In this document: positions 1 to 64,000 of the stretch, one piece after another | Layout: each line of letters starts with the position of its first letter | How positions within the stretch are numbered: position 1 is the first letter of the stretch | Origin: Acidobacterium sp. | GTDB taxonomy: Bacteria > Acidobacteriota > Vicinamibacteria > Vicinamibacterales > UBA2999 | Reading direction: 5' to 3' | Assembly (NCBI GenBank): GCA_002737365.1 | Contig: NSIL01000015.1 | Coordinates: 2,199-66,198 of the forward strand | DNA: 64,000 bases | Position numbers and translations under genes: made by a program | Notes under the pieces: generated by a model | Databases searched by the model: none | Seen by the model: only the letters and a program-made list of their open reading frames with translations | Told to the model about the DNA's origin: nothing

Positions 1-333
1 GATGGTACTGATGGAGATGTCGCCGAAGGCGTCGCGGATCTCACGCCAGCGATCGCCGCTCAGGCTGCCGAGGCGATGGCGTTCGCGCAACGTCGCCATC
101 ACCCGCTGCCGCATCTCGGCGGCCGCCTTGCGGGTGAAGGTGATTGCCAGGATATTGCGGGGCGCGACGCCGACTTCGAGCAGGCGGACGTAGCGTTCCA
201 CGAGCACGCGCGTCTTGCCGGTGCCGGCCGAGGCCTCGAGCGCGACGTGGCGCGTCGGGTCGACCGCCAGGCGCCGGGCGCGATCGTCAGCGGTCTCTTC
301 GGGTTCGAACTGGAACCGCGACTGATCAGTCAT
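1..333 (-). CDS. addA: AddA/RexA-type UvrD helicase-nuclease, N-terminal part (runs off window start)
   Basis: Not in the ORF track. Manual translation from ATG at 333 gives [11 protein letters not shown]...[17 protein letters not shown]...[11 protein letters not shown] (UvrD motifs I and Ia). The start overlaps the addB stop. Confidence 0.88.
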
Positions 334-3286
334 CGGCCGCCCCCGACTTGTCTGGCATGCCACCCGGGTGCCGGCAGACGGCCACGAACGCGCACATGGC
401 GCACAGGTTGCGGGTTTCCGGACGAGGTGGGTAGTGTCCGGCGGCAATGTCGTCGAGGGCCTGAACCAGGCGATGTTCCGCGGCGGTCACCAGTTCGTCG
501 AATGACTTGCCGCGCTCGTCGAGCGTCCTCACCGCCTGGGGACCCTCGAACGACAGGTACATCGCCTCGCTGGCCTTGAGGTCGTAGCCGCGCTCGGCCG
601 ACAGCCGCGTCCGGACGCCGGCGCTGTAGATCGGCAACTGCAAGGCAATGTGCCGATCGGGCACGTACTTGGTCTTGTAGTCGATCAGCCGGAAGGTGCC
701 ATCGGCCAGCACATCCACGCGATCGATCTTGGCGCGCAGGCGCACCAGGCGGCTGGCACCGTCCTCGCCCGTGAAGGCGAACTCGCCATCGAGCTCGTAC
801 TCCATCAGCCGCTCACGAATCTCGACGTCGCGCTCGGCCTCCATGGCGAAGACACGGTCGGCAATGCCTGACCCGACCGCCGATCCGAACAGCCGCGCCC
901 GTTCGAGTCCGGCCTCGGACGGCGACAGCGATGCCAGTGACGGCTCGCACACCTCGACAAACAGCTCGCGCGCCTCGGTCATGGTGGCGGCGGTAATGCG
1001 GCCCCGGCCGCGTGCCTGCCATTCGTGAAAGAACGTCTCAAACAGTTCGTGAAGGAAGCGGCCGCGGACGAGCGGCGACCTCATGTTCTGGTCTTCGGGT
1101 TCCTCGTCCACTTGCAGGACGTTGGCGACGTAGAACTGAAACGGGCACTTCAGGTACCGCTCCAGCCGGCTGACGCTGACCCGTGGTAGCACCCACGGTC
1201 CGGCCTCGCCCTCGAAGCGTGAGCGGTCGCGCTCGGCTCCGACCGCGCGCGCCCGCGCCCAGCGGGTCACGGCCGCACTCAAGTGCGGCCCGGCACTGTC
1301 CAGGAGGCTGCCCCCGCCGTTCGCCGCGGCGAGCGCTTCGTACGCGAAGACCTGCACCGACGGGTCCAGTGTCGACACTTCCCTGGACAGGCCGAACGCG
1401 GGCAGCTCGTCGAGAAATGCCGATGGTTCGACCACGGCATCCGACTCGAGCGCAAAGGTCGAGACGCGTACTCGCAGGCGCGGCGACAGCAGCAGGTCGC
1501 GAAACGACGCGCGCGCGAAGCGGACGAGGTCTCGCTCCTGATGAATGGCCACGCGGTCCGGCCGGGTAGGCTCGAGGTGCGCCAGCAGTGATTGCGGATA
1601 AAAGATGTTGCGACGCGGGCGTTCGGGCCACTCGCCTTCTACCAACCCCATCACCTGCAGATCGTCAAACTCCGCAAAACGAGCCGACGGCGCATCGACA
1701 ATCTGCAATCCGCCCTCGCCGGTGCGAAGCGCGAATGTCTGCGCCCCGAGCCAGCGGCGAATCGACGCTGACAGGTCGGCGATCGTGCCCGAGGCACCTG
1801 GGTCGTGGCGGCGATGGGCCTCACCGAGTCCGGCCAATGCCAGCATCACCGCGGCGCGCACGCGATCGCGCCGGTCGTTGCCGGGCTGCGGCCGATCGTG
1901 GCGATCGAGGAACGTTCGCAGCAGGTCCACCTGGTCGACCAGCGGCCGCGCCTCGCCGAGCGGCGCCAGCATCGTGGCCACGGCCAGAGCGGCGCGATAG
2001 GCCGGCCGCGCCTGCCCGCTGGCCGCCTCGTCCAGCGCGGACAGGCGGTCGAGACCACCGAGGTAGCGCTCGTCAGCGAGCGCGACGTCGAGTGCCGCGA
2101 TCGACCGGCCGTCGATCTCGACTTCGTCCGCCTCGAAACGAAAGTGCGGTGAGCGCAGCAATGCGACCAGCGCGCGGCGGGTGAAACCAGTGGCGGCGCA
2201 CTCCATCGCGACATCGACCGCTGCCGCATACGGCTCCGCGGCCAGCGGCAAGGTGTCGAGGGCTTCGAATGGCACACCGGCGCCGTGAAAGACATCGCGC
2301 GCCAGGTAGAGATACGGCAGCGGCCGCGCCACCACCAGTGCCGCCTTCTCCAGCGGTAACTGGCGGCCGGCGCGCCGATCGGCTTTCAAGCGACGGGCCA
2401 CGCCTTCCAGCTCTTCTTCGCGGTCGCGATACTCGAGCACGAACGGCAACTCGCCGGCGGCGCCCGCAGGGACGACGATCGCGGGAGGCGGCGCGAGGGG
2501 GGGCGAGTCAACCTCATCGAGGCCGACAAAGGCCAGCCGCAACCGATCGAGATAGCCGGCCTCGAGGGTACCGTCGGTGGCGATGATGTCGATGACCTCG
2601 AGTCCGCTGAGGCTGGTCAGCAACGCGACATCAGCGGGCCACAGGCCATCGGGATCCACCGGCCGATCGCCGACGGCAATGATCACACGCTTGAGCGGCG
2701 TCGCGGCGGCGCTCTCGATCAGGTGCTGCCGCGCGGCATGTTCGTCGAGGGCGCCGGCGGTGAGGAGCCGCGCCTCGTAGCCGCGAAATGTCGCGACCAG
2801 AAAATGCGTTTGCTCCAGAAGCTGGGCCGCACCTCGATCCGAGTCGGCGGCCGGTGCGAGCTCGCCGGTCAGCAGGCGATCGAAGTCGTCGATCGTGCGG
2901 TGCAACCGGCGCAGGTAGTCGTAAAGCGCCAGCATCTCGGCGACGAGCGACGGCCGCAGATGAAACGGCGGCGGCAAGCCCGCATCCTCAGCGTCGCGCG
3001 CGGCGGCGGCGACGAGCGCCTCGCGCTCGAAGCCCGACAGCATCCTCGCATCGGGCCGCAGTCGCGACAGCAGCCGATCGTGCAGGTCTGCCCGCGTGCC
3101 GATCGCGAGATCGACCGGATCGGTACCGAGCCTGGTGCGAAGCGTCCGGCGCAGTTGCTCGCCCGCCGCCTGCGTGGGGACCACGACGAAGGCGTCGCCG
3201 CCCTCGCGCGCGATCGCGGCCAGGTGCGCGCGAAAGCCAGCCAGGTCCGCCGCACGCAGCAGGCGGGTGCGTCGGGGCGTGATCAC
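326..3286 (-). CDS. addB: AddB/RexB-like PD-(D/E)xK nuclease subunit
   Basis: 986 aa. C-terminal [23 protein letters not shown]...LIDYKT, LQLPIY and CxxCxxxxxC (Fe-S staple). Directly upstream of addA. Confidence 0.88.
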
Positions 3287-4020
3287 TTGGGGGTCGGAGG
3301 CGCCATGGCCGCGGTCAGATCGGCACGCCCACGCTGGGCAGTGTCGACGTTGTTGGCCGGCACCGATTCCGCGCGGAGGCGAAGTGCGGTCTCGGCCAGT
3401 CCCCAGGCGCTGCGCACCAGCGCGTGGCTGTTCACCAGTTCGGCGGGCGGCGTGACCTTGCCGATCCTGATGGCCGCTGCCGCCAGGCGTCGGGCGAGGG
3501 GCTTGATGGTGTGGAGCGGCGGACCCGACATGGTCTTGATCTGATCGAGGCTGACGGTCGCGTCGCGGAAGAGGTTGAACGAGCCGTTCATGGAGCGGCG
3601 GTACTTCCGGAAGAACTGGTCACGCTTCTCCCATTCCTTGCGGGCGTTGCGCGAGTCGCTGGCGCCGGCGGCCTGGGCGTCGACGGTGGCTAGTTCCGAG
3701 CTGAACTTGGTGAAGTCGGCCTCGCCGCGGGTATTGGCGTAGACGGCCGCGTGAACCGACTCGGTGTACTGCTCGGTCCGCGGCCAATCGACTCGCCCGG
3801 ACGGGATATTCACCAGGTGGAGCTCGACGGGATCGGCGGTCAGCCGGGCCGGAATGGAGAAAATGACCCGATCTTCGACGCGCGCCCACTCGCCATAGCT
3901 CGCCAGCACCCGGCCGTCCGACAGAAACACCCGGAACAGCACACGACTGGCCGGCGCCTGCGCCTGGGCCACAGACGGGCTGAGAAGAGCGGTGAGAAGC
4001 AGCGCCTGGTAGACGATCAC
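3283..4020 (-). CDS. secreted hypothetical protein, first gene of the addBA unit
   Basis: 245 aa with a signal-peptide-like N-terminus; stop overlaps the addB start. May carry an internal deletion near ELATVDAQ. Confidence 0.65.
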   Translation of the reverse strand: MIVYQALLLTALLSPSVAQAQAPASRVLFRVFLSDGRVLASYGEWARVEDRVIFSIPARLTADPVELHLVNIPSGRVDWPRTEQYTESVHAAVYANTRGEADFTKFSSELATVDAQAAGASDSRNARKEWEKRDQFFRKYRRSMNGSFNLFRDATVSLDQIKTMSGPPLHTIKPLARRLAAAAIRIGKVTPPAELVNSHALVRSAWGLAETALRLRAESVPANNVDTAQRGRADLTAAMAPPTPK

Positions 4021-4041
4021 GAGGGGCCTAGTTTATCGCCT

Positions 4042-4085
4042 TGTGGAAATCCTGTGGACGAACGGTCGAAAAACTGTGGACGACG
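4042..4085. promoter_or_regulatory. array of four 11-bp-phased DnaA-box-like direct repeats
   Basis: TGTGGAAAT (4042), TGTGGACGA (4053), GGTCGAAAA (4064), TGTGGACGA (4075), compared with the DnaA box TGTGGATAA. Confidence 0.5.
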
Positions 4086-4213
4086 CGACACCGAAAATAA
4101 ATGCGTGGCACTTATCCCTCTGATCCGGATGCCCAAATGTCTCACCCGGCCGCTTTCGCGCCCCGCTTCGCTTGATCCGTTCCGCGAACGACATACAATC
4201 GTCATCTCGCAAC

Positions 4214-4429
4214 GTGTCGATCCAACTTTTCGAAGAACATATCGCTGGTCGCACCTACCAGATTGAAGTTTCGCCGGTCTCGGCGGAGCGGTGGCGCGCG
4301 CAAATTGTCCGCCGGCCTGGGATGCAGACTTCGCTGATGCCCTTTTACGGCAAGACCCCTGAAGATGCGGCACGGGAGCTCGGCAAGTGGCTTGCTCTCG
4401 TTTCTGGCGCGGCCCCGGCCAAGACATAA
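4214..4429 (+). CDS. small conserved-looking hypothetical protein
   Basis: GTG at 4214 gives MSIQLFEEHIAGRTYQIEV...MPFYGKTPEDAARELGKWL. Protein-like composition; ends 10 nt before the asparaginase. Confidence 0.65.
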   Translation: MSIQLFEEHIAGRTYQIEVSPVSAERWRAQIVRRPGMQTSLMPFYGKTPEDAARELGKWLALVSGAAPAKT

Positions 4430-4439
4430 TCAGGCAACC

Positions 4440-5543
4440 ATGATCCGACTTGTCCTGCGTCCGACGTTACTGTTGGCGATGGCTGTGCTGTGCCTTAAGG
4501 TGGCCGGCCCGATGCCGATTCTCGCTCAGCAAGCAGCCACCCCCGCGCTGCCCCGCGTCCACTTCGTCGCCACCGGCGGCACCATCTCCAACCGCGATGG
4601 CGGCCGCCTGACGGCCGAAGAGCTGGCCAAGTCGATGCCGGGCGTCGACCGTTACGCGCGCCTAACGTTCGAGCAGTTTGCCAATGTCGCCAGCAGCGAG
4701 CTGACGCTGCAGCAGTGGCTGGGCCTCGCCAAACGGATCAACGAACTGTACGCCACCGACAAGGACATCGCCGGCGTCGTCGTGACGAGTGGCACCGACA
4801 CGCTGGAAGAGACGGCCTTCTTCCTGCACCTGACCGTGAGGGACCCTCGGCCGGTCGTGGTGGTGGGGTCGATGCGCAACCCCAGCACGCTGGGCTACGA
4901 GGGCGCCGCCAACCTGCTCGAGGGTGTCCGGGTCGCGGCCGACCCCGCCGCGCGCAACAAGGGCGCGCTGGTGGTGTTGAACGACGAGATCAACTCGGCC
5001 CGCAACGTGACCAAGACCGACGCGCTGCGCCTGCAAACGTTTCGCAGCGGCGAGTATGGCCAGTTGGGCGTGGTGGATCGCGATCGCGTCGTGTTCTTCA
5101 GCCAGATCACGCAGCGCACCAACGAACGCATCGAGTTCGACGTGGCGAAGGTGACCGAGCTGCCGCGCGTGGACGTCATCATGGTTTATCAGGGTGCCCC
5201 AGGCGACCTGATCAAGGCGGCCGTCGACAACGGCGCCAAGGGCATTGTCATTGCCGTGGCCGGTGCTGGCGCGACCAGCGGCACACAGAACGAGGGCCTG
5301 GCCTACGCCGCCGAGAGGGGCATCTTCGTGGTCAACAGCACGCGCACCGGCAGTGGCCGCATTGCCCCGCCGCGCGGCGACGTCCCCGCCGGCGCGTCAG
5401 TGAACGAGGCGCAGCGGCGCCGCCGCCAGTTCAGCATTGCCGGCGAGGACCACACGCCGGTCAAGGCGCGCATCCTGCTGATGATGGCGCTGACGAAGAC
5501 CGCCGACCGCAACGAGATCCAGCGGATTTTTAGCGAGTACTAA
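4440..5543 (+). CDS. secreted L-asparaginase (type II-like)
   Basis: ATGGTIS and SGTDTLEET catalytic Thr motifs, VGSMR, signal peptide. Confidence 0.92.
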   Translation: MIRLVLRPTLLLAMAVLCLKVAGPMPILAQQAATPALPRVHFVATGGTISNRDGGRLTAEELAKSMPGVDRYARLTFEQFANVASSELTLQQWLGLAKRINELYATDKDIAGVVVTSGTDTLEETAFFLHLTVRDPRPVVVVGSMRNPSTLGYEGAANLLEGVRVAADPAARNKGALVVLNDEINSARNVTKTDALRLQTFRSGEYGQLGVVDRDRVVFFSQITQRTNERIEFDVAKVTELPRVDVIMVYQGAPGDLIKAAVDNGAKGIVIAVAGAGATSGTQNEGLAYAAERGIFVVNSTRTGSGRIAPPRGDVPAGASVNEAQRRRRQFSIAGEDHTPVKARILLMMALTKTADRNEIQRIFSEY

Positions 5544-5571
5544 AAGGGACCTGCTCCCCTTTTTCAGCCCT

Positions 5572-5850
5572 TCAGGAACGGGCGCAATTCGGCCAGGACG
5601 TCGGCCGGCCCATCGGACCCTTCAGTCCCCACAGCGTCATCAGCGGACAGGCGATCTTCTTCGCCAGGTCGGCTTCGTCGTGCTTGAGATCGATCGACGC
5701 ACCGGCGCGATAGTCCTCGCACATCGTGTGGATGTTCTCGGGCAGGCTCGAGGTGCGCAGGTACTCAATCTGGACTTCGAAGCCGAAACTCTTCATCACC
5801 TCGATCTGGTCGAGGGCCATGGCACGCGTAGCGTAGTTGACCGCATCCAT
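5572..5850 (-). pseudogene. haloacetate dehalogenase-like alpha/beta hydrolase remnant
   Basis: NYATRAMALDQIEVMKSFGFE is joined directly to EYLR...IHTMCEDYRAGASIDL...IACPLMTLWG. The nucleophile region (GHDRG) and both termini are missing. Confidence 0.7.
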
Positions 5851-5881
5851 CGGCGCATTCTAGCGCCAGTTCCGGTCGGCA

Positions 5882-6724
5882 TCACTCAGACTTCGCCGCA
5901 TCCAGCCGGTCCTTGATCGCGGCAAAGGCCGGCGTGGGTCCCTGGTATTCCAGTTCATCGACCAACTCGAAGACCGGCACATCGAGGCGAATGGTGGCGA
6001 TCTTGCGGAACAACAGCGCCTGCTCGCGTTCCCGCTTCAGCGTGGCCGACAACGCACCCGCTCTCACGTTGACGTCCCAGGTCGTCCCATCATCCGGAAT
6101 GTTCTCGATGTGGCCGTACTTCGCCAGCACTCGCGCCGCTGACTTCGCGCCCCAGCCCTGCAGACCCGGATAACCATCGGCGGTGTCGCCGACGAGGGCC
6201 AGGTAATCGGGAATCGACGAGGGTGGCACGCCGAACTTGGCGATGACGCCGGCCTCATCCCGCGTCGTGCGGCGCAGGCGATCCTCCTGGACAATGCGCG
6301 AGCCCTGGACGCACTGGGCCAGGTCTTTATCGGGCGTGCAAATGCGCACCTGCGTCACGCGCGGATCCGCCGCCGCCTTCACCGCCGCCGCGCCGAGCGC
6401 ATCGTCGGCTTCGAACTCGACCATCGGCCACACGCGGACGCCGTACGCCGTGAGCGCCTCTTCGAGCAGAGGAAACTGCGCCCACAGTTCCGGCTCAATG
6501 CCCTCGCCAGTCTTGTAGCCCGGATAGAGATCGTTGCGAAACGACTCGATCACGTGATCGGTGGCGACACCGACGTGAGTAGCCCCGCCGTTAACGAGGC
6601 CGCGAATGGAGGCGACGACGCCGCGGACGGCACCCACTTCCATGCCGCCGCGATCCTTGGCGGGCGGGACGGCATAGTAGTGGCGGAACAACTCGAACGT
6701 GCCGTCGATGAGGTGGACAATCAT
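5882..6724 (-). CDS. stand-alone 5'-3' exonuclease / flap endonuclease
   Basis: MIVHLIDG, FRNDLYPGYK, EADD, TPDKDLAQ, LVGDTADGYPG (H3TH). No polymerase domain. Confidence 0.92.
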   Translation of the reverse strand: MIVHLIDGTFELFRHYYAVPPAKDRGGMEVGAVRGVVASIRGLVNGGATHVGVATDHVIESFRNDLYPGYKTGEGIEPELWAQFPLLEEALTAYGVRVWPMVEFEADDALGAAAVKAAADPRVTQVRICTPDKDLAQCVQGSRIVQEDRLRRTTRDEAGVIAKFGVPPSSIPDYLALVGDTADGYPGLQGWGAKSAARVLAKYGHIENIPDDGTTWDVNVRAGALSATLKREREQALLFRKIATIRLDVPVFELVDELEYQGPTPAFAAIKDRLDAAKSE

Positions 6725-6757
6725 GAGGCGAACGCGGCCCATTGTAGTATCAGCGCG

Positions 6758-7354
6758 ATGATTCGACTGTTCGCCGCGCTGGTGATCGCAATCGCGACGA
6801 CTGCCGGGTGTACCGCGCCCGCCGCAACAGCGGCACCGGCACCGGCCGCCACCAACATCGCGGAGGTGACTGGCACCGTGGCGCCGGGGGCCGTGGTGTC
6901 GTTACTCCCGGCTGGCATCCAAGTACCGATGCCCGAGGGTCCCGCCGTCATGGACCAGTACGCCAAGCAGTTCGTGCCGGGTACGCTATACGTCCGGGTG
7001 GGCCAGCCGGTGGAGTTTCGCAACACCGACGCCCTCGGTCACAACGTCAACGCGCATCGGCGCGGCACCGGCGCCACCATGTTTGACGTCGAGACTGATC
7101 CACAGCAGAAGTACGTCCACACCTTCGACCGCGTCGGGCAGTACGACGTGACGTGCAACGAGCACCCGGGCATGCAGGCGACGCTGGTTGCGGCCGATGG
7201 ACCGCTGGCAACCATGAGCGACGACCGCGGACAATTTGTGTTGAGCGGCGTCCCACCCGGCGCGTATCGCCTGTTGGTGACGTTCGAGGGACAAACAGTG
7301 GAACAGGCGGTGACCGTGACCGGCCCGCGCACCGAGGTGCGGGTCGCGCCTTAG
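6758..7354 (+). CDS. lipoprotein with cupredoxin (type-1 Cu) domain and carboxypeptidase-regulatory-like domain
   Basis: Lipobox-like TAGC; HNV...CNEHPGM copper ligands; C-terminal SDDRGQFVLSGVPPGAY. Confidence 0.78.
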   Translation: MIRLFAALVIAIATTAGCTAPAATAAPAPAATNIAEVTGTVAPGAVVSLLPAGIQVPMPEGPAVMDQYAKQFVPGTLYVRVGQPVEFRNTDALGHNVNAHRRGTGATMFDVETDPQQKYVHTFDRVGQYDVTCNEHPGMQATLVAADGPLATMSDDRGQFVLSGVPPGAYRLLVTFEGQTVEQAVTVTGPRTEVRVAP

Positions 7355-7752
7355 GCCCTGGACTGGGGACTGTGGAGCTTCAGCAGAGTGACGAGATCGC
7401 GGTGCGCGAGCACCGCCTCGGGCAGCTCCTGAAGCGCGGCCTGGTAGCGGACTGAATAGGCGCTGCCGGCCACCGGCGCCGCCAGTTCGCGTGCCGGCGC
7501 GAGCAAGGGGGCCATCGCCGGCGACTCGGGCGGCTTGGCGGCCAGGGCTTCGTCAATGGCGACGATCAGGCCCGACATGGGGCGAAGCCAGGCGAAGGCT
7601 TTGTCATTGAAGATGAATTGCAGCAACTGGGTGGCAGGCATGGGTCCGCGATCCTGTTCGAATTCAGCCCGTTGCCAGTCGAGCAGCGTCTTGTGCAGGT
7701 GCAGCAGGGCGGTCCGGAGTTCGCGGAGCAGGGTGCGGTCGGCGTCGTTCAC
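7351..7752 (-). CDS. hypothetical helical protein
   Basis: 133 aa with LLHLHKTLLD and FAWLRPMS; coding-like codon usage. Confidence 0.7.
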   Translation of the reverse strand: MNDADRTLLRELRTALLHLHKTLLDWQRAEFEQDRGPMPATQLLQFIFNDKAFAWLRPMSGLIVAIDEALAAKPPESPAMAPLLAPARELAAPVAGSAYSVRYQAALQELPEAVLAHRDLVTLLKLHSPQSRA

Positions 7753-7819
7753 GAAAAATTCCCCGCTAATCTTAGCAGCGAACAGGTGGCCTCACGTCGT
7801 ATGATGGAGTTACTGTTGT

Positions 7820-8767
7820 ATGACATTACCAAGCCTGAACTTCCTCTCGTTCGAGAGCCGCAAAACTAACTCGTTGTCGCTGCCGATGTTCACGGTCTTT
7901 ATCGCCCTGCATCCACTGGCGGCATTCCTGATTGCCCGGACGTTTTTCCGCACGACGTGGGACGCCCAGATATCCGCCGGCCCGGTGGCCATCGTCCTGA
8001 CCACGCTGGCCTGCGGCCTGGTGTTTTGCTTCGGTGAGTATTTTTTTCACCGCTACCTGCTGCACGCCAACTCGGTGAGCTTTCTCGGCAAGCTCAGTTT
8101 CAGTCACCTCGCGCATCACAAGCTCACGTCGATCGCCATCATCGATGACAAGGTGAGAAGCACCTATCCCATTGAGGACGTCGAACACGACAAGTTCGCG
8201 ACGTTCCCACCCTATGCGTTACTGGCGTTCATGGGGTTCTGGACGATCTTTTTCCTGCCCGCCGCGTTCTCGTTTCCCACCTTCCCGATCTTGATCGGCG
8301 GCTACATCGCGATCAGCATGGCGCACTACCTGTACGAGACCATTCACGTCGCGCACCACACTTCGTACGACCCGTGGTGGAAGCGCAAGATCGAGGGTCC
8401 GCTGTTCGGGACGATGTGGCGTAAATTGTATGGGTTTCATCAGGCGCACCACGCCAACTACAAGTGCAACATGAACATTGCCGGGTTCTACGGGATCCCG
8501 CTGGCGGATCTGGTGCTCGGCACCTACGTGCAGCCCGAGGTCTTGTTGCTGGACGGCGTGCCCGCAAAGAAATCGCTGGCCGTCAATCTGGGAGCGACGC
8601 CGCCCTGGCCGGTGTCGGCGCTCGACGAGGCCAACCTCAAGCGCCGCCGCCGCATGGCGAAGGAACAGACGGAACGCGCCGCCAAGCGCAAGGCCGCCGA
8701 CCAGGACATGCAGTCGAACACGGCGCGCGCGGTGGTTGATCCGGCCGGCCCAGCCGAGTTACGATAG
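7820..8767 (+). CDS. fatty acid hydroxylase / sterol desaturase superfamily membrane protein
   Basis: His boxes FHRYLLH, HLAHH, IHVAHH and FHQAHH, plus TM segments. Confidence 0.85.
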   Translation: MTLPSLNFLSFESRKTNSLSLPMFTVFIALHPLAAFLIARTFFRTTWDAQISAGPVAIVLTTLACGLVFCFGEYFFHRYLLHANSVSFLGKLSFSHLAHHKLTSIAIIDDKVRSTYPIEDVEHDKFATFPPYALLAFMGFWTIFFLPAAFSFPTFPILIGGYIAISMAHYLYETIHVAHHTSYDPWWKRKIEGPLFGTMWRKLYGFHQAHHANYKCNMNIAGFYGIPLADLVLGTYVQPEVLLLDGVPAKKSLAVNLGATPPWPVSALDEANLKRRRRMAKEQTERAAKRKAADQDMQSNTARAVVDPAGPAELR

Positions 8768-8780
8768 CAGCTTCCCTTGG

Positions 8781-8856
8781 GGGCCTGTAGCGCAGTTGGG
8801 AGCGCGCATCAATGGCATTGATGAGGTCACCGGTTCGATCCCGGTCAGGTCCACCA
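8781..8856 (+). tRNA. tRNA-Ala (GGC)
   Basis: Acceptor GGGCCTG/CAGGTCC with G3:U70; anticodon arm CATCA-ATGGCAT-TGATG; GGTTCGATC T-loop; encoded CCA. Confidence 0.97.
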
Positions 8857-8950
8857 TTCGACTCGCCTGTCAGCCCGCCTTCCTGGCGGGCCGAAGGCTC
8901 GCCCATGGCGGGCCACCCACCACGTCGAATGTCCTGAGCGAACTAGCGCG
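8857..8950. repeat. degenerate REP-like palindromic element after tRNA-Ala
   Basis: TTCGACTCG...GCCCGCC-TTCCT-GGCGGGC hairpin...GTCGAATGTCCTGAGCGAAC. Related to GCCCAGAGCGGAGTCGAGGG at 33962. Confidence 0.5.
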
Positions 8951-8959
8951 CGCGTCCTG

Positions 8960-9835
8960 TTGAGCGGTGCCGTGATCGCCGCCGTCAAAGACGGCGACAC
9001 CGTCCGGACACGGACCTTTGACAACGATCGCGACGCCAAGGCGACGCGCTTCGGCGTCGGTGGCAACCCGTCCACCGGTCCCTTCTACGTCGAAGGCGCG
9101 CTGCCGGGCGACACGCTCGTCGTGAGGCTCAACAAGGTCCGCGCCAACAAGAAGACCGCGCGCCAGGGCGGCCGCATCCACGCGCGCGCGATCAACGCCG
9201 GCTACCTGGTCGGCGCGAAGTACGACCCCGCCGTCACCGGCGAGTGGACGCTCGACATGGAGAAGGGCGTCGCGACGCTGGCCAATCCGACCGGCAGCCT
9301 GAAGGGCTTCACCGTCCCGATCAAGACCATGCGAGGCTGCGTGTCGGTGGCGCCCCCCGGGATGGATCAACTGCGCGGCACCGACCTCGGCGTCTTCGGC
9401 GGCAACCTCGACTACAACGACAACGTCGAAGGCACCACGCTCTACTTCCCGGTCTTCCACGCCGGCGCGCTGTTCGGGATTGGCGATGCGCACGCGGCAC
9501 AGGGCGACGGCGAACTCACCGGCTCGGCGCTCGAGACCTCGGCCGATGTCGAGTTCACGGTTGACGTGATCAAGGGCGACATCTACCAGCAGGTCCGCGC
9601 GGAAACGAAAGACTTCCTGATCGCCTTCGGCGTGTCGGGATCGGTCCACGAATCAATCCAGGCCTCGACCACCCCGCTCGTGGAGTGGCTGAAGAAGAAC
9701 TACCAGATGACCGACAGCGAGGTCGCGCTGTTGGTCGGCGCGGTGATGCAATACGACATCGCCGAACTCGTCGATCCCCACATCAACGTCGTCGCCAAGG
9801 TGCCCAAGGCGGCGCTGGCGCACCTCAAGAAGTAG
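8960..9835 (+). CDS. acetamidase/formamidase family protein (N-terminus possibly truncated)
   Basis: TGPFYVEGALPGDTL, FGGNLD, GDAHAAQGDGE motifs. TTG start without a clear RBS. Confidence 0.8.
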   Translation: MSGAVIAAVKDGDTVRTRTFDNDRDAKATRFGVGGNPSTGPFYVEGALPGDTLVVRLNKVRANKKTARQGGRIHARAINAGYLVGAKYDPAVTGEWTLDMEKGVATLANPTGSLKGFTVPIKTMRGCVSVAPPGMDQLRGTDLGVFGGNLDYNDNVEGTTLYFPVFHAGALFGIGDAHAAQGDGELTGSALETSADVEFTVDVIKGDIYQQVRAETKDFLIAFGVSGSVHESIQASTTPLVEWLKKNYQMTDSEVALLVGAVMQYDIAELVDPHINVVAKVPKAALAHLKK

Positions 9836-9839
9836 CGCC

Positions 9840-11510
9840 CTACCGCTGCGCGGCGGTAGTGTTGGCGGTGCGCTTTTCAGCGGCCACCGCCGCGGCCACT
9901 TCGGCGAGCAGTTTCTGCGCGTCGTAAACAATCCCGTCCTTGACGGTGTACTTGACGCCGCCGACTTTCTCCTGGCGGTTGGTCAGTGGGTTCAGGCGCA
10001 TGTGGCCGGTGCCGTAAAGCGTCTTCAGGTTGCTCAGCGGGTTCTCGGTGGTGATCACGAGATCAGCCAGCATGCCGCTACGGACCACGCCCATCGGCGC
10101 GGCCTCGCCTCGCGGCTCATACAAGGTCTTGGCGCCCCACATGGTGGCCGAGCGGATGATCTCGAGCGGCGAGAATCCGGCCTCGCGCAAGAGCTCCATC
10201 TCTTCGATGTAGGCAAAGCCGTAGGTCTTCCAGATGAAGCCCGAGTCGGTGCCGACGGTGACGCGGCCGCCCATGTTCTTGTAGTCGTTCATCAGGCGCA
10301 TGTAGCGCTGGTAGAACATCTTCCAGTGGTACTCGTTCTCCGTCGTCCAGTCGTAGAAGTACGAGCCGTGGTTGTCGCGCGTGCTCTGGAAATAGTTCCA
10401 CAGCTGCGGCATGGTATAGGCTTGGTGCCAGTCGGCGTTGCGCGCGCGCATCAGGTCGCGCGAGGCGGCGTAGATGTTGAAGGTCGGGTCAAACGTGACC
10501 TTGTTCGCCTTCTGCTGCTCCAGGTAGGCAATCCATTCCTTCGAGCCGGGCTCGTAGGTCTGGTTCCAGATGCGGGCGATGTCGCCGAAGCGATCCTGCT
10601 CGTTGTTGTAGTCGTAGCCAATCGGATAGTCCTGAATGGTCTTGTCCTTCAGGAGCGATTCCAGGTGGCCGTAGTAGTGCGTGACGGTGTCGAGATGCGC
10701 GTTACCGGCATCGCGGGCGTTGAAGTTGGCGACGCCGTTCTGCGACAGGTGGGCGACGGTGCCCATCTTGTTCTTGTGAGCCTCATCGATGGCGGCGGTG
10801 ATGATCTCCGGCGTCTCGTCGCCGCGATTGAAGAACTTGATGCCGTCGATGTTGTTGGCAGCGGCCCAGCGTACCCACTCGCGGGCCTTCTCCGCCGAGG
10901 TCACCGGGCCGTTCGCCCACCCGGAGGCAAGTGTCTGGTAGTTGAAGATACGCGGCGCGGCAATCTCGTTCTTCGCCGAGCGGTTCTTCTCGGCGCTCGC
11001 CACCTCGGCGCCCGACAGCGAGACCCCGCGGACCGTGGTGACGCCGTGCGCCAGCCACAACTTGTAGGCATAGCTCAGGTCCGGAGCCTTGCCGCGCGTT
11101 GACCCGTGCACGTGCATGTCGACGAAGCCGGGCATCACGTACATGCCCTTGCCGTCGATCTCGTGATCGAAGTCGCGCGGTTCGCGATTCGCCGTCAACG
11201 CCATTCCCGGCCAGCCGGCCTGGCGCACCGCCGTGATCGTGTTGCCCTCAACGACGATGTCCATCGGGCTGAGGGGCGGACCGCCGGTACCGTCGATCAG
11301 CGTGACGCCGCGGATCACCATTTTCTTGAAGGGACCCACACCCTCACCCGGCTTGCGGGCGGGCGCGGGAGTGTCGCCACCGCCACGGCCGGCGCGCGGC
11401 GCCTGCGTCGCGGCGGCAGGCGCCTGCGCGAGCGAGGTCTCGCTGTAACCAGCTGCCACGGCCAGTGTCGCCAATACGGCGGCGGCATAGATGACTGTCT
11501 TTGGGATCAT
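9840..11510 (-). CDS. secreted amidohydrolase family protein
   Basis: MPGFVDMHVH, GTDSG, GMLADLV; signal peptide. Confidence 0.9.
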   Translation of the reverse strand: MIPKTVIYAAAVLATLAVAAGYSETSLAQAPAAATQAPRAGRGGGDTPAPARKPGEGVGPFKKMVIRGVTLIDGTGGPPLSPMDIVVEGNTITAVRQAGWPGMALTANREPRDFDHEIDGKGMYVMPGFVDMHVHGSTRGKAPDLSYAYKLWLAHGVTTVRGVSLSGAEVASAEKNRSAKNEIAAPRIFNYQTLASGWANGPVTSAEKAREWVRWAAANNIDGIKFFNRGDETPEIITAAIDEAHKNKMGTVAHLSQNGVANFNARDAGNAHLDTVTHYYGHLESLLKDKTIQDYPIGYDYNNEQDRFGDIARIWNQTYEPGSKEWIAYLEQQKANKVTFDPTFNIYAASRDLMRARNADWHQAYTMPQLWNYFQSTRDNHGSYFYDWTTENEYHWKMFYQRYMRLMNDYKNMGGRVTVGTDSGFIWKTYGFAYIEEMELLREAGFSPLEIIRSATMWGAKTLYEPRGEAAPMGVVRSGMLADLVITTENPLSNLKTLYGTGHMRLNPLTNRQEKVGGVKYTVKDGIVYDAQKLLAEVAAAVAAEKRTANTTAAQR

Positions 11511-11624
11511 CGCAATTCCTCGTGTCTGGCTTGAAACGGGTGCACGGTCGAACGCCCAGTATGTTACTTAATCAATCCAGGCTGGCGCGTTCTTATCGTA
11601 GCCTCGTCGCTGGACGCTTGGCGC

Positions 11625-11949
11625 ATGAGACCCAAACCGTCGATTCCTGAACCCATCGAAGAGCACCGCGGCCGACGCCGAGCGCTTCGTTGAACAGGTC
11701 GGGTTCGCCGCCTGCCTGACCGACTCGCGCAAGCCCGGACCGTCGCTCTACGTCGCCGTCCGTGGGCGCCGTGACGCGGTGATCAAGCGCGGCGCGGCAG
11801 GCAGAAGAGAAGGCCCGCATTAGTCTGGCGGCGCAGGCGCTGCTGAAGGTCCTGCGCAAGGAGTGGGAGATGGCGGTCGACGAACTGCAGGCAGCCATGA
11901 TCGTGATGCCGAGCGAGGGGCTCTACCTGCGGAAGTTCACGTCTATTAG
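11625..11949 (+). pseudogene. remnant of an AlkZ/YcaQ-related winged-helix protein gene
   Basis: Discontinuous, frameshifted segments [15 protein letters not shown] / [30 protein letters not shown] / [12 protein letters not shown] / [14 protein letters not shown]...KFT. Confidence 0.5.
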
Positions 11950-12869
11950 GAAGGCGGGGGGGCAACGGCGGCCCCTGCTGCCAGCTCGTGCACGCGGCCC
12001 AAACACTTGACTACCGCTTCGCCACCCGGATCATCGACCGGATTGACCGGCACGAACAGCGTCGTCGTCTCGCGTCGCGACAGGATGTTGTTGGCCACGA
12101 GCGCCCGCATCATCCAGACGGCGGACCGAACGTCCGCGCACTCCACGCCAAGCCAGCCGACACTTCGCGGAGCGGACACGGCCAGGCCCGTCCGCTGGTG
12201 AATCGCTACGGACATCGCGGCCAACGCCGTTTGATCGCCGCCAGCGAATCCCGGTGTGATGAGCGGCGCATCATCGGACAGGTCCGCTAGCATCCGGCCG
12301 ATGGCCGTCTGCTGGGATCGGGACATGTGCCCCATCCAGTAGTGGCAAGTCTTCGCGATCACGGTCACGACGTTCTTGATCTCTTGGTGAAGCTGGAAGC
12401 CAGGCGCGGCCGGCAGGTCGAGTGTGCGACCCTCAGATCGGGCCGAGACGTTCTCCATGACGATGGCGCGAAGCAGCCAGGCGGCCAGGCCCGCGTCACC
12501 GCAGTCGACGCGCACCCAGCCGGCATCCGGTGCCGGCCGCGCCGCGAGATGGGTGGTCAGCGTGATGCCGCGGCAGATCTCGGCGGTCACTTCATCGTAG
12601 CGGCCGGGCTGGGAAGCAACCTCGCTGGCTGACCCTGGTTCGAGCAGGCGGCCCTTGTGGGGCGGGCCACCCGCCATGGCGAGATCACAGAACGATCCCC
12701 AGATTAAGTCCCACGCCACGCGGCCATCGCTGCTGTATTTCAGCCCCGCCGATCCCATCGAGACCGGCTGCACGTCCTGGTAGGAATCCTGATACTGCGC
12801 CGGCAGGATCGCCCTGATCCGCGCGTCGAGCGCGGCCAGCGCGCTGCGGTCGTCCTCGCTGAGGGTCAC
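11946..12869 (-). CDS. conserved hypothetical protein with internal duplication
   Basis: 307 aa; motif [21 protein letters not shown]; two similar GWxxVxC...W..RA segments. Confidence 0.78.
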
Positions 12870-12924
12870 CGCTCCAGCGTAACGCGATTACGAATTTTTC
12901 AGCGGAAGATCAGAAAGTGCTGAC

Positions 12925-13581
12925 TCAGGGGTTGACGACGTCAACCACCCGTCGTTCGATTAGCAGTTCGCGCGCCGGCGGGATCAGCAACTGGCCGACG
13001 CGGCTCCAGAAAAACTCCTTCACCGTCGCCCAGTCATCAGGGCCTTCTCCCGGCAGCTTCGCCTCGCGTTCGGCATCGTCGAAGAACGTGAGTGCGCGCA
13101 GCAGCAGCGGCTCGTTGATCTCCTGCTGATAGACATGGCGCATGGCGGCGAGACATTCCGCGATACCAAGCGCGTGGCGGTGGAGGGTCACGTAGAGGTC
13201 GAAGAAGTCTCGGCGGGTACCCCGATCGAGGATCGCGTGCAACTTGGTGGCGAGTAAACCGGTGACGGAGAGACGGCGGTCGCTCACGAATGGCGACAGC
13301 ATCGCCAGGACGAAGATCGAAACATCGATGCCGTCGAACCGCAGGTGGACAGTGTCGACCGAACGCTCGGCGATTTCGACGCGACCGCGACGCTGAAGTT
13401 GCTGAACCAGATCGTCCAGATCGCCCGGGCTGGTGACACCGAAGTCGACATCGCGGCTGGGCCGGTACGGGCAGAAGCAGCGCACGGCTTGGCCGCCGAT
13501 CACGAACCAGTACGGCAAGTCAGCCACGGCGCGGCCGACTGGCAACGGCATGACATCGACCGGTGCGCGTGGACTCTCCAC
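12925..13581 (-). CDS. AbiEii/AbiGii-family nucleotidyltransferase toxin
   Basis: IGGQA, RPSRDVDF (GG...DxD), KLHAILDRGTRRDFFDLY. Confidence 0.88.
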   Translation of the reverse strand: MESPRAPVDVMPLPVGRAVADLPYWFVIGGQAVRCFCPYRPSRDVDFGVTSPGDLDDLVQQLQRRGRVEIAERSVDTVHLRFDGIDVSIFVLAMLSPFVSDRRLSVTGLLATKLHAILDRGTRRDFFDLYVTLHRHALGIAECLAAMRHVYQQEINEPLLLRALTFFDDAEREAKLPGEGPDDWATVKEFFWSRVGQLLIPPARELLIERRVVDVVNP

Positions 13582-14094
13582 CTAGATCCCCCGAGCCCGC
13601 AAGACGGCCTCGACCAGCCCGCGGCTCCTGGACCGGTATCCCGGCATGCGCGCGGCCTGATACAAGGCCAGCCACGGCAAGCCGGCAGCGAAGCTGGTCG
13701 CGGCCAGGTCGCCGTAGTTGAAACAGTAGAACGCCAGCTGGTGTGCCGGCACGTCGCTGTCGTCGGTCAAGTTGTATAACGCGTGGCGCACCGATGGCGG
13801 TAGACCGGCGACCGTGAATCGTGGCGGTGGGAGCGTCGACAACAACTTGTAGACCGATGCTCGCGAGGGTGGCGTGAGGCCCTTGTCCCGGCAGATTTCA
13901 GCAACTCCGGCGAGCAGTTCAGGCATGGCCGGCCGATCATAGCCTGCACACGCCTCGACCAATACGGCGAGGGTCCGAGCATCGATCCGTCGCGTGCCAC
14001 GGTCCGATCTGGGCCTCCGGCCTGCGGCCTTCGTGGCCCCCTTGAGGCGTTCCTCGGCCCTTTCGAGGCTGGCGACCAGGTTAAAAAAGGACAT
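13582..14094 (-). CDS. putative antitoxin / DNA-binding partner of the AbiEii toxin
   Basis: Stop abuts the toxin GTG start. Contains RRPRSDRG...PPSRASVYKLL, an HTH-like segment. Confidence 0.72.
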   Translation of the reverse strand: MSFFNLVASLERAEERLKGATKAAGRRPRSDRGTRRIDARTLAVLVEACAGYDRPAMPELLAGVAEICRDKGLTPPSRASVYKLLSTLPPPRFTVAGLPPSVRHALYNLTDDSDVPAHQLAFYCFNYGDLAATSFAAGLPWLALYQAARMPGYRSRSRGLVEAVLRARGI

Positions 14095-14105
14095 TAGCGG
14101 CATTA

Positions 14106-14111
14106 ATTATA
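14106..14111 (-). promoter_or_regulatory. perfect -10 element (TATAAT) for the TA operon
   Basis: ATTATA on the + strand in an AT-rich patch about 12 nt upstream of ATG 14094. No SD sequence, so the mRNA is probably near-leaderless. Confidence 0.55.
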
Positions 14112-14159
14112 GACGAAATAGCCATAAAATTGGACTCAGTCTGTGTATTCGACGCGTCG

Positions 14160-14440
14160 ACACAGAGAAGGCACTGCGCGAGTTGAAGGCCAAGGGCGTC
14201 ACCACCGTCGTCAACCTGCGCATGCCCTCGGAGATGGCGCAGATCGGTTTTGACGAAGTCGCCTGGCGCGCCAGCCATCTGTGGGGCGCCTACCTGATTC
14301 GCGACCGCAAGGTGCCGGTCGAGACCGCGCTATCGCAAACGCGCAAGATCAATTTGCGCGACGATGCGCCGTTCGGGGGACAGCAGCCGATCGAGGAGTT
14401 CCTGGGACGGACCATCCCCGAGCTGGCGCGTCCCAAGTAA
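14160..14440 (+). pseudogene. protein-tyrosine/dual-specificity phosphatase-like (DUF442-like) remnant
   Basis: ALRELKAKGVTTVVNLR...IGFDE is fused to VAWRASHLW. The catalytic HC of the HCxxxxR loop and the N-terminus are missing. Confidence 0.6.
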
Positions 14441-14479
14441 TTACGGTAGATTCCGCGCACCGGGCTCTTCTATGTGCAA

Positions 14480-14600
14480 GCGGGACGGCTGGGTGCGGGC
14501 TCGTGCAGCTGACGAGCGACGGACGCCTTGCGCTTCTACCAACGTCTCGGGTTCAAGGCCACGCACGTCGGCATAAAGCTGTCGCTGGCAGTGGACTGAC
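14480..14600 (+). pseudogene. GNAT acetyltransferase C-terminal remnant
   Basis: GCGLVQLTSD, then a frameshift, then DALRFYQRLGFKATHVGIKL. Confidence 0.6.
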
Positions 14601-14872
14601 ACGCCGTGTCGAGCTTTGCGACCTGCGGCCGTGAACTCACGGACAAAGCTGCCGCCGGATCCGGACGCGGCGGAGAAATGGACCGAGCTGATCGCGAATG
14701 GGTCCACGGTGGGACCCTCATGCCATTCGTAACTCGAGGCTCCCGGTGGGCGTGGTAATCGCCATGGTCGTGGTCGCCGCGCCGTAATATCATGCCAGCC
14801 TCACTCGTCGGCAACGGCCACGGGCTGGCGTTGCCGCGATCACCCGCCACCTGGCCAAGACTCGGAGCTGTC

Positions 14873-16579
14873 GTGAAATATCTATCTGCGTTCTTGATGC
14901 TGTCGGCCGTGGTCGTCGCCGGGCAGAATCCACCCACTCCGGCCACGCTCGTGCTGCGCAACGGCAAGATCGTCACCGTTGACGCCGCGATACCCGAAGC
15001 GCAGGCAATCGCTATCCGCGGCGATCGCATCGTCGCCGTCGGCACCAACCAGGCCATCCAGGCGTTCGTGGGTTCCGCCACGCAGGTCATCGACCTGCGC
15101 GGGCAGTTGGCCATCCCTGGGCTGGTCGAGAGCCACGGCCACTTCATGGGCCTCGGCCAGTCGAAGTTGACGCTCGATCTGATGGACGTCAAGGACTGGG
15201 ACGAGATTGTGGCGATGGTGGCGGCGGCCGCGACGCAGGCGAAGCCGGGCGAGTGGATTCTTGGCCGCGGCTGGCACCAGGAAAAGTGGGCCAGCACGCC
15301 GAAGCCGAACGTTGAAGGATTTCCTTTCCACGACGCGCTGAGCAAGGTGTCGCCGAATAACCCGGTAATGCTGACGCACGCCAGCGGCCATGCGACCTTC
15401 GTCAATGCGAAGGCCATGGAGGCCGCAAACCTGACGCGGACGACGGTCAATCCGAGTGGCGGCGAGATTCTGAAGGACGCCACCGGGCGGCCGATCGGGT
15501 TGCTCCGCGAAACCGCCTCGGGCATTGTCGGCCGCGCCTACGAACAATGGCGCTCGGCCAAGACCGCCGCGGAACGCGACGGCGATGCGCGCCGGCAGGT
15601 GCAGCTGGCGGTGCAGGCCAGCCTCGAAAAGGGCGTCACCTCATTCCAGGACGCCGGCTCGAGCTTCAGCACCATCGACCTGCTCAAGCAAGTGGCGTCA
15701 GAGGGTGGGCTCGGCATCCGGCTGTGGGTGATGGTGCGCGACAGCAACGACAACCTGCGCGCCAAGCTGGCGCAGTACCGGGCCGTGGGTCTCAACGACC
15801 ACCATCTGACCATTGCCGCGATCAAGGTCGTCGCCGACGGCGCGCTCGGGTCGCGCGGCGCCTGGCTGCTCGAGCCGTACAGCGATTCGCCGGCCAGCGT
15901 CGGCTTGCCGACAAACTCTCCAGAGAGCATTGCCCAGACCTCGCAAATCGCGCTTGAGCACGACCTGCAATTGTGCGTGCACGCAATTGGCGATCGGGCT
16001 AATCGCGAAGTGCTGAACGTCTACGAGCGGGCGTTCAAGTCGCGTCCGGATCAGAAGGACCTGCGCTGGCGCATCGAGCACGCGCAGCACATCAGCGCCG
16101 CCGACATCCCACGCTTCGGACGCCTGGGCGTGATCCCGGTGATGCAGGCCATTCATGCCACCTCGGATGCCCCGTACGTGCTGGCGCGCCTCGGCCACAG
16201 GCGCGCCGAAGAGGGCGCCTACGTCTGGCAGAAGCTGATGCAGAGCGGCGCGATCATCGCCAATGGCACCGACGTGCCGGTCGAGCGCATCGACCCGATG
16301 GCCAACTTCCACGCCACCATCACGCGCAAGACCCTGGACGGCTCGGTGTTCTTCGGTGATCAGAAGATGTCGCGTGCCGAAGCGCTGAAGTCGTATACGT
16401 GGAACGGCGCCTTCGCGGCGAAGGAAGAAACCCTGAAGGGGTCGCTCGTCGTCGGCAAGCTCGCTGACATCACGGTGCTGTCGAAAGACATCATGACCGT
16501 GGCGGAGGATGAAATTCCGTCAACGCAGGCGGTTTACACCATCGTCGGCGGCAAGATAGCGTATCGTCGTCAGCCGTAA
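14873..16579 (+). CDS. secreted amidohydrolase-3 (YtcJ-like) protein
   Basis: PGLVESHGH, ADGALGSRGA, HAIGDRA, RIEHAQ, GTDVP. Confidence 0.92.
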   Translation: MKYLSAFLMLSAVVVAGQNPPTPATLVLRNGKIVTVDAAIPEAQAIAIRGDRIVAVGTNQAIQAFVGSATQVIDLRGQLAIPGLVESHGHFMGLGQSKLTLDLMDVKDWDEIVAMVAAAATQAKPGEWILGRGWHQEKWASTPKPNVEGFPFHDALSKVSPNNPVMLTHASGHATFVNAKAMEAANLTRTTVNPSGGEILKDATGRPIGLLRETASGIVGRAYEQWRSAKTAAERDGDARRQVQLAVQASLEKGVTSFQDAGSSFSTIDLLKQVASEGGLGIRLWVMVRDSNDNLRAKLAQYRAVGLNDHHLTIAAIKVVADGALGSRGAWLLEPYSDSPASVGLPTNSPESIAQTSQIALEHDLQLCVHAIGDRANREVLNVYERAFKSRPDQKDLRWRIEHAQHISAADIPRFGRLGVIPVMQAIHATSDAPYVLARLGHRRAEEGAYVWQKLMQSGAIIANGTDVPVERIDPMANFHATITRKTLDGSVFFGDQKMSRAEALKSYTWNGAFAAKEETLKGSLVVGKLADITVLSKDIMTVAEDEIPSTQAVYTIVGGKIAYRRQP

Positions 16580-16608
16580 GGGTCATTGAGACCATTCAAG
16601 GAGTGCAC

Positions 16609-17181
16609 ATGAAACGCGTCTTCAGCCTGTCAGTCGCCTTCGTTCTCGCCGCCTCGGCGGCCTTCGCCCAGGCCCCGGCCGCGCCGGCGCCACAGAAGAT
16701 CTCGCTCGCCACCGGCCTGCAGCGCAGTTATGCCGGCATCAAGATGAACCTGACCGAGATGTCCACCAAGATGTCGGATGCTGACTATCTTTTCCAGCCG
16801 ACGAAGGACGTGCGGACGTTCGGCCAGCTGATGGGTCACGCCGCCAACGCGCAGTTCAACGCCTGCTCGGTCGCCAGGGGTGAGGCCAATCCCAATCAAG
16901 GTAACGACAACGAGAAGAAGGCGACCAAGGCGGAGTTCGTGAAGGCGCTGGCCGACTCGTTCGCGTACTGCGACGCCGCCTACGCGGCGCTCACCGATGC
17001 GAGCGCGGTCGAGTTTGTGAAGCAGGGCCAGAACGAAGTCGCGCGCGCCGTGCCGCTCGCCAACCTGGTCGGCCACAGCAACGAAGTCTACGGCACCGCC
17101 GTGCCGTACATGCGCCTCAAGGGCCTGGTGCCGCCCTCGACCGAGCGCGCCGCCGCGCCCGCACGCAAGCCCGGTCAGTAG
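16609..17181 (+). CDS. secreted DinB-family protein
   Basis: Signal peptide; FQPTKDVRTFGQLMGH, HSNEVYG...YMRLKGLVPPS; RBS AAGGAG. Confidence 0.85.
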   Translation: MKRVFSLSVAFVLAASAAFAQAPAAPAPQKISLATGLQRSYAGIKMNLTEMSTKMSDADYLFQPTKDVRTFGQLMGHAANAQFNACSVARGEANPNQGNDNEKKATKAEFVKALADSFAYCDAAYAALTDASAVEFVKQGQNEVARAVPLANLVGHSNEVYGTAVPYMRLKGLVPPSTERAAAPARKPGQ

Positions 17182-17313
17182 CATTCGCTGAAGTCATTCC
17201 GGTGTCGTGCAGGGCGCGTTGCTCAGGGCCAGCCGGATCAATCCTCCAGGCTGAACGAGACCTGCACGTTCAAGTTTCACTTTTTCGACTCCCGGCGGGT
17301 TAGGAGGCGGGCG

Positions 17314-18268
17314 ATGCGGACGCTTCTTTTCGTGGCCGTCGTCGTCGCCACCTCCACGCTGTCCGCCGCGGACAGCCGCGCGCCGTCACGGGAGCAGTTG
17401 CGGGGACAGCCACCTGAACAGATTCTCGCGGCGATGACGACCGGGCCTCACCTTGAAGTGGGCCTTCGGCTTTCCTGAGGGACGGCAGGCATTTGGCCAG
17501 CCGACCATCGTCGGCGGACGCATCTACGTCGGCTCGGACAACGGCTACGTCTACTCGCTCGACGCAGCGACCGGGTGTATCTACTGGTCGTTTCGCGCCA
17601 GGGCCGGCGTGCGCACCGCCATCACCGTGGCGCCGATCACGGCCGGTGCGGCGGTGTGGTCGGCACCCACCCTCGATCCGCAGCGCGGCCGCATCTACAT
17701 TTCCACCAGCAACGGCTACACCTACCCCGCCGTCGACACCACCGACGCGGTGATCGCGCTCGATCTCGCCTCGGGCAAGCGACTGTGGACAAGACAACTG
17801 ACGCCGAACGACGCCTACGTGATGGGCTGCGGTCCGAACGCCAAGTCGGAAACCTGTCCGCAGGAAACCGGCCCCGACTTCGCGGTCGGCACCTCTCCGA
17901 TCCTGCGCTCGCTGCCCGGCGGCCGTCGCGTACTTGCCGTCGGACAGAAGTCGGGTCTGGCGTGGGGCATCGACCCGGACGACGGCACGGTGATGTGGCA
18001 GCACCGGGTCGGCCAGGGCACGGCCCTGGGCGGCATCGAGTGGGGCGGCGCCGCCGACGATCGGCTCGTCTATTACCCCAACGCCGACGGCCTGCTCGGC
18101 ATGAAGGCGGCTGGTGGCCTGGCGGCGATTCGGCTCGGCACCGGTGAACGCGAGTGGTGCGCGCCGCCGATCGCGACCATTGCCGGCGGCATGGTGTTCA
18201 CCACTTCCGGCTATGGCAGCTTCGGCCAGATGGCGGGTAACGTCCTGCTGGCGTTTGGCGTGCAGTAA
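17314..18268 (+). pseudogene. PQQ-dependent (PVA dehydrogenase-like) beta-propeller gene with multiple internal deletions
   Basis: RBS AGGAGG and a signal peptide at 17314 that is out of frame with the ORF at 17453. PQQ repeats LKWAFGF, GAAVWSAPT, GQKSG, GGIEWG and GNVLLAF are present, but large intervening blocks are absent. Confidence 0.7.
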
Positions 18269-18280
18269 GCTGACAGGGTC

Positions 18281-18907
18281 TTGGCCGCTGATTACCTGAT
18301 CTGTACCGCCACCGACCTCGAAAGCACGTTGCTGCGTCAGCACGCCGATCCGGCGCGAGTCGAGATCGTGCGCATGGGCGTCGGCCCCGTGAACGCCGCG
18401 CACGCGGTAACGCTGGCGATCACACGCTCGCGACCCCACGCCATTCTGATCTGCGGCATCGGCGGCGCCTACCCCTCATCTGGCCTTCACCTCGGCGACG
18501 TCGCCTGCGCTGACAGCGAATGCTACGGTGACCTCGGCGCCGGCAGCCCTGCCGGGTTTCTCGACCTGCGGGCAATCGGCTTCCCGATCGTGGACGGCCC
18601 ACCGCCCATCTACAACGTGCTGCCGTTGCAGTTGTTTCCTTCGGCCAGGCGCGTGCCGTTCATCACGATGTCTACCTGCACCGGCACCGATGCAGCCGCG
18701 CGCGCGATCGAAGCGCGCACCGGTGGCGCGGTCGAGAACATGGAAGGCGCGGCGGTCGTCCATGTCGCCGCCATGCACGGCATCCCGGCCGGCGAGCTCC
18801 GCGGCATCAGCAACCTCGTCACCAATCGCGACACCACGGCGTGGCGCATCACAGATGCCGCCACCGCGGCACAGGAGGCTCTGCTCTCGTGGCTCGCCCA
18901 GCACTAG
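18281..18907 (+). CDS. mqnB: futalosine hydrolase
   Basis: GVGPVNAA, GIGGAY, STCTGT, ENMEGAA, ELRGISN (PNP/UDP fold); adjacent to mqnD. Confidence 0.9.
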   Translation: MAADYLICTATDLESTLLRQHADPARVEIVRMGVGPVNAAHAVTLAITRSRPHAILICGIGGAYPSSGLHLGDVACADSECYGDLGAGSPAGFLDLRAIGFPIVDGPPPIYNVLPLQLFPSARRVPFITMSTCTGTDAAARAIEARTGGAVENMEGAAVVHVAAMHGIPAGELRGISNLVTNRDTTAWRITDAATAAQEALLSWLAQH

Positions 18908-19698
18908 ACTTCGGATTTTCGTCCTGCCCCAATGACACGTTTGCCTTTCACGCGCTGGTCCACGGCGCGGTGCCGGGTCCGGCAGTCGTGCCGTTCATCG
19001 ATGACGTCGAAGCACTGAATGCGCGGGCGGAGCTGGGCCACGCCGAGGTCACCAAGATCTCGATTGCGGCGTACCCGCGCATCCGCAGCCGTTACGCTTT
19101 GCTACGCGCCGGTGGCGCGGCGGGATTCGGCGTCGGACCGATCGTCGTCGCGCGTTCCGCTCGTGACGCGGGCGGCCGCGTCGCCATCCCAGGTGAGCGG
19201 ACGACGGCAGCGTTGTTGCTGCGTCTGCTGGGCCAGTTTGAAACGGTCCCCATGCGCTTCGATCAGATCGAAGCCGCCGTGCTCCGCGGCGACGTCGACT
19301 GCGGTGTGTTGATCCACGAGGGGCGCTTCACCTACCAGGGCAAGGGCCTCACACTGGTGGCGGACCTCGGCTCGGTGTGGGAACTGCGGATGCAATGCCC
19401 GCTGCCGCTCGCGGCCATTGCGATTCGACGCGATCTGGTGGCGACGATGGCGGCATCGATTGATGCCGCCCTTCGCGCGAGCGTCGAGTATGCGTTCGCG
19501 CATCCTGAGGCGAGCCAGGCCTACGTCGCCGCACACGCCCAGGAGATGTCGCCCGACGTGGTGCGGCGGCACATCGAGCTGTACGTCAATCGCTACACCG
19601 TCGAGTTGGATGAACGGGCGGTGCAGGTCATGCTCGAATTCTGGCGGGCACAGGCGCCGCCTGGAATCACGCACGACACCTCTGCCATCTTCGCCTGA
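18889..19698 (+). CDS. mqnD: 1,4-dihydroxy-6-naphthoate synthase
   Basis: FSSCPNDTFAF, DVEALN, LIHEGRFTY, HIELYVN. Confidence 0.92.
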   Translation: MARPALDFGFSSCPNDTFAFHALVHGAVPGPAVVPFIDDVEALNARAELGHAEVTKISIAAYPRIRSRYALLRAGGAAGFGVGPIVVARSARDAGGRVAIPGERTTAALLLRLLGQFETVPMRFDQIEAAVLRGDVDCGVLIHEGRFTYQGKGLTLVADLGSVWELRMQCPLPLAAIAIRRDLVATMAASIDAALRASVEYAFAHPEASQAYVAAHAQEMSPDVVRRHIELYVNRYTVELDERAVQVMLEFWRAQAPPGITHDTSAIFA

Positions 19699-19699
19699 T

Positions 19700-20109
19700 C
19701 CGCGCGCGCATGGACCGAGGTTCGCAACCTTGGTATAGGCCAGCGCGCTCTCGGCCTTCGCCGCAGCGGTGGTGGTGACCTGCACGGTCAGCACTCTGCC
19801 GTCGGCACTCATCGACCACCGTTCTTGAATGGTCGTGGTGTCGCCGTTGGAAGCCTTCATGGTTCCCTCGCTCAGCAACGAACGGCCTTGCCACTTCGCG
19901 GTCATCGCCACGGTGGCGCCATTGCTGAGCAACGCCAGCGTCTCCTGATTGAAGCTGGAGTAGGTGGTGAAGCCACCAAGAAAGCCGACGATCACGGCGG
20001 CGCGCAGCTCGGGAGGCCGGGCCGTTACCGTCGCCAGGTGGGCCACGGCGCCGAGAACGAAACAACCGGCGAGATTGACGATCAGGGTCCCGAACGAGAA
20101 GGCCGACAG
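19700..20109 (-). pseudogene. crcB: 5'-truncated fluoride channel (crcB/fluc) fused in frame to the C-terminus of an unrelated secreted protein
   Basis: FGTLIVNLAGCFVLG and GFLGGFTTYSSF Fluc signatures; TM1 missing. After about 19915 it continues as AKWQGRSL...ERWSMSADGRVLTV. Confidence 0.7.
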
Positions 20110-20123
20110 TCTACAATGACCGG

Positions 20124-22238
20124 ATGTCGACTCTTCGTCTTGCTGCGCTGCTCGCCCTGATCGCCCCCACCGCGTTGTTGGCCCAGGCGCCCCAGGCGCC
20201 CAACATCACCCTGCCGACGGTCATCGTCACGGCGCAGAAAGAAGCTGAAGACGTCAAGGCGGTGCCGGCCAGCGTGACCGTGGTAACGGCCACGACGATC
20301 GCTGATGCCGGCCTGCGCGTGATCACCGAGGCGGCGTGGTATGCGCCGAACACGGTGTTCACCGAGTTCACGGCCCGCAAGGTCAGTAACGCCCGGTTCC
20401 GCGGCATTGGCTCGAGCCCGGCCAATCCGGCGATCACGACCTATCTCGACGGCGTGCCGCAGTTGAACAGCAACTCCTCGAACATTGAGCTGCTCGACGT
20501 CGATCAGATCGAGTTCGTGCGTGGCCCGCAGAGTGCGTTGTTCGGCCGCAACACGCTTGGCGGCATTGTCAATGTGACCAGCACGCCGCCCTCCACCGCG
20601 GCGTGGACGGGATCAGTGGTGGCGCCGTTTGGTGACTATGGTTCGAAGGAAGTGCGCGGCAACGTCTCGGGCCCGCTCGGCGACAAGGCCGCCATGAGCT
20701 TCGCGGTCGGCAAGCAGCAGCGCGAGGGCTACACGGTGAACCAGGTCACCGGCCACGATCTCGACTCTCGCGACGGCACGTTTGCCAAGGCGCAGTTGCT
20801 GCTGACGCCCAACGCCAACTGGCAGGCCCGCGTCATCTACTCGCACGAGCGCAATCGCGACGGCGACTACGCGCTGGGCGACCTGAACGCGATTCGTGCC
20901 AATCCCTTTGTGGTGAGGCGTGACTTCGAGGGCTTCACCAACCGCGACATCAACGGCACCACGATCAACCTGCGCGGCACCGGACAGAACTTCTCGATTG
21001 AATCGACCACCGGTTTCGTCAAGTGGAGCACTGAAGACGAAACTGACCTGGACTACACCCCGCTGCCGCTGGCCACGCGCCGCAACTCCGAGGACAGCTT
21101 CCAGTTCACCCAGGAAGTGCGCTTGGCATCACCCGAGAACGCGCCGATGCAGCTGTCGGACGCCTTCTCCCTGAAGTGGCAGGGCGGCGTGGCGTTGTTC
21201 AATCAGAACTACGACCAGCTCGCCGTCAACTCACTGTCGGCCTTCGTGCTGTCGCCGCTCATCCCGTTTCCGGTGGCGCAGACCTCGCCTGAGTCAGCGA
21301 TCAACAGCGCTGGGTTCGGCCTGTTCGGCCAGGGCACGCTGACCGTCAACGAGCAGACCGATCTGATTGTCGGTCTGCGATTCGATCACGAGTCGAGCGA
21401 CGCGGTGCTCAACACGTTCTTCACACCGGCGATTGCCCCGGCTAACCGCGTGACGGCCGAGGACAGTTATTCGGATCTGTCGCCGCAGATCGCGGTCTCT
21501 TACCGGCCCGTGGCCGACACCTCGCTCTATGCCTCGGTCAACCGTGGCTTCAAGGCCGGCGGCTTCAATCCCGCCGCGCTGCCGGGCAGCGAAGCCTACG
21601 ACGAAGAGCAGGCCTGGCACGTCGAAGGCGGCGTCAAGTCCACGTTCGCCGGCGGCAAGGCCTCGGCCAGCGCCGCGATCTTCCAGATCAAGTGGGACGA
21701 CATGCAGCTGAACGTGCCGAACCCGTTCGTGCCTGGCCAGTTCTACATCCAGAACGTCGGCCGCGCGCACAGCCGCGGCCTCGAGCTCGACCTGACGGCG
21801 CGCCCGCACCCATCGGTCGATGTGTTCACGTCGTTCGGCTTCACCAGCGCGTACTTCAGGGACGGCACGATGGCGGCCGGCGTCAACGTGGGCGGCAACA
21901 AGCTGCCCTACACGCCGGCGTATACCGGCGTGATCGGCACCCAGCTCACCCGTGCGATCACCTCGGCGGTCACGCTCTACGGCCGCGGCGAGGTTGCGTT
22001 CTATGGTCCGTTCGAGTACGACGAGGCGAACACGGCTCGCCAGGGGGCCTACCGGCTGGCGAACGTCCGCGCCGGCACGCGTGGCAAGCGGCTGTTCGCC
22101 GAAACCTGGATCCGCAACGCCTTCGACACCAGGTACGTGCCGATTGCCATCCCCTACCAGGGTTTGGCACCCTCAGGGTTTATCGGCGAGCATGGCCGCC
22201 CGCGGACGTTCGGCGTCAGCGCCGGCGTCACGTTCTGA
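20124..22238 (+). CDS. TonB-dependent receptor (FyuA-like)
   Basis: TVIVTAQK TonB box, IEFVRGPQSALFGRNTLGG plug, C-terminal Phe. Confidence 0.93.
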   Translation: MSTLRLAALLALIAPTALLAQAPQAPNITLPTVIVTAQKEAEDVKAVPASVTVVTATTIADAGLRVITEAAWYAPNTVFTEFTARKVSNARFRGIGSSPANPAITTYLDGVPQLNSNSSNIELLDVDQIEFVRGPQSALFGRNTLGGIVNVTSTPPSTAAWTGSVVAPFGDYGSKEVRGNVSGPLGDKAAMSFAVGKQQREGYTVNQVTGHDLDSRDGTFAKAQLLLTPNANWQARVIYSHERNRDGDYALGDLNAIRANPFVVRRDFEGFTNRDINGTTINLRGTGQNFSIESTTGFVKWSTEDETDLDYTPLPLATRRNSEDSFQFTQEVRLASPENAPMQLSDAFSLKWQGGVALFNQNYDQLAVNSLSAFVLSPLIPFPVAQTSPESAINSAGFGLFGQGTLTVNEQTDLIVGLRFDHESSDAVLNTFFTPAIAPANRVTAEDSYSDLSPQIAVSYRPVADTSLYASVNRGFKAGGFNPAALPGSEAYDEEQAWHVEGGVKSTFAGGKASASAAIFQIKWDDMQLNVPNPFVPGQFYIQNVGRAHSRGLELDLTARPHPSVDVFTSFGFTSAYFRDGTMAAGVNVGGNKLPYTPAYTGVIGTQLTRAITSAVTLYGRGEVAFYGPFEYDEANTARQGAYRLANVRAGTRGKRLFAETWIRNAFDTRYVPIAIPYQGLAPSGFIGEHGRPRTFGVSAGVTF

Positions 22239-22299
22239 TCGTCCCTTTTCCGGCGACCGTCGTCGCAGCTGCTGCTGCACTGTCGGCCTGGCATTTCTT

Positions 22300-22400
22300 G
22301 GCCGCGATCAGCTGATGGCGCTCGTCACGACGGTGATGACATCACCGATACTCGCGGCACTTTTTCGCGAGCGTCCATGGAGCAGACGATCTGGTGATTT
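22300..22400 (+). pseudogene. possible cation/H+ antiporter C-terminal fragment
   Basis: LMALVTTVMTSPIL resembles the last TM helix of Kef-type antiporters. Fragment only. Confidence 0.35.
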
Positions 22401-22541
22401 GGGGATTGGATGATTTTGTTCTCGGATTACGGGCTCACCAAATCATCGTTTTTGGGATGTATCCCAGTGACTTTTCGATTTGGGGTTACCATCAAGAGCG
22501 ATAGCGTCCGCCAAACTCGGCGTGGCGAAGGAGATTACTGA

Positions 22542-23084
22542 ATGAAGCAAACTGTTTTGGCCCTCGCGATCACCGCGCTGGCGTTTGGCGCTGCGGTCAG
22601 CGCCCAGAAGACCACTGAACTCAAGGCCGGCAGCGGCGGCAGCGCTCACGTCCGAACGGAGTGGACCATCGATGGCGGCAACCTGTCGATCGAGTACGGC
22701 CGGCCGTCGTTGAAAGGCCGTACCCCCGGCAAGGACATCGACCCGTACGACGGTCGTGAGTGGCGCACCGGTGCCGATGCGGCGACCACGCTTAAGACCG
22801 ACAAGATGCTGATGATCGGCTCGCTGCACGTGCCGGCCGGCACCTACACCATCTACACGATTCCCACCGGCGGGACGTGGCAGCTTGTCCTGAGCAAGAA
22901 GACCGGCCAGTGGGGCACCCCCTATCCAAAGGGCGAAGACCTCGGCCGCGCGCCGATGTCGCTGGGCAAGGCCCCGGCCGCCGCCGAGCAGTTGACCTTC
23001 TCGATCGAGGACAACCCGAAGGGCGCCACGCTCCACATCGACTGGGGCACCACCCGCGCCAGCATCCCCTTCACTATCGGTTAA
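22542..23084 (+). CDS. DUF2911-family secreted protein
   Basis: IEYGRPSLKGR, WRTGADAAT, VPAGTYTIYTIP, QWGT; RBS AAGGAG. Confidence 0.88.
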   Translation: MKQTVLALAITALAFGAAVSAQKTTELKAGSGGSAHVRTEWTIDGGNLSIEYGRPSLKGRTPGKDIDPYDGREWRTGADAATTLKTDKMLMIGSLHVPAGTYTIYTIPTGGTWQLVLSKKTGQWGTPYPKGEDLGRAPMSLGKAPAAAEQLTFSIEDNPKGATLHIDWGTTRASIPFTIG

Positions 23085-23089
23085 CATTA

Positions 23090-23126
23090 TTCAGAACGGT
23101 TCGGCACCCGGCTGAACCGTTCTGAA
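23090..23126. terminator. long hairpin (16-bp stem), likely terminator
   Basis: TTCAGAACGGTTCGGC-ACCCG-GCTGAACCGTTCTGAA, directly after the DUF2911 stop. Confidence 0.6.
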
Positions 23127-23162
23127 CTATTCTTGATTCCTCTTGCCCTGAGAAGGCTCCTG

Positions 23163-23741
23163 ATGTTCCGGCGACTCTCACTGCTGACCACGCTGTGCCT
23201 GCTGGCCGCAGCCGGCGTAGCGCGGTCGACCACCGTCATTCCCCCGTCATTCGAGGCCCTGGTTTCCAGCGCCAACACCATTTTCGTCGGCGAAGTAATG
23301 AACGTCCGCGCTGAATGGGACACCACGCCCAGCGGCCGGGCCATCATCACGCTGGTGACGTTCCGGGTCGAGGAGGTGTGGAAGGGCAACCTCGGCGCGG
23401 TCACGCAGCTCGAGTTCCTGGGCGGCGAGATCGGTGAGCTCGGCATGAAGGTCGAGGGCATGCCGGTGTTTCGTCTCGGCCAGCGCGACGTGTTGTTTGT
23501 GAGCGACGAGGTTCGCACGGTCAGCCCGCTGGTTGGTTTCATGCACGGCCGCATGCGGGTGGAGCGCGACACCGTGTCAGGCGTCGATCGCGTCCGCACC
23601 TTTGACGGCCGCGCGCTCGGCAGTGTCGTGCAAATCGGCCCCCAACGCGCCACCCCTTCGCTGGCGTCGATCACGCCAATGCGCTTGAGCGACCTGGCAT
23701 CCGCCGTGCGCGCTCGCGCCGCCGCTGCGAGGCAGCGATGA
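23163..23741 (+). CDS. secreted hypothetical protein coupled to a matrixin
   Basis: Signal peptide, then STTVIPPSFEALVSSANTIFVGEV...FRVEEVWKG. ATGA overlap with the next gene. Confidence 0.8.
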   Translation: MFRRLSLLTTLCLLAAAGVARSTTVIPPSFEALVSSANTIFVGEVMNVRAEWDTTPSGRAIITLVTFRVEEVWKGNLGAVTQLEFLGGEIGELGMKVEGMPVFRLGQRDVLFVSDEVRTVSPLVGFMHGRMRVERDTVSGVDRVRTFDGRALGSVVQIGPQRATPSLASITPMRLSDLASAVRARAAAARQR

Positions 23742-24853
23742 TCGCCCGTCGTCGCACGCTCTGCGGCGCGCTGGCCGCGCTGACCCTCTGCATTACGACC
23801 ATGGAGTCGCCGCGCGGCTTCAGCCTGCTGGCCAACAAGTGGCCCAATGGCACGGTCACCATGCACTTGCAGCTGGGTAGCGGCTCGGGCACGCTGATCG
23901 ATGGCTCAACCAACTGGAACCAGGTCGCGACCAACGCCCTGGCCACCTGGAACACCCATATCGACCTGGTGAAGTTCTCGGCGGTGAACGACTCCACCGT
24001 GTCGCGCGGCGACGGTACCGGCACCAACAATGTGTTCTTCGACTCGGCGCTCTACGGCCGCGCCTTCGGCAACAACACGCTGGCGATCGCCACCTCGTGG
24101 TACAACACCGCCAGCAACAACAAGATCGAAGGTGACGTGGTGTTCAACAACACCAAGAGCTGGAATTCGTATCGCGGCAATTTGCGCTCCGGCACCAACG
24201 ACCTCTACCGCGTCGCGCTGCATGAGTTCGGCCACCTTCTCGGGCTCGACCATCCCGACGAGAACGGCCAGAACGTCAGCGCGCAGATGAACTCGATCAT
24301 CGGCAACCTCGATGCGCTGGCCTCGGACGACATTGCCGGAGCCCGCTCGCTCTACGGGGCGGGCGTCACCTCGAACATCAGCTTCCCGCCACGCAACGAA
24401 CCGAACGACTTTTACACTCAGTTGATTGGCGTCTACCAGAACGAACTGCGCGCCGCCCAAGTCACGACGTATGTCGACCCCGAGGGCGTGGTGATCTGGC
24501 TCACCGAGTACGCGCGTTACCGGGTCGGCTTGTGCGACCACTCGACCGCCCAGACGCGGGTGTTCTCCGCCATCGACAACACCGGCGTCTATGGCGTCTG
24601 CGCGCTCACCCCGTCGGGCACCATTCCTTTTCCGCCACGCAATGAAGGTCTCGACTTCATGAACGCGCTGCAAGTGAAGTATCGCGACGGCCTGCGGCGT
24701 GGCGCCGGTTCGTCGTACGTCAACAGCGAAGGCGCGGTGGTCTGGGTACTCGAGTATTTGCGCTACCGTCTCAACAGTTGCAGTCACGGCGATGCCACGA
24801 CCAAGGTGTTCATGCAGATTCGCGGCCGGGGGATTCAACCAGTTTGTCGATAG
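23738..24853 (+). CDS. secreted matrixin (M10-like) zinc metalloprotease with two C-terminal repeats
   Basis: HEFGHLLGLDH zinc motif, SAQMNS Met-turn, and a tandem repeat of about 73 aa starting FPPRNE. Confidence 0.88.
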   Translation: MIARRRTLCGALAALTLCITTMESPRGFSLLANKWPNGTVTMHLQLGSGSGTLIDGSTNWNQVATNALATWNTHIDLVKFSAVNDSTVSRGDGTGTNNVFFDSALYGRAFGNNTLAIATSWYNTASNNKIEGDVVFNNTKSWNSYRGNLRSGTNDLYRVALHEFGHLLGLDHPDENGQNVSAQMNSIIGNLDALASDDIAGARSLYGAGVTSNISFPPRNEPNDFYTQLIGVYQNELRAAQVTTYVDPEGVVIWLTEYARYRVGLCDHSTAQTRVFSAIDNTGVYGVCALTPSGTIPFPPRNEGLDFMNALQVKYRDGLRRGAGSSYVNSEGAVVWVLEYLRYRLNSCSHGDATTKVFMQIRGRGIQPVCR

Positions 24854-25448
24854 CCATCGCCTGAACGATCCGGTACTCGGTGGGCGTATCGATATCCAGG
24901 AACGCGCCGTCGTCTGAGATCGACACATCGAGGCGTCGCGACGCGTGCGCGGCAAACACCGCCTTGGCGCCGACCGCTGGGTCGGCGCATCGCAGGTCAT
25001 CAAAGACCGCGCGATCGAAGACCACGGGGTGACCGTGGCGATCGCCATCCACCGGCCGGACGATGGGGGCGCGAGTCTGGCGCCAGGCGTGCACGATGGC
25101 CGCCACCGAGTCGGGCCTGACCAGCGGCACGTCCACCAGCGTCACTAGAATCGCCTCCAGCTGCGGATCGTCGACCGCCGCGAGACCGGCCAGCAAAGAC
25201 GACAGTTGCCCCTGTGCCCACCCGGGATGCTCAATGACGCAGGCGCGCGGTTCAAAGCGCGGCATCGCGCCGCGCACGGCGTCGATGTGCGCGCCCGCCA
25301 CCACCGCGACGCTGGGCAATCCGGCCGCCAGCAAGGTGGCCACGACCCGCGAAACTACCGTGTCTCCAGTTGTCCCCAAAGGTAGGGCCGCCTTGGCCTG
25401 TCCCATCCTGGACGAGGCGCCGGCGGCAAGGACAATGGCTCGTATCAT
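24810..25448 (-). CDS. MocA-like molybdenum cofactor cytidylyltransferase family protein
   Basis: LAAGASSRMG, GQLSSL, LVDVP, GHPVVF, DIDTP. Confidence 0.88.
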   Translation of the reverse strand: MIRAIVLAAGASSRMGQAKAALPLGTTGDTVVSRVVATLLAAGLPSVAVVAGAHIDAVRGAMPRFEPRACVIEHPGWAQGQLSSLLAGLAAVDDPQLEAILVTLVDVPLVRPDSVAAIVHAWRQTRAPIVRPVDGDRHGHPVVFDRAVFDDLRCADPAVGAKAVFAAHASRRLDVSISDDGAFLDIDTPTEYRIVQAMAIDKLVESPGRESA

Positions 25449-25528
25449 TTAATAATCCTCAGCAAAAACGAATATATGGGAGCAATAGCCGAGCTGGGTA
25501 AATGCCGTTACAAAATAAGACGTATGTC

Positions 25529-25558
25529 TTGACTTCCCATTGTTGACCCGCCTACACT
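25529..25558 (+). promoter_or_regulatory. sigma70-type promoter of the cold-shock gene
   Basis: TTGACT-18 bp-TACACT, about 130 nt upstream of the csp ATG. Confidence 0.6.
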
Positions 25559-25688
25559 GGCCCCGCTTTCCCGCGTCCCCCTGCCGGTGGCCACAGTGTA
25601 ATCGGCCTCATTTTGATACCACCGGTATCGTGGGTGCGGCGGCTTGAAGGATGTTTCCTTCAGGCTTCGGTTCATCGGAGGACAGGTT

Positions 25689-25895
25689 ATGCCAACCGGA
25701 ATAATCGCACGGCTCCTAATCGACAAAGGCTTCGGATTCGTTCGAGACGAAGCGGGCCTGGAGCACTTCTTTCACCGCAGCTCCGTGCAGGGAGCGGTGT
25801 TCGAACTACTACGCGAAGGACAGCGCGTCGACTTCGTGATCGAGGAATCCCAGAAGGGGCCTCGGGCTGGAGACGTGCGACTCGTTGAAGGATAG
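25689..25895 (+). CDS. cold-shock domain protein
   Basis: KGFGFV (RNP1), FFHRS (RNP2), KGPRAGDV; RBS GGAGG. Confidence 0.92.
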   Translation: MPTGIIARLLIDKGFGFVRDEAGLEHFFHRSSVQGAVFELLREGQRVDFVIEESQKGPRAGDVRLVEG

Positions 25896-25937
25896 AGTTA
25901 GATCCGGCCCCGGAGGTTGGGGCCGGAGTTCGTCCCG

Positions 25938-26558
25938 TTGAAACACTTCTTCAAATGCCTGGCCGCGCTCGCGGCTGTTCTCCTGATTGTTGCCGCCGTC
26001 GCCGCGCCGCGCCTTGGTGCGTGGCTGGTGGTCGAAGATCCCCTGCAAAAGGCCGATGCCGTCTTCGTACTGGGCGGCACCCTGTTCGAGCGTCCGCTCG
26101 AGGCCGTTGATCTGTACCACGAGGGCTGGGCACCGCGGTTGTTGTTGATGCGCCAGATTGCCGACTTCGGCGAGGCCGAGTTGGAGAAACGCGGCGTGAC
26201 GTTCCAGCGCGAGATCGATGTGCAGATCGACGTGCTCACGAAGCTCGGCGTGCCGAGCGCAGCGATCGAGATCCTGCCGCCCCAGAACAGCACCCGTGAC
26301 GAGGCCGATGCGCTGCTCACGGCCGTGGTCACCCATCACTGGGCCCGCGTGATCGTGGTCACGTCAAAGCAGCACACGCGTCGCGCACGGATGGTGATCG
26401 AGCGGCGGCTGGCCGGCACCGGCTCGCAGGTGATCATGCGCGCCTCCCGTTATGACCGGGCTGATGTTGACGGCTGGTGGCGCCAGCGCTCGACGCTGCG
26501 CTTCACGCTGTTCGAGACGCAGCGGCTGATCGCCTACTGGCTGAGGATTGCGGACTGA
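25938..26558 (+). CDS. YdcF/DUF218 family protein
   Basis: DAVFVLGG, STRDEA, VIVVTSKQHTRRA. Confidence 0.87.
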   Translation: MKHFFKCLAALAAVLLIVAAVAAPRLGAWLVVEDPLQKADAVFVLGGTLFERPLEAVDLYHEGWAPRLLLMRQIADFGEAELEKRGVTFQREIDVQIDVLTKLGVPSAAIEILPPQNSTRDEADALLTAVVTHHWARVIVVTSKQHTRRARMVIERRLAGTGSQVIMRASRYDRADVDGWWRQRSTLRFTLFETQRLIAYWLRIAD

Positions 26559-26570
26559 TATCATTTGACC

Positions 26571-26666
26571 GGAAGTGAACGGGGCCCGGTGGCCCTCCCG
26601 GTCTTCAAAATCGGTCGCTGCCTCCTTGTGGGGCAGGCTGGGTTCGACTCCCAGGCACTTCCGCCA
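26571..26666 (+). tRNA. selC: tRNA-Sec (UCA)
   Basis: GGAAG...CTTCCGCCA ends, 6-bp D stem with CGGT loop, CTTCAAA anticodon loop, long variable arm, T arm CTGGG-TTCGACT-CCCAG. Confidence 0.93.
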
Positions 26667-26667
26667 A

Positions 26668-26758
26668 CCTTCGCTCCCCAACCAACTTCGAGCTTCGGTT
26701 GGCAAGCCAACTGGAAAGTTGGCGTCCACCATAGCGGCGAAGCCGCGACGGTGGACCA
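26668..26758. repeat. REP-like palindromic element after selC
   Basis: CCTTCGCT...GAGCTTCGGTTGGCAAGCC and a GTCCACC...GCGGCGAAGCCGC...GGTGGAC hairpin. Related to 32066 and 46180. Confidence 0.5.
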
Positions 26759-26760
26759 CG

Positions 26761-27450
26761 CTACACCAGCAGCGCGAGCACCCTCTGCGTATCCGACAAG
26801 TCCGCCAGGACGAAGTCCGCGCCGGCCGCGCGCAGCTCTTCAACCGAGTGGCCGCCCGTCGCGACGGCAATTGAGATCGCGCCGGCCACGCGCGCGCATT
26901 CGATGTCGAACGGTGTGTCACCGATCACGATCACGCGCTCCAGTGCCTCGGCCGGCACGTCATAAATCTCCGCGCGCTGCCGCGCGATCGGCACCAGCGC
27001 ATTGCGGTCCGCCGCATCATCGCTAAACGCGCCCCATTCGAAGAACTCCCACAGCTCGAAGTGCGTCAGCTTGACCTCGGCCGCCGCGCGGTAGTTGCCC
27101 GTCAGCAGCGCGAGGTGCAGATGATCGTGGTCAAGCAGCGCCTCGATCAGCTCGCGCGCACCCGGCATGAGCCCCTTGTGACCCGTGCCGGGATGCTGGA
27201 TCTCTTCGGCCAGCAAGGGCACGTAGGTGTCGCGGAAGCGAGCGTGATTCTCGGCGCTGTCGGGCAAGCCCGCCGCCTTCAGCCCGTGGCTCAGCAGAAA
27301 CGAGTCGGTGCGGCCGCCAAACGAGGTGCCGGCAAAGGCGTCGGCGACGCCAAACGTCTGCTCGAACGCGCGATTCATGGCACGCAAGCCGGCGCGGCCA
27401 CTCAGGAGCAGCGTGCCATCAATGTCAAACAGGAGCAATGCGGGTTTCAT
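26761..27450 (-). CDS. HAD-superfamily hydrolase (phosphoglycolate phosphatase-like)
   Basis: FDIDGTL, LLTGN, IGDTPFD. Confidence 0.9.
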   Translation of the reverse strand: MKPALLLFDIDGTLLLSGRAGLRAMNRAFEQTFGVADAFAGTSFGGRTDSFLLSHGLKAAGLPDSAENHARFRDTYVPLLAEEIQHPGTGHKGLMPGARELIEALLDHDHLHLALLTGNYRAAAEVKLTHFELWEFFEWGAFSDDAADRNALVPIARQRAEIYDVPAEALERVIVIGDTPFDIECARVAGAISIAVATGGHSVEELRAAGADFVLADLSDTQRVLALLV

Positions 27451-27475
27451 GGGTTCTCTACAGGAGGCGAGGAGG

Positions 27476-28183
27476 TCAGGAGAACAACTTCTTCAGAAAT
27501 CCAACTGGCTTCAGATCGCCAGTGGCGGCTACCAGTTCCAAGCGCTGTCCACCGATCGCTTTCGCGAGTTCATCGTCGGCGGTCAACGCCAGCAACGCCA
27601 GCCCGCGCGAGCGGGCCAGACGCGCCAGGTCGGCACCAAACGCGCTGACCGTCGCTCGCGGCAAGCTCGCCGACGGATGCTCGGCCAGCAGCATGCGGGG
27701 ACCAAGCGCCAGCGCGCGCGCCAGGTGAATGCGCATGTGAGTGTCGGGCCCGGTGCGTCCCGCAGGCATCTCGAAAGTCTCGGCGGCCAGTCCAACTTCC
27801 TTGGCGAGGGCCACGACGTCGGGCAGCACCCCAGGATCGATCGGATCGACCTCAAGCGTGTACGACAGGGCGATGTTCTGCAACACGGTGAACATCTCGA
27901 TCACGATGCCGCGGGAGGTGACCATGCCGACGCCGTCCAGCGACTTGAGCCACGCGGTGCCGTCGGTGATGACCTTGGTGTTCTGGCCGAACAACGCGAC
28001 TTCACCGCTGTCAGGCAAGGTCGCGCCGGTCACCAGGTTGACGAACGTCTGAGCGGCAATCGCATCGAGACCGTTGACGGCGACGAGGTCGCCGCTGGTG
28101 AGGGACAGGGAACGGATGCGGAGCGGGCGCAGCGCCTGGTAGTCCTTGACCAGGCCGCTGACCTCGAGCAGCGGCGCGCTCAC
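27476..28183 (-). CDS. ABC-ATPase-fold protein with degenerate catalytic motifs
   Basis: ABC scaffold (LLEVSGLVKDY, PDSGEV, FTVLQNI, ARALALGP), but Walker A, LSGGQ and Walker B are all altered. Confidence 0.8.
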   Translation of the reverse strand: MSAPLLEVSGLVKDYQALRPLRIRSLSLTSGDLVAVNGLDAIAAQTFVNLVTGATLPDSGEVALFGQNTKVITDGTAWLKSLDGVGMVTSRGIVIEMFTVLQNIALSYTLEVDPIDPGVLPDVVALAKEVGLAAETFEMPAGRTGPDTHMRIHLARALALGPRMLLAEHPSASLPRATVSAFGADLARLARSRGLALLALTADDELAKAIGGQRLELVAATGDLKPVGFLKKLFS

Positions 28184-29040
28184 GACGCGCGATGCTCGCC
28201 GGCGCGACGTTCGAGCGCGGCAAAATCATCGGGCGGCAGCAGCACCGCACCGAGCGTGCTGCGTCTGGCGCGCGACTTCTCCACGGCATCCTGTGGAGCG
28301 GACCCGTGAAAATCTGAACCACCGCTCACGAGTATCCCCAGCCGCTGCGCCAGGCCGCGATATTGCTGCACGTCTTCGCCCTGGTGATCGGAGTGGTAGA
28401 TCTCGATGGCGTCGAGGCCGTGTTCGGCCAGCGGCCGAATCAGGTCATCGCGCTTCGTCACACCCGGATGGGCGAACGACGCGATGCCTCCCGCGGCATG
28501 AATCACGTCAACCACGTCGGCCGGACTTGGGCCGGTGCGTGGCACAAAGGCCGGCAGTCCCGTCGCCAGCCAACGTTCAAACGCATCCTGAACCGAGCTA
28601 ACGTGTCCGGCACTGACCAGCGCGCGCGCGATCTGCGGACGGCCGACCGACGTGCCGGGACGCAGGGCGGCGGTGCTCACGAGTGCTTCGACATCGACCG
28701 GCATCCCCAGCCGCTCAAGCCGGGCGCCAATCTCGCGGACGCGTGACACACGCTGCGCGCGCTGGCCTTCGAGGAACGCCAGCAGCGGCGCGCTGGCCGG
28801 GTTGAAGAAGTAGCCCAGCAGGTGGACGTCACGGCCATCGGCGACCGAGGTCACCTCGATGCCGGGCACGACCCGGATGCCGTGGCCGGCGGCCTCGACG
28901 CCCACCTCGGCGAGGGCGGCGACCGTGTCGTGATCGGTCACGCTCATGGTGGTGATGCCGGCGGCGGCGACGCGCGCCACCAGTTGCGCCGGTGACAAGC
29001 GGCCGTCAGAGGCGGTCGTATGGAGATGAAGGTCGATCAA
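28180..29040 (-). CDS. PHP-domain phosphoesterase (TrpH/YciV-like)
   Basis: IDLHLHTTASDG, TDHD, VHLLGY, AHP, GGSDFHG. Confidence 0.93.
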   Translation of the reverse strand: MIDLHLHTTASDGRLSPAQLVARVAAAGITTMSVTDHDTVAALAEVGVEAAGHGIRVVPGIEVTSVADGRDVHLLGYFFNPASAPLLAFLEGQRAQRVSRVREIGARLERLGMPVDVEALVSTAALRPGTSVGRPQIARALVSAGHVSSVQDAFERWLATGLPAFVPRTGPSPADVVDVIHAAGGIASFAHPGVTKRDDLIRPLAEHGLDAIEIYHSDHQGEDVQQYRGLAQRLGILVSGGSDFHGSAPQDAVEKSRARRSTLGAVLLPPDDFAALERRAGEHRAS

Positions 29041-30053
29041 CGGCTGGCGGTGCGCGGACGCGCCTTGGCGCGCCCGGCTTGAGGGCGCTTCGAGGCCGCC
29101 AGCGGCTTGTGGCCGGGGGCGCGCTGCCGCTTGACGAGGGCGCGATACTCGCGGATCAGCAACTCCAGGTGTTCGCGCTCTTCCTCAGCAAACTCCAGGA
29201 ACACCTGCTTGCCTTCGGAGTCCTCGAAGCGCTCGCCGTAGCGCTTGAAGAACCGGTGCGAGCCGCGCTCGCAGCGAATGCCGATGCGATAGGCCTCGAG
29301 GTCGTCGACGCCGTCGCGGCGCAATTGATCAGTACCCGCGGCAAACAGCCCGTTGGCCGCGCCCTTGAAGAACAGGAACGTCGGCCGCGATTCGAGCAAC
29401 GGGTCCTGCTTCAGCAAGGTTTCGTAGCGCGCCTCGAGCGTCTTCAGGTGGTGCACTTCTTCAGTGGCTAGTTTGCGGAAGACCTCGCGCGCCCGCGGGT
29501 CCTGCACCAGCTTGACGCCACGGCCGTAGAACTCCATCCCGCTACGCTCGGTGGCGATCGCAATGCGCAGTGCGTCACGCGCGAACAGCAGTGCGGAGTT
29601 TGAGGGCTCTTCGGGCGCCCGGCCGGTGCGGCACGATTCGCAGGTGCCGTAGACTTGGACCACGCTCTGGTGGGCGGTGAAGGCACGGGCCGCCGCGACT
29701 TCCTCGACCAGCGACTCGATGTCTGAGCTGAGGAATTCGTACGAGCGTTTGCAGGTCTTGCAGATCAGGTGAAAGTGCCGCGGATGACGGTACGAGTGCT
29801 CGAAGCGGAACCGGCCTTCGCCGAAGTCCACCTTGCGGGCAATGCCCGCCTCTTCCATCCACAGCAGGGTGCGATAGACCGTGGCGCGGCTGATGCGCTC
29901 GTCTTCGCGCTTGATCAGCACGACCAGATCGTCGGCACTCAAGTGTCCCTCCTGCTTGAGGAACACGTTGACGATCAGGTCGCGCTTGCTCGAACGCTTG
30001 GTCCCGGCGGGCCGCAGCCGATCGAGATCCGGAATGGCCGCCGTACTGGCCAT
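29037..30053 (-). CDS. Fur-family regulator fused to a rubrerythrin/ferritin-like diiron domain
   Basis: Fur part: HLSADD, SRATVYRTL, HFHLICKTC, GTCESC. C-terminal part: E...EEVHH and E...EEREH. Confidence 0.88.
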   Translation of the reverse strand: MASTAAIPDLDRLRPAGTKRSSKRDLIVNVFLKQEGHLSADDLVVLIKREDERISRATVYRTLLWMEEAGIARKVDFGEGRFRFEHSYRHPRHFHLICKTCKRSYEFLSSDIESLVEEVAAARAFTAHQSVVQVYGTCESCRTGRAPEEPSNSALLFARDALRIAIATERSGMEFYGRGVKLVQDPRAREVFRKLATEEVHHLKTLEARYETLLKQDPLLESRPTFLFFKGAANGLFAAGTDQLRRDGVDDLEAYRIGIRCERGSHRFFKRYGERFEDSEGKQVFLEFAEEEREHLELLIREYRALVKRQRAPGHKPLAASKRPQAGRAKARPRTASR

Positions 30054-30061
30054 GGCGCTCT

Positions 30062-30439
30062 CTAGGCAGAGAAGGACGAACCGCAGCCGCAGGTCGACGT
30101 CGCGTTGGGGTTCTTGATGGTGAAGCCGCCGCCCGTGATGGTGTCGACGAAGTCCACTTCGGCACCCTTCAGGTAGCTGACGCTGACCGGATCCACGAAC
30201 AGGCGCACGCCATTCGATTCGAACAGCTGATCGCCGACGCCGCCACCTTCTTCGATCATCAGGCCGTACTGGAAGCCCGAGCAGCCACCGCCCTGAACGA
30301 AGACGCGCAAACCGCTCTCCAGCTTGCCTTCTTCGGACAGCAGTTCGCGGATCTTGCCGGCCGCCGATTCGGTGACCGTAATCATCGGGTCGGTCATCGG
30401 GGGCATGGATGGCGTGGGAGTCTGAGTTTCAGTCTGCAT
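30062..30439 (-). CDS. erpA: A-type Fe-S carrier protein (ErpA/IscA/HesB)
   Basis: GGGCSGFQY and [14 protein letters not shown]. Confidence 0.92.
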
Positions 30440-30487
30440 GTCGATACGCCTCTTGATGGGAATACTTTAGGCGTAGATTCTATCAGA

Positions 30488-32038
<1,551 letters not shown>

Positions 32039-32139
32039 GGCAAAGAGTGTAGCGATATTTTGCCCGTCCGCCGTAGCGCCCCGCGTGGAGGCGGATCGTC
32101 CTCTAAACCTTGGCCGGGGCGCCCTCTGTCTAACGCAGC

Positions 32140-32684
32140 GTGAAGCACTCCCTTCGCCGCCTGTTCAAAAGCCCGGCGTTCGCCCTGACCGCGATCCTGA
32201 CCGTGGGTGTGGCCATCGGTGCCAACGCCCTGATCTTCAGCGTCGTCAACGGCATCATCCTCAAGCCGCTGCCCTACCCCGAACCGGCCGCTCTCGTCGG
32301 CGTGTGGCTCGTGGCTCCCGGCTTCCTCACCGAAGTGCAGCAGGCGGTCTGGAGCGTACATCCGAACCTGCCACTCGCCCGTGTCCGCCCGCTGGCGCAG
32401 ATGGCCGACGAGTCGATGGCCCAGGCCTCGTTCGTGCTCGTGATTCTCGGCATCCGGATGGCCGCGGGACTGCGCTGGCCAGCGTCGGCTTGGTAGTCGG
32501 GCTGGTTTTGGCATCGTTGCCGATGCGCCTGCTGAGCTCACTGCTGTTCAGCGTGAGCCCCTTCGACCCACTCACCTACGCCGTCGTCGTCTCGGCGCTG
32601 GGACTGGTCGTGCTGGTCGCCACGTGGATTCCAGCCCGCCACGCCACCACAGTCGATCCGATGTCGGCGCTCGGCGCGGATTGA
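32140..32684 (+). pseudogene. ADOP-type duplicated ABC permease, collapsed by internal deletions
   Basis: N-terminus LRRLFKSPAFAL...LPYPEP fused in frame to the late segment FLTEVQQAVWSV...LGIRMA, then a frameshift to the C-terminus PFDPLTY...WIPARHATTVDPMSAL. About 180 codons remain of a family that is normally about 800 aa. Confidence 0.8.
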
Positions 32685-32698
32685 GAGATGATGGGGGC

Positions 32699-33340
32699 GT
32701 GCAGCGCGTCCTCGTCCTAGCGGTGCTGGTACTGACGGCCACCCCAGCGGGGGCACAAAGCGGCAGTCACAGTCGCCTGTTCCCTCCTTCTGACCTCGGC
32801 CTGCTCGAAGCTCCTGACCGCGATCTGTGGCAGCGACCCGATCAGGTCATGGACGCCCTGGGCATCGCCGACGCCTCGGTGGTGGCCGACATCGGCGCCG
32901 GCAGCGGCTGGTTCACCATCCGCCTGGCGCGGCGAGTGGGTCCACAGGGCCTGGTCTACGCCGAAGACGTGCAGCCCGAAATGATCAACGCCATCACGCG
33001 GCGGGTGCAGCGTGAAGGACTGACCAACGTGCGGGCCGTGCGCGGACAGAACAGCGACCCGCGGTTGCCGCCCGGCTCGCTCGACGCGATCCTCGTCGTC
33101 GACGCGTATCACGAGGTCGAGGATCGCGTGACGATGCTGACCAACCTCGCCCTTGCGCTGAAGCCGCAAGGGCGGATCGGGGTGGTCGACTTCAAGTTGG
33201 ATGGCACCGGGCCAGGGCCGGCACCCGAAGAACGCGTCAGCCCGGATGTGGTGGTGAAGGACGCGGCGAAGGCTGGTCTCCGGCTGGTGCGCCAGGAGCC
33301 TTTTCTGCATTACCAGTACTTACTGATCTTTGGGAAGTGA
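32699..33340 (+). CDS. secreted class I SAM-dependent methyltransferase
   Basis: VADIGAGSG, VYAEDV, DAYHE, LKPQGR; signal peptide. Confidence 0.88.
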   Translation: MQRVLVLAVLVLTATPAGAQSGSHSRLFPPSDLGLLEAPDRDLWQRPDQVMDALGIADASVVADIGAGSGWFTIRLARRVGPQGLVYAEDVQPEMINAITRRVQREGLTNVRAVRGQNSDPRLPPGSLDAILVVDAYHEVEDRVTMLTNLALALKPQGRIGVVDFKLDGTGPGPAPEERVSPDVVVKDAAKAGLRLVRQEPFLHYQYLLIFGK

Positions 33341-33940
33341 GAGAAACTTCCACGCGCTCGGCAGCACCAGGCCGGCCGCGACGATCTTGATCACATCGAC
33401 CATCACGAAGGGATAGAGTCCGGTGGCCAACGCCGTCGTCGTGCCGACGACATTCGCCAGCCACAACACGCCACCCGCGAAGATCACCGTCAGGCCCACG
33501 GCCATTGCCAGGAACGACGTCAGGTAACGGCGGTCGAGCCCGCGTTCGGCGAGCAGGCCGGTCACGAACGCCGCCAGCGGATACGCCATCAGGTACCCAC
33601 CCGTCGGCCCCATCAAGCGCAGGAAGCCTTGTGGCAGTTCGGGCGAGAACGCAAACACCGGCAGGCCGGCGAGGCCAAGCGTGAGATAAAGGAGCTGGCT
33701 GAGGGCACCCAACCGGGACCCGAGAGCCGCCGCGCCAATCAGCACGATCATCGGCTGGATGGTGAACGGCACGGGCGTGAACGGCAGCGGGAAACTGAGC
33801 TGCGCCGCCGCGGCCGTGAGCACGGCCACGAACCCGACCGACAGCACTCGAACGCTGGTCCACACATTAGCGGAGCCCGCGCGCATGCTGACCTGATCGA
33901 GAATCGTGGAGGCATGCGAGACGATGGGGCGTGATGTCAT
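33320..33940 (-). CDS. bioY: biotin transporter BioY
   Basis: TPVPFTIQ, GLPVFA, GPTGGYL. Confidence 0.92.
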   Translation of the reverse strand: MTSRPIVSHASTILDQVSMRAGSANVWTSVRVLSVGFVAVLTAAAAQLSFPLPFTPVPFTIQPMIVLIGAAALGSRLGALSQLLYLTLGLAGLPVFAFSPELPQGFLRLMGPTGGYLMAYPLAAFVTGLLAERGLDRRYLTSFLAMAVGLTVIFAGGVLWLANVVGTTTALATGLYPFVMVDVIKIVAAGLVLPSAWKFLSLPKDQ

Positions 33941-33983
33941 GACAAGGAATTCTACTGGCTTGCCCAGAGCGGAGTCGAGGGGT

Positions 33984-34772
33984 ATGCCTGCCGCCCTGAC
34001 AATCGCCGGCTCCGATTCCGGGGCCGGCGCCGGTATTCAGGCCGATTTGAAGACATTTGCGGCACACGGCGTCTACGGGACCTCGGCGATCACCGCCCTG
34101 ACCGCCCAGAACACGCTTGGCGTCAGCGGCATCCACGTCGTGCCTGATGACTTCGTCACGGCCCAGATCGAAGCGGTGGCCGGTGACATCGGTTGCGATG
34201 CCGTCAAGACCGGCATGCTGGCGACGGCGCAAATCGTCGAAGCGGTGGCCGCGGCAGTCGAATCGTTCGACCTGCCGAACCTGGTGGTCGATCCGGTGAT
34301 GGTCGCCAAGAGCGGCGACCACCTGCTGGACGAGGAAGCCGTGCACGCCGTCCGCTGGACGCTGCTGCGCCTGGCCCGTGTCGTCACGCCCAACATCCCC
34401 GAGGCGGAAGTCCTTGCCAGGATGACGATCCGATCGGTGGAGGACATGCGCGAAGCCGCGCGCCGCATCGCCACCTTCAAGCCTGCCGCGGTCGTGATCA
34501 AGGGCGGCCACCTGGCCGGGCCTGACATCGTCGATGTGCTGCTTGAGAAGGGCGAGTTCCACGAGTTTGTCGGTCCCCGCATCGAGGGACCCAACACCCA
34601 CGGTACTGGTTGCACGTTCGCGGCGGCCATTGCCGCGCACCTGGCAAAGGGCGCAAGCCTGGTGGATGCGGTGCGCGACGCCAAGGCCTACGTCGCGGGC
34701 GCCATGTACCCCGGCATTCCCCTGGGCGGCGGCCACCGACCACTCAATCACTTCTGGCGCGTCATTTCCTGA
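33984..34772 (+). CDS. thiD: hydroxymethylpyrimidine/phosphomethylpyrimidine kinase
   Basis: TIAGSDSGAGAGIQADLK, VDPVM, TPNIPE, KGGH, HGTGCT. Confidence 0.95.
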   Translation: MPAALTIAGSDSGAGAGIQADLKTFAAHGVYGTSAITALTAQNTLGVSGIHVVPDDFVTAQIEAVAGDIGCDAVKTGMLATAQIVEAVAAAVESFDLPNLVVDPVMVAKSGDHLLDEEAVHAVRWTLLRLARVVTPNIPEAEVLARMTIRSVEDMREAARRIATFKPAAVVIKGGHLAGPDIVDVLLEKGEFHEFVGPRIEGPNTHGTGCTFAAAIAAHLAKGASLVDAVRDAKAYVAGAMYPGIPLGGGHRPLNHFWRVIS

Positions 34773-34819
34773 TGGCGGACCCCGGATCCCGGATCCCGTC
34801 GGTATACTAACTAGCTGAC

Positions 34820-35293
34820 ATGGTCTCGCTGACCGCGATCACAACGACGATGCTCGACACCGGGGCCCTGGTGCGCGCGCTCGACACCACCGGCATTGGC
34901 GCGGTGACGACGTTCATCGGGTTGGTGCGCGATCACAACCTGGGTCGCCGGGTGCTGCACCTGGAATACGAGGCTTACGAAGCGCTCGCGGTGAAGGGCC
35001 TCGATCGGATCGTCAGCGAATCGCTCGAGCAGTGGCCGTCGGTGAGGATCGCCATTCACCACCGCATTGGCCGGATGGAGATTGGCGACGCCAGCGTGGC
35101 CATTGCCGCGGCCTCGCCGCACCGCGGCGAGGCGTTTGCCGCGTCGCGGTATGCAATCGAGCGGATCAAGCAGATCGTGCCGATCTGGAAGCACGAGTAC
35201 TTTGAGGGCGGCGACGTGTGGATTGAAGGCGCGACCGCTGACCCCGACAACACCGAGGCGCGCGCGCAGGCGCTGAAGATCGCATGCGCGTAA
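34820..35293 (+). CDS. moaE: molybdopterin synthase catalytic subunit
   Basis: GAVTTFIGLVR, LEYEAY, HRIG, PIWKHE. Confidence 0.93.
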   Translation: MVSLTAITTTMLDTGALVRALDTTGIGAVTTFIGLVRDHNLGRRVLHLEYEAYEALAVKGLDRIVSESLEQWPSVRIAIHHRIGRMEIGDASVAIAAASPHRGEAFAASRYAIERIKQIVPIWKHEYFEGGDVWIEGATADPDNTEARAQALKIACA

Positions 35294-35529
35294 CCGTTCG
35301 CTTGTTCGCCCGGCTGCGCGACCTCGTCGGCACCGGCGAGCTGCAGCGCGACGCCCCGGGCGGCGCTACCGTCGGTGCCGTATGGGCGGGACTGGTCGCG
35401 GAGTACCCGGAGCTGTCGCCGTACGAGAAGTCGATTTCGTGCGCGGTCAACGCCGACTATTCGCGATTCACGGCGGCGGTCGCCGACGGCGACGAGGTGG
35501 CGTTTTTGCCACCGGTCTCCGGCGGCTAG
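35284..35529 (+). CDS. moaD: molybdopterin synthase sulfur carrier
   Basis: LFARLRD...DGDEVAFLPPVSGG with C-terminal GG. Confidence 0.93.
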   Translation: MRVTVRLFARLRDLVGTGELQRDAPGGATVGAVWAGLVAEYPELSPYEKSISCAVNADYSRFTAAVADGDEVAFLPPVSGG

Positions 35530-35558
35530 AGAAGTATTCGTGATCAAGGAGTGCGTGT

Positions 35559-36635
35559 TTGTTCGACAAGCTCGAAACCGTTGAAGGCAAATACGAAGAG
35601 CTGATGGCCTCGCTCGGCACCACTGCCGTGCAGAGTGACGCCAACGAGTTCCGCAAGCAGTCGAAGGCGCTCGCGGAAATCGAAGACCTCGTCCAGACCT
35701 ATCGTGAGTTCAAGGCGGTGTCGCAGGACATCGCCAGCACCGAGGAGATGACCAAAGGTGGCGATCCCGAAATGCGCGACCTCGCGCTCGAGGAGCTGAA
35801 CGACCTCAACGTCCGGAAGGAACGGCTGTCGGATCAGATCAAGATCCTGCTGGTACCCAAGGACCCCAACGACGATCGCAACGTGATGGTCGAAATCCGC
35901 GCCGGCACCGGCGGTGAGGAAGCGGCGCTGTTCGCCAGTGAACTCTATCGTGCCTACGTCCGCTATGCCGAGCGGCAGCGCTGGAAGGTCGAATTGATGT
36001 CGCTCAGCGAAGCCGACAAGGGCGGCGTCAAGGACGTGGTCGTCGCGATCGAAGGCAAGGGCGCGTACAGCAAGTTGAAGTACGAAAGCGGTGTGCACCG
36101 CGTGCAACGCGTGCCGGCCACCGAGTCCGCCGGCCGCATCCACACTTCGGCGGCGACCGTCGCGGTGCTGCCTGAAGCTGACGAAGTGGACATCGTGATC
36201 CAAGAGAAGGACATCCGGATCGACACGTTCTGCTCGAGCGGCCCGGGCGGCCAGAGCGTGAACACCACCTACTCGGCCGTGCGCATTACCCACATTCCCA
36301 CCGGAACGGTCGTCTCGCAGCAGGACGAAAAGTCACAGGTGAAGAATCGCGCCAAGGCGATGAAGGTGCTGCGCAGCCGGCTTTACGACGCCGAGATGCA
36401 GAAGCAGCACGACGCCATTGCCAAGGATCGCAAGAGCCAGGTCGGTACCGGCGATCGCTCCGAGAAGGTTCGCACGTATAACTTCCCTCAGAGCCGTGTC
36501 ACCGATCATCGGATCAACTTCACGTCTCATCAGTTGCATAGCGTCATGGATGGACACCTCGATGAGCTGATCGACGCGCTCAGCACCTATTACACCGCCG
36601 AGAAACTGCGCGAAGTCACCCAGTCGGGCCAGTGA
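35559..36635 (+). CDS. prfA: peptide chain release factor 1
   Basis: PAT recognition motif, GPGGQSVN. Confidence 0.96.
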   Translation: MFDKLETVEGKYEELMASLGTTAVQSDANEFRKQSKALAEIEDLVQTYREFKAVSQDIASTEEMTKGGDPEMRDLALEELNDLNVRKERLSDQIKILLVPKDPNDDRNVMVEIRAGTGGEEAALFASELYRAYVRYAERQRWKVELMSLSEADKGGVKDVVVAIEGKGAYSKLKYESGVHRVQRVPATESAGRIHTSAATVAVLPEADEVDIVIQEKDIRIDTFCSSGPGGQSVNTTYSAVRITHIPTGTVVSQQDEKSQVKNRAKAMKVLRSRLYDAEMQKQHDAIAKDRKSQVGTGDRSEKVRTYNFPQSRVTDHRINFTSHQLHSVMDGHLDELIDALSTYYTAEKLREVTQSGQ

Positions 36636-37483
36636 CGCTGCGTCAACACCTCACCGCCGCCAAGGCCCGGCTCGTCGGCGCCGGTCTCGAGCCGCCCGAG
36701 GCGGCGCGCGACGTCCTCTACCTGGCCATGCACGTCCTGGACTGGGACCGCGCCACCGTGCATGCGCGTGACCTCGACCCTCCGCCTGACGAGTTCGCGG
36801 TCGCCTACGACGCCGCGATCGAGCGGCGGACGCAGCGCGAGCCCGTGGCCCACATCACCGGGGTGCAGGAGTTCTGGAGCCGCGACTTCGCCGTGTCACC
36901 GGCGGTGCTCATTCCCCGGCCGGAGACGGAGCTCATCATCGAAGAGGCGATGTCGATGGCGTTCGTGACGGTCGCCGACATCGGCACCGGCAGCGGCTGC
37001 CTGGCGGTCACGATCGCAGCGGAATTCCCGCGCGCGCGAATCGTCGCCACCGATATCTCGGCGCCGGCGCTGGCGGTGGCACGCGCTAATGCGCAGCGGC
37101 ATGATGTCGCAGGTCGCATCGAGTTCAAGGAGACGCGCTATCTCGACGGCATCGCAGGCCCGTTCGACCTGATCGTCTCGAACCCGCCATATGTCACGGA
37201 TCGAGAGTACGAAACCCTCGCGCCAGAGGTCCGCGAGGCGGAGCCGCGCTCGGCACTCACCGCTGGGGCCGACGGCCTCGACGACATCCGGCAGGTGCTG
37301 CAATGCGCCGCCACGATGCTCGCGCCTGGGGGCCGCCTGTTGCTGGAGATGGGGCATCAACAGGCCGAGGCGGTGACGGACCTCGTGGGTTCTGATCGAC
37401 AGCTGCAGCTCATCGCCATCCGCAGCGACCTCCAGCGGATTCCCCGCATGGCCATCATCGAGCGTAGAATCGGCGAACCATGA
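36632..37483 (+). CDS. prmC: release factor glutamine methyltransferase
   Basis: LIPRPETE, DIGTGSG, SNPPY. Confidence 0.95.
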   Translation: MTLRQHLTAAKARLVGAGLEPPEAARDVLYLAMHVLDWDRATVHARDLDPPPDEFAVAYDAAIERRTQREPVAHITGVQEFWSRDFAVSPAVLIPRPETELIIEEAMSMAFVTVADIGTGSGCLAVTIAAEFPRARIVATDISAPALAVARANAQRHDVAGRIEFKETRYLDGIAGPFDLIVSNPPYVTDREYETLAPEVREAEPRSALTAGADGLDDIRQVLQCAATMLAPGGRLLLEMGHQQAEAVTDLVGSDRQLQLIAIRSDLQRIPRMAIIERRIGEP

Positions 37484-37821
37484 GCTGCCTGTTCTGCAAG
37501 ATCATCGCGGGCGAAGTCCCCGCCGCCAAGGTCTACGAAGACGATCAGCTAATCGCCTTCAACGACATCAACCCGCAAGCGCCCATGCACCTGTTAGTCG
37601 TGCCCAAGCGCCATGTCGCGACGCTGAACGACCTGTCGGCCGCAGACGATGGACTGGTGGGTGCAATGGTGAGGCGCGCGGCGGCGATCGCGAAAGAGAA
37701 GGGTCATGACGGTCCAGGCTATCGAACCGTCTTCAATTGCAATGCGCAGGCCGGCCAGACGGTGTTCCACATCCACTTGCATGTCCTCGGTGGACGCACC
37801 ATGACCTGGCCGCCCGGCTAG
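37480..37821 (+). CDS. histidine triad nucleotide-binding protein
   Basis: CLFCKI, GQTVFHIHLH, WPPG. Confidence 0.94.
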   Translation: MSCLFCKIIAGEVPAAKVYEDDQLIAFNDINPQAPMHLLVVPKRHVATLNDLSAADDGLVGAMVRRAAAIAKEKGHDGPGYRTVFNCNAQAGQTVFHIHLHVLGGRTMTWPPG

Positions 37822-37829
37822 TCGAGCGG

Positions 37830-38669
37830 TCAGTCTTTCAGGGCCAGTAGGTAACGGCCGAATCCCGCGTCTCGCTGCAGCACGAAATCCACTGCGCGAT
37901 AGCCCTGCGTGAAGTAGGCCTGGAACATCTGGCGCACATGCAGCCGCCACTGCAGCGCCCGCTCCGGCGCCTGCTGTTGCATCTGCGTAAAGCCCGTCGG
38001 GATCTCGATCCACAGCCGGCGTTCGCTGACGGTGAGGTCAAGGCTCTTCACCACCCGCCACTCCCCGTCGATGGCCGTGACGTTCGCCACCGGCGCCTCT
38101 CCTACCTCATGAGACCGCACCAGCAGGCTCGGGGTTTGATCCAGCCGCCTGATCACGTGCGGCTCCCCAATCCGCCAACTGACGATCAGGCGATCGGTGG
38201 GGGTGCCCCGATGCAGCGCACTGGTGGACTCACCATAGAAATTCTCGGCGTACTCCTCGACCACTCCGCCCAGCTTGGTAAAGTTGAGGTGCGCGTTCAT
38301 GGCCTGCATGGGGTCGAAGGTCCACTCGATCAACTCGTAGCCCTGCGCCAGCGCCCGTGCCCGTTGTTCGAGCTTCAGCCGATAGCCCAGCCCGCCGCGA
38401 TAGTCGGGCAGCACGCCGGTCATGTGCGACCACAACATGGGGCGGCCGTCCTTCATGCCGACCACGGCATAGGCAAAGCCGACCATGCGGTCGTCGGCGT
38501 CGAAGGCACCAATCAAGGTGGCGCCGCGTTTCACGGTGAAGATGAACACCGGCACGGTGACGGTGTCGGCGCTGTCGGTGTAGCCCCACACGGCGTGCTC
38601 AAGGTCCACGACCCGGCGGAAGTCGTCGATGGTCTTGAGGTCTCGAATGCGAATGTCAGTCATCGGCAT
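37830..38669 (-). CDS. GNAT-family N-acyltransferase
   Basis: SHMTGV, LKLEQR, WTFDP...NAHLN, TDRL. Confidence 0.85.
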   Translation of the reverse strand: MPMTDIRIRDLKTIDDFRRVVDLEHAVWGYTDSADTVTVPVFIFTVKRGATLIGAFDADDRMVGFAYAVVGMKDGRPMLWSHMTGVLPDYRGGLGYRLKLEQRARALAQGYELIEWTFDPMQAMNAHLNFTKLGGVVEEYAENFYGESTSALHRGTPTDRLIVSWRIGEPHVIRRLDQTPSLLVRSHEVGEAPVANVTAIDGEWRVVKSLDLTVSERRLWIEIPTGFTQMQQQAPERALQWRLHVRQMFQAYFTQGYRAVDFVLQRDAGFGRYLLALKD

Positions 38670-39364
38670 CACAGTAATTTTTCGAGCTGTGTCAGGGTCT
38701 GAATCACCGGCACGCCAGGTGGCAGGTTCGCCGGGACTTCACCGGAGCGGCGCAACAGCACGGCCTGCATGCCGGCCTTGAGCGCGCCCTCGACGTCGTG
38801 CTTCAGGCTGTCGCCGACCATCATCGACTCGGCCGCCCGGACACCGGCACGCTCGAGCGCCGCGTCGAAGATGCTGCGATGCGGCTTCAGGTAGCCGTGT
38901 TCCGCCGACGACACCGAGACGTGGATCAACCCCGTCAGCGAGAAGTGGTCGCGAAAGGCGTCGAGACTCCGGTGTGAGTTCGAGATCACTCCCACTGTCA
39001 GGCCTCGTGCCTGCAACCCCCTCAACACCGGCTCGGCATCGTCGTAGATCTCGAAGTGATGGTTCACGGCCCACTGCTCGTAGATCTGCCGCGCCACTTC
39101 GACGACATGGGGGCCGCGCCCGCCCATGTGTTCAATGATCGAGGCGGTGTAGTGCACGAATAGATCGTGGTTGTAGATCTGCTCTTCGACTTCGTCCAGG
39201 ATGAACGAGGAGGCCGCGGTGGCGTGATCGAAGCGAGCAGGGTCGACCTCGATGTCCATCGCCAGGCAGGCGCGACGATAACCCTCAGCCTGGAACGTCG
39301 GCCCGGGATAGATCAACGTGAAGTCGACGTCGAAGAACACGGCTCGTATTTGATCTGTGTTCAT
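38669..39364 (-). CDS. HAD-superfamily hydrolase
   Basis: FDVDFTL, VISN, KPH, VGDSLKHD. ATGA overlap with the upstream stop. Confidence 0.9.
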   Translation of the reverse strand: MNTDQIRAVFFDVDFTLIYPGPTFQAEGYRRACLAMDIEVDPARFDHATAASSFILDEVEEQIYNHDLFVHYTASIIEHMGGRGPHVVEVARQIYEQWAVNHHFEIYDDAEPVLRGLQARGLTVGVISNSHRSLDAFRDHFSLTGLIHVSVSSAEHGYLKPHRSIFDAALERAGVRAAESMMVGDSLKHDVEGALKAGMQAVLLRRSGEVPANLPPGVPVIQTLTQLEKLL

Positions 39365-40662
39365 CGGTGCAAATCGGTGGCTGTCTTCATCCATGGCCCC
39401 GCGACGGCGATGGTGGCACGCGACGGATCCAGGAGCTGACGCGCGGCGGCATTGGCCGCATCGAGCGTCACCGACTGGATCAAGGCGGGCAAGCGCGCAT
39501 CGTAATCCAGGCCCAGGTCGAAGAAGTCGGCGTTGAGGAGGAACGAGGCGATGGCGGCGTTGGTCTCGAGCTGGCGCGGCAGCGATCCCACCAGGTAGCT
39601 CTTCGACTCGTCAATCTCCTGCGCCGTGAATCCTGACTGCAGGACGGCAGTCAGCTCAGCATCGATCGAGGCGATGGCGCGCTCGACGTTGTCGGCCGAG
39701 ACGCCGGCGCGAATCGTGAACGCTCCGGCGCCCAGGCTCGCGTCGAGTGAGCTGAACACGTAATAGGCCATGCCCTGCCGCTCGCGGATGCTGTCGCCCA
39801 GGCGCCCGCCAATGGCGTACTGACCGAGCGCGTTGTTCATCACCGAGAACGCGGTGTAGTCCGGGTGGGCGCGGCGGATGCCGATGAAGCCGTACGCCAG
39901 ATCGGCCTGGGCCTTGTTCATCATCGACACGCTGACCAGGCGGCGCTCGGTCGGGGCGATAGCATCGGGCACGAGCACGGCGTCGGGACCGGACAAACCT
40001 GAAGGTTTGTCCCCACGGGCGGAGACGGCCCAGTCGCCAAATGCCTTGCCGATCGCGGCGATGGCCGCTTCCGCCGCGAAGTCGCCGACCACGACGACGG
40101 TCACGGCGTGCGGCTGGAAGCCCTTCTGGTAGAAGCGCACCAGGTCCTGGCGGCGGATACTCTCGACAGTGGCGACGCTGCCGCGCACCTTGCGGGCGTA
40201 GGGATGGGTGCCGTAGAGCGCCCGCGCGAACGCAGCCACGGCCATTGGCGCCGGGTGGTCTTCGTCCTGGCGGATCGACGTGATCAAATCCGCCCGCCGC
40301 GTGTTCACCTCGGTGTCAGGGAATGCCGGGTGGCGAGCGATGTCCGCGGCCAGGGCGAGCACGGCGCCAAAGTCGCCCGACAGGCAGGTGGCGCTGATCG
40401 CCATTTGATGCCGGCCGGTCGCGACCGACAGCGAGGCGCCGCGGCCATCAAGGTCGTCGGCAATGACATCCGCTGGACGCGTGATCGTGCCGCGGTCGAG
40501 CACCCGCGCGCACAGCGCCGCCGTGCCCTCGCGATCGGCCGGGTCGGCGTAGGCGCCCGTGCGCACACCAATCAACAGGCTCACCGCCGGCGTCGTGTGA
40601 TTCGATTTCACGATCACCGTGACGCCGTTGTCGAGGACATGTCGAGTCGGATTCAAACCCAT
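39361..40662 (-). CDS. M16B peptidase non-catalytic subunit
   Basis: M16 fold without HxxEH; RL..IRERQGMAY motif. Confidence 0.9.
   Translation of the reverse strand: MGLNPTRHVLDNGVTVIVKSNHTTPAVSLLIGVRTGAYADPADREGTAALCARVLDRGTITRPADVIADDLDGRGASLSVATGRHQMAISATCLSGDFGAVLALAADIARHPAFPDTEVNTRRADLITSIRQDEDHPAPMAVAAFARALYGTHPYARKVRGSVATVESIRRQDLVRFYQKGFQPHAVTVVVVGDFAAEAAIAAIGKAFGDWAVSARGDKPSGLSGPDAVLVPDAIAPTERRLVSVSMMNKAQADLAYGFIGIRRAHPDYTAFSVMNNALGQYAIGGRLGDSIRERQGMAYYVFSSLDASLGAGAFTIRAGVSADNVERAIASIDAELTAVLQSGFTAQEIDESKSYLVGSLPRQLETNAAIASFLLNADFFDLGLDYDARLPALIQSVTLDAANAAARQLLDPSRATIAVAGPWMKTATDLHR
39991..40016 (-). repeat. REP-type palindrome inside the M16 coding frame
   Basis: GTGG-GGACAAACC-TTCA-GGTTTGTCC (perfect 9-bp stem), encoding GDKPSGLS. 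Confidence 0.6.
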
Positions 40663-40686
40663 TCCGTTGTCACCAAGCCCCAGGCC

Positions 40687-41973
40687 TCAAGCCCCAAGCC
40701 CGATGACTGGTTCGAACCAGCCGATCGTGCGGTTGGCGGGGGTGAAGTATTTCACCGCGGCGGCGTGCACCGCCTCGGGCGTCACCGCCTCGAGCCGGGC
40801 CCTGAGGTCGTGATAGTTCCGCCACGATCCGATGGTCTCGAAGTAGCCCAGTTGATGCGCGATGTCGGTGACGCTGTCGCCGTCGTAAACGAACCGCGCG
40901 CGCAACTGCGCGTTGACCTTGGTGAACTCGGCCGGCGAGATGCCGTCGCGCTGCAGGCGAGCGACTTCTTTGAGCACGACCTCTTCAACCGCCGCCAGTG
41001 ACCCGCCCTCGGCGACGCTCACGCTGAGGGAGTAGAGGTAGGGGTGTTCCGTCGGCATCAGGCCGCCGCTGACACTCGCGGCGAGGCCGCCATCGACGAG
41101 GGCGCGATAGAGCCGCGCGCTGCGCTGGGGCCGCGACACGCCGCCGCCAGACCAGATGTTCAGGCCCGCCGCGCCATTGAGCACCGCGTCGGCCACCAGC
41201 AACGGAAAGAACGCTTCGTCGGTGAAGGCCGGGGCGTGAAATACCGCCTTCCAGTAGGCGGTGGTGCCTTCCTTGCGCAGCACCACTCGCCGCTCGGCCT
41301 GCTGCTCGGGCTCTACCTGGCGCACGCGCGCGGGCTGGGAACCCGAGGGGATGCTGCCAAAGTGCGCCGCCACGCGCTTCACCACGTCGTCGCTATCGAC
41401 ATCGCCGACCACGACGATGGTCGCGTTGGAAGGGACGTAGTAGCGGCGATAGTGGCCGAACAGATCTTCGCGGCCCATCGTCTGCAGGTCCGACAGCCAG
41501 CCGATCGTCGGGTGATGGTAGGGATGAACCTTGAACGCGGCGGCGGTGACTTCGGTATCGAGTAACTGCTCAGGATCGTTCTCGCCGCCCTGCAGCTCAG
41601 CGATGATCACGGTTCGCTCCGACTCGCAGTCGGCGGGGTCGTAGAGGCAGGCGTCCAGGCGCTCGGCCTCGATGAACAGCATCCGGTCGAGCGCGTCCTT
41701 CGACGCCGTCTCCAGGTAGGTGGTCTGGTCGATCCAGGTGTAGCCGTTCCAGCTGCCCCCGAACTTCTCGATGATGCCCTTCACCTGGTCCCGGGGAATG
41801 TTCCGGGTGCCCTTGAAGTTCATGTGCTCGACCCAGTGGGACACTCCGGTCACGCCGGGGGTCTCGTCCTTCGAGCCGACGCGATACCAGCACCAGACCG
41901 AGGCCAGCGGAGCGGTATGGACCTCCTGCACGAGGACCTTCAAGCCGTTATCGAGGACCGTTTCGCGAACCAT
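40687..41973 (-). CDS. M16B peptidase catalytic subunit
   Basis: HWVEH (HxxEH) zinc motif, [13 protein letters not shown]. Confidence 0.92.
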
Positions 41974-42004
41974 TTCCCTTCAACACTACAATAGACAGAC
42001 AGCC

Positions 42005-44791
42005 ATGGCCGACTGGAAAGACACCTGCAACCTGCCGCGAACGCCCTTCTCGATGAAGGCGAACCTGCAGACGATCGAACCCGAGACCGTCGCCCGTTGG
42101 GACGCGATGGACCTGTACGGGCAGATTCGGGCCGCGCGCAAGGGCGCCAAGAAGTTCCTGCTGCACGACGGGCCGCCGTACGCCAACGGCAACATCCACA
42201 TCGGCCATGCGCTCAACAAGATTCTCAAGGATCTGGTCGTCAAGTCCCACAACATGATGGGCTTCGACGCGCCCTACATCCCCGGCTGGGACTGCCACGG
42301 CCTGCCGATCGAGCTGCGCGTCGACCGCGAACTGGGACCCAAGAAGCGGCAGATGAGCACGGCGGACTTCCGCCGCGAGTGCCAGGCCTATGCCGCCAAG
42401 TACCTCGACATCCAGCGGAGCGAGTTCAAGCGCCTGGGCGTGATCGGTGAATGGGTCGAACCGTACAAGACGATGAACCATCCGTACCAGGCGGCCATCG
42501 TCCGCGCGCTCGGCAAGTTCGTCGAGCAGGACATGGTTTACAAGGGCAAGAAGCCGGTGCACTGGTGCACCCATTGCCGCACCGCGCTGGCCGAAGCCGA
42601 AGTCGAGTACGAGCCGCACACCTCGCCGTCGATCTACGTCGAGTTCCCGCTGAGCGAAGGCAGCCATGCGGAGCTGGCGCAGCGCGTCCCGGCGCTGGCC
42701 GGCCGCCAGGTCTCGGTGTTGATCTGGACGACGACGCCCTGGACCATCCCGTCGAACCTGGCCGTCGCGTTCCATCCCGACTTCGAATACGGCGCGTACC
42801 GCATCGACGACAAAGTGGTGATCATCGCGAAGGGCCTCGCGGAAACCGTGAGCCTGAAGACCGGCCGCGCGTTTACGACGCCGCTGGCCAGCTTCGAAGG
42901 CAAGGTGATGGAGCGCCTGGTGTTCCGTCACCCGCTCTACGCACGCGATTCGCTGGGCGTGCTCGGCGACTACGTCACGCTCGAGGCCGGCACCGGCGCG
43001 GTGCACACGGCGCCGGGACACGGCGCGGACGACTATCACACCGGTGTGAAGTACGGTCTCGAGATCTACGCGCCGCTCGATCCGGGCGGCCACTACAACG
43101 AATCAGTCGAGCTGTTCGCCGGACTCAAGGTATGGGACGCCAATCCCAAAGTTGAAGCCGCGCTCAAAGAGCGTGGCCGGCTGTGGGCGCGCGCCGACTT
43201 CGAGCACTCGTATCCGCACTGCTGGCGTTGTCACCACCCGGTGATCTTTCTGGCGACGGCACAGTGGTTCATCTCGATGGACACGAAGCACTTGCGCCAG
43301 CGGGCGCTGAAGGCAATCAACGACACGCGCTGGATCCCGTCGTGGGGCCAGGCCCGCATCGAAGGCATGATCGCCAACCGTCCCGACTGGTGCATCTCGC
43401 GCCAGCGCGTCTGGGGTGTGCCGATCCCGGCGATGGATTGCGTCAAGTGCGGCCACGCTGTGCTGACCAAGGCGCTGGTCGACCAGGCCGCGGGCGTGTT
43501 CGACGTCTATGGCGCCGACGCCTGGTACGAGCGGCCGATCGAAGAGTTTGTGCCCGAAGGCATGACCTGCCGCGAGTGCGGTGGCGGCGAGTTCGAGCGT
43601 GAAAGCAACATCCTGGACGTGTGGTTCGACTCGGGCTCCAGCCACGAGGCGGTGCTGCCCTTCCGGGCTGACCACCAGTGGCCGGCCGACATCTATCTCG
43701 AGGGTAGCGACCAGCACCGCGGCTGGTTCCACAGCTCGCTGCTGGTCGGCATCGGCACGCGCGGCCGGGCGCCGTTCAACCAGGTGCTGACGCACGGCTT
43801 CGTCATGGACGACCAGGGTCGCAAGATGTCGAAGTCGCTGGGCAACACCGTGGCGCCGCAGGACATCATCAAGCAGAGTGGTGCGGAGATCCTGCGGCTG
43901 TGGGCGTCGATGGTCGACTACCGCGAAGACATCAAGGTGGGCAAGGAAGTCCTCGCGCGCACGGTGGAGGCGTATCGGAAGATCCGCAACGTCATCCGCG
44001 TCCTGGTCGCGAACCTGTACGATTTCGATCCCACGGACGACGGCGTGCCCAAGACCCGCATGCCGGAGGTCGATCGCTGGGTGCTCGCGAAGTACGCCGA
44101 CGCCGCCGAACGCATCGTCAAGGCCTACGACGACTACGACTACCCTGGCATCTTCCAGGTCGCCAGCCAGTTGATCACCGTCGACCTGAGCGCGTTTTAC
44201 ATTGACGTGACCAAGGACCGGATGTACACCTCCGGCCCCAAGTCAGAAGCCCGGCGCTCGGGCCAAACGGCGATGTACATCATTGTCGACGGCCTGGCGC
44301 GGCTGCTCGCGCCAATCTTGTCGGTGACGATGGACGAACTGTGGCGCATGCTGCCGGGTGAGCGCGAGGCGTCGGTGCACATGGCGCTGTTCCCGACGGA
44401 ATTGGCGCAGTGGCAGGATGCCGCGCTCGTCGAACGCTGGGCCGCGCTCGCCGCGGTGCGCAACGTGGTCAACCTGCAACTCGAAGAGAAGCGCCAGGAC
44501 AAGACCATCGGCGCCAACCTGTCGGCCGCCGTTGTGGTAACGGCCAGCGGAGCCAACGGCGCGCTGCTGACGGATTATCGCGACTTCCTGCCGACGCTGT
44601 TCGGCGTATCCCACGTCGAGTTGGTCGAGGGTTCGCCGGCGGCGGAAGGCGTGACCGTCGCGGTGGAGCGCGCCGACGGCACCAAGTGCGAGCGCTGCTG
44701 GCGCTACGTGCCCGAAGTGAGCCAGAACGCCGAGCGCACGGGCCTGTGCCCGCGCTGCGTGGCAGCCCTGGCCGAGCCGGTGAGCCTGTAA
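42005..44791 (+). CDS. ileS: isoleucine--tRNA ligase (type 1)
   Basis: [25 protein letters not shown]-terminal CERCW...CPRC. Confidence 0.97.
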
Positions 44792-44792
44792 C

Positions 44793-45287
44793 ATGCTGGC
44801 AACCCGGAAGCTCGAGAGTTACGTTGCCGTCGTTGTGGTGATCCTCGATCAGATCACCAAGGCGCTGGTCCGTCCGGCGCTGGCGTTGCACGATAGCTTG
44901 GTCGTGATTCCGAACTTCCTGGATCTCACGCGTGTGCACAACACCGGTGCGGCGTTCGGCATGTTGAACTCGGTGGAGTTTCCGTTCAAAGCGGTGGTGC
45001 TGTCGCTGGTGGCACTGGTCGCGCTGGGCGGCGTCGCATGGTACGCTGCTACCGTGCCGCTCGGCGATTGGCTGGCCCGCATCGGCATTGCCGGCGTGCT
45101 GGGCGGTGCCATCGGCAACCTGATCGACCGTGCGACCGTCGGCTACGTGCTCGATTTCGTCGACGCGTACTGGAATGGCTGGCACTTCTGGGCTTTTAAC
45201 GTCGCCGATGCCGCCATCTCCGTCGGCGTGGTGTTCATGATTCTCGACATTGTTGGAGTGGGACGCAGTGCATCCGATCCTGTTTAG
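44793..45287 (+). CDS. lspA: signal peptidase II
   Basis: DQITK, NTGAAFG, GNLIDR, VLDF, FNVAD. Confidence 0.95.
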   Translation: MLATRKLESYVAVVVVILDQITKALVRPALALHDSLVVIPNFLDLTRVHNTGAAFGMLNSVEFPFKAVVLSLVALVALGGVAWYAATVPLGDWLARIGIAGVLGGAIGNLIDRATVGYVLDFVDAYWNGWHFWAFNVADAAISVGVVFMILDIVGVGRSASDPV

Positions 45288-46098
45288 CGCCGGACCAGTC
45301 ACCATTTATTCCTACGGCGTGCTGCTTGCCGGCGCCTACCTGGCCGGCTTGTGGCTGGCGGTCAGGCGCGCGAAAGCCGCCGGCATCGACGGCAACCGGA
45401 TCATGGATCTGCTGATCTGGGTGATCATCGCGGCCCTGGTCGGCGCCAAGGCGCTGCTGTTGGTGGTCGACTTCCAGCACTTCACCAGCAGTTGGGCGGA
45501 GTTCACCACGCTGCTGCGCTCGGGCGGCGTGTTCTACGGCGGCTTGATCGCCGCCATTCTCATCGGCGTTTACCAACTGCGCAAGCACCGGCTGCCGCTA
45601 TGGCCGGCGACTGACTTGTTCTCGCCTGGTATTGCCCTCGGCTATATGGTGGGCCGTCTCGGCTGCCTGATGGCCGGCTGCTGTTATGGCAAGCCGACCG
45701 AGGTCGCGTGGGCCATCACCTTCACCGACCCCGCCGCTAACTTCAACGTCGGCACGCCGCTGAACGTCGCGCTGCATCCGACGCAGCTGTACGAGGCGGC
45801 CGCGGGCCTGGTCATTCTGGTCGCCCTGCTGGTGCTCGAGAAGCGGCCCAAGCCGTTCCCGGGACGCACCTTCTGGAGCTTCGCGTTCCTGTATTCCGTG
45901 CTCCGCTTCATCATCGAGTTCTACCGTGGGGACGACCGCGGGTTGGTCCTCGACCTGTTGTCGACGTCGCAGTTCATCTCGGTGGTGCTTGGTCCGCTCA
46001 GCCTGATCATGCTGTGGTACTTGAGCCGCGCCAATCGTCCGGCCGCGCCGGAAGTGCTCGACCGGGTGCACGCCCCGCGCAAGCCGCGGTTCACATGA
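45268..46098 (+). CDS. lgt: prolipoprotein diacylglyceryl transferase
   Basis: YSYG, FYGG, GRLGC..AGCCYG, HPTQLYE, RFIIEFYR. Confidence 0.94.
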   Translation: MHPILFSAGPVTIYSYGVLLAGAYLAGLWLAVRRAKAAGIDGNRIMDLLIWVIIAALVGAKALLLVVDFQHFTSSWAEFTTLLRSGGVFYGGLIAAILIGVYQLRKHRLPLWPATDLFSPGIALGYMVGRLGCLMAGCCYGKPTEVAWAITFTDPAANFNVGTPLNVALHPTQLYEAAAGLVILVALLVLEKRPKPFPGRTFWSFAFLYSVLRFIIEFYRGDDRGLVLDLLSTSQFISVVLGPLSLIMLWYLSRANRPAAPEVLDRVHAPRKPRFT

Positions 46099-47225
46099 GT
46101 CAGGGCAAAGGTCCCGGCACACGGGACCGCACCAAGCCCCGCACGAAGGCCGCCGCCAGGAAAGCGGTCAAGAAGGCCCCCCTTCGCCAAGGCTTCGGGC
46201 CAGGATCGTGCCAGGTGTCATTTACCGCTGAGGAAGACCACCGCGGCGAGCGCCTCGATCGCTATCTCGCCGGCGAGATCCCGGACTACTCACGCTCCCA
46301 GATCCAGCGATTGATCGAAAGCGGGCACGTCGGGCACTCGCGGTATTCGGCGGCCAAGTCGAACTCCGACATTCGCCAGGGCGATGTGATCACGGTGGCG
46401 CTGCCGGAGCCGATCGCCTCGGCGGCGCAGGCCGAAGATCTCCCGATCGAGATCCTCTACGACGACCTCGACATTGTCGTCATCAACAAGCCGGCGGGCA
46501 TGGTCGTGCACCCGGCCGCTGGTAACCCGACGGGCACGCTCGTCAACGCGCTGCTGCATCACGTGAAGAACCTGAGCGGCATTGGCGGCGAGATCCGTCC
46601 GGGCATCGTGCACCGGCTCGACAAAGGCACGTCGGGCGTGATGGTGGTGGCCAAGAATGACGAGGCGCACCGGGAACTGACGCGGCAGTTTCACGACCGC
46701 GAAGTCGAGAAGGAATACGTCGCGCTGGCCTGGGGGCTGGTGCAGCAGCGCAAGCGCATCAACGCGCGGATTGGCCGTGACCCCAACAATCGCATCAAGA
46801 TGTCGACCCGGGCCAGCCGTTCACGCTCGGCCATTACCCGGGTGACGTGGTCGAGAGACCTCCAGGGCGTGACCCTGCTTCGCGTGGCGATTCAGACCGG
46901 ACGCACGCACCAGATTCGCGTGCACTTGAGCGCCATCGGCCACCCGATTGTCGGCGACGCGCTCTACGGCGGCGTGCACCGGCGCGTGCCGCATCCGCTG
47001 AAGGCGGTGACCAGGCTGGCGCGGCCGTTCCTGCACGCCGAGCGCCTGGTAATCACCCATCCGCGGACCGGCGAGCGCATGGAGTTCATGGCGCCGATTC
47101 CAGCCGACCTCGAGGCGATTGCCTACGAGCTGGCGCCGCCCGAGATCCGTGAAACCGTGTTCGCCCGGGTGTCGATCGCCGAAGAGACGCATCACGATCT
47201 GGATGACGACGAAGACGACGAGTAA
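46095..47225 (+). CDS. rluD: RluA/RluD-family 23S rRNA pseudouridine synthase
   Basis: S4-like RLDRYL, NKPAGMVVHP, HRLDKGTSG, TGRTHQIRVH. Confidence 0.92.
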   Translation: MSQGKGPGTRDRTKPRTKAAARKAVKKAPLRQGFGPGSCQVSFTAEEDHRGERLDRYLAGEIPDYSRSQIQRLIESGHVGHSRYSAAKSNSDIRQGDVITVALPEPIASAAQAEDLPIEILYDDLDIVVINKPAGMVVHPAAGNPTGTLVNALLHHVKNLSGIGGEIRPGIVHRLDKGTSGVMVVAKNDEAHRELTRQFHDREVEKEYVALAWGLVQQRKRINARIGRDPNNRIKMSTRASRSRSAITRVTWSRDLQGVTLLRVAIQTGRTHQIRVHLSAIGHPIVGDALYGGVHRRVPHPLKAVTRLARPFLHAERLVITHPRTGERMEFMAPIPADLEAIAYELAPPEIRETVFARVSIAEETHHDLDDDEDDE

Positions 47226-47227
47226 CC

Positions 47228-47606
47228 TTGGTCTGCGGCCGAGGAGTTCGGCGTGATCATGATCGCACCCGAATCACGAGGACTGACCTGGGGACGGGCG
47301 ATCCCCGGCTTCGATGCCGACGTGCGTTACCTCGGTCCGGCCTATCGTCACGTGGCGAACATCGTCGACATCGACGAGAGCCGCGTCGCCCTCGGCGGCG
47401 TGTCCGATGGCGGCGGCTACGCGCTGTCGATGGGCCTGGCCTACGGCAACAGCTTCAACCACCTGATCATCCTGATGGCCGGCCAGATGATTCCGTATCG
47501 CTACCAGGGCAAGCCGAAGATCTTCATAGTCCACGGCGTGAACGACACGCAAATGCCCATCGACAAGACGGCGCGCGTCTACGTACCGAAGCTGAAGGCC
47601 GAGTAG
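47228..47606 (+). pseudogene. phospholipase/carboxylesterase remnant
   Basis: GVSDG nucleophile elbow and HGVND Asp present. The N-terminus and the C-terminal catalytic His are missing. Confidence 0.6.
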
Positions 47607-47610
47607 GACG

Positions 47611-48147
47611 ATGGGGATCGGGACGGGAACGCTGCTCGCGCGCGCGGTGAAGTACACCGGCCGCATCTTCCGCGTCGAGGTCGATCGCGTCACGCTGCCG
47701 AGTGGCCACATGCTCGACATGGAGATCGTCCGGCATCCCGGGTCGGTCGTGCTGCTGCCAATACCAGCACCGGATTCGATCATCCTGATCCGCCAGTACC
47801 GCTACGCGATCGATCGCTGGATCTGGGAGCTGCCAGCCGGCACGCTGAAGCCGGGTGAAGATCCGTCCGCCGCCGCCGCGCGCGAATGCGAGGAGGAGAT
47901 CGGTCTCGTGCCTCACCGCGTGACACGCCTGAACGGGTATTTCCCGACGCCCGGCTTCTGCGATGAAGAAATGATCTACTGCCGATGCGAGGACCTGCAA
48001 CCCCCAGCTGCGGATTCCACGGTTCGCAAGGACGAGGACGAAGACATCGAACCGAAGACGTTCACCCTTGCCGAGGCCCGGGCACTGGTGGCGTCAGGCG
48101 AAATCGTCGACCTGAAGACGCTGGCGGGCCTGGCGCTGCTCCCGTGA
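47611..48147 (+). CDS. NUDIX hydrolase (ADP-ribose pyrophosphatase-like)
   Basis: ELPAG...AARECEEEIG Nudix box, TPGFCDE. Confidence 0.92.
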   Translation: MGIGTGTLLARAVKYTGRIFRVEVDRVTLPSGHMLDMEIVRHPGSVVLLPIPAPDSIILIRQYRYAIDRWIWELPAGTLKPGEDPSAAAARECEEEIGLVPHRVTRLNGYFPTPGFCDEEMIYCRCEDLQPPAADSTVRKDEDEDIEPKTFTLAEARALVASGEIVDLKTLAGLALLP

Positions 48148-48318
48148 TTCATGCTGCTGCGCACCCCAGGCTTAGGGTGCCTTTCTAAAACAGCGCCGCC
48201 GGGACCTTCAACGCGGAAGTCCAGCGCCCCCGACTGGCGTGATCAGCCGTCGCGCAGCCCCACGGCTTGCGTATCCGCGCCGGAAGCACGACAATCTCGC
48301 AATCAAGGGAGACGCCCG

Positions 48319-49479
48319 ATGACCACGACTCGCCGCCGTTCCGCCGTTCTTCTTAGCGCCACCGTGCTTGCCTTGGTGAGCGCGAACCTCATGGGCCAGG
48401 CGCCGCAAGCCCCGGCCGCGCCACCGCGCGGGGCCTCCGCTCCGCCCGAGCACGCCAAAGTCACGCCCATCAACAACCTGCCGAATCCCTATGAGACCGT
48501 CCGCAATTTCGGCACGCTCCCCGACGGACGCAAGTGGGGATCGGTCAGCGCGATCAACGTCGACCCTGACGGCAAGCACATCTGGGTCGGTGACCGCTGC
48601 GGCGCAAATTCCTGCGCCGGTTCGACCGTCAATCCAATCGTCAAGCTTGATCCCACCGGCAAGGTGGTCGCCAGCCTTGGCGCCGGCCTCATCCTGTGGC
48701 CGCATGGCATGGACGTCGACAAGCAGGGTAACGTCTGGATCGTCGATGCGCGCTCGGCGACCGCCGCGGAACTGAAGCAGTTCCCCGATGCGAAGGGCAA
48801 GGGCCACACCGTGCTCAAGTTCAGCCCCCAGGGCAAGCTGCTGATGACGCTGGGCACGCCCGGAGAGGCCGGCGATCCGCCGGCGAAGTTCAGCGAACCC
48901 AACGACGTGCTGGTCGCGCCCGATGGCAGTATCTTCGTCGCCGAGGCGCACGGCGCGCAGTTCCTCGACGCCGATGGTCCCGGGGCGATTGGCCGCATCT
49001 CAAAATTCGCGCCCGACGGCAAGTTCATCAAGACGTTCGGGTCCTACGGCTACGGACCGAGCCAGTTCCGCGGTCCGCACTCGCTGGCCATGGATTCCAA
49101 GGGCCGCCTGTTCGTCGCCGATCGCGGCAATCGCCGCATCCAGATCTTCGACCAGGACGGGAAGTACCTCGACATGTGGTACCAGTTCAGCCGCATCAGC
49201 GGGCTCTACATCGATCGCCACGACACGCTCTACGCGATCGACTCGGAGTCGGACGACAACTACAACCCCGGCTGGCGCAAGGGCCTGCGGGTCGGCAGCG
49301 CGCGCACCGGCGAAGTGTGGTCTTTCGTGCCCGAGCATGTCTCGCGACAGGCATCGGGCATGGGCGGCTACGGCTCGATGGGTGAAGGCGTCGCGGTTGA
49401 CGCACAGGGCAATGTCTACGGCGGCGAGGTGGGTCCCATCCAAGGCGTCACCAAGTTCATCCCGCGCCTGAAGCGCTGA
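48319..49479 (+). CDS. secreted NHL-repeat (peptidylglycine alpha-amidating lyase-like) protein
   Basis: [30 protein letters not shown]; signal peptide. Confidence 0.88.
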
Positions 49480-49489
49480 GGTCCCGATC

Positions 49490-51508
49490 ATGAGGCATCG
49501 ACTGGTTGGCGGCACTGCCGCATTTCTCCTCTCTCTGGTGGCGCTGGTCACGGCGCAACAGGCCCCGGCTCCGCGGCCGGTTGATGATGCGGCGCTGGCG
49601 AAGCCGGAGGCGAGAAACCAGGACTGGCTGTCGTACGGGCGCGACTACTACGAGCAGCGCTTCAGCCCACTCGATCAGATTACCGACGCCAATGCCGCCA
49701 AGCTCGGACTGGCGTGGTCGTTTGAAACCGCGACGGATCGCGGTCTCGAGGCGACCCCGCTCGTCATCGACGGCATCATGTACACCACCGCGTCATGGAG
49801 CGTTGTCTACGCCGTGGATGCCAGGACGGGCCAGCAGCTCTGGAAGTTCGATCCCGAAGTGCATCGCAAGTACGACCAGCTGGCGTGTTGCGATGTCGTC
49901 AACCGCGGCGCGGCGTTCTACAAGGGCCGCGTCTATGTCGGCGCGCTCGATGGCCGGCTGATCGCGATCGACGCCAAGAGCGGCAAGCCGGCATGGTCGG
50001 TCACGACGGTGGATCAGAAGCAGGCGTACACCAGCACCGGAGCGCCCCGCATCGCCAAAGGTAAGGTGATCATCGGCAACGGCGGCGCCGAGTACGGCGT
50101 GCGCGGCTATGTCTCCGCCTACGATGCCGAGACGGGCAAGCTGGCGTGGCGCTTCTACACGGTCCCAGGAGATCCGTCGAAACCGCAGGAGAACAAGGCG
50201 CTCGACAAGGCCTTGCCGACGTGGAAGGGCGACAACTGGTGGAAGTTCGGCGGCGGCGGCACGGTGTGGGATTCAATCGTCTACGACCCCGAGATCAACC
50301 TGCTCTACGTCGGCACCGGCAACGGCGCGGCGTGGAACCGCGAGATTCGAAGTCCAGGTGGCGGCGACAACCTCTACCTGGCGTCCATCCTCGCCATCAA
50401 CCCCGATAACGGCGAGCTGGTCTGGCACTACCAGACCACGCCCGGCGACACCTGGGACTACACGGCGGTGCAGCCGATGATGCTGGCCGACCTGCAGATT
50501 GGTGGCCGCCTGCGCAAGGTGATCATGCAGGCGCCAAAGAACGGGTTCTTCTACGTGCTCGATCGGGCGACGGGCGAACTGCTCTCGGCGGATCCGTACG
50601 TCACGGTCAACTGGGCGTCGCATGTCGACCTGAAGACCGGACGGCCGGTCGAGATTGCCGGCGCGGACTACAAGGAGAAGGGCACCTACATCCGCCCGGG
50701 ACCACTGGGCGGCCACAACTGGCAGGCCATGTCGTTCAGCCCCAAGACTGGTCTTGTCTACATTCCCGCGCAGGATAACGGGCGCTACTACGAGCAGCCG
50801 ACGGAGTTCGAATACAAGCCGCTCGAGTACAACCTGGGCGTGGGACCGATCGGCCGGAACCTGGACCGCTACGAGGTGCCGTACGCGGGGCGGTTGCTGG
50901 CGTGGGACCCGGTCGCGCGCAAGCCGCGCTGGACCGCGGAGTACGGCTCCTATTGGAACGGCGGCACGCTGGCCACCGCCGGCAACCTCGTCTTTCAGGG
51001 CACCGCGCTCGGCGACTTCATCGCCTACAACGCCGCCACCGGCGAGAAGCTCTGGTCGTCGTGGGCGACCACCGGCATCGTCGCGCCGCCCATCACCTAC
51101 ATGATCGACGGCAAGCAGTACGTATCGGTGATGGCGGGTTGGGGTGGCGCGTTCCCGAAGAAAACACGCAGTTACGGCCGCCTGTTGACGTTCACGATCG
51201 GCGGCACTGCTGCCTTGCCCGCGCGGCCGCGGCCGCGGACGGTCACCGCCATTGCCAGCAACGCCAGGCCTGAAGAGATCGCCGCGGGCGGCAAGATCTT
51301 CAACACCTACTGCGCGCGTTGCCATGGCGGCGCCACGATTCTTCCGGACCTGCGGCGGTCATCGCCCGGCATCTACACTGGACTCGACAAGATTCTGGAC
51401 GGCTCGCTGGTGGAACGCGGCATGCCGCGCTTTGCGGAACTCGACAAGGCCGCCGTGGCGGCCCTGCGAGCGTATCTGCTGGACGAGCGAAAGAAGCTGG
51501 TGCAGTAG
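49490..51508 (+). CDS. PQQ-dependent quinohemoprotein alcohol dehydrogenase (type II)
   Basis: ACCDVVNRG vicinal disulfide, GAEYG, WDYT, C-terminal CARCH heme c motif. Confidence 0.93.
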
Positions 51509-51516
51509 AGGGAGAG

Positions 51517-53982
51517 TTACCGCGACCGGGGCGCATGCCCCGGTCGTGTCTTGCGAGCGGTCACGGCCGGCGACGATGCGCCCTTCTTCCTGGCTGGACG
51601 ATCGTTCTCGTGCACGAGCGCCAGCAGCAACACTTCATCGATCGTGCTCACCAGGTGGATGGTGAGCCCCTTCAGCAATTCCTCACCAAGGTCTTCCTTG
51701 ACGTTCTTCTCGTTCTGCTTCGGGAGGACCACTTCCTTGACGCCGGCGCGCTTGGCAGCCAGCACCTTTTCCTTGATGCCACCGACCGGCAGCACCTTGC
51801 CCGACAGCGTAATCTCGCCGGTCATCGACAAGTCGCCGCGCACCGGCCGACGGGTCAGTTCCGACACCATCGCCGTGACCATCGTCACGCCGGCCGAGGG
51901 ACCGTCTTTCGGAATCGCGCCCGACGGCACGTGCACGTGCATTTCGGAGTGCTTGAAGAAGTCCGGATCGATCTGCCACTCGTTGGCGTGGGCGCGCACC
52001 CACGACAATGCCGCGCGTGCCGATTCCTTCATCACATCACCGAGCTGCCCGGTCAGCGTCAGCGAGCCGCCACCGGTCATGCGCTTCGCTTCGACGAACA
52101 GCACGTCACCGCCGACCGGCGTCCACGCCATGCCCGTGGCCACGCCCGGCTGCTTGGTGCGGTCCTTGACTTCTTCTGCCATGAAGCGGAACGAGCCGAG
52201 CAATTGTTCAACGAACTCGGGCGTGACTTTGACCTTGTGGTCGTCGCCTTCGGCGCGGCGCCGCGCGATCTTCCGGCAAATGGCGCCGATCTCGCGCTCG
52301 AGATTGCGGACCCCCGCTTCACGGGTGTAGCCGCGAATTACCGCGCGCAGGCCGGCGTCGGTAAAGACCACCTGCTGCTTGTTCAGCCCGTGGTTCAGCA
52401 CCTGCTTGGCGACGAGGTGGTCGCGGGCGATGGCGAGCTTCTCTTCCTCGGTATACCCGGGGAGTTCAAGCACCTCCATGCGGTCGCGCAGAGGTGGCGG
52501 AATCGTGTCGAGCACGTTCGCCGTCGTCACGAATAATACTTCCGAGAGATCAAACGGCACGTCGAGGTAGTGATCGCGGAACGTGTGGTTCTGTTCCGGA
52601 TCGAGCACCTCGAGCAGCGCCGACGAAGGATCGCCGCGGAAGTCGCTGCCAAGTTTGTCGACTTCATCGAGAATGAAGACCGGGTTCTTCGACTCGGCCC
52701 GGCGCAGCCCCTGGATGATCTGGCCTGGGAGCGCACCGATGTAGGTGCGGCGATGGCCACGAATTTCCGCCTCGTCGCGAACGCCACCAAGCGAGATGCG
52801 GACGAACTTGCGGCCAAGTGACTGCGCAATCGACCGCGCCAGCGAAGTCTTGCCGACGCCGGGAGGGCCGACGAAGCAGAGGATTGGCCCCTTCATGCCG
52901 GGGTTCAGCTTGCGCACGGCGAGGTATTCGAGAATGCGGTCCTTCGCCTTCTCGAGGCCTGAATGCTCGGCATCCATGATGCCCTTGGTTTTCTTCAGGT
53001 CGATGACCTCGTCGGTCCGCTTCGACCAGGGCAGCGCGACGATCCAGTCGAGATAGGTGCGCGCCACGGTGTACTCGGCGGCGGCCGGCGGCATTTTCGA
53101 CAGGCGATCGAGCTCGCGCAACGCTTCTTTCTTCACCGCCTCGGGCAAGCCGGCGGCTTCGAGCTTGGTGCGCAGCTCTTCAATTTCGCGCGTCTGGTCG
53201 TCGCCCTCGCCCAGTTCTTTCTGAATCGCCTTCAACTGCTCGCGCAGGAAGTAATCGCGCTGGTTCTTGCCGACCTCCGACTGCACCTGGCTCTGGATCT
53301 TCGAGCCGAGCTCGAGGACCTCCAGTTCCTTGATCAGCAGGCGGTTCAGCAGATCCAGGCGGGCGCGAACGTCGAGCGTCTGCAGCACTTCCTGCTTGGT
53401 CTCGGTGGCGATGGTGCCCAGTCCCGAGGCGATGAAATCAGCCAGTCGGCCCGGATCGGTGATGTTGGACGCCAGCGACTGCAGGTCGTCCGACATCAGC
53501 GGCGACAGCGAGACGATCTGCTGGAAGTTGGCCTTGATGTTCCGCTGCAGGGCGTCGATCTCGAGACGATCTTCGTCCTTCAGGAGCTCGGGCGCCTCGG
53601 TGGCCTTGCCACGCAGGTACGGACGCGTCCCCGTGATTTCGTCAAGCCGCACGCGCGCCAGGCCCTGCACGATGATGCGCAGGCTGCCGTCGGGCAGCTT
53701 GAACATCTTGTGAATCTGGCTGGCGGTGCCAATCTCGTGAAGGTCTTTCTGCCCGGGCTCGTCTTCGCCCGCTTCACGCTGCGCGAACACCGCAATGGTC
53801 TGGCCGCTGGCGACCGCTTCGTCAATCAGCTTGACCGAGCTTTCGCGCGCGACGGCAAGTGGCATGAACGCCTGCGGAAACAATACGGTGTCGCGCAGCG
53901 GCAGCACCGGCATTTCCGGCGGCACGCGAAACACCGAAGTTTCTGAACCAGCAGGATCGAGAGGTTCGATTTGATTGCTCAC
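51517..53982 (-). CDS. lon: ATP-dependent protease La
   Basis: PVLPLRD, GPPGVGKTS, DEVDK, PKDGPSAG, KEK. Probable GTG start at 53982. Confidence 0.96.
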   Translation of the reverse strand: MSNQIEPLDPAGSETSVFRVPPEMPVLPLRDTVLFPQAFMPLAVARESSVKLIDEAVASGQTIAVFAQREAGEDEPGQKDLHEIGTASQIHKMFKLPDGSLRIIVQGLARVRLDEITGTRPYLRGKATEAPELLKDEDRLEIDALQRNIKANFQQIVSLSPLMSDDLQSLASNITDPGRLADFIASGLGTIATETKQEVLQTLDVRARLDLLNRLLIKELEVLELGSKIQSQVQSEVGKNQRDYFLREQLKAIQKELGEGDDQTREIEELRTKLEAAGLPEAVKKEALRELDRLSKMPPAAAEYTVARTYLDWIVALPWSKRTDEVIDLKKTKGIMDAEHSGLEKAKDRILEYLAVRKLNPGMKGPILCFVGPPGVGKTSLARSIAQSLGRKFVRISLGGVRDEAEIRGHRRTYIGALPGQIIQGLRRAESKNPVFILDEVDKLGSDFRGDPSSALLEVLDPEQNHTFRDHYLDVPFDLSEVLFVTTANVLDTIPPPLRDRMEVLELPGYTEEEKLAIARDHLVAKQVLNHGLNKQQVVFTDAGLRAVIRGYTREAGVRNLEREIGAICRKIARRRAEGDDHKVKVTPEFVEQLLGSFRFMAEEVKDRTKQPGVATGMAWTPVGGDVLFVEAKRMTGGGSLTLTGQLGDVMKESARAALSWVRAHANEWQIDPDFFKHSEMHVHVPSGAIPKDGPSAGVTMVTAMVSELTRRPVRGDLSMTGEITLSGKVLPVGGIKEKVLAAKRAGVKEVVLPKQNEKNVKEDLGEELLKGLTIHLVSTIDEVLLLALVHENDRPARKKGASSPAVTARKTRPGHAPRSR

Positions 53983-54037
53983 TGGGGCCGCCCCTCCCAG
54001 GGGCGATGAATGCAAATGTGAGCCGGGGGCGGGACGT

Positions 54038-54068
54038 TGACAGGCCCCGCCACCGGCGGGGCCCGTCA
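54038..54068. terminator. GC-rich hairpin between the dksA-like gene and lon
   Basis: TGACAGGCCCCGCC-ACC-GGCGGGGCCCGTCA. No U-tract, so it may be a processing or stabilising stem. Confidence 0.45.
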
Positions 54069-54086
54069 GGCTAAGTCGCCGGGGTG

Positions 54087-54551
54087 TTATCCCCGCATGT
54101 CGAAGCCGAGGCTCGCCGACCCGCGGCGCGCCTGGGTGCGTTCGCGCTGCTGGGCCATCTCGCGGGCCTCTTCGCAGTCCTTGCAACGAACGGCGAAGGG
54201 AAGCGCGCGCAGCCGGGGCTGAGCGATCTCTTCGGCGCACTCGAAGCAGTGACCGTACGTGCCCTCTTCAAGGCGCGACAGCGCCTCGTTGATCTTGTTC
54301 AGCGTCTCCGCCTTCATCTGGATGAGGGCGAATTCGATGTCCTCTTGAATGTCGACCTCTGAGGTCTCACCCGGATCGAGGACGTCGTGGTCTTTTTCCG
54401 AACCCTCGGCACGCGCATCGCGGATCTTGCCCTGAACTTCGCTCAGGATCTCGCGCTGACGCTCGACGAGCATCCGCTTCAAATCGTCGTATCGCGCCCC
54501 GATGGGCACTTCCGCTACCGCTACGTTCCGCTTCTTTGACTTGGCTGCCAT
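54087..54551 (-). CDS. TraR/DksA C4 zinc-finger protein
   Basis: Coiled coil plus GTYGHCFEC...RLRALP..RCKDC. Confidence 0.92.
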   Translation of the reverse strand: MAAKSKKRNVAVAEVPIGARYDDLKRMLVERQREILSEVQGKIRDARAEGSEKDHDVLDPGETSEVDIQEDIEFALIQMKAETLNKINEALSRLEEGTYGHCFECAEEIAQPRLRALPFAVRCKDCEEAREMAQQRERTQARRGSASLGFDMRG

Positions 54552-54630
54552 GTCTTCAGCCGCTCCCTTCAACCTTCCCTGTTCTAACAGGGAGGCCTAT
54601 AATTCGCTTCGCTCTTGCCGCTAGCCTTCT

Positions 54631-54646
54631 AGCAAGACTGATGCCT
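54631..54646 (-). promoter_or_regulatory. sigma54 (-24/-12) promoter of the dksA-like gene
   Basis: Minus strand AGGCAT-CAGTC-TTGCT matches TGGCAC-N5-TTGCW. Confidence 0.6.
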
Positions 54647-55018
54647 ATGAACCCGACCGAACCTGAATGTCAAATTACCGATATGAGCAAACGACCGAAA
54701 CGAAGCGGGCGATATTAATCGTCTATCACGTTTGTTAACAATAATTTAGTCGTCTTCGTTTTACCCAAATACCGACGAACCGAACACCGTTCACTGATGC
54801 TTAGACGCCGGACCAGAGATTTGGGTTCTACGGACCCTCTGTCACTAATCGGGGACACCCACAACCAAGGAAAGGTAGCACACCGCCCAATGCTGTGGCA
54901 AGAATTACACATAGCGGGACCTCGCGCCAGGTGCGGCAACGCGGTCGTCAGACATCGATGCCGCCCCGATCGAGAGGGCGTACTGATAAGATAGGGGTTT
55001 GTCTAAGGAGCGTTAGTT

Positions 55019-55210
55019 ATGGCAATGCGCTGTGAAATCTGTGGCAAGGGTCCGGCGGTCGGTCGCCGTGTTTCCCACGCCCACAACGTCCGTCCCCGTC
55101 GTTTCGAGCCGAACCTGCAGATGGTTCGTGCGGCCGTCAATGGCGCCACCAAGCGCATGAAGGTGTGCACCCGCTGCATTCGTTCGAGCAAGGTCGTCAA
55201 GGCCGCGTAA
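55019..55210 (+). CDS. rpmB: 50S ribosomal protein L28 (Zn-binding type)
   Basis: [27 protein letters not shown]; RBS AAGGAG. Confidence 0.95.
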
Positions 55211-55590
55211 TGCGGGAACTGGTGACGGCCGATGGCGCGGTGAAGGCCATTGGGCCGTACTCGCCGGCGCTGAAGGTCGGCAACCTGCTGTTCCTGTCGG
55301 GGTCAATTCCACTCGACCCGGTGTCGGGACAGATCGTGCCGGGCGACATCACCGCCCAGGCCACGTGCGTGATGGAGAACATCAAGGCGCTGCTGGCCGC
55401 GGCTGGTGCGGACTTTTCGCACGTCGCGCGCACGACCGTGTTCATGGTCGATCTGGGCGAGTTCGCCGCCATGAACGAGGTCTACGCCAAGTACTTCGTG
55501 ACGCCGTATCCGGCGCGCTCGACCGTGCAGGTCGTCAAGCTGCCACGGGACGTGCGCGTCGAAATCGACGTCATCGCCGTTCTGGGATAG
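55210..55590 (+). CDS. RidA-family enamine/imine deaminase
   Basis: AIGPYS, SGSIP, NEVY, PARS, VEID. Confidence 0.93.
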   Translation: MRELVTADGAVKAIGPYSPALKVGNLLFLSGSIPLDPVSGQIVPGDITAQATCVMENIKALLAAAGADFSHVARTTVFMVDLGEFAAMNEVYAKYFVTPYPARSTVQVVKLPRDVRVEIDVIAVLG

Positions 55591-57745
55591 GCGACGACCG
55601 CTCCACGTTCAACACCCCCTTAATTCCGCGCACGGACTTAATCACCTGCTCCAGGTGCTTCATGTCCTTGATCTCGACCGTGACCTCAATGCGGGCGCGC
55701 TGGTCGCCGGTGCGCGCCTCCATGTTCGTGATGTTGGTGTTGATGTCAGAAATCCGCTGGCTGAGCTCGGCCAGCATCCCCTTCCGATCTTCCACCTCAA
55801 TGGTGAGCCTGACCGTATACGGGGCGAGGTCTGAGCCCTTGTCCCACTCGACGTCAATGCGGCGCTCGGGGTCGTACATCAGGTTGATGACGTTGGGACA
55901 CTTCGCCGAGTGTACCGAGACACCCTTGCCGCGAGTGATGTATCCGACGATCTGCTCCCCGCGGATCGGGTTGCAGCACTTCGCCCGAAACACCATCACA
56001 TCGTCGGCGCCGCGGACTTTGATGCGATCGGGCTCGCGGCCGGTGCGCAGCACGCGCTTGACGGCGGCGACCACCGGATGTTCGGGCGCCTGCTCCTTCA
56101 GCTTGTCCTGCGGAATGATCTTGTCGAGCACCAGCCGCGGCGAGACCTTGCCGTAGCCGATTTGCGCCAGCAGGTCCTCGGGCTTGGCGGCGGCAAACTC
56201 CGCCAGGATCTTCGCGATCGCCTCGCCTTCGATGAGCTTGGCGCCATTCAGGCCGAAGCGGCGCGCTTCCTTGTCGAAGACGCGCTTGCCGAGTTCGACC
56301 GCGCGCGCCTTTTCCTCGACCTGGATCAGGTGCTTGATCTTGTTGCGCGCCCGCGACGTGACGGCGAAGTTCAGCCAGTCGCGGCTCGGCTTGTGCGTCG
56401 CGTTGCGGATGACCTCGACGATGTCGCCGTTCTTGAGGCGGGTGCGCAGCGGCACCATGCGGCCGTTGACCCGCGCGCCGACGCACTGGTGACCGACATC
56501 GGTGTGAATGGCGTACGCGAAATCGATCGCCGTCGAGCCCTTCGGCAGCACCTTGACCGTGCCGCGCGGCGTGAAGGTGTAGACCTCTTCCGGATAGAGG
56601 TCGATCTTGAGGTTCGACAGAAACTCCTGGGGGTCACGCGTGTCCTGCTGCCACTCCAACAGCTGGCGCAGCCACTGGAAGTACTGCTCGTCGCGGCCGG
56701 AGCCGACGCGGCCTTCCTTGTACTTCCAATGCGCGGCAATGCCTTCTTCCGCGAGCCGGTGCATTTCCTCGGTCCGGATCTGCACCTCGAACGGAAAGCC
56801 GCGATCGCTGATCACCGAGGTATGCAGCGACTGGTAGCCGTTGGGCCGCGGCATGGCGATGAAGTCCTTGATGCGGCCCGGCACCGGCGACCACGTCTGG
56901 TGGATGATGCCGAGCGCGGCATAACAGTCCTTCACCGACGGCGTGACGATGCGCAGGGCGACGAAGTCGTAGACCTGCTCGAGGTCGATCTTCTGGGCCT
57001 TGAGCTTGAGCCAGATGCTGAACAGGCGCTTGACGCGGCCGTCGATGCTGATGACCGGCACCTGCGCCTCGTGCAACTTGTCGCGAATGCCAGTGGTCAG
57101 CTGCTCGATCATGCCCTCGGTCGGCTTGCGCTTGGCTTCAACCTTGCCGTGCAGGGCCTCGAAGGCGGCGGGCTCGAGGTAGCGGAACGACAGCTCTTCG
57201 AGCTCATTCTTGATGCGGCTCATGCCCAGGCGGTTGGCAATCGGCGCGTAGATGTCGAGGGTCTCTTGCGAAATGCGCGCGCGCTTGTCGTCGGCCATGT
57301 GCTGCAGCGTGCGCATGTTGTGCAGGCGGTCGGCAAGCTTCACCAGGATGACCCGGATGTCATCGACCATCGCCAGCAGCATCTTGCGGAAGTTCTCGGC
57401 CTGCCGCGCTTCGGTCGACGAAAAGGGGATGGCGCCAATCTTGGTCACGCCTTCGACGATGTGGGCGACGTCCTCGCCGAATTTCTCGCGGATCTTTTCC
57501 GGGGTTGTCAGGGTGTCCTCGACCACGTCATGGAGCAGGCCGGCGGCCAGGCAGACCACATCGAGCTTCATGTCGGCCAGGATATCCGCCACTTCCAGCG
57601 GGTGGACGAGGTAAGGCTCCCCCGAATGGCGGATCTGTCCCTTGTGCTCCAGGGCCGAAAATACGTAGGCGCGGCGGAGCAATTCCAGATCGGCGTCCGG
57701 GCTGTAGCCCCTGACCTTGTCGAGCAGATCCTCGAAGCGAATCAT
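55571..57745 (-). CDS. relA: bifunctional (p)ppGpp synthetase/hydrolase
   Basis: HDVVED hydrolase, RIKDF (RxKD) synthetase, YQSLHT, TGS, CC and ACT domains. Confidence 0.95.
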   Translation of the reverse strand: MIRFEDLLDKVRGYSPDADLELLRRAYVFSALEHKGQIRHSGEPYLVHPLEVADILADMKLDVVCLAAGLLHDVVEDTLTTPEKIREKFGEDVAHIVEGVTKIGAIPFSSTEARQAENFRKMLLAMVDDIRVILVKLADRLHNMRTLQHMADDKRARISQETLDIYAPIANRLGMSRIKNELEELSFRYLEPAAFEALHGKVEAKRKPTEGMIEQLTTGIRDKLHEAQVPVISIDGRVKRLFSIWLKLKAQKIDLEQVYDFVALRIVTPSVKDCYAALGIIHQTWSPVPGRIKDFIAMPRPNGYQSLHTSVISDRGFPFEVQIRTEEMHRLAEEGIAAHWKYKEGRVGSGRDEQYFQWLRQLLEWQQDTRDPQEFLSNLKIDLYPEEVYTFTPRGTVKVLPKGSTAIDFAYAIHTDVGHQCVGARVNGRMVPLRTRLKNGDIVEVIRNATHKPSRDWLNFAVTSRARNKIKHLIQVEEKARAVELGKRVFDKEARRFGLNGAKLIEGEAIAKILAEFAAAKPEDLLAQIGYGKVSPRLVLDKIIPQDKLKEQAPEHPVVAAVKRVLRTGREPDRIKVRGADDVMVFRAKCCNPIRGEQIVGYITRGKGVSVHSAKCPNVINLMYDPERRIDVEWDKGSDLAPYTVRLTIEVEDRKGMLAELSQRISDINTNITNMEARTGDQRARIEVTVEIKDMKHLEQVIKSVRGIKGVLNVERSSPIPERR

Positions 57746-57916
57746 GAAGTTCGGTGTCTAATGGCTTATCGGTCCGAATGGGCTTTCGGGGAAGCCCCGT
57801 CGCCTTTAATCATAGGGCACGGCCGGACCGAGGTTGCAGGCGGTCTCAAAACGAAGCTATACTTCCCGGCCGTGCGACTTGAACGTGTTTTACAGGGACT
57901 TACAGGGGGCATTCTG

Positions 57917-58861
57917 ATGAGAAAGCGGTCTTCGGCAGCGTGTTTGACGCTGGTTATGGGACTGGGCGTCGCGCTTGCCGGTTGCGGATATATCGGCGAG
58001 GTCCGCGCCATGAAGGCGTTCAAGGACGGCAACAAGGCGTACGGCGGCAGCGATTGGCGGGCGGCGGTCGAGAAGTACGAGGAGGCGACGAGGCTCGACC
58101 CGAATAACGCCGCCATCTACTTCTACCTGGCCAACTCGTACGACAACATGTACCGGCCGGCCCGCAAGGGTGAGGCGGCTAACGACGAGCTGATAAACAA
58201 GGCTGTCGAGAACTATAAACTCGCGAGCGAGAAACTGACGGAAGACACCATTCCGAAGCGATCGCTGGCCCTTGAGTTCCTGGTTGCGGCCTATGGCCCA
58301 GACAAGCTGGCCGACCCGACCCAGGCCGAACCGGTGGTGAAGCGCATGATCGAACTGGCTCCCAACGAACCAACCAACTACTTCCAGCTCGCCAAGATCT
58401 ATGAAGACTCGGGCGAATACCAGCTGGCGGAAGAAACCTACCTGAAGGGCCGCGACGCCAAGCCGAGCGAACCGACGGTTTACCTGACGGTGGCCGGTTA
58501 CTACAACCGCCAGGGCGACTTCCTTAAGCTGGTGGAGAACCTCCGCAAGCGGGTCGAGCTCGAGCCGAACAACCCCGAAGCCCACTACACCGTGGCCACT
58601 TACCATTGGGACAAGGCGTCACGCGACTTCCGCCTGTCGGACAAGGAAAAGCTGCAGCTGGTGCTGGACGGTCTGGTCTCGGTGAACAAAGCGCTTGAGA
58701 TCAAGACTGACTACGTTGAGGCCATGACCTACAAGGGCCTGCTGCTCCGCACGCAGGCGCTGGTCGAGAAGGACCCGAAGAAGCAGCAGCTGTTGATCCG
58801 GGAAGGCACGGAGTTGGGCGATAAGGCCAACGCTATGCGCAAGGCCAAGGCTACCAGCTAA
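57917..58861 (+). CDS. TPR-repeat lipoprotein
   Basis: ATG 57917, lipobox ALAGC, TPR-like repeats (LDPNNA, LAPNEP, LEPNNPEA). Confidence 0.85.
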   Translation: MRKRSSAACLTLVMGLGVALAGCGYIGEVRAMKAFKDGNKAYGGSDWRAAVEKYEEATRLDPNNAAIYFYLANSYDNMYRPARKGEAANDELINKAVENYKLASEKLTEDTIPKRSLALEFLVAAYGPDKLADPTQAEPVVKRMIELAPNEPTNYFQLAKIYEDSGEYQLAEETYLKGRDAKPSEPTVYLTVAGYYNRQGDFLKLVENLRKRVELEPNNPEAHYTVATYHWDKASRDFRLSDKEKLQLVLDGLVSVNKALEIKTDYVEAMTYKGLLLRTQALVEKDPKKQQLLIREGTELGDKANAMRKAKATS

Positions 58862-58904
58862 ATCCCTATTACCGAGGGTGATCCGTCGATTGCCCCAAAA
58901 AATT

Positions 58905-58944
58905 GAAAAGGGCTGGTTCCGCAGTGCGCGGGCCGGCCCTTTTC
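58905..58944 (+). terminator. rho-independent terminator (likely bidirectional)
   Basis: GAAAAGGGCTGG...CCGGCCCTTTTC stem with A and T tracts. Confidence 0.65.
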
Positions 58945-59005
58945 TATTTACCTGCCCGTAACCTGCAAGTGCGATAATTGATGCTTGTTCAGGAGCGATG
59001 CACAC

Positions 59006-62000
59006 ATGAGACATTTGCCTAGACTTGCCTTCTCCCTCTTCTCCCTCTTCGCTGTTTTCGCTCTGGCCACGGTCGTGAGCGGCCAGGGCGTCACCACCGG
59101 TCAGCTCAGCGGAAGAGTCCTTGACTCGCAGCAACAGGCGGTCGCGGGCGCCAGCGTGATCGCGATTCACCTGCCCTCAGGAACCGCTTACGAAGGCACG
59201 ACCCGCGCCGATGGCAAGTTCTCCATCCCTGGCATGCGCGTGGGCGGTCCCTACTCGGTGACGGTCGCCCCCTCGGGTACCGGTGCCGCCGCATTCCAGC
59301 CGGAAACGCAGGACGACATCACGGTGAACCTGGGCGGTGCGACCGACCTCGAGTTCACGATGCGGAACATTGCGATCAGCGAAACGGTGACCGTCACCGC
59401 AAAGTCCGACACGGTATTCAATTCCGACCGGACCGGCGCGGCCACCGCGGTGAGCCGCGAGACCATCGCCGCCCTGCCAACAATCAATAACCGCATCGAC
59501 TCGATCGTCCGCCTGGCGCCCGAAGCGCGCGGCATGTCGGTGGGCGGCCAGGACAGTCGCATGAACAACATCACGGTTGACGGCTCCTATTTCAACAACT
59601 CGTTCGGCCTCGGCAACACGCCGGGCGACCGCACGAGCGTAGCGCCGATCTCGCTCGAGGCGATCGAACAGGTGCAGGTCAGCATTGCCCCCTTCGATGT
59701 GCGCCAGGGCAACTTCATCGGCGCCGGCGTCAACTCGGTGACGCGCAGCGGGGCGAACTCGATCTCGGCCAGCGGTTTCTACCAGTTCCGCGACAACAGC
59801 CTGGTCGGCACCGAAGCGAAGGCGGCGACGGTCAACCCCGGCACGTTCGACTTCAAGAACGGCGGCGGCTGGGTGTCAGGGCCGGTGCTGAAGAACCGCT
59901 TGTTCTTCTTCGGCAACATGGAAGGCGAGAAGTTCGTGCAGCCCGGCACCACCTTCCGTGCCAACCGCGGCGGTGAAGCCGCGGGCGGCAGCGTCACGCG
60001 CGTGCTGGCGTCGGATCTTGATTCCCTGGCGGCCTTCTTGAAGTCCTCGTTCAACTACGACCCGGGCACCTACCAGGATTACGAGTTCGGCACGCCCGGC
60101 CAGCGCATTCTCGCCAAGTTCGACCTGAACCTGAACAGCCGCAATAAGCTCAGCGTCCGCTACAACCAGCTGGAGTCGAACACCGACGTACTCATGTCGG
60201 GTTCGTCGTCACTCGGCTTCGGCAATCGCCGGTCGAACACGACCGGCCTCAACTTCTCGGCCTCCAACTACAAAATTCTCGAGAACACCAAGTGGGGCGT
60301 TGCCGAACTGAACACCATCGTCGGCACCAAGATGTCGAACTCGCTGATCGTCGGCTACAGCTCGGCGGACGAGAGCCGTGGCGACATCGGCAAACTGTTT
60401 CCGATGGTCGATATCCTGCAGGCCGGGTCGGTCTACACCTCGTTCGGGTCAGAGCCGTTCACGCCGAACAACGAGTTGCGCTATAAGACCTTCCAGTTGC
60501 AGGACAGCTTCACGCGTTTCGGCGAGAAGCACTCGATCACGGGCGGCTTCAGCTTCGAGAAGTACGACTCGGAGAACGTGTTCTTCCCGGGCAAGCAGAG
60601 CGCCTATGTTTACAGCTCGCTGGCCGACTTCTACACCGATGCCCGCGACGCGCTGGCGAACCCGAACCGCACCACCTCGCCAGTGACGTTGCAAATTTTC
60701 CAGGTCCGCTACAACAACATCCCCGGGGCCGAGAAGCCCGTCCAACCGCTTGAGGTGCTCTACTCTGGCGCCTACATCCAGGACGACTGGGCGGTGCGTG
60801 ACAACCTCAAGGTGATCGCCGGCGTCCGCGGCGACGTCGCCAACTTCGGCGACACCGGCTACGCCAACGCGCTGGCCGATGCCATGAACTTCCGCGACGA
60901 GACCGGCGCCACCGTGAAGTACTCGACCCAGCAACTGCCCGAGGCGAAAATCCTGTGGTCGCCGCGCGTCGGCTTCAACTGGGATATCACCGGCAGCCGC
61001 CGGACGCAGCTACGCGGCGGCACGGGCGTGTTCACCGGCAAGCCGGCGTTCGTCTGGATCTCCAACCAGATTGGCAACACCGGCGTGCTCACAGGCTTCG
61101 AAGACCTGCGCAATACCGCTGCGCGGCCGTTCAGCCCCGACCCGGACCGATACAAGCCCGCCAACGTGACGGGCGCCCCAGCCGCCGCCTACGAGCTGGC
61201 GCTGACCAATCCCGACTTCAAGTTCCCGCAGCTGTGGCGCACCAATGTCGGTCTGGACCAGCGCCTGCCCTGGAACACGTCGGGCACGGTGGAGGTCCTG
61301 TACAACCGCGATGTGAACGGGATGTATTACATCAACGCCAACCTGCCGGCGCCGCAGACGTCATTCACCGGGGCCGACACCCGCGCACGCTACACCGGCA
61401 ACCGCATCAATTTGAACGTCTCCAACGCCACGGTGTTGAAGAATCAGAGTGTTGGCCGGTCATGGAGCATTTCGAGCTCGCTGAAGAAGACCTTCGGCAG
61501 CAGCTTCCTCCAGGCCGCCTACAACTATGGCGAATCGAGGAACACAGTTGACCCGGGCTCCATTGCCTCCGGTTCTTTCACCAACAATGCGATCAGTGGC
61601 GACCCGAACAACCCGGCGCTGGCCTACTCTAATTCGTCACCTGGTCACCGCTTCTTCGTGTCGGCGAACTACCGCAAGGAATACTTCGGGTTCGGCGCCA
61701 CGTCGTTCGCACTGTTCTGGGAGACGCGCACCATCAACAACGCCAGCTACATCTTCTCGGGCGACATGAACGGCGACGGCGCCGCGTTCAATGACCTCAT
61801 CTACATCCCACGCACCACCAGCGAGATGAACTTCCAGGACATCACCGGCGCGGTGCCGTTCACGGCCGCGCAGCAGGCGGCGGCGTGGGAGGCTTACATC
61901 CAGCAGGATCCCTACCTGAGCAAACGCCGCGGTGAATACGCGGAACGCGGCGGTGTCTTCCTGCCCATGGTCACGCGCATGGACCTGAACATCTCACAGG

Positions 62001-62290
62001 ACGTGTTCAAGAACATTGGTGGCAAGCGCCAGCGCTTCCAGTTCCGCGCCGACGTCATCAACTTCGGCAACCTGCTGAACAAGAACTGGGGCGTGTCGCA
62101 GCGCCTCGTGAACAACACGCCGCTGATCGTGCCGACCGCCGCCCAGGGCGGCGCGGTCGACTCGCAGGGTCGTTCGCAGTACCGCATGCGCGTGATTAAC
62201 AACCAGCTGATGTCGAAGTCATTCGAACCGACCGCGGACCTGAGCGACGTCTACCGCGTGATGTTCAGCTTCCGCTACTTCTTTAACTAA
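59006..62290 (+). CDS. Oar-like TonB-dependent outer membrane receptor
   Basis: N-terminal carboxypeptidase-regulatory-like domain, NNITVDG, PISLEAIEQ, TRSGAN, SPRVGFNWD, C-terminal aromatic residues. Confidence 0.92.
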   Translation: MRHLPRLAFSLFSLFAVFALATVVSGQGVTTGQLSGRVLDSQQQAVAGASVIAIHLPSGTAYEGTTRADGKFSIPGMRVGGPYSVTVAPSGTGAAAFQPETQDDITVNLGGATDLEFTMRNIAISETVTVTAKSDTVFNSDRTGAATAVSRETIAALPTINNRIDSIVRLAPEARGMSVGGQDSRMNNITVDGSYFNNSFGLGNTPGDRTSVAPISLEAIEQVQVSIAPFDVRQGNFIGAGVNSVTRSGANSISASGFYQFRDNSLVGTEAKAATVNPGTFDFKNGGGWVSGPVLKNRLFFFGNMEGEKFVQPGTTFRANRGGEAAGGSVTRVLASDLDSLAAFLKSSFNYDPGTYQDYEFGTPGQRILAKFDLNLNSRNKLSVRYNQLESNTDVLMSGSSSLGFGNRRSNTTGLNFSASNYKILENTKWGVAELNTIVGTKMSNSLIVGYSSADESRGDIGKLFPMVDILQAGSVYTSFGSEPFTPNNELRYKTFQLQDSFTRFGEKHSITGGFSFEKYDSENVFFPGKQSAYVYSSLADFYTDARDALANPNRTTSPVTLQIFQVRYNNIPGAEKPVQPLEVLYSGAYIQDDWAVRDNLKVIAGVRGDVANFGDTGYANALADAMNFRDETGATVKYSTQQLPEAKILWSPRVGFNWDITGSRRTQLRGGTGVFTGKPAFVWISNQIGNTGVLTGFEDLRNTAARPFSPDPDRYKPANVTGAPAAAYELALTNPDFKFPQLWRTNVGLDQRLPWNTSGTVEVLYNRDVNGMYYINANLPAPQTSFTGADTRARYTGNRINLNVSNATVLKNQSVGRSWSISSSLKKTFGSSFLQAAYNYGESRNTVDPGSIASGSFTNNAISGDPNNPALAYSNSSPGHRFFVSANYRKEYFGFGATSFALFWETRTINNASYIFSGDMNGDGAAFNDLIYIPRTTSEMNFQDITGAVPFTAAQQAAAWEAYIQQDPYLSKRRGEYAERGGVFLPMVTRMDLNISQDVFKNIGGKRQRFQFRADVINFGNLLNKNWGVSQRLVNNTPLIVPTAAQGGAVDSQGRSQYRMRVINNQLMSKSFEPTADLSDVYRVMFSFRYFFN

Positions 62291-62349
62291 AGGCGGCTTG
62301 GGACCTGGGGCTTGGGGCTTGAGAACAGACGCAAGCCGGCAACGGAAGG

Positions 62350-62382
62350 GGCGGGTCTTCGGACCCGCCTCTTTTCTTTTTG
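62350..62382 (+). terminator. rho-independent terminator
   Basis: GGCGGGTC-TTCG-GACCCGCC followed by TCTTTTCTTTTT. Confidence 0.8.
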
Positions 62383-62422
62383 AGGGCCAAACGCGCTAAT
62401 CTGCGGCTCAGGAGATCGCCGC

Positions 62423-64000
62423 ATGAATCGCCGGGCCGTCCTCGTCCTGCTTGCCGCCCTTACCCTCGCCAGCCTGAACGTTCGCGCCCAGCAAGGCGAG
62501 CTCGGCAAAATCGACTTCCCGACCTCGGGTTCGGTGGCGGCTCAGCCGGCGTTCCTCAAGGGCGTGCTGCTGCTGCACAGCTTCGAGTACGACGATGCGA
62601 AGGCAGCGTTCCAGGAGGCGCAGAAGGCCGACCCGGGCTTTGCCATGGCGTACTGGGGCGAGGCCATGACCTACAACCACACCGTGTGGCAGCAGACCGC
62701 GCCCGACCGCGCCAGGGCGGCGCTGGCGCGTCTCGCGCCGACCGCCGAAGGCCGCCTGGCAAAAGCCCCCACGGCGAGGGAAAAGGATTGGCTCGCTTCG
62801 CTCGACAGCCTGTACGGCTCCGGCGAGAAACTCACGCGCGACCGCGCCTACGCGGACCACATGCGACGCATGCACGACAGATACCCGGCCGACGATGAGA
62901 TCACGGCGTTCTACGCCCTGGCGCTGCTCGGCACCAGCCATGGCGGCCGCGAGTTCTCGATCTACATGAAGGCCGCCGCACTGGTCGAACTGGTCTATGC
63001 GAAGAACCCGCAGCATCCCGGCGCCGCGCATTACCTGATTCATTCGTACGACGACCCGGTGCACGCACCGCTCGGCCGGCGCTTCGCCGACGCGTATTCC
63101 AGGATTGCCCCGTCTGCGTCGCACGCGCTGCACATGCCTTCGCACATCTACTTCGCGCTCGGCTTGTGGGACGAGGCGTCAGCCATCAACGAACGCTCGA
63201 TGAAGGCCGCCGACGCGCGCCGGGCCGAGAAGCAGCTCGCTGTCGAGGCGCGCGGCTTTCACGCCATGCTGTGGCTGGTTTACAGCTACGCGCAGCAGGG
63301 CCGATTCGAGGAGTCGCGGGCCCTGCTCACGCAGATGGAAGTCGATGCCAAGGCCAGTGGCTCGGTGCGCACGCGCAGCCACCTGGCCCTCGCTCGCGCG
63401 GCCTGGCTGATTGAGTCGCGCAAGTGGGTCGAGGCCAAGCCGCCGGTCTTTGCGAAGGGCCTCAGCGCCGACTTGTCCGCCGTAGCGGGAGTGGAGGCGG
63501 AGGCCGCCGTGGCAGACTTGTTTGCCATCGGCATGGCCGCGATCCGAACCGGCAACCGCATGGCCGGGGGTATCGCGCTGCAGCAGATGGCAGAGCTCAT
63601 GGCCGAGCTCCCTGCCGCGGCGGCAATACCTGCCGTCGCGGGCAAGCCGGTGAAGTCCGGGTCCACCAGGGCCGGTATTTCACCCGTCGTCGAGTCCCAC
63701 GCGGCCCATACGGGCCTGCCACAGACCGGCCTGGGCTCTGGTGGTGGGGGACGCGACAAGCGAGCCGCCCAGACCATGGCGCAGCAATTGGAGGCGATCC
63801 TGCTGTTCTCAGAGGGCCGCCGCGAGGAGGCGCTTGTGCTGGCGCGCCAAGCCGCCGTGGTGGAAGACAGCCTGTCCTTCGAGTTCGGCCCGCCAGTGCC
63901 CGTTAAGCCGGCCCACGAGCTGGTCGGCGAGATGCTGTTGGACCTGCGCCGGCCCAGGGAAGCCATCCCGGCGTTCGAGATGTCGCTGAAACGCAATCCC
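62423..64000 (+). CDS. secreted TPR-repeat protein (runs off window end)
   Basis: Not in the ORF track. ATG 62423 with RBS AGGAG gives MNRRAVLVLLAAL...GKIDFPTSG...GVLLLHSFEY...DPGFAMAYWG...HPGAAHYLIH...HALHMPSHI. Confidence 0.85.
   Translation, partial: MNRRAVLVLLAALTLASLNVRAQQGELGKIDFPTSGSVAAQPAFLKGVLLLHSFEYDDAKAAFQEAQKADPGFAMAYWGEAMTYNHTVWQQTAPDRARAALARLAPTAEGRLAKAPTAREKDWLASLDSLYGSGEKLTRDRAYADHMRRMHDRYPADDEITAFYALALLGTSHGGREFSIYMKAAALVELVYAKNPQHPGAAHYLIHSYDDPVHAPLGRRFADAYSRIAPSASHALHMPSHIYFALGLWDEASAINERSMKAADARRAEKQLAVEARGFHAMLWLVYSYAQQGRFEESRALLTQMEVDAKASGSVRTRSHLALARAAWLIESRKWVEAKPPVFAKGLSADLSAVAGVEAEAAVADLFAIGMAAIRTGNRMAGGIALQQMAELMAELPAAAAIPAVAGKPVKSGSTRAGISPVVESHAAHTGLPQTGLGSGGGGRDKRAAQTMAQQLEAILLFSEGRREEALVLARQAAVVEDSLSFEFGPPVPVKPAHELVGEMLLDLRRPREAIPAFEMSLKRNP

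Follow-up and report, generated by a model that had tools for sequence, protein, structure and literature searches.

A Fur-family regulator fused to a ferritin-like diiron domain in Acidobacteriota

Fur is the textbook iron regulator, and the prevailing view is that members of its family use a single mononuclear site to sense metals or peroxide. A gene in a 64,000-nucleotide stretch of an Acidobacterium sp. genome (contig NSIL01000015.1, positions 2,199 to 66,198; hereafter the window) raises the question of what such a regulator might do with more than one, as its predicted product has a second, chemically different iron centre built into a Fur regulator. A first-pass annotation of the sequence had described the gene as Fur fused to a rubrerythrin-type diiron domain and proposed a one-component sensor. 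Here, we ask whether the fusion is genuine, what each half resembles, and what the diiron domain could contribute.

Domain organization of the fused protein

The gene occupies 29037..30053 on the minus strand as a single open reading frame (ORF) of 338 codons plus a stop, with zero internal stops in the ORF listing and translation. Pfam FUR (PF01475) matches residues 16–135 with 88.6 bits against a cut-off of 23.1 (E 4e-25), covering positions 2–121 of the 121-position profile, and Pfam Rubrerythrin (PF02915) matches in two stretches with 39.7 bits against a cut-off of 22.8 (E 8e-10). The uninterrupted ORF and the two above-threshold domains bear out the annotated fusion in one chain. The structure prediction that the annotation had suggested was made with AlphaFold2 (mean pLDDT 88.5, pTM 0.82 for the two-domain chain) and gave a Fur fold with four long helices behind it (residues 153–182, 186–216, 251–275, and 280–311).

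All parts lie on the minus strand. The Fur module, a winged-helix DNA-binding domain plus a dimerization domain, spans residues 1–143 (29625..30053; Pfam, alignment, and Foldseek). It is followed by a linker, GRAPEEPSN (residues 144–152; 29598..29624), which is non-helical in the model and varies in both sequence and length between homologs, and by a ferritin-like four-helix bundle (residues 153–311; 29121..29597; PF02915, model helices, and fold comparison). The protein ends in an Arg/Lys-rich tail (residues 312–338; 29040..29120) modeled at low confidence, with mean pLDDT of ~54–70 over the last three ten-residue blocks; comparison of homolog tails found this basic tail in the window's clade and a short or missing one in the distant clade.

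Alignment to M. gryphiswaldense Fur, whose ligand identities we took as the reference, places the regulatory site at H37, E85, H93, H95, and E106 and the structural Cys4 site at C98, C101, C138, and C141. The motifs listed in the annotation were all found, namely SRATVYRTL (55–63), H93-F-H95, C98xxC101, and C138xxC141 in the Fur module and ATE169RSG, E199-V-H-H202, RCE262RGS, and E292-R-E-H295 in the bundle. All nine residues of the regulatory and Cys4 sites are kept in 77 of 78 diverse homologs, and the four cysteines are invariant (78/78). Both carboxylate ligand positions are Glu, E85 in 78/78 and E106 in 77/78 homologs. Asp at both of these positions (D85 and D104 in B. subtilis PerR) is what we take to be the hallmark of PerR, and the fused protein lacks it. 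NCBIfam equivalog models scored 72.9 against a cut-off of 220 for Bacillus-type Fur, 64.9 against 146 for PRK09462, 55.9 against 180 for PerR, and 52.3 against 167 for Zur; no cut-off was reached among the named subtypes Fur proper, PerR, Zur, and Irr. Because Glu occupies both carboxylate positions and the highest NCBIfam scores are for Fur equivalogs, the module is, by these sequence features, Fur-like rather than PerR-like.

Foldseek matched the Fur part to known structures with probability 1.00 (TM 0.85 to 1mzb with an rmsd of 2.1 Å, 0.83 to 6h1c, and 0.77 to 4rb1), and the model superposes best on closed, metal-bound Fur. The fold, the regulatory site with its five residues, and both CxxC pairs are shared with canonical Fur from P. 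aeruginosa (1mzb/6h1c), M. gryphiswaldense (4raz/4rb1), and C. jejuni (4ets/6d57), at target-normalized TM 0.74–0.85 and 28%–34% identity. The fused protein differs from these in the ~190 additional C-terminal residues that make up the diiron bundle, and it does not retain the second site that M. gryphiswaldense Fur has, His/Asp/Glu/His (R92, F94, and a variable position 128).

In the bundle, the diiron ligands are E169 on helix A, E199 and H202 on helix B, E262 on helix C, and E292 and H295 on helix D. The annotation had left their conservation to be checked, and the complete EEHEEH set proved to be kept in 72 of the 78 homologs, with second-sphere Y176 in 75. R159 and D160, where helix A starts, are invariant. 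All six homologs with an incomplete set retain the domain and five of the six retain the Fur site; P0150 and L045, for instance, have the domain with degenerate ligands. These cases hint at a possible additional role of the domain that is independent of metal.

Structural comparison of residues 151–315 with VIA-align gave Z scores of 16.2 to Pa DpsL (8w1d; rmsd 2.5, 136 aligned), 16.1 to 2oh3, 15.4 to 2vzb, and 14.8 to 2fzf, although Z of 14–16 for helical bundles is near the range attainable by unrelated bundles. The domain has the bundle features of the DpsL/COG1633 type, a four-helix bundle with a long B–C connection and an intrasubunit diiron centre, and DpsL/COG1633-type ferritin-like proteins are the nearest folds to the model. 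Across the single-domain diiron proteins (Pa DpsL PA4880, 8w1d; COG1633 proteins 2oh3, 2fzf, and 1vjx; thioferritin 2vzb), Z was 13.4–16.2, the bundle with an intrasubunit E/ExxH/E/ExxH centre is common to all, and there are weak sequence matches to 2fzf and 1vjx. These relatives are, however, stand-alone proteins, several of them 12-mer cages, and none has a Fur-type DNA-binding domain. Pa DpsL has an intrasubunit ferroxidase centre that oxidizes Fe2+ with O2 or H2O2 (PMC11150526, in part); since this nearest fold uses both oxidants, similar ferroxidase chemistry is plausible by analogy in the C-terminal domain.

The label "rubrerythrin-type" stands only in part. The PF02915 match with E/ExxH/E/ExxH ligands fits it, but the Pfam search gave zero PF21349 or rubredoxin matches in the fused protein, and C261 is the only cysteine beyond C141. 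The seventh ligand of rubrerythrin is, we presume, a second Glu three residues past the helix-C Glu; the equivalent position 265 is Ala in 47 homologs, Ser in 27, Thr in 3, and Asn in 1, and never Glu. Rubrerythrin, nigerythrin, and symerythrin thus share PF02915 and the diiron bundle with the fused protein (Z of 12.0 and 12.3 for 1yux and 3sid) and differ from it by the rubredoxin-like domain and by the seventh Glu, replaced here by Ser, Ala, or Thr. A complex prediction for two copies of residues 151–312 scored 0.00 against a mark of 0.42 and is given no weight for or against self-association of the domain.

Distribution and genomic neighborhood of the fusion

The fused architecture is common in Acidobacteriota. 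A full-length match was found in 68 of 401 sampled genomes of the phylum and, with the source genome counted, in 36 of the 37 genomes from the window's own taxonomic order. A motif scan built from the homolog alignment confirmed fused loci in at least 596 species-representative genomes, so the presence in relatives that the annotation had called for was amply found. The domain-architecture search that it had also suggested recovered FUR + Rubrerythrin repeatedly, beyond what chance would produce: a protein database gave 5360 matches among 7999 scored candidates, and all 120 matches listed carry both Pfam domains, with the architecture traced down to ~30% identity. An assembly or annotation artefact, in which two adjoining genes were joined into a chimera, is refuted by this recurrence: the uninterrupted ORF is present in 68/401 genomes, single-contig genomes among them, in the species genomes, and in independent contigs from RNA libraries. 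We regard the probability of a chimera as practically nil.

In the source genome, which is 97% complete, the fused protein is the sole Fur-family and the sole PF02915 match, and by our tally 31 of the 68 Acidobacteriota genomes with the fusion contain no other match. An unfused neighbor arrangement was looked for at 20 plain-Fur Acidobacteriota loci by tblastn (E up to 0.01), the query being the C-terminal domain from the window; no C-terminal-domain-like gene lay within 2 kb, so no unfused arrangement was seen in the phylum, and erpA was likewise absent within 2 kb of these loci. In a quick maximum-likelihood tree of 98 Fur domains, the fused and unfused labels need four changes, of which well-supported branches force only one, which leaves room for a single origin of the fusion or several. 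A check for split forms gave 623 short matches to the C-terminal domain; of the 120 listed, those that have names are labeled "partial", and a small number sit on long contigs (P0429, P0439, P0464, P0487, P0496, and P0508). The annotation had regarded the architecture as uncharacterized, and our literature search found no study of a Fur + ferritin-like diiron architecture; in a paper on rubrerythrin evolution (PMC5114695), the terms "Fur", "regulator", and "DNA-binding" have 0 occurrences.

The position directly behind erpA and an Fe-S fumarase gene was confirmed by Pfam and locus comparison. The gene for an erpA-type A-type Fe-S carrier (30062..30439, minus strand; Pfam Fe-S_biosyn, E 1e-19) ends 8 nt before the fused-gene start, and that for a class I (Fe-S) fumarate hydratase lies upstream of it (30488..32038, minus strand; Pfam Fumerase + Fumerase_C). 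Synteny with erpA, which had been proposed as a check, holds within the order and fails beyond it. In the 79 related loci with enough flank, erpA is directly upstream in every case, as it is in every same-order locus of a separate tblastn comparison; at 16 fused loci of the distant classes, it is adjacent in none (0/16). In fifteen of these no erpA was found within 6 kb, one (L052) has it ~5.6 kb upstream, and the neighbors of the fused gene are variable in the distant classes. The fumarase gene is found beside 68 of 80 related loci (1.5-kb flanks). Downstream, a PHP-domain phosphoesterase gene (28180..29040, minus strand; Pfam PHP) has a TTG start that overlaps the fused-gene stop (TTGA) and occupies this position at 67 of the 72 related loci whose flank reaches that far. 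A 235-amino acid ORF without a Pfam match (27476–28183, minus strand; ORF listing) and a HAD hydrolase gene (26761–27450, minus strand; Pfam) follow, and tblastn detected both in many same-order loci.

Promoter and operator searches

An extended −10-like element, TGATAGAAT (30477..30485, minus strand), begins 3 nt past the fumarase stop, with its TAGAAT hexamer 6 nt past that stop. Most same-order loci have a hexamer of the TATAAT/TAGAAT/TATACT/TACACT type shortly upstream of erpA, as judged by eye rather than with a scoring tool. From its sequence and position, TGATAGAAT is probably the promoter of an erpA-fur operon. The interval 30440–30510 had been put forward as a Fur target for EMSAs, a proposal that fared less well: it contains the conserved −10-like element and no recognizable Fur-type palindrome. 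In front of erpA and of the fused gene, neither the same-order nor the distant loci had a palindrome in common that might serve autoregulation; the −10-like hexamers were the only elements to stand out.

The search was extended to the 3.05-Mb genome. With what we take to be the textbook 19-bp Fur-box consensus as query, there was no convincing match, the best having four mismatches in repeat-like sequence, and perfect AT-rich 7-1-7 palindromes revealed no recurring half-site. The palindrome TTGAGAC-N3-GTCTCAA, with one mismatch or fewer, occurs at two places in the source genome: upstream of feoAB2 and in a divergent spacer beside a 397-amino acid ORF that reads by eye as a membrane protein. 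A third, weaker site with three mismatches by our own count lies 64 bp from one of the copies. Of the 401 Acidobacteriota genomes, 140 contain the palindrome, in our tally 27 of 68 with the fusion and 113 of 333 others (tallies that include one match each in the unpublished genomes G024, G049, and G152); it is therefore not specific to the fused protein and was rejected as its operator. A second palindrome, AATTTTGA-N4-TCAAAATT, is unique in the genome and lies between dtxR and feoB1; it is probably the DtxR-type regulator's own site and was set aside. The palindrome and consensus searches of the genome and loci identified no operator for the fused protein. The source genome also has a DtxR-type regulator adjoining a feo operon.

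Contigs from RNA libraries (four runs from four studies) cover the fused gene and bridge the erpA junction. They are consistent with transcription of the fused gene in lake communities, bearing in mind that such contigs may contain DNA and are no proof of a single transcript. This reading is confined to erpA-fur; stretches outside it that the contigs leave uncovered carry no weight.

Possible roles of the diiron domain

We hypothesize that the gene encodes a working Fur-family regulator in which the diiron bundle provides a second input to DNA binding, a reading of the sequence to which we give a probability of roughly 45%. With Fe2+ bound at its His3Glu2 site, the Fur module would attach to DNA as a dimer, like classical Fur, and the ferritin-like bundle, binding two iron atoms beyond the nine-residue linker, would act as the built-in second input. 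The diferrous domain would react with O2 or H2O2 and would be empty under iron scarcity; its redox or occupancy state could alter the Fur dimer in geometry, stability, or oligomeric state and, with it, DNA binding. A single polypeptide might then integrate iron supply and oxidant load, tasks for which other bacteria use Fur together with PerR or OxyR. Within the window's order, the fused gene would be co-transcribed with erpA from its own promoter. The narrower proposal, that the bundle senses O2/H2O2 as well as iron, switches the DNA-binding state of a regulator that has no other Fur-family protein beside it in many Acidobacteriota, and makes one polypeptide a replacement for Fur plus PerR/OxyR, is possible but on the doubtful side from what the sequence offers. 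In its boldest version, argued by analogy, DpsL-like self-assembly would produce a sequence-specific, Fur-targeted mini-ferritin that represses genes and oxidizes iron on DNA. Iron control may also rest elsewhere than on the fused protein, as a DtxR-type regulator adjoins a feo operon.

The bundle could instead be an enzyme. The fusion would then be a collapsed perR/fur-rbr operon whose diiron domain, a ferroxidase or peroxidase, detoxifies H2O2/O2 or Fe2+, perhaps protecting the regulator loaded with Fe2+, and DNA close by, against Fenton chemistry with no control over DNA binding. The complete ligand set and Y176 are conserved in the manner of catalytic centres, and the genome has no other PF02915 protein. 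However, regulators are normally present in far fewer copies than scavenging enzymes, the chain lacks a rubredoxin domain, no electron-donor gene is conserved beside the fused gene (of the 16 distant loci examined, only 3 have an adjacent 4Fe-4S ferredoxin gene), and the 20 plain-Fur loci showed no unfused neighbor arrangement. The known operons perR-rbr-rdl, perR-rbr-roo, and perR1-rbr (PMC545781, in part) and the chemistry of Pa DpsL, the nearest fold at Z 16.2 and an O2/H2O2-using ferroxidase (PMC11150526, in part), speak for an enzyme; overall, we consider it rather unlikely.

A mainly structural or iron-buffering module appears quite unlikely. It would offer a second self-association surface, forming tetramers or larger assemblies up to a Dps-like cage with Fur domains, or a local store of iron from which the Fur site is loaded, and its diiron site would stabilize the fold and sense nothing. 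The closest folds, Pa DpsL, thioferritin 2vzb, and mini-bacterioferritin 9qq4, are indeed cage-forming or dimeric (partly PMC11150526), the domain persists with degenerate ligands in P0150 and L045, and the window's clade has the additional basic tail; but six-ligand conservation in 72/78 homologs would be unnecessary for a purely structural role, and no cage-forming or oligomer-specific features were found. A further route, in which the Cys4 site takes a [2Fe-2S] cluster delivered by co-transcribed ErpA and the diiron domain is an accessory, strikes us as improbable. The 79/79 erpA association, with its 8-nt spacer in the window, and the four invariant cysteines are compatible with it, and binding of [2Fe-2S] is reported for E. 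coli Fur, with IscU as a requirement (PMC11001641, in part). Against this, erpA adjoins none of the 16 distant-class loci despite the same protein design, structural zinc would call for an invariant Cys4 site just as much, and the diiron domain is left unexplained.

The link between a Fur-family regulator and a diiron protein has precedents in separate proteins. Operon pairs of perR and rbr occur in Desulfovibrio, Geobacter, and Desulfuromonas, and in perR-rbr-rdl (D. vulgaris) and perR-rbr-roo (Geobacter) a Fur-family regulator is coupled genetically and functionally to a diiron rubrerythrin-family protein (PMC545781, in part). As these operons are documented, the fusion joins two functions with a known link. 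They encode two separate proteins, the rubrerythrin having a rubredoxin domain or partner, whereas the fused protein is one chain without rubredoxin and has Glu, not Asp, at the positions that distinguish Fur from PerR. A major phylum of soil and fresh water has conserved the design, and some of its genomes have no other Fur. If the diiron site modulates DNA binding, the protein would represent a new coupling of iron homeostasis to oxygen or peroxide stress and the first case of a transcription factor whose diiron sensor domain is ferritin-like and not a hemerythrin, and it would help to explain iron management in slow-growing, hard-to-culture Acidobacteriota. We assume that in hemerythrin-domain signaling (the bacterial Bhr-diguanylate cyclase and mammalian FBXL5) a diiron helical bundle passes an O2 or iron input to an output domain, and the fused protein may work alike; the fold there is hemerythrin rather than ferritin-like, the outputs differ, and no homology is implied.

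Another natural Fur-rubrerythrin fusion appears as an Atlas cluster of ~313-amino acid proteins, which is a lead at a feature score of only 0.81 and was compared by domain content. It differs from the fused protein by an added rubredoxin-like domain and by phylum, being commonest in Bacillota. The cluster has 91 members with the architecture FUR + Rubrerythrin + RUBY_RBDX, at Pfam shares of 95%, 97%, and 98%.

Architecture and metal sites of the fused protein

The fused gene occupies positions 29037–30053 of the minus strand as a single ORF of 338 codons with no internal stops. ORF listing, translation, and Pfam searches bore out the first-pass annotation, which had proposed a Fur regulator fused to a rubrerythrin-type diiron domain: FUR was matched at residues 16–135 (88.6 bits; cutoff, 23.1) and Rubrerythrin (PF02915) in two segments within the C-terminal half (39.7 bits; cutoff, 22.8), and every motif quoted in that annotation was found at its position in the translation. 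The AlphaFold2 model, built from a 78-row alignment, has the same domain order (mean pLDDT 88.5, pTM 0.82). The two-module protein is intact and conserved and has two conserved sets of metal-site residues.

Alignment to solved Fur proteins placed the regulatory site at H37, E85, H93, H95, and E106 and the structural site at C98, C101, C138, and C141. All nine residues are present in 77 of 78 full-length fused homologs (29–93% identity to the window protein); the sole departure is database protein P0150, in which most diiron ligands are missing as well. Both carboxylate ligands of the regulatory site are Glu, which marks Fur, whereas Asp marks peroxide-sensitive PerR. M. gryphiswaldense Fur has a second site (His/Asp/Glu/His), which the window protein and its homologs do not retain: position 92 is Arg, 94 is Phe, and 128 is variable. 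In NCBIfam, Fur equivalogs ranked first, followed by PerR and Zur; because all scored far under cutoff (best 72.9 versus 220), the protein is a Fur-family member outside all named subtypes. Foldseek against the PDB returned only Fur structures, with metal-bound, closed forms fitting best (1mzb, TM 0.85, rmsd 2.1 Å), and apo PerR was a poor fit (rmsd about 15 Å). Plain Fur proteins of family f56 (L069 and L070) carry a longer Cys-containing stretch (C...FPPYC) instead of the second CxxC pair, by its sequence a variant structural site.

The modeled C-terminal half has four long helices (153–182, 186–216, 251–275, and 280–311) with a long B-C connection and ends in a basic, low-confidence tail (312–338). 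The diiron ligands are E169, E199, H202, E262, E292, and H295, and their conservation, which the first-pass annotation had left to be checked, is high: the set is complete in 72 of 78 homologs (incomplete in P0124, P0150, P0163, L043, L045, and L052), and second-sphere Y176, seven residues past E169, is present in 75. A fold search of residues 151–315 against the PDB, independent of Foldseek, gave Pa DpsL (PA4880; 8w1d, Z 16.2, rmsd 2.5 Å over 136 aligned residues), a COG1633 protein (2oh3, Z 16.1), thioferritin (2vzb, Z 15.4), a COG1633-type protein (2fzf, Z 14.8), mini-bacterioferritin (9qq4, Z 14.5), symerythrin (3sid, Z 12.3), and nigerythrin (1yux, Z 12.0). Helical bundles easily attain Z scores of 12.0–16.2, so the ferritin-like fold was called from these scores, the Pfam match, and the ligand pattern jointly. 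The label "rubrerythrin-type" holds for the PF02915 match and the six ligands, but Pfam found no rubredoxin domain in the window protein, and the position that we take to correspond to the seventh Glu ligand of rubrerythrin is Ser, Ala, or Thr in the fused homologs. The label is therefore too narrow, and the C-terminal half is a single-domain ferritin-like diiron module.

Distribution of the fusion

A word-indexed protein search gave 5360 matches among 7999 candidates scored; all 120 among the matches listed carry both domains, and those with named sources are Acidobacteriota or Vicinamibacterales. Listed matches of a search seeded with the homolog P0156 were likewise two-domain only, with named sources in Acidobacteriota or Terriglobia, and cluster look-ups were concordant. 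In an exhaustive representative search, full-length fused members reached down to 33% identity. Some kind of Fur-type match occurs in 379 of 401 sampled Acidobacteriota genomes, and full-length fused matches (profile positions about 3–316, E 1e-95 or lower) number 69 rows in 68 genomes, a count that takes in the unpublished genome G049. The window's order contributes 36 of its 37 genomes, the source genome (G000) counted, and the rest are a patchy set from 11 other families; the sister family f13, with two genomes in the sample, has no full-length fused match. Rows marked as having one TGA/TAA inside are alignments extending beyond the natural stop, and the fetched loci of two flagged genomes (G088, L039; G260, L051) have an intact 316-aa ORF. 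The peptide showing the highest conservation, F[AV]RDA[LM][RK][IM]A[MIL], is found where helix A starts; a scan for it in species-representative genomes gave at least 599 pattern matches and at least 596 confirmed relatives. The FUR + Rubrerythrin architecture thus recurs across genomes, as the first-pass annotation had proposed to check, and the fusion's presence in relatives disposes of its concern over a deletion chimera; judged by this recurrence in sequence databases, the fused gene is no chimera.

Among the best 80 relatives, some records bear Acidimicrobiia, cyanobacterium, or Bifidobacteriaceae titles despite 79–92% identity of the proteins to the window's. In public MAG records titled Acidimicrobiia, cyanobacterium/Cyanobacteriota, or Bifidobacteriaceae (L088, L092, L093, L095, L096, L105, L108, L109, L139, and L141), the proteins are 76–91% identical to the window's and have the same erpA context; such titles on Vicinamibacterales-type loci look like taxonomic mislabels. 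A lead comes from the ESM Atlas, where a cluster of 91 proteins of ~313 aa, found mostly in Bacillota, combines FUR and Rubrerythrin with the rubredoxin-like RUBY_RBDX (score 0.81); it is a second, probably independent, Fur-rubrerythrin fusion. A quickly built phylogeny of 98 Fur domains is compatible with one or several fusion origins.

Full-text searches of the main texts of non-subscription literature turned up no study of Fur fused to a ferritin-like or rubrerythrin domain, and Fur goes unmentioned in a paper on rubrerythrin evolution (PMC5114695). The present analysis adds that the fused gene is the sole Fur gene of a streamlined freshwater genome and that its erpA linkage (79/79) is confined to one order. 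It also adds the evidence from RNA-library contigs, E106 as fifth ligand, the loss of the second site, the DpsL/COG1633 fold assignment, the lead in Bacillota, and the operator searches with their negative outcome.

Gene neighborhood and transcription

All genes of the neighborhood lie on the minus strand, in the order fumarase (30488–32038), erpA (30062–30439), the fused gene, starting 8 nt past the erpA stop, a PHP gene with a TTG start that overlaps the fused-gene stop, a 235-aa ORF (27476–28183), and a HAD hydrolase gene. Across 80 related loci, all taken from named MAGs, erpA is immediately upstream in 79 of the 79 with enough flank, PHP follows in 67 of 72, and fumarase was seen in 68 of 80; further same-order loci are arranged likewise. 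The position behind erpA thus holds for the window and its order but not for distant classes, where erpA is adjacent in none of 16 loci (in L052, a homolog lies about 5.6 kb upstream) and PHP is unlinked. Neighbors there vary: Macro domain (two loci), 4Fe-4S ferredoxin (three), methyltransferase plus M24 peptidase (two), sigma-70, and others. The ferredoxin, encoded immediately next to the fused gene, is a small dicluster protein (L042, 5396–5854; L043, 5429–5977; L052, 6961–7536). Diiron ligand E262 is replaced in L043 and L052 (family f51), and all six ligands are kept in L042 (f97); the ferredoxin may donate or accept electrons as a partner of the fused protein, or it may represent a compensating change. 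The 235-aa ORF, conserved after PHP in many same-order loci, has no Pfam match; read by eye, its N terminus resembles that of an ABC ATPase whose Walker A is degenerate.

An extended −10-like element, TGATAGAAT (30477–30485), begins 3 nt past the fumarase stop, and most of the same-order loci compared have, as judged by eye, a similar hexamer shortly upstream of erpA. This points to a promoter specific to erpA and the fused gene. DNA of the stretch is present in freshwater and lake metagenomes from several studies. Contigs from four RNA libraries of four studies cover the fused gene and bridge the erpA junction (X15, 28368–30277, bridging the PHP junction too; X17, 29419–30366; X18, 29665–30400; X19, 29865–30440), and a further X18 contig (29004–29613) bridges the PHP junction. 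RNA libraries can contain DNA, and such contigs do not prove a single transcript; the evidence for expression and co-transcription is fair but not conclusive. One contig alone, that of X19, ends at 30440, one base ahead of the erpA ATG, and continues into adapter sequence; a transcript or fragment may thus end at this point, and the erpA mRNA may be leaderless.

Function and candidate operators

The Fur module would be expected to work the way Fur does, repressing as a dimer in an Fe2+-dependent manner. Oxidant input, if any, would come via the diiron bundle, because the module's own site is Fur-like, not PerR-like; relatives of the bundle react with O2 or H2O2. According to PMC11150526, Pa DpsL oxidizes Fe2+ with O2 or H2O2 at a comparable intrasubunit center. 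We favor a sensor in which the bundle would feed iron or oxidant input to the Fur module, at a probability of roughly 45%. Five homologs that retain the Fur site and have a decayed diiron site count against it, as does the finding of no operator in upstream regions of the loci or in palindrome searches of the source genome and the 401 genomes.

Next in our ranking is a regulator-enzyme fusion, a tentative reading that would make the protein a one-gene counterpart of the perR-rbr type operons described for Desulfovibrio, Geobacter, and Desulfuromonas in PMC545781. That the bundle is a structural or iron-buffering module seems unlikely, and ErpA-linked Fe-S sensing by the fused Fur (compare PMC11001641) is improbable; an artefact can practically be dismissed.

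In the source genome, 3.05 Mb in size and 97% complete, PF01475 and PF02915 each have exactly one match, and both lie in the fused gene. Of the 68 fused genomes, 31 have no match besides the fused gene, although matches do not equal copy numbers. The source genome further encodes a single DtxR-type regulator, three ferritin-family genes, two feoB genes, and many TonB-dependent receptors. Iron control may be shared between the fused Fur and another regulator because the DtxR-type gene adjoins a feo operon. The genome's best PF00593 match is a TonB-dependent receptor barrel domain at about 20937–22076 (plus strand), at a distance of 7 kb from the fused gene; no palindrome common to other iron genes was seen in the region upstream of it.

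The palindrome TTGAGAC-N3-GTCTCAA precedes feoAB2 (contig C22, about 25038–25058) and occurs twice, 64 bp apart, in a divergent spacer (C54, about 50929–51013; L166, 3430–3515) flanked by ORFs of 256 and 397 aa that read as LamB/YcsF-like and PepSY-type membrane genes, respectively. With up to one mismatch it is found in 140 of 401 Acidobacteriota genomes, more commonly than the reversed control. It is likely a phylum-wide metal operator, by prediction, and was ruled out as the fused-Fur operator for lack of specificity. A perfect 8-4-8 palindrome, AATTTTGA-N4-TCAAAATT (C54, 75976–75995), unique in the genome, sits between the DtxR-type gene (75713–75895, minus strand) and feoB1 (77108–77563, plus strand) and probably serves as operator for the DtxR-family regulator next to it.
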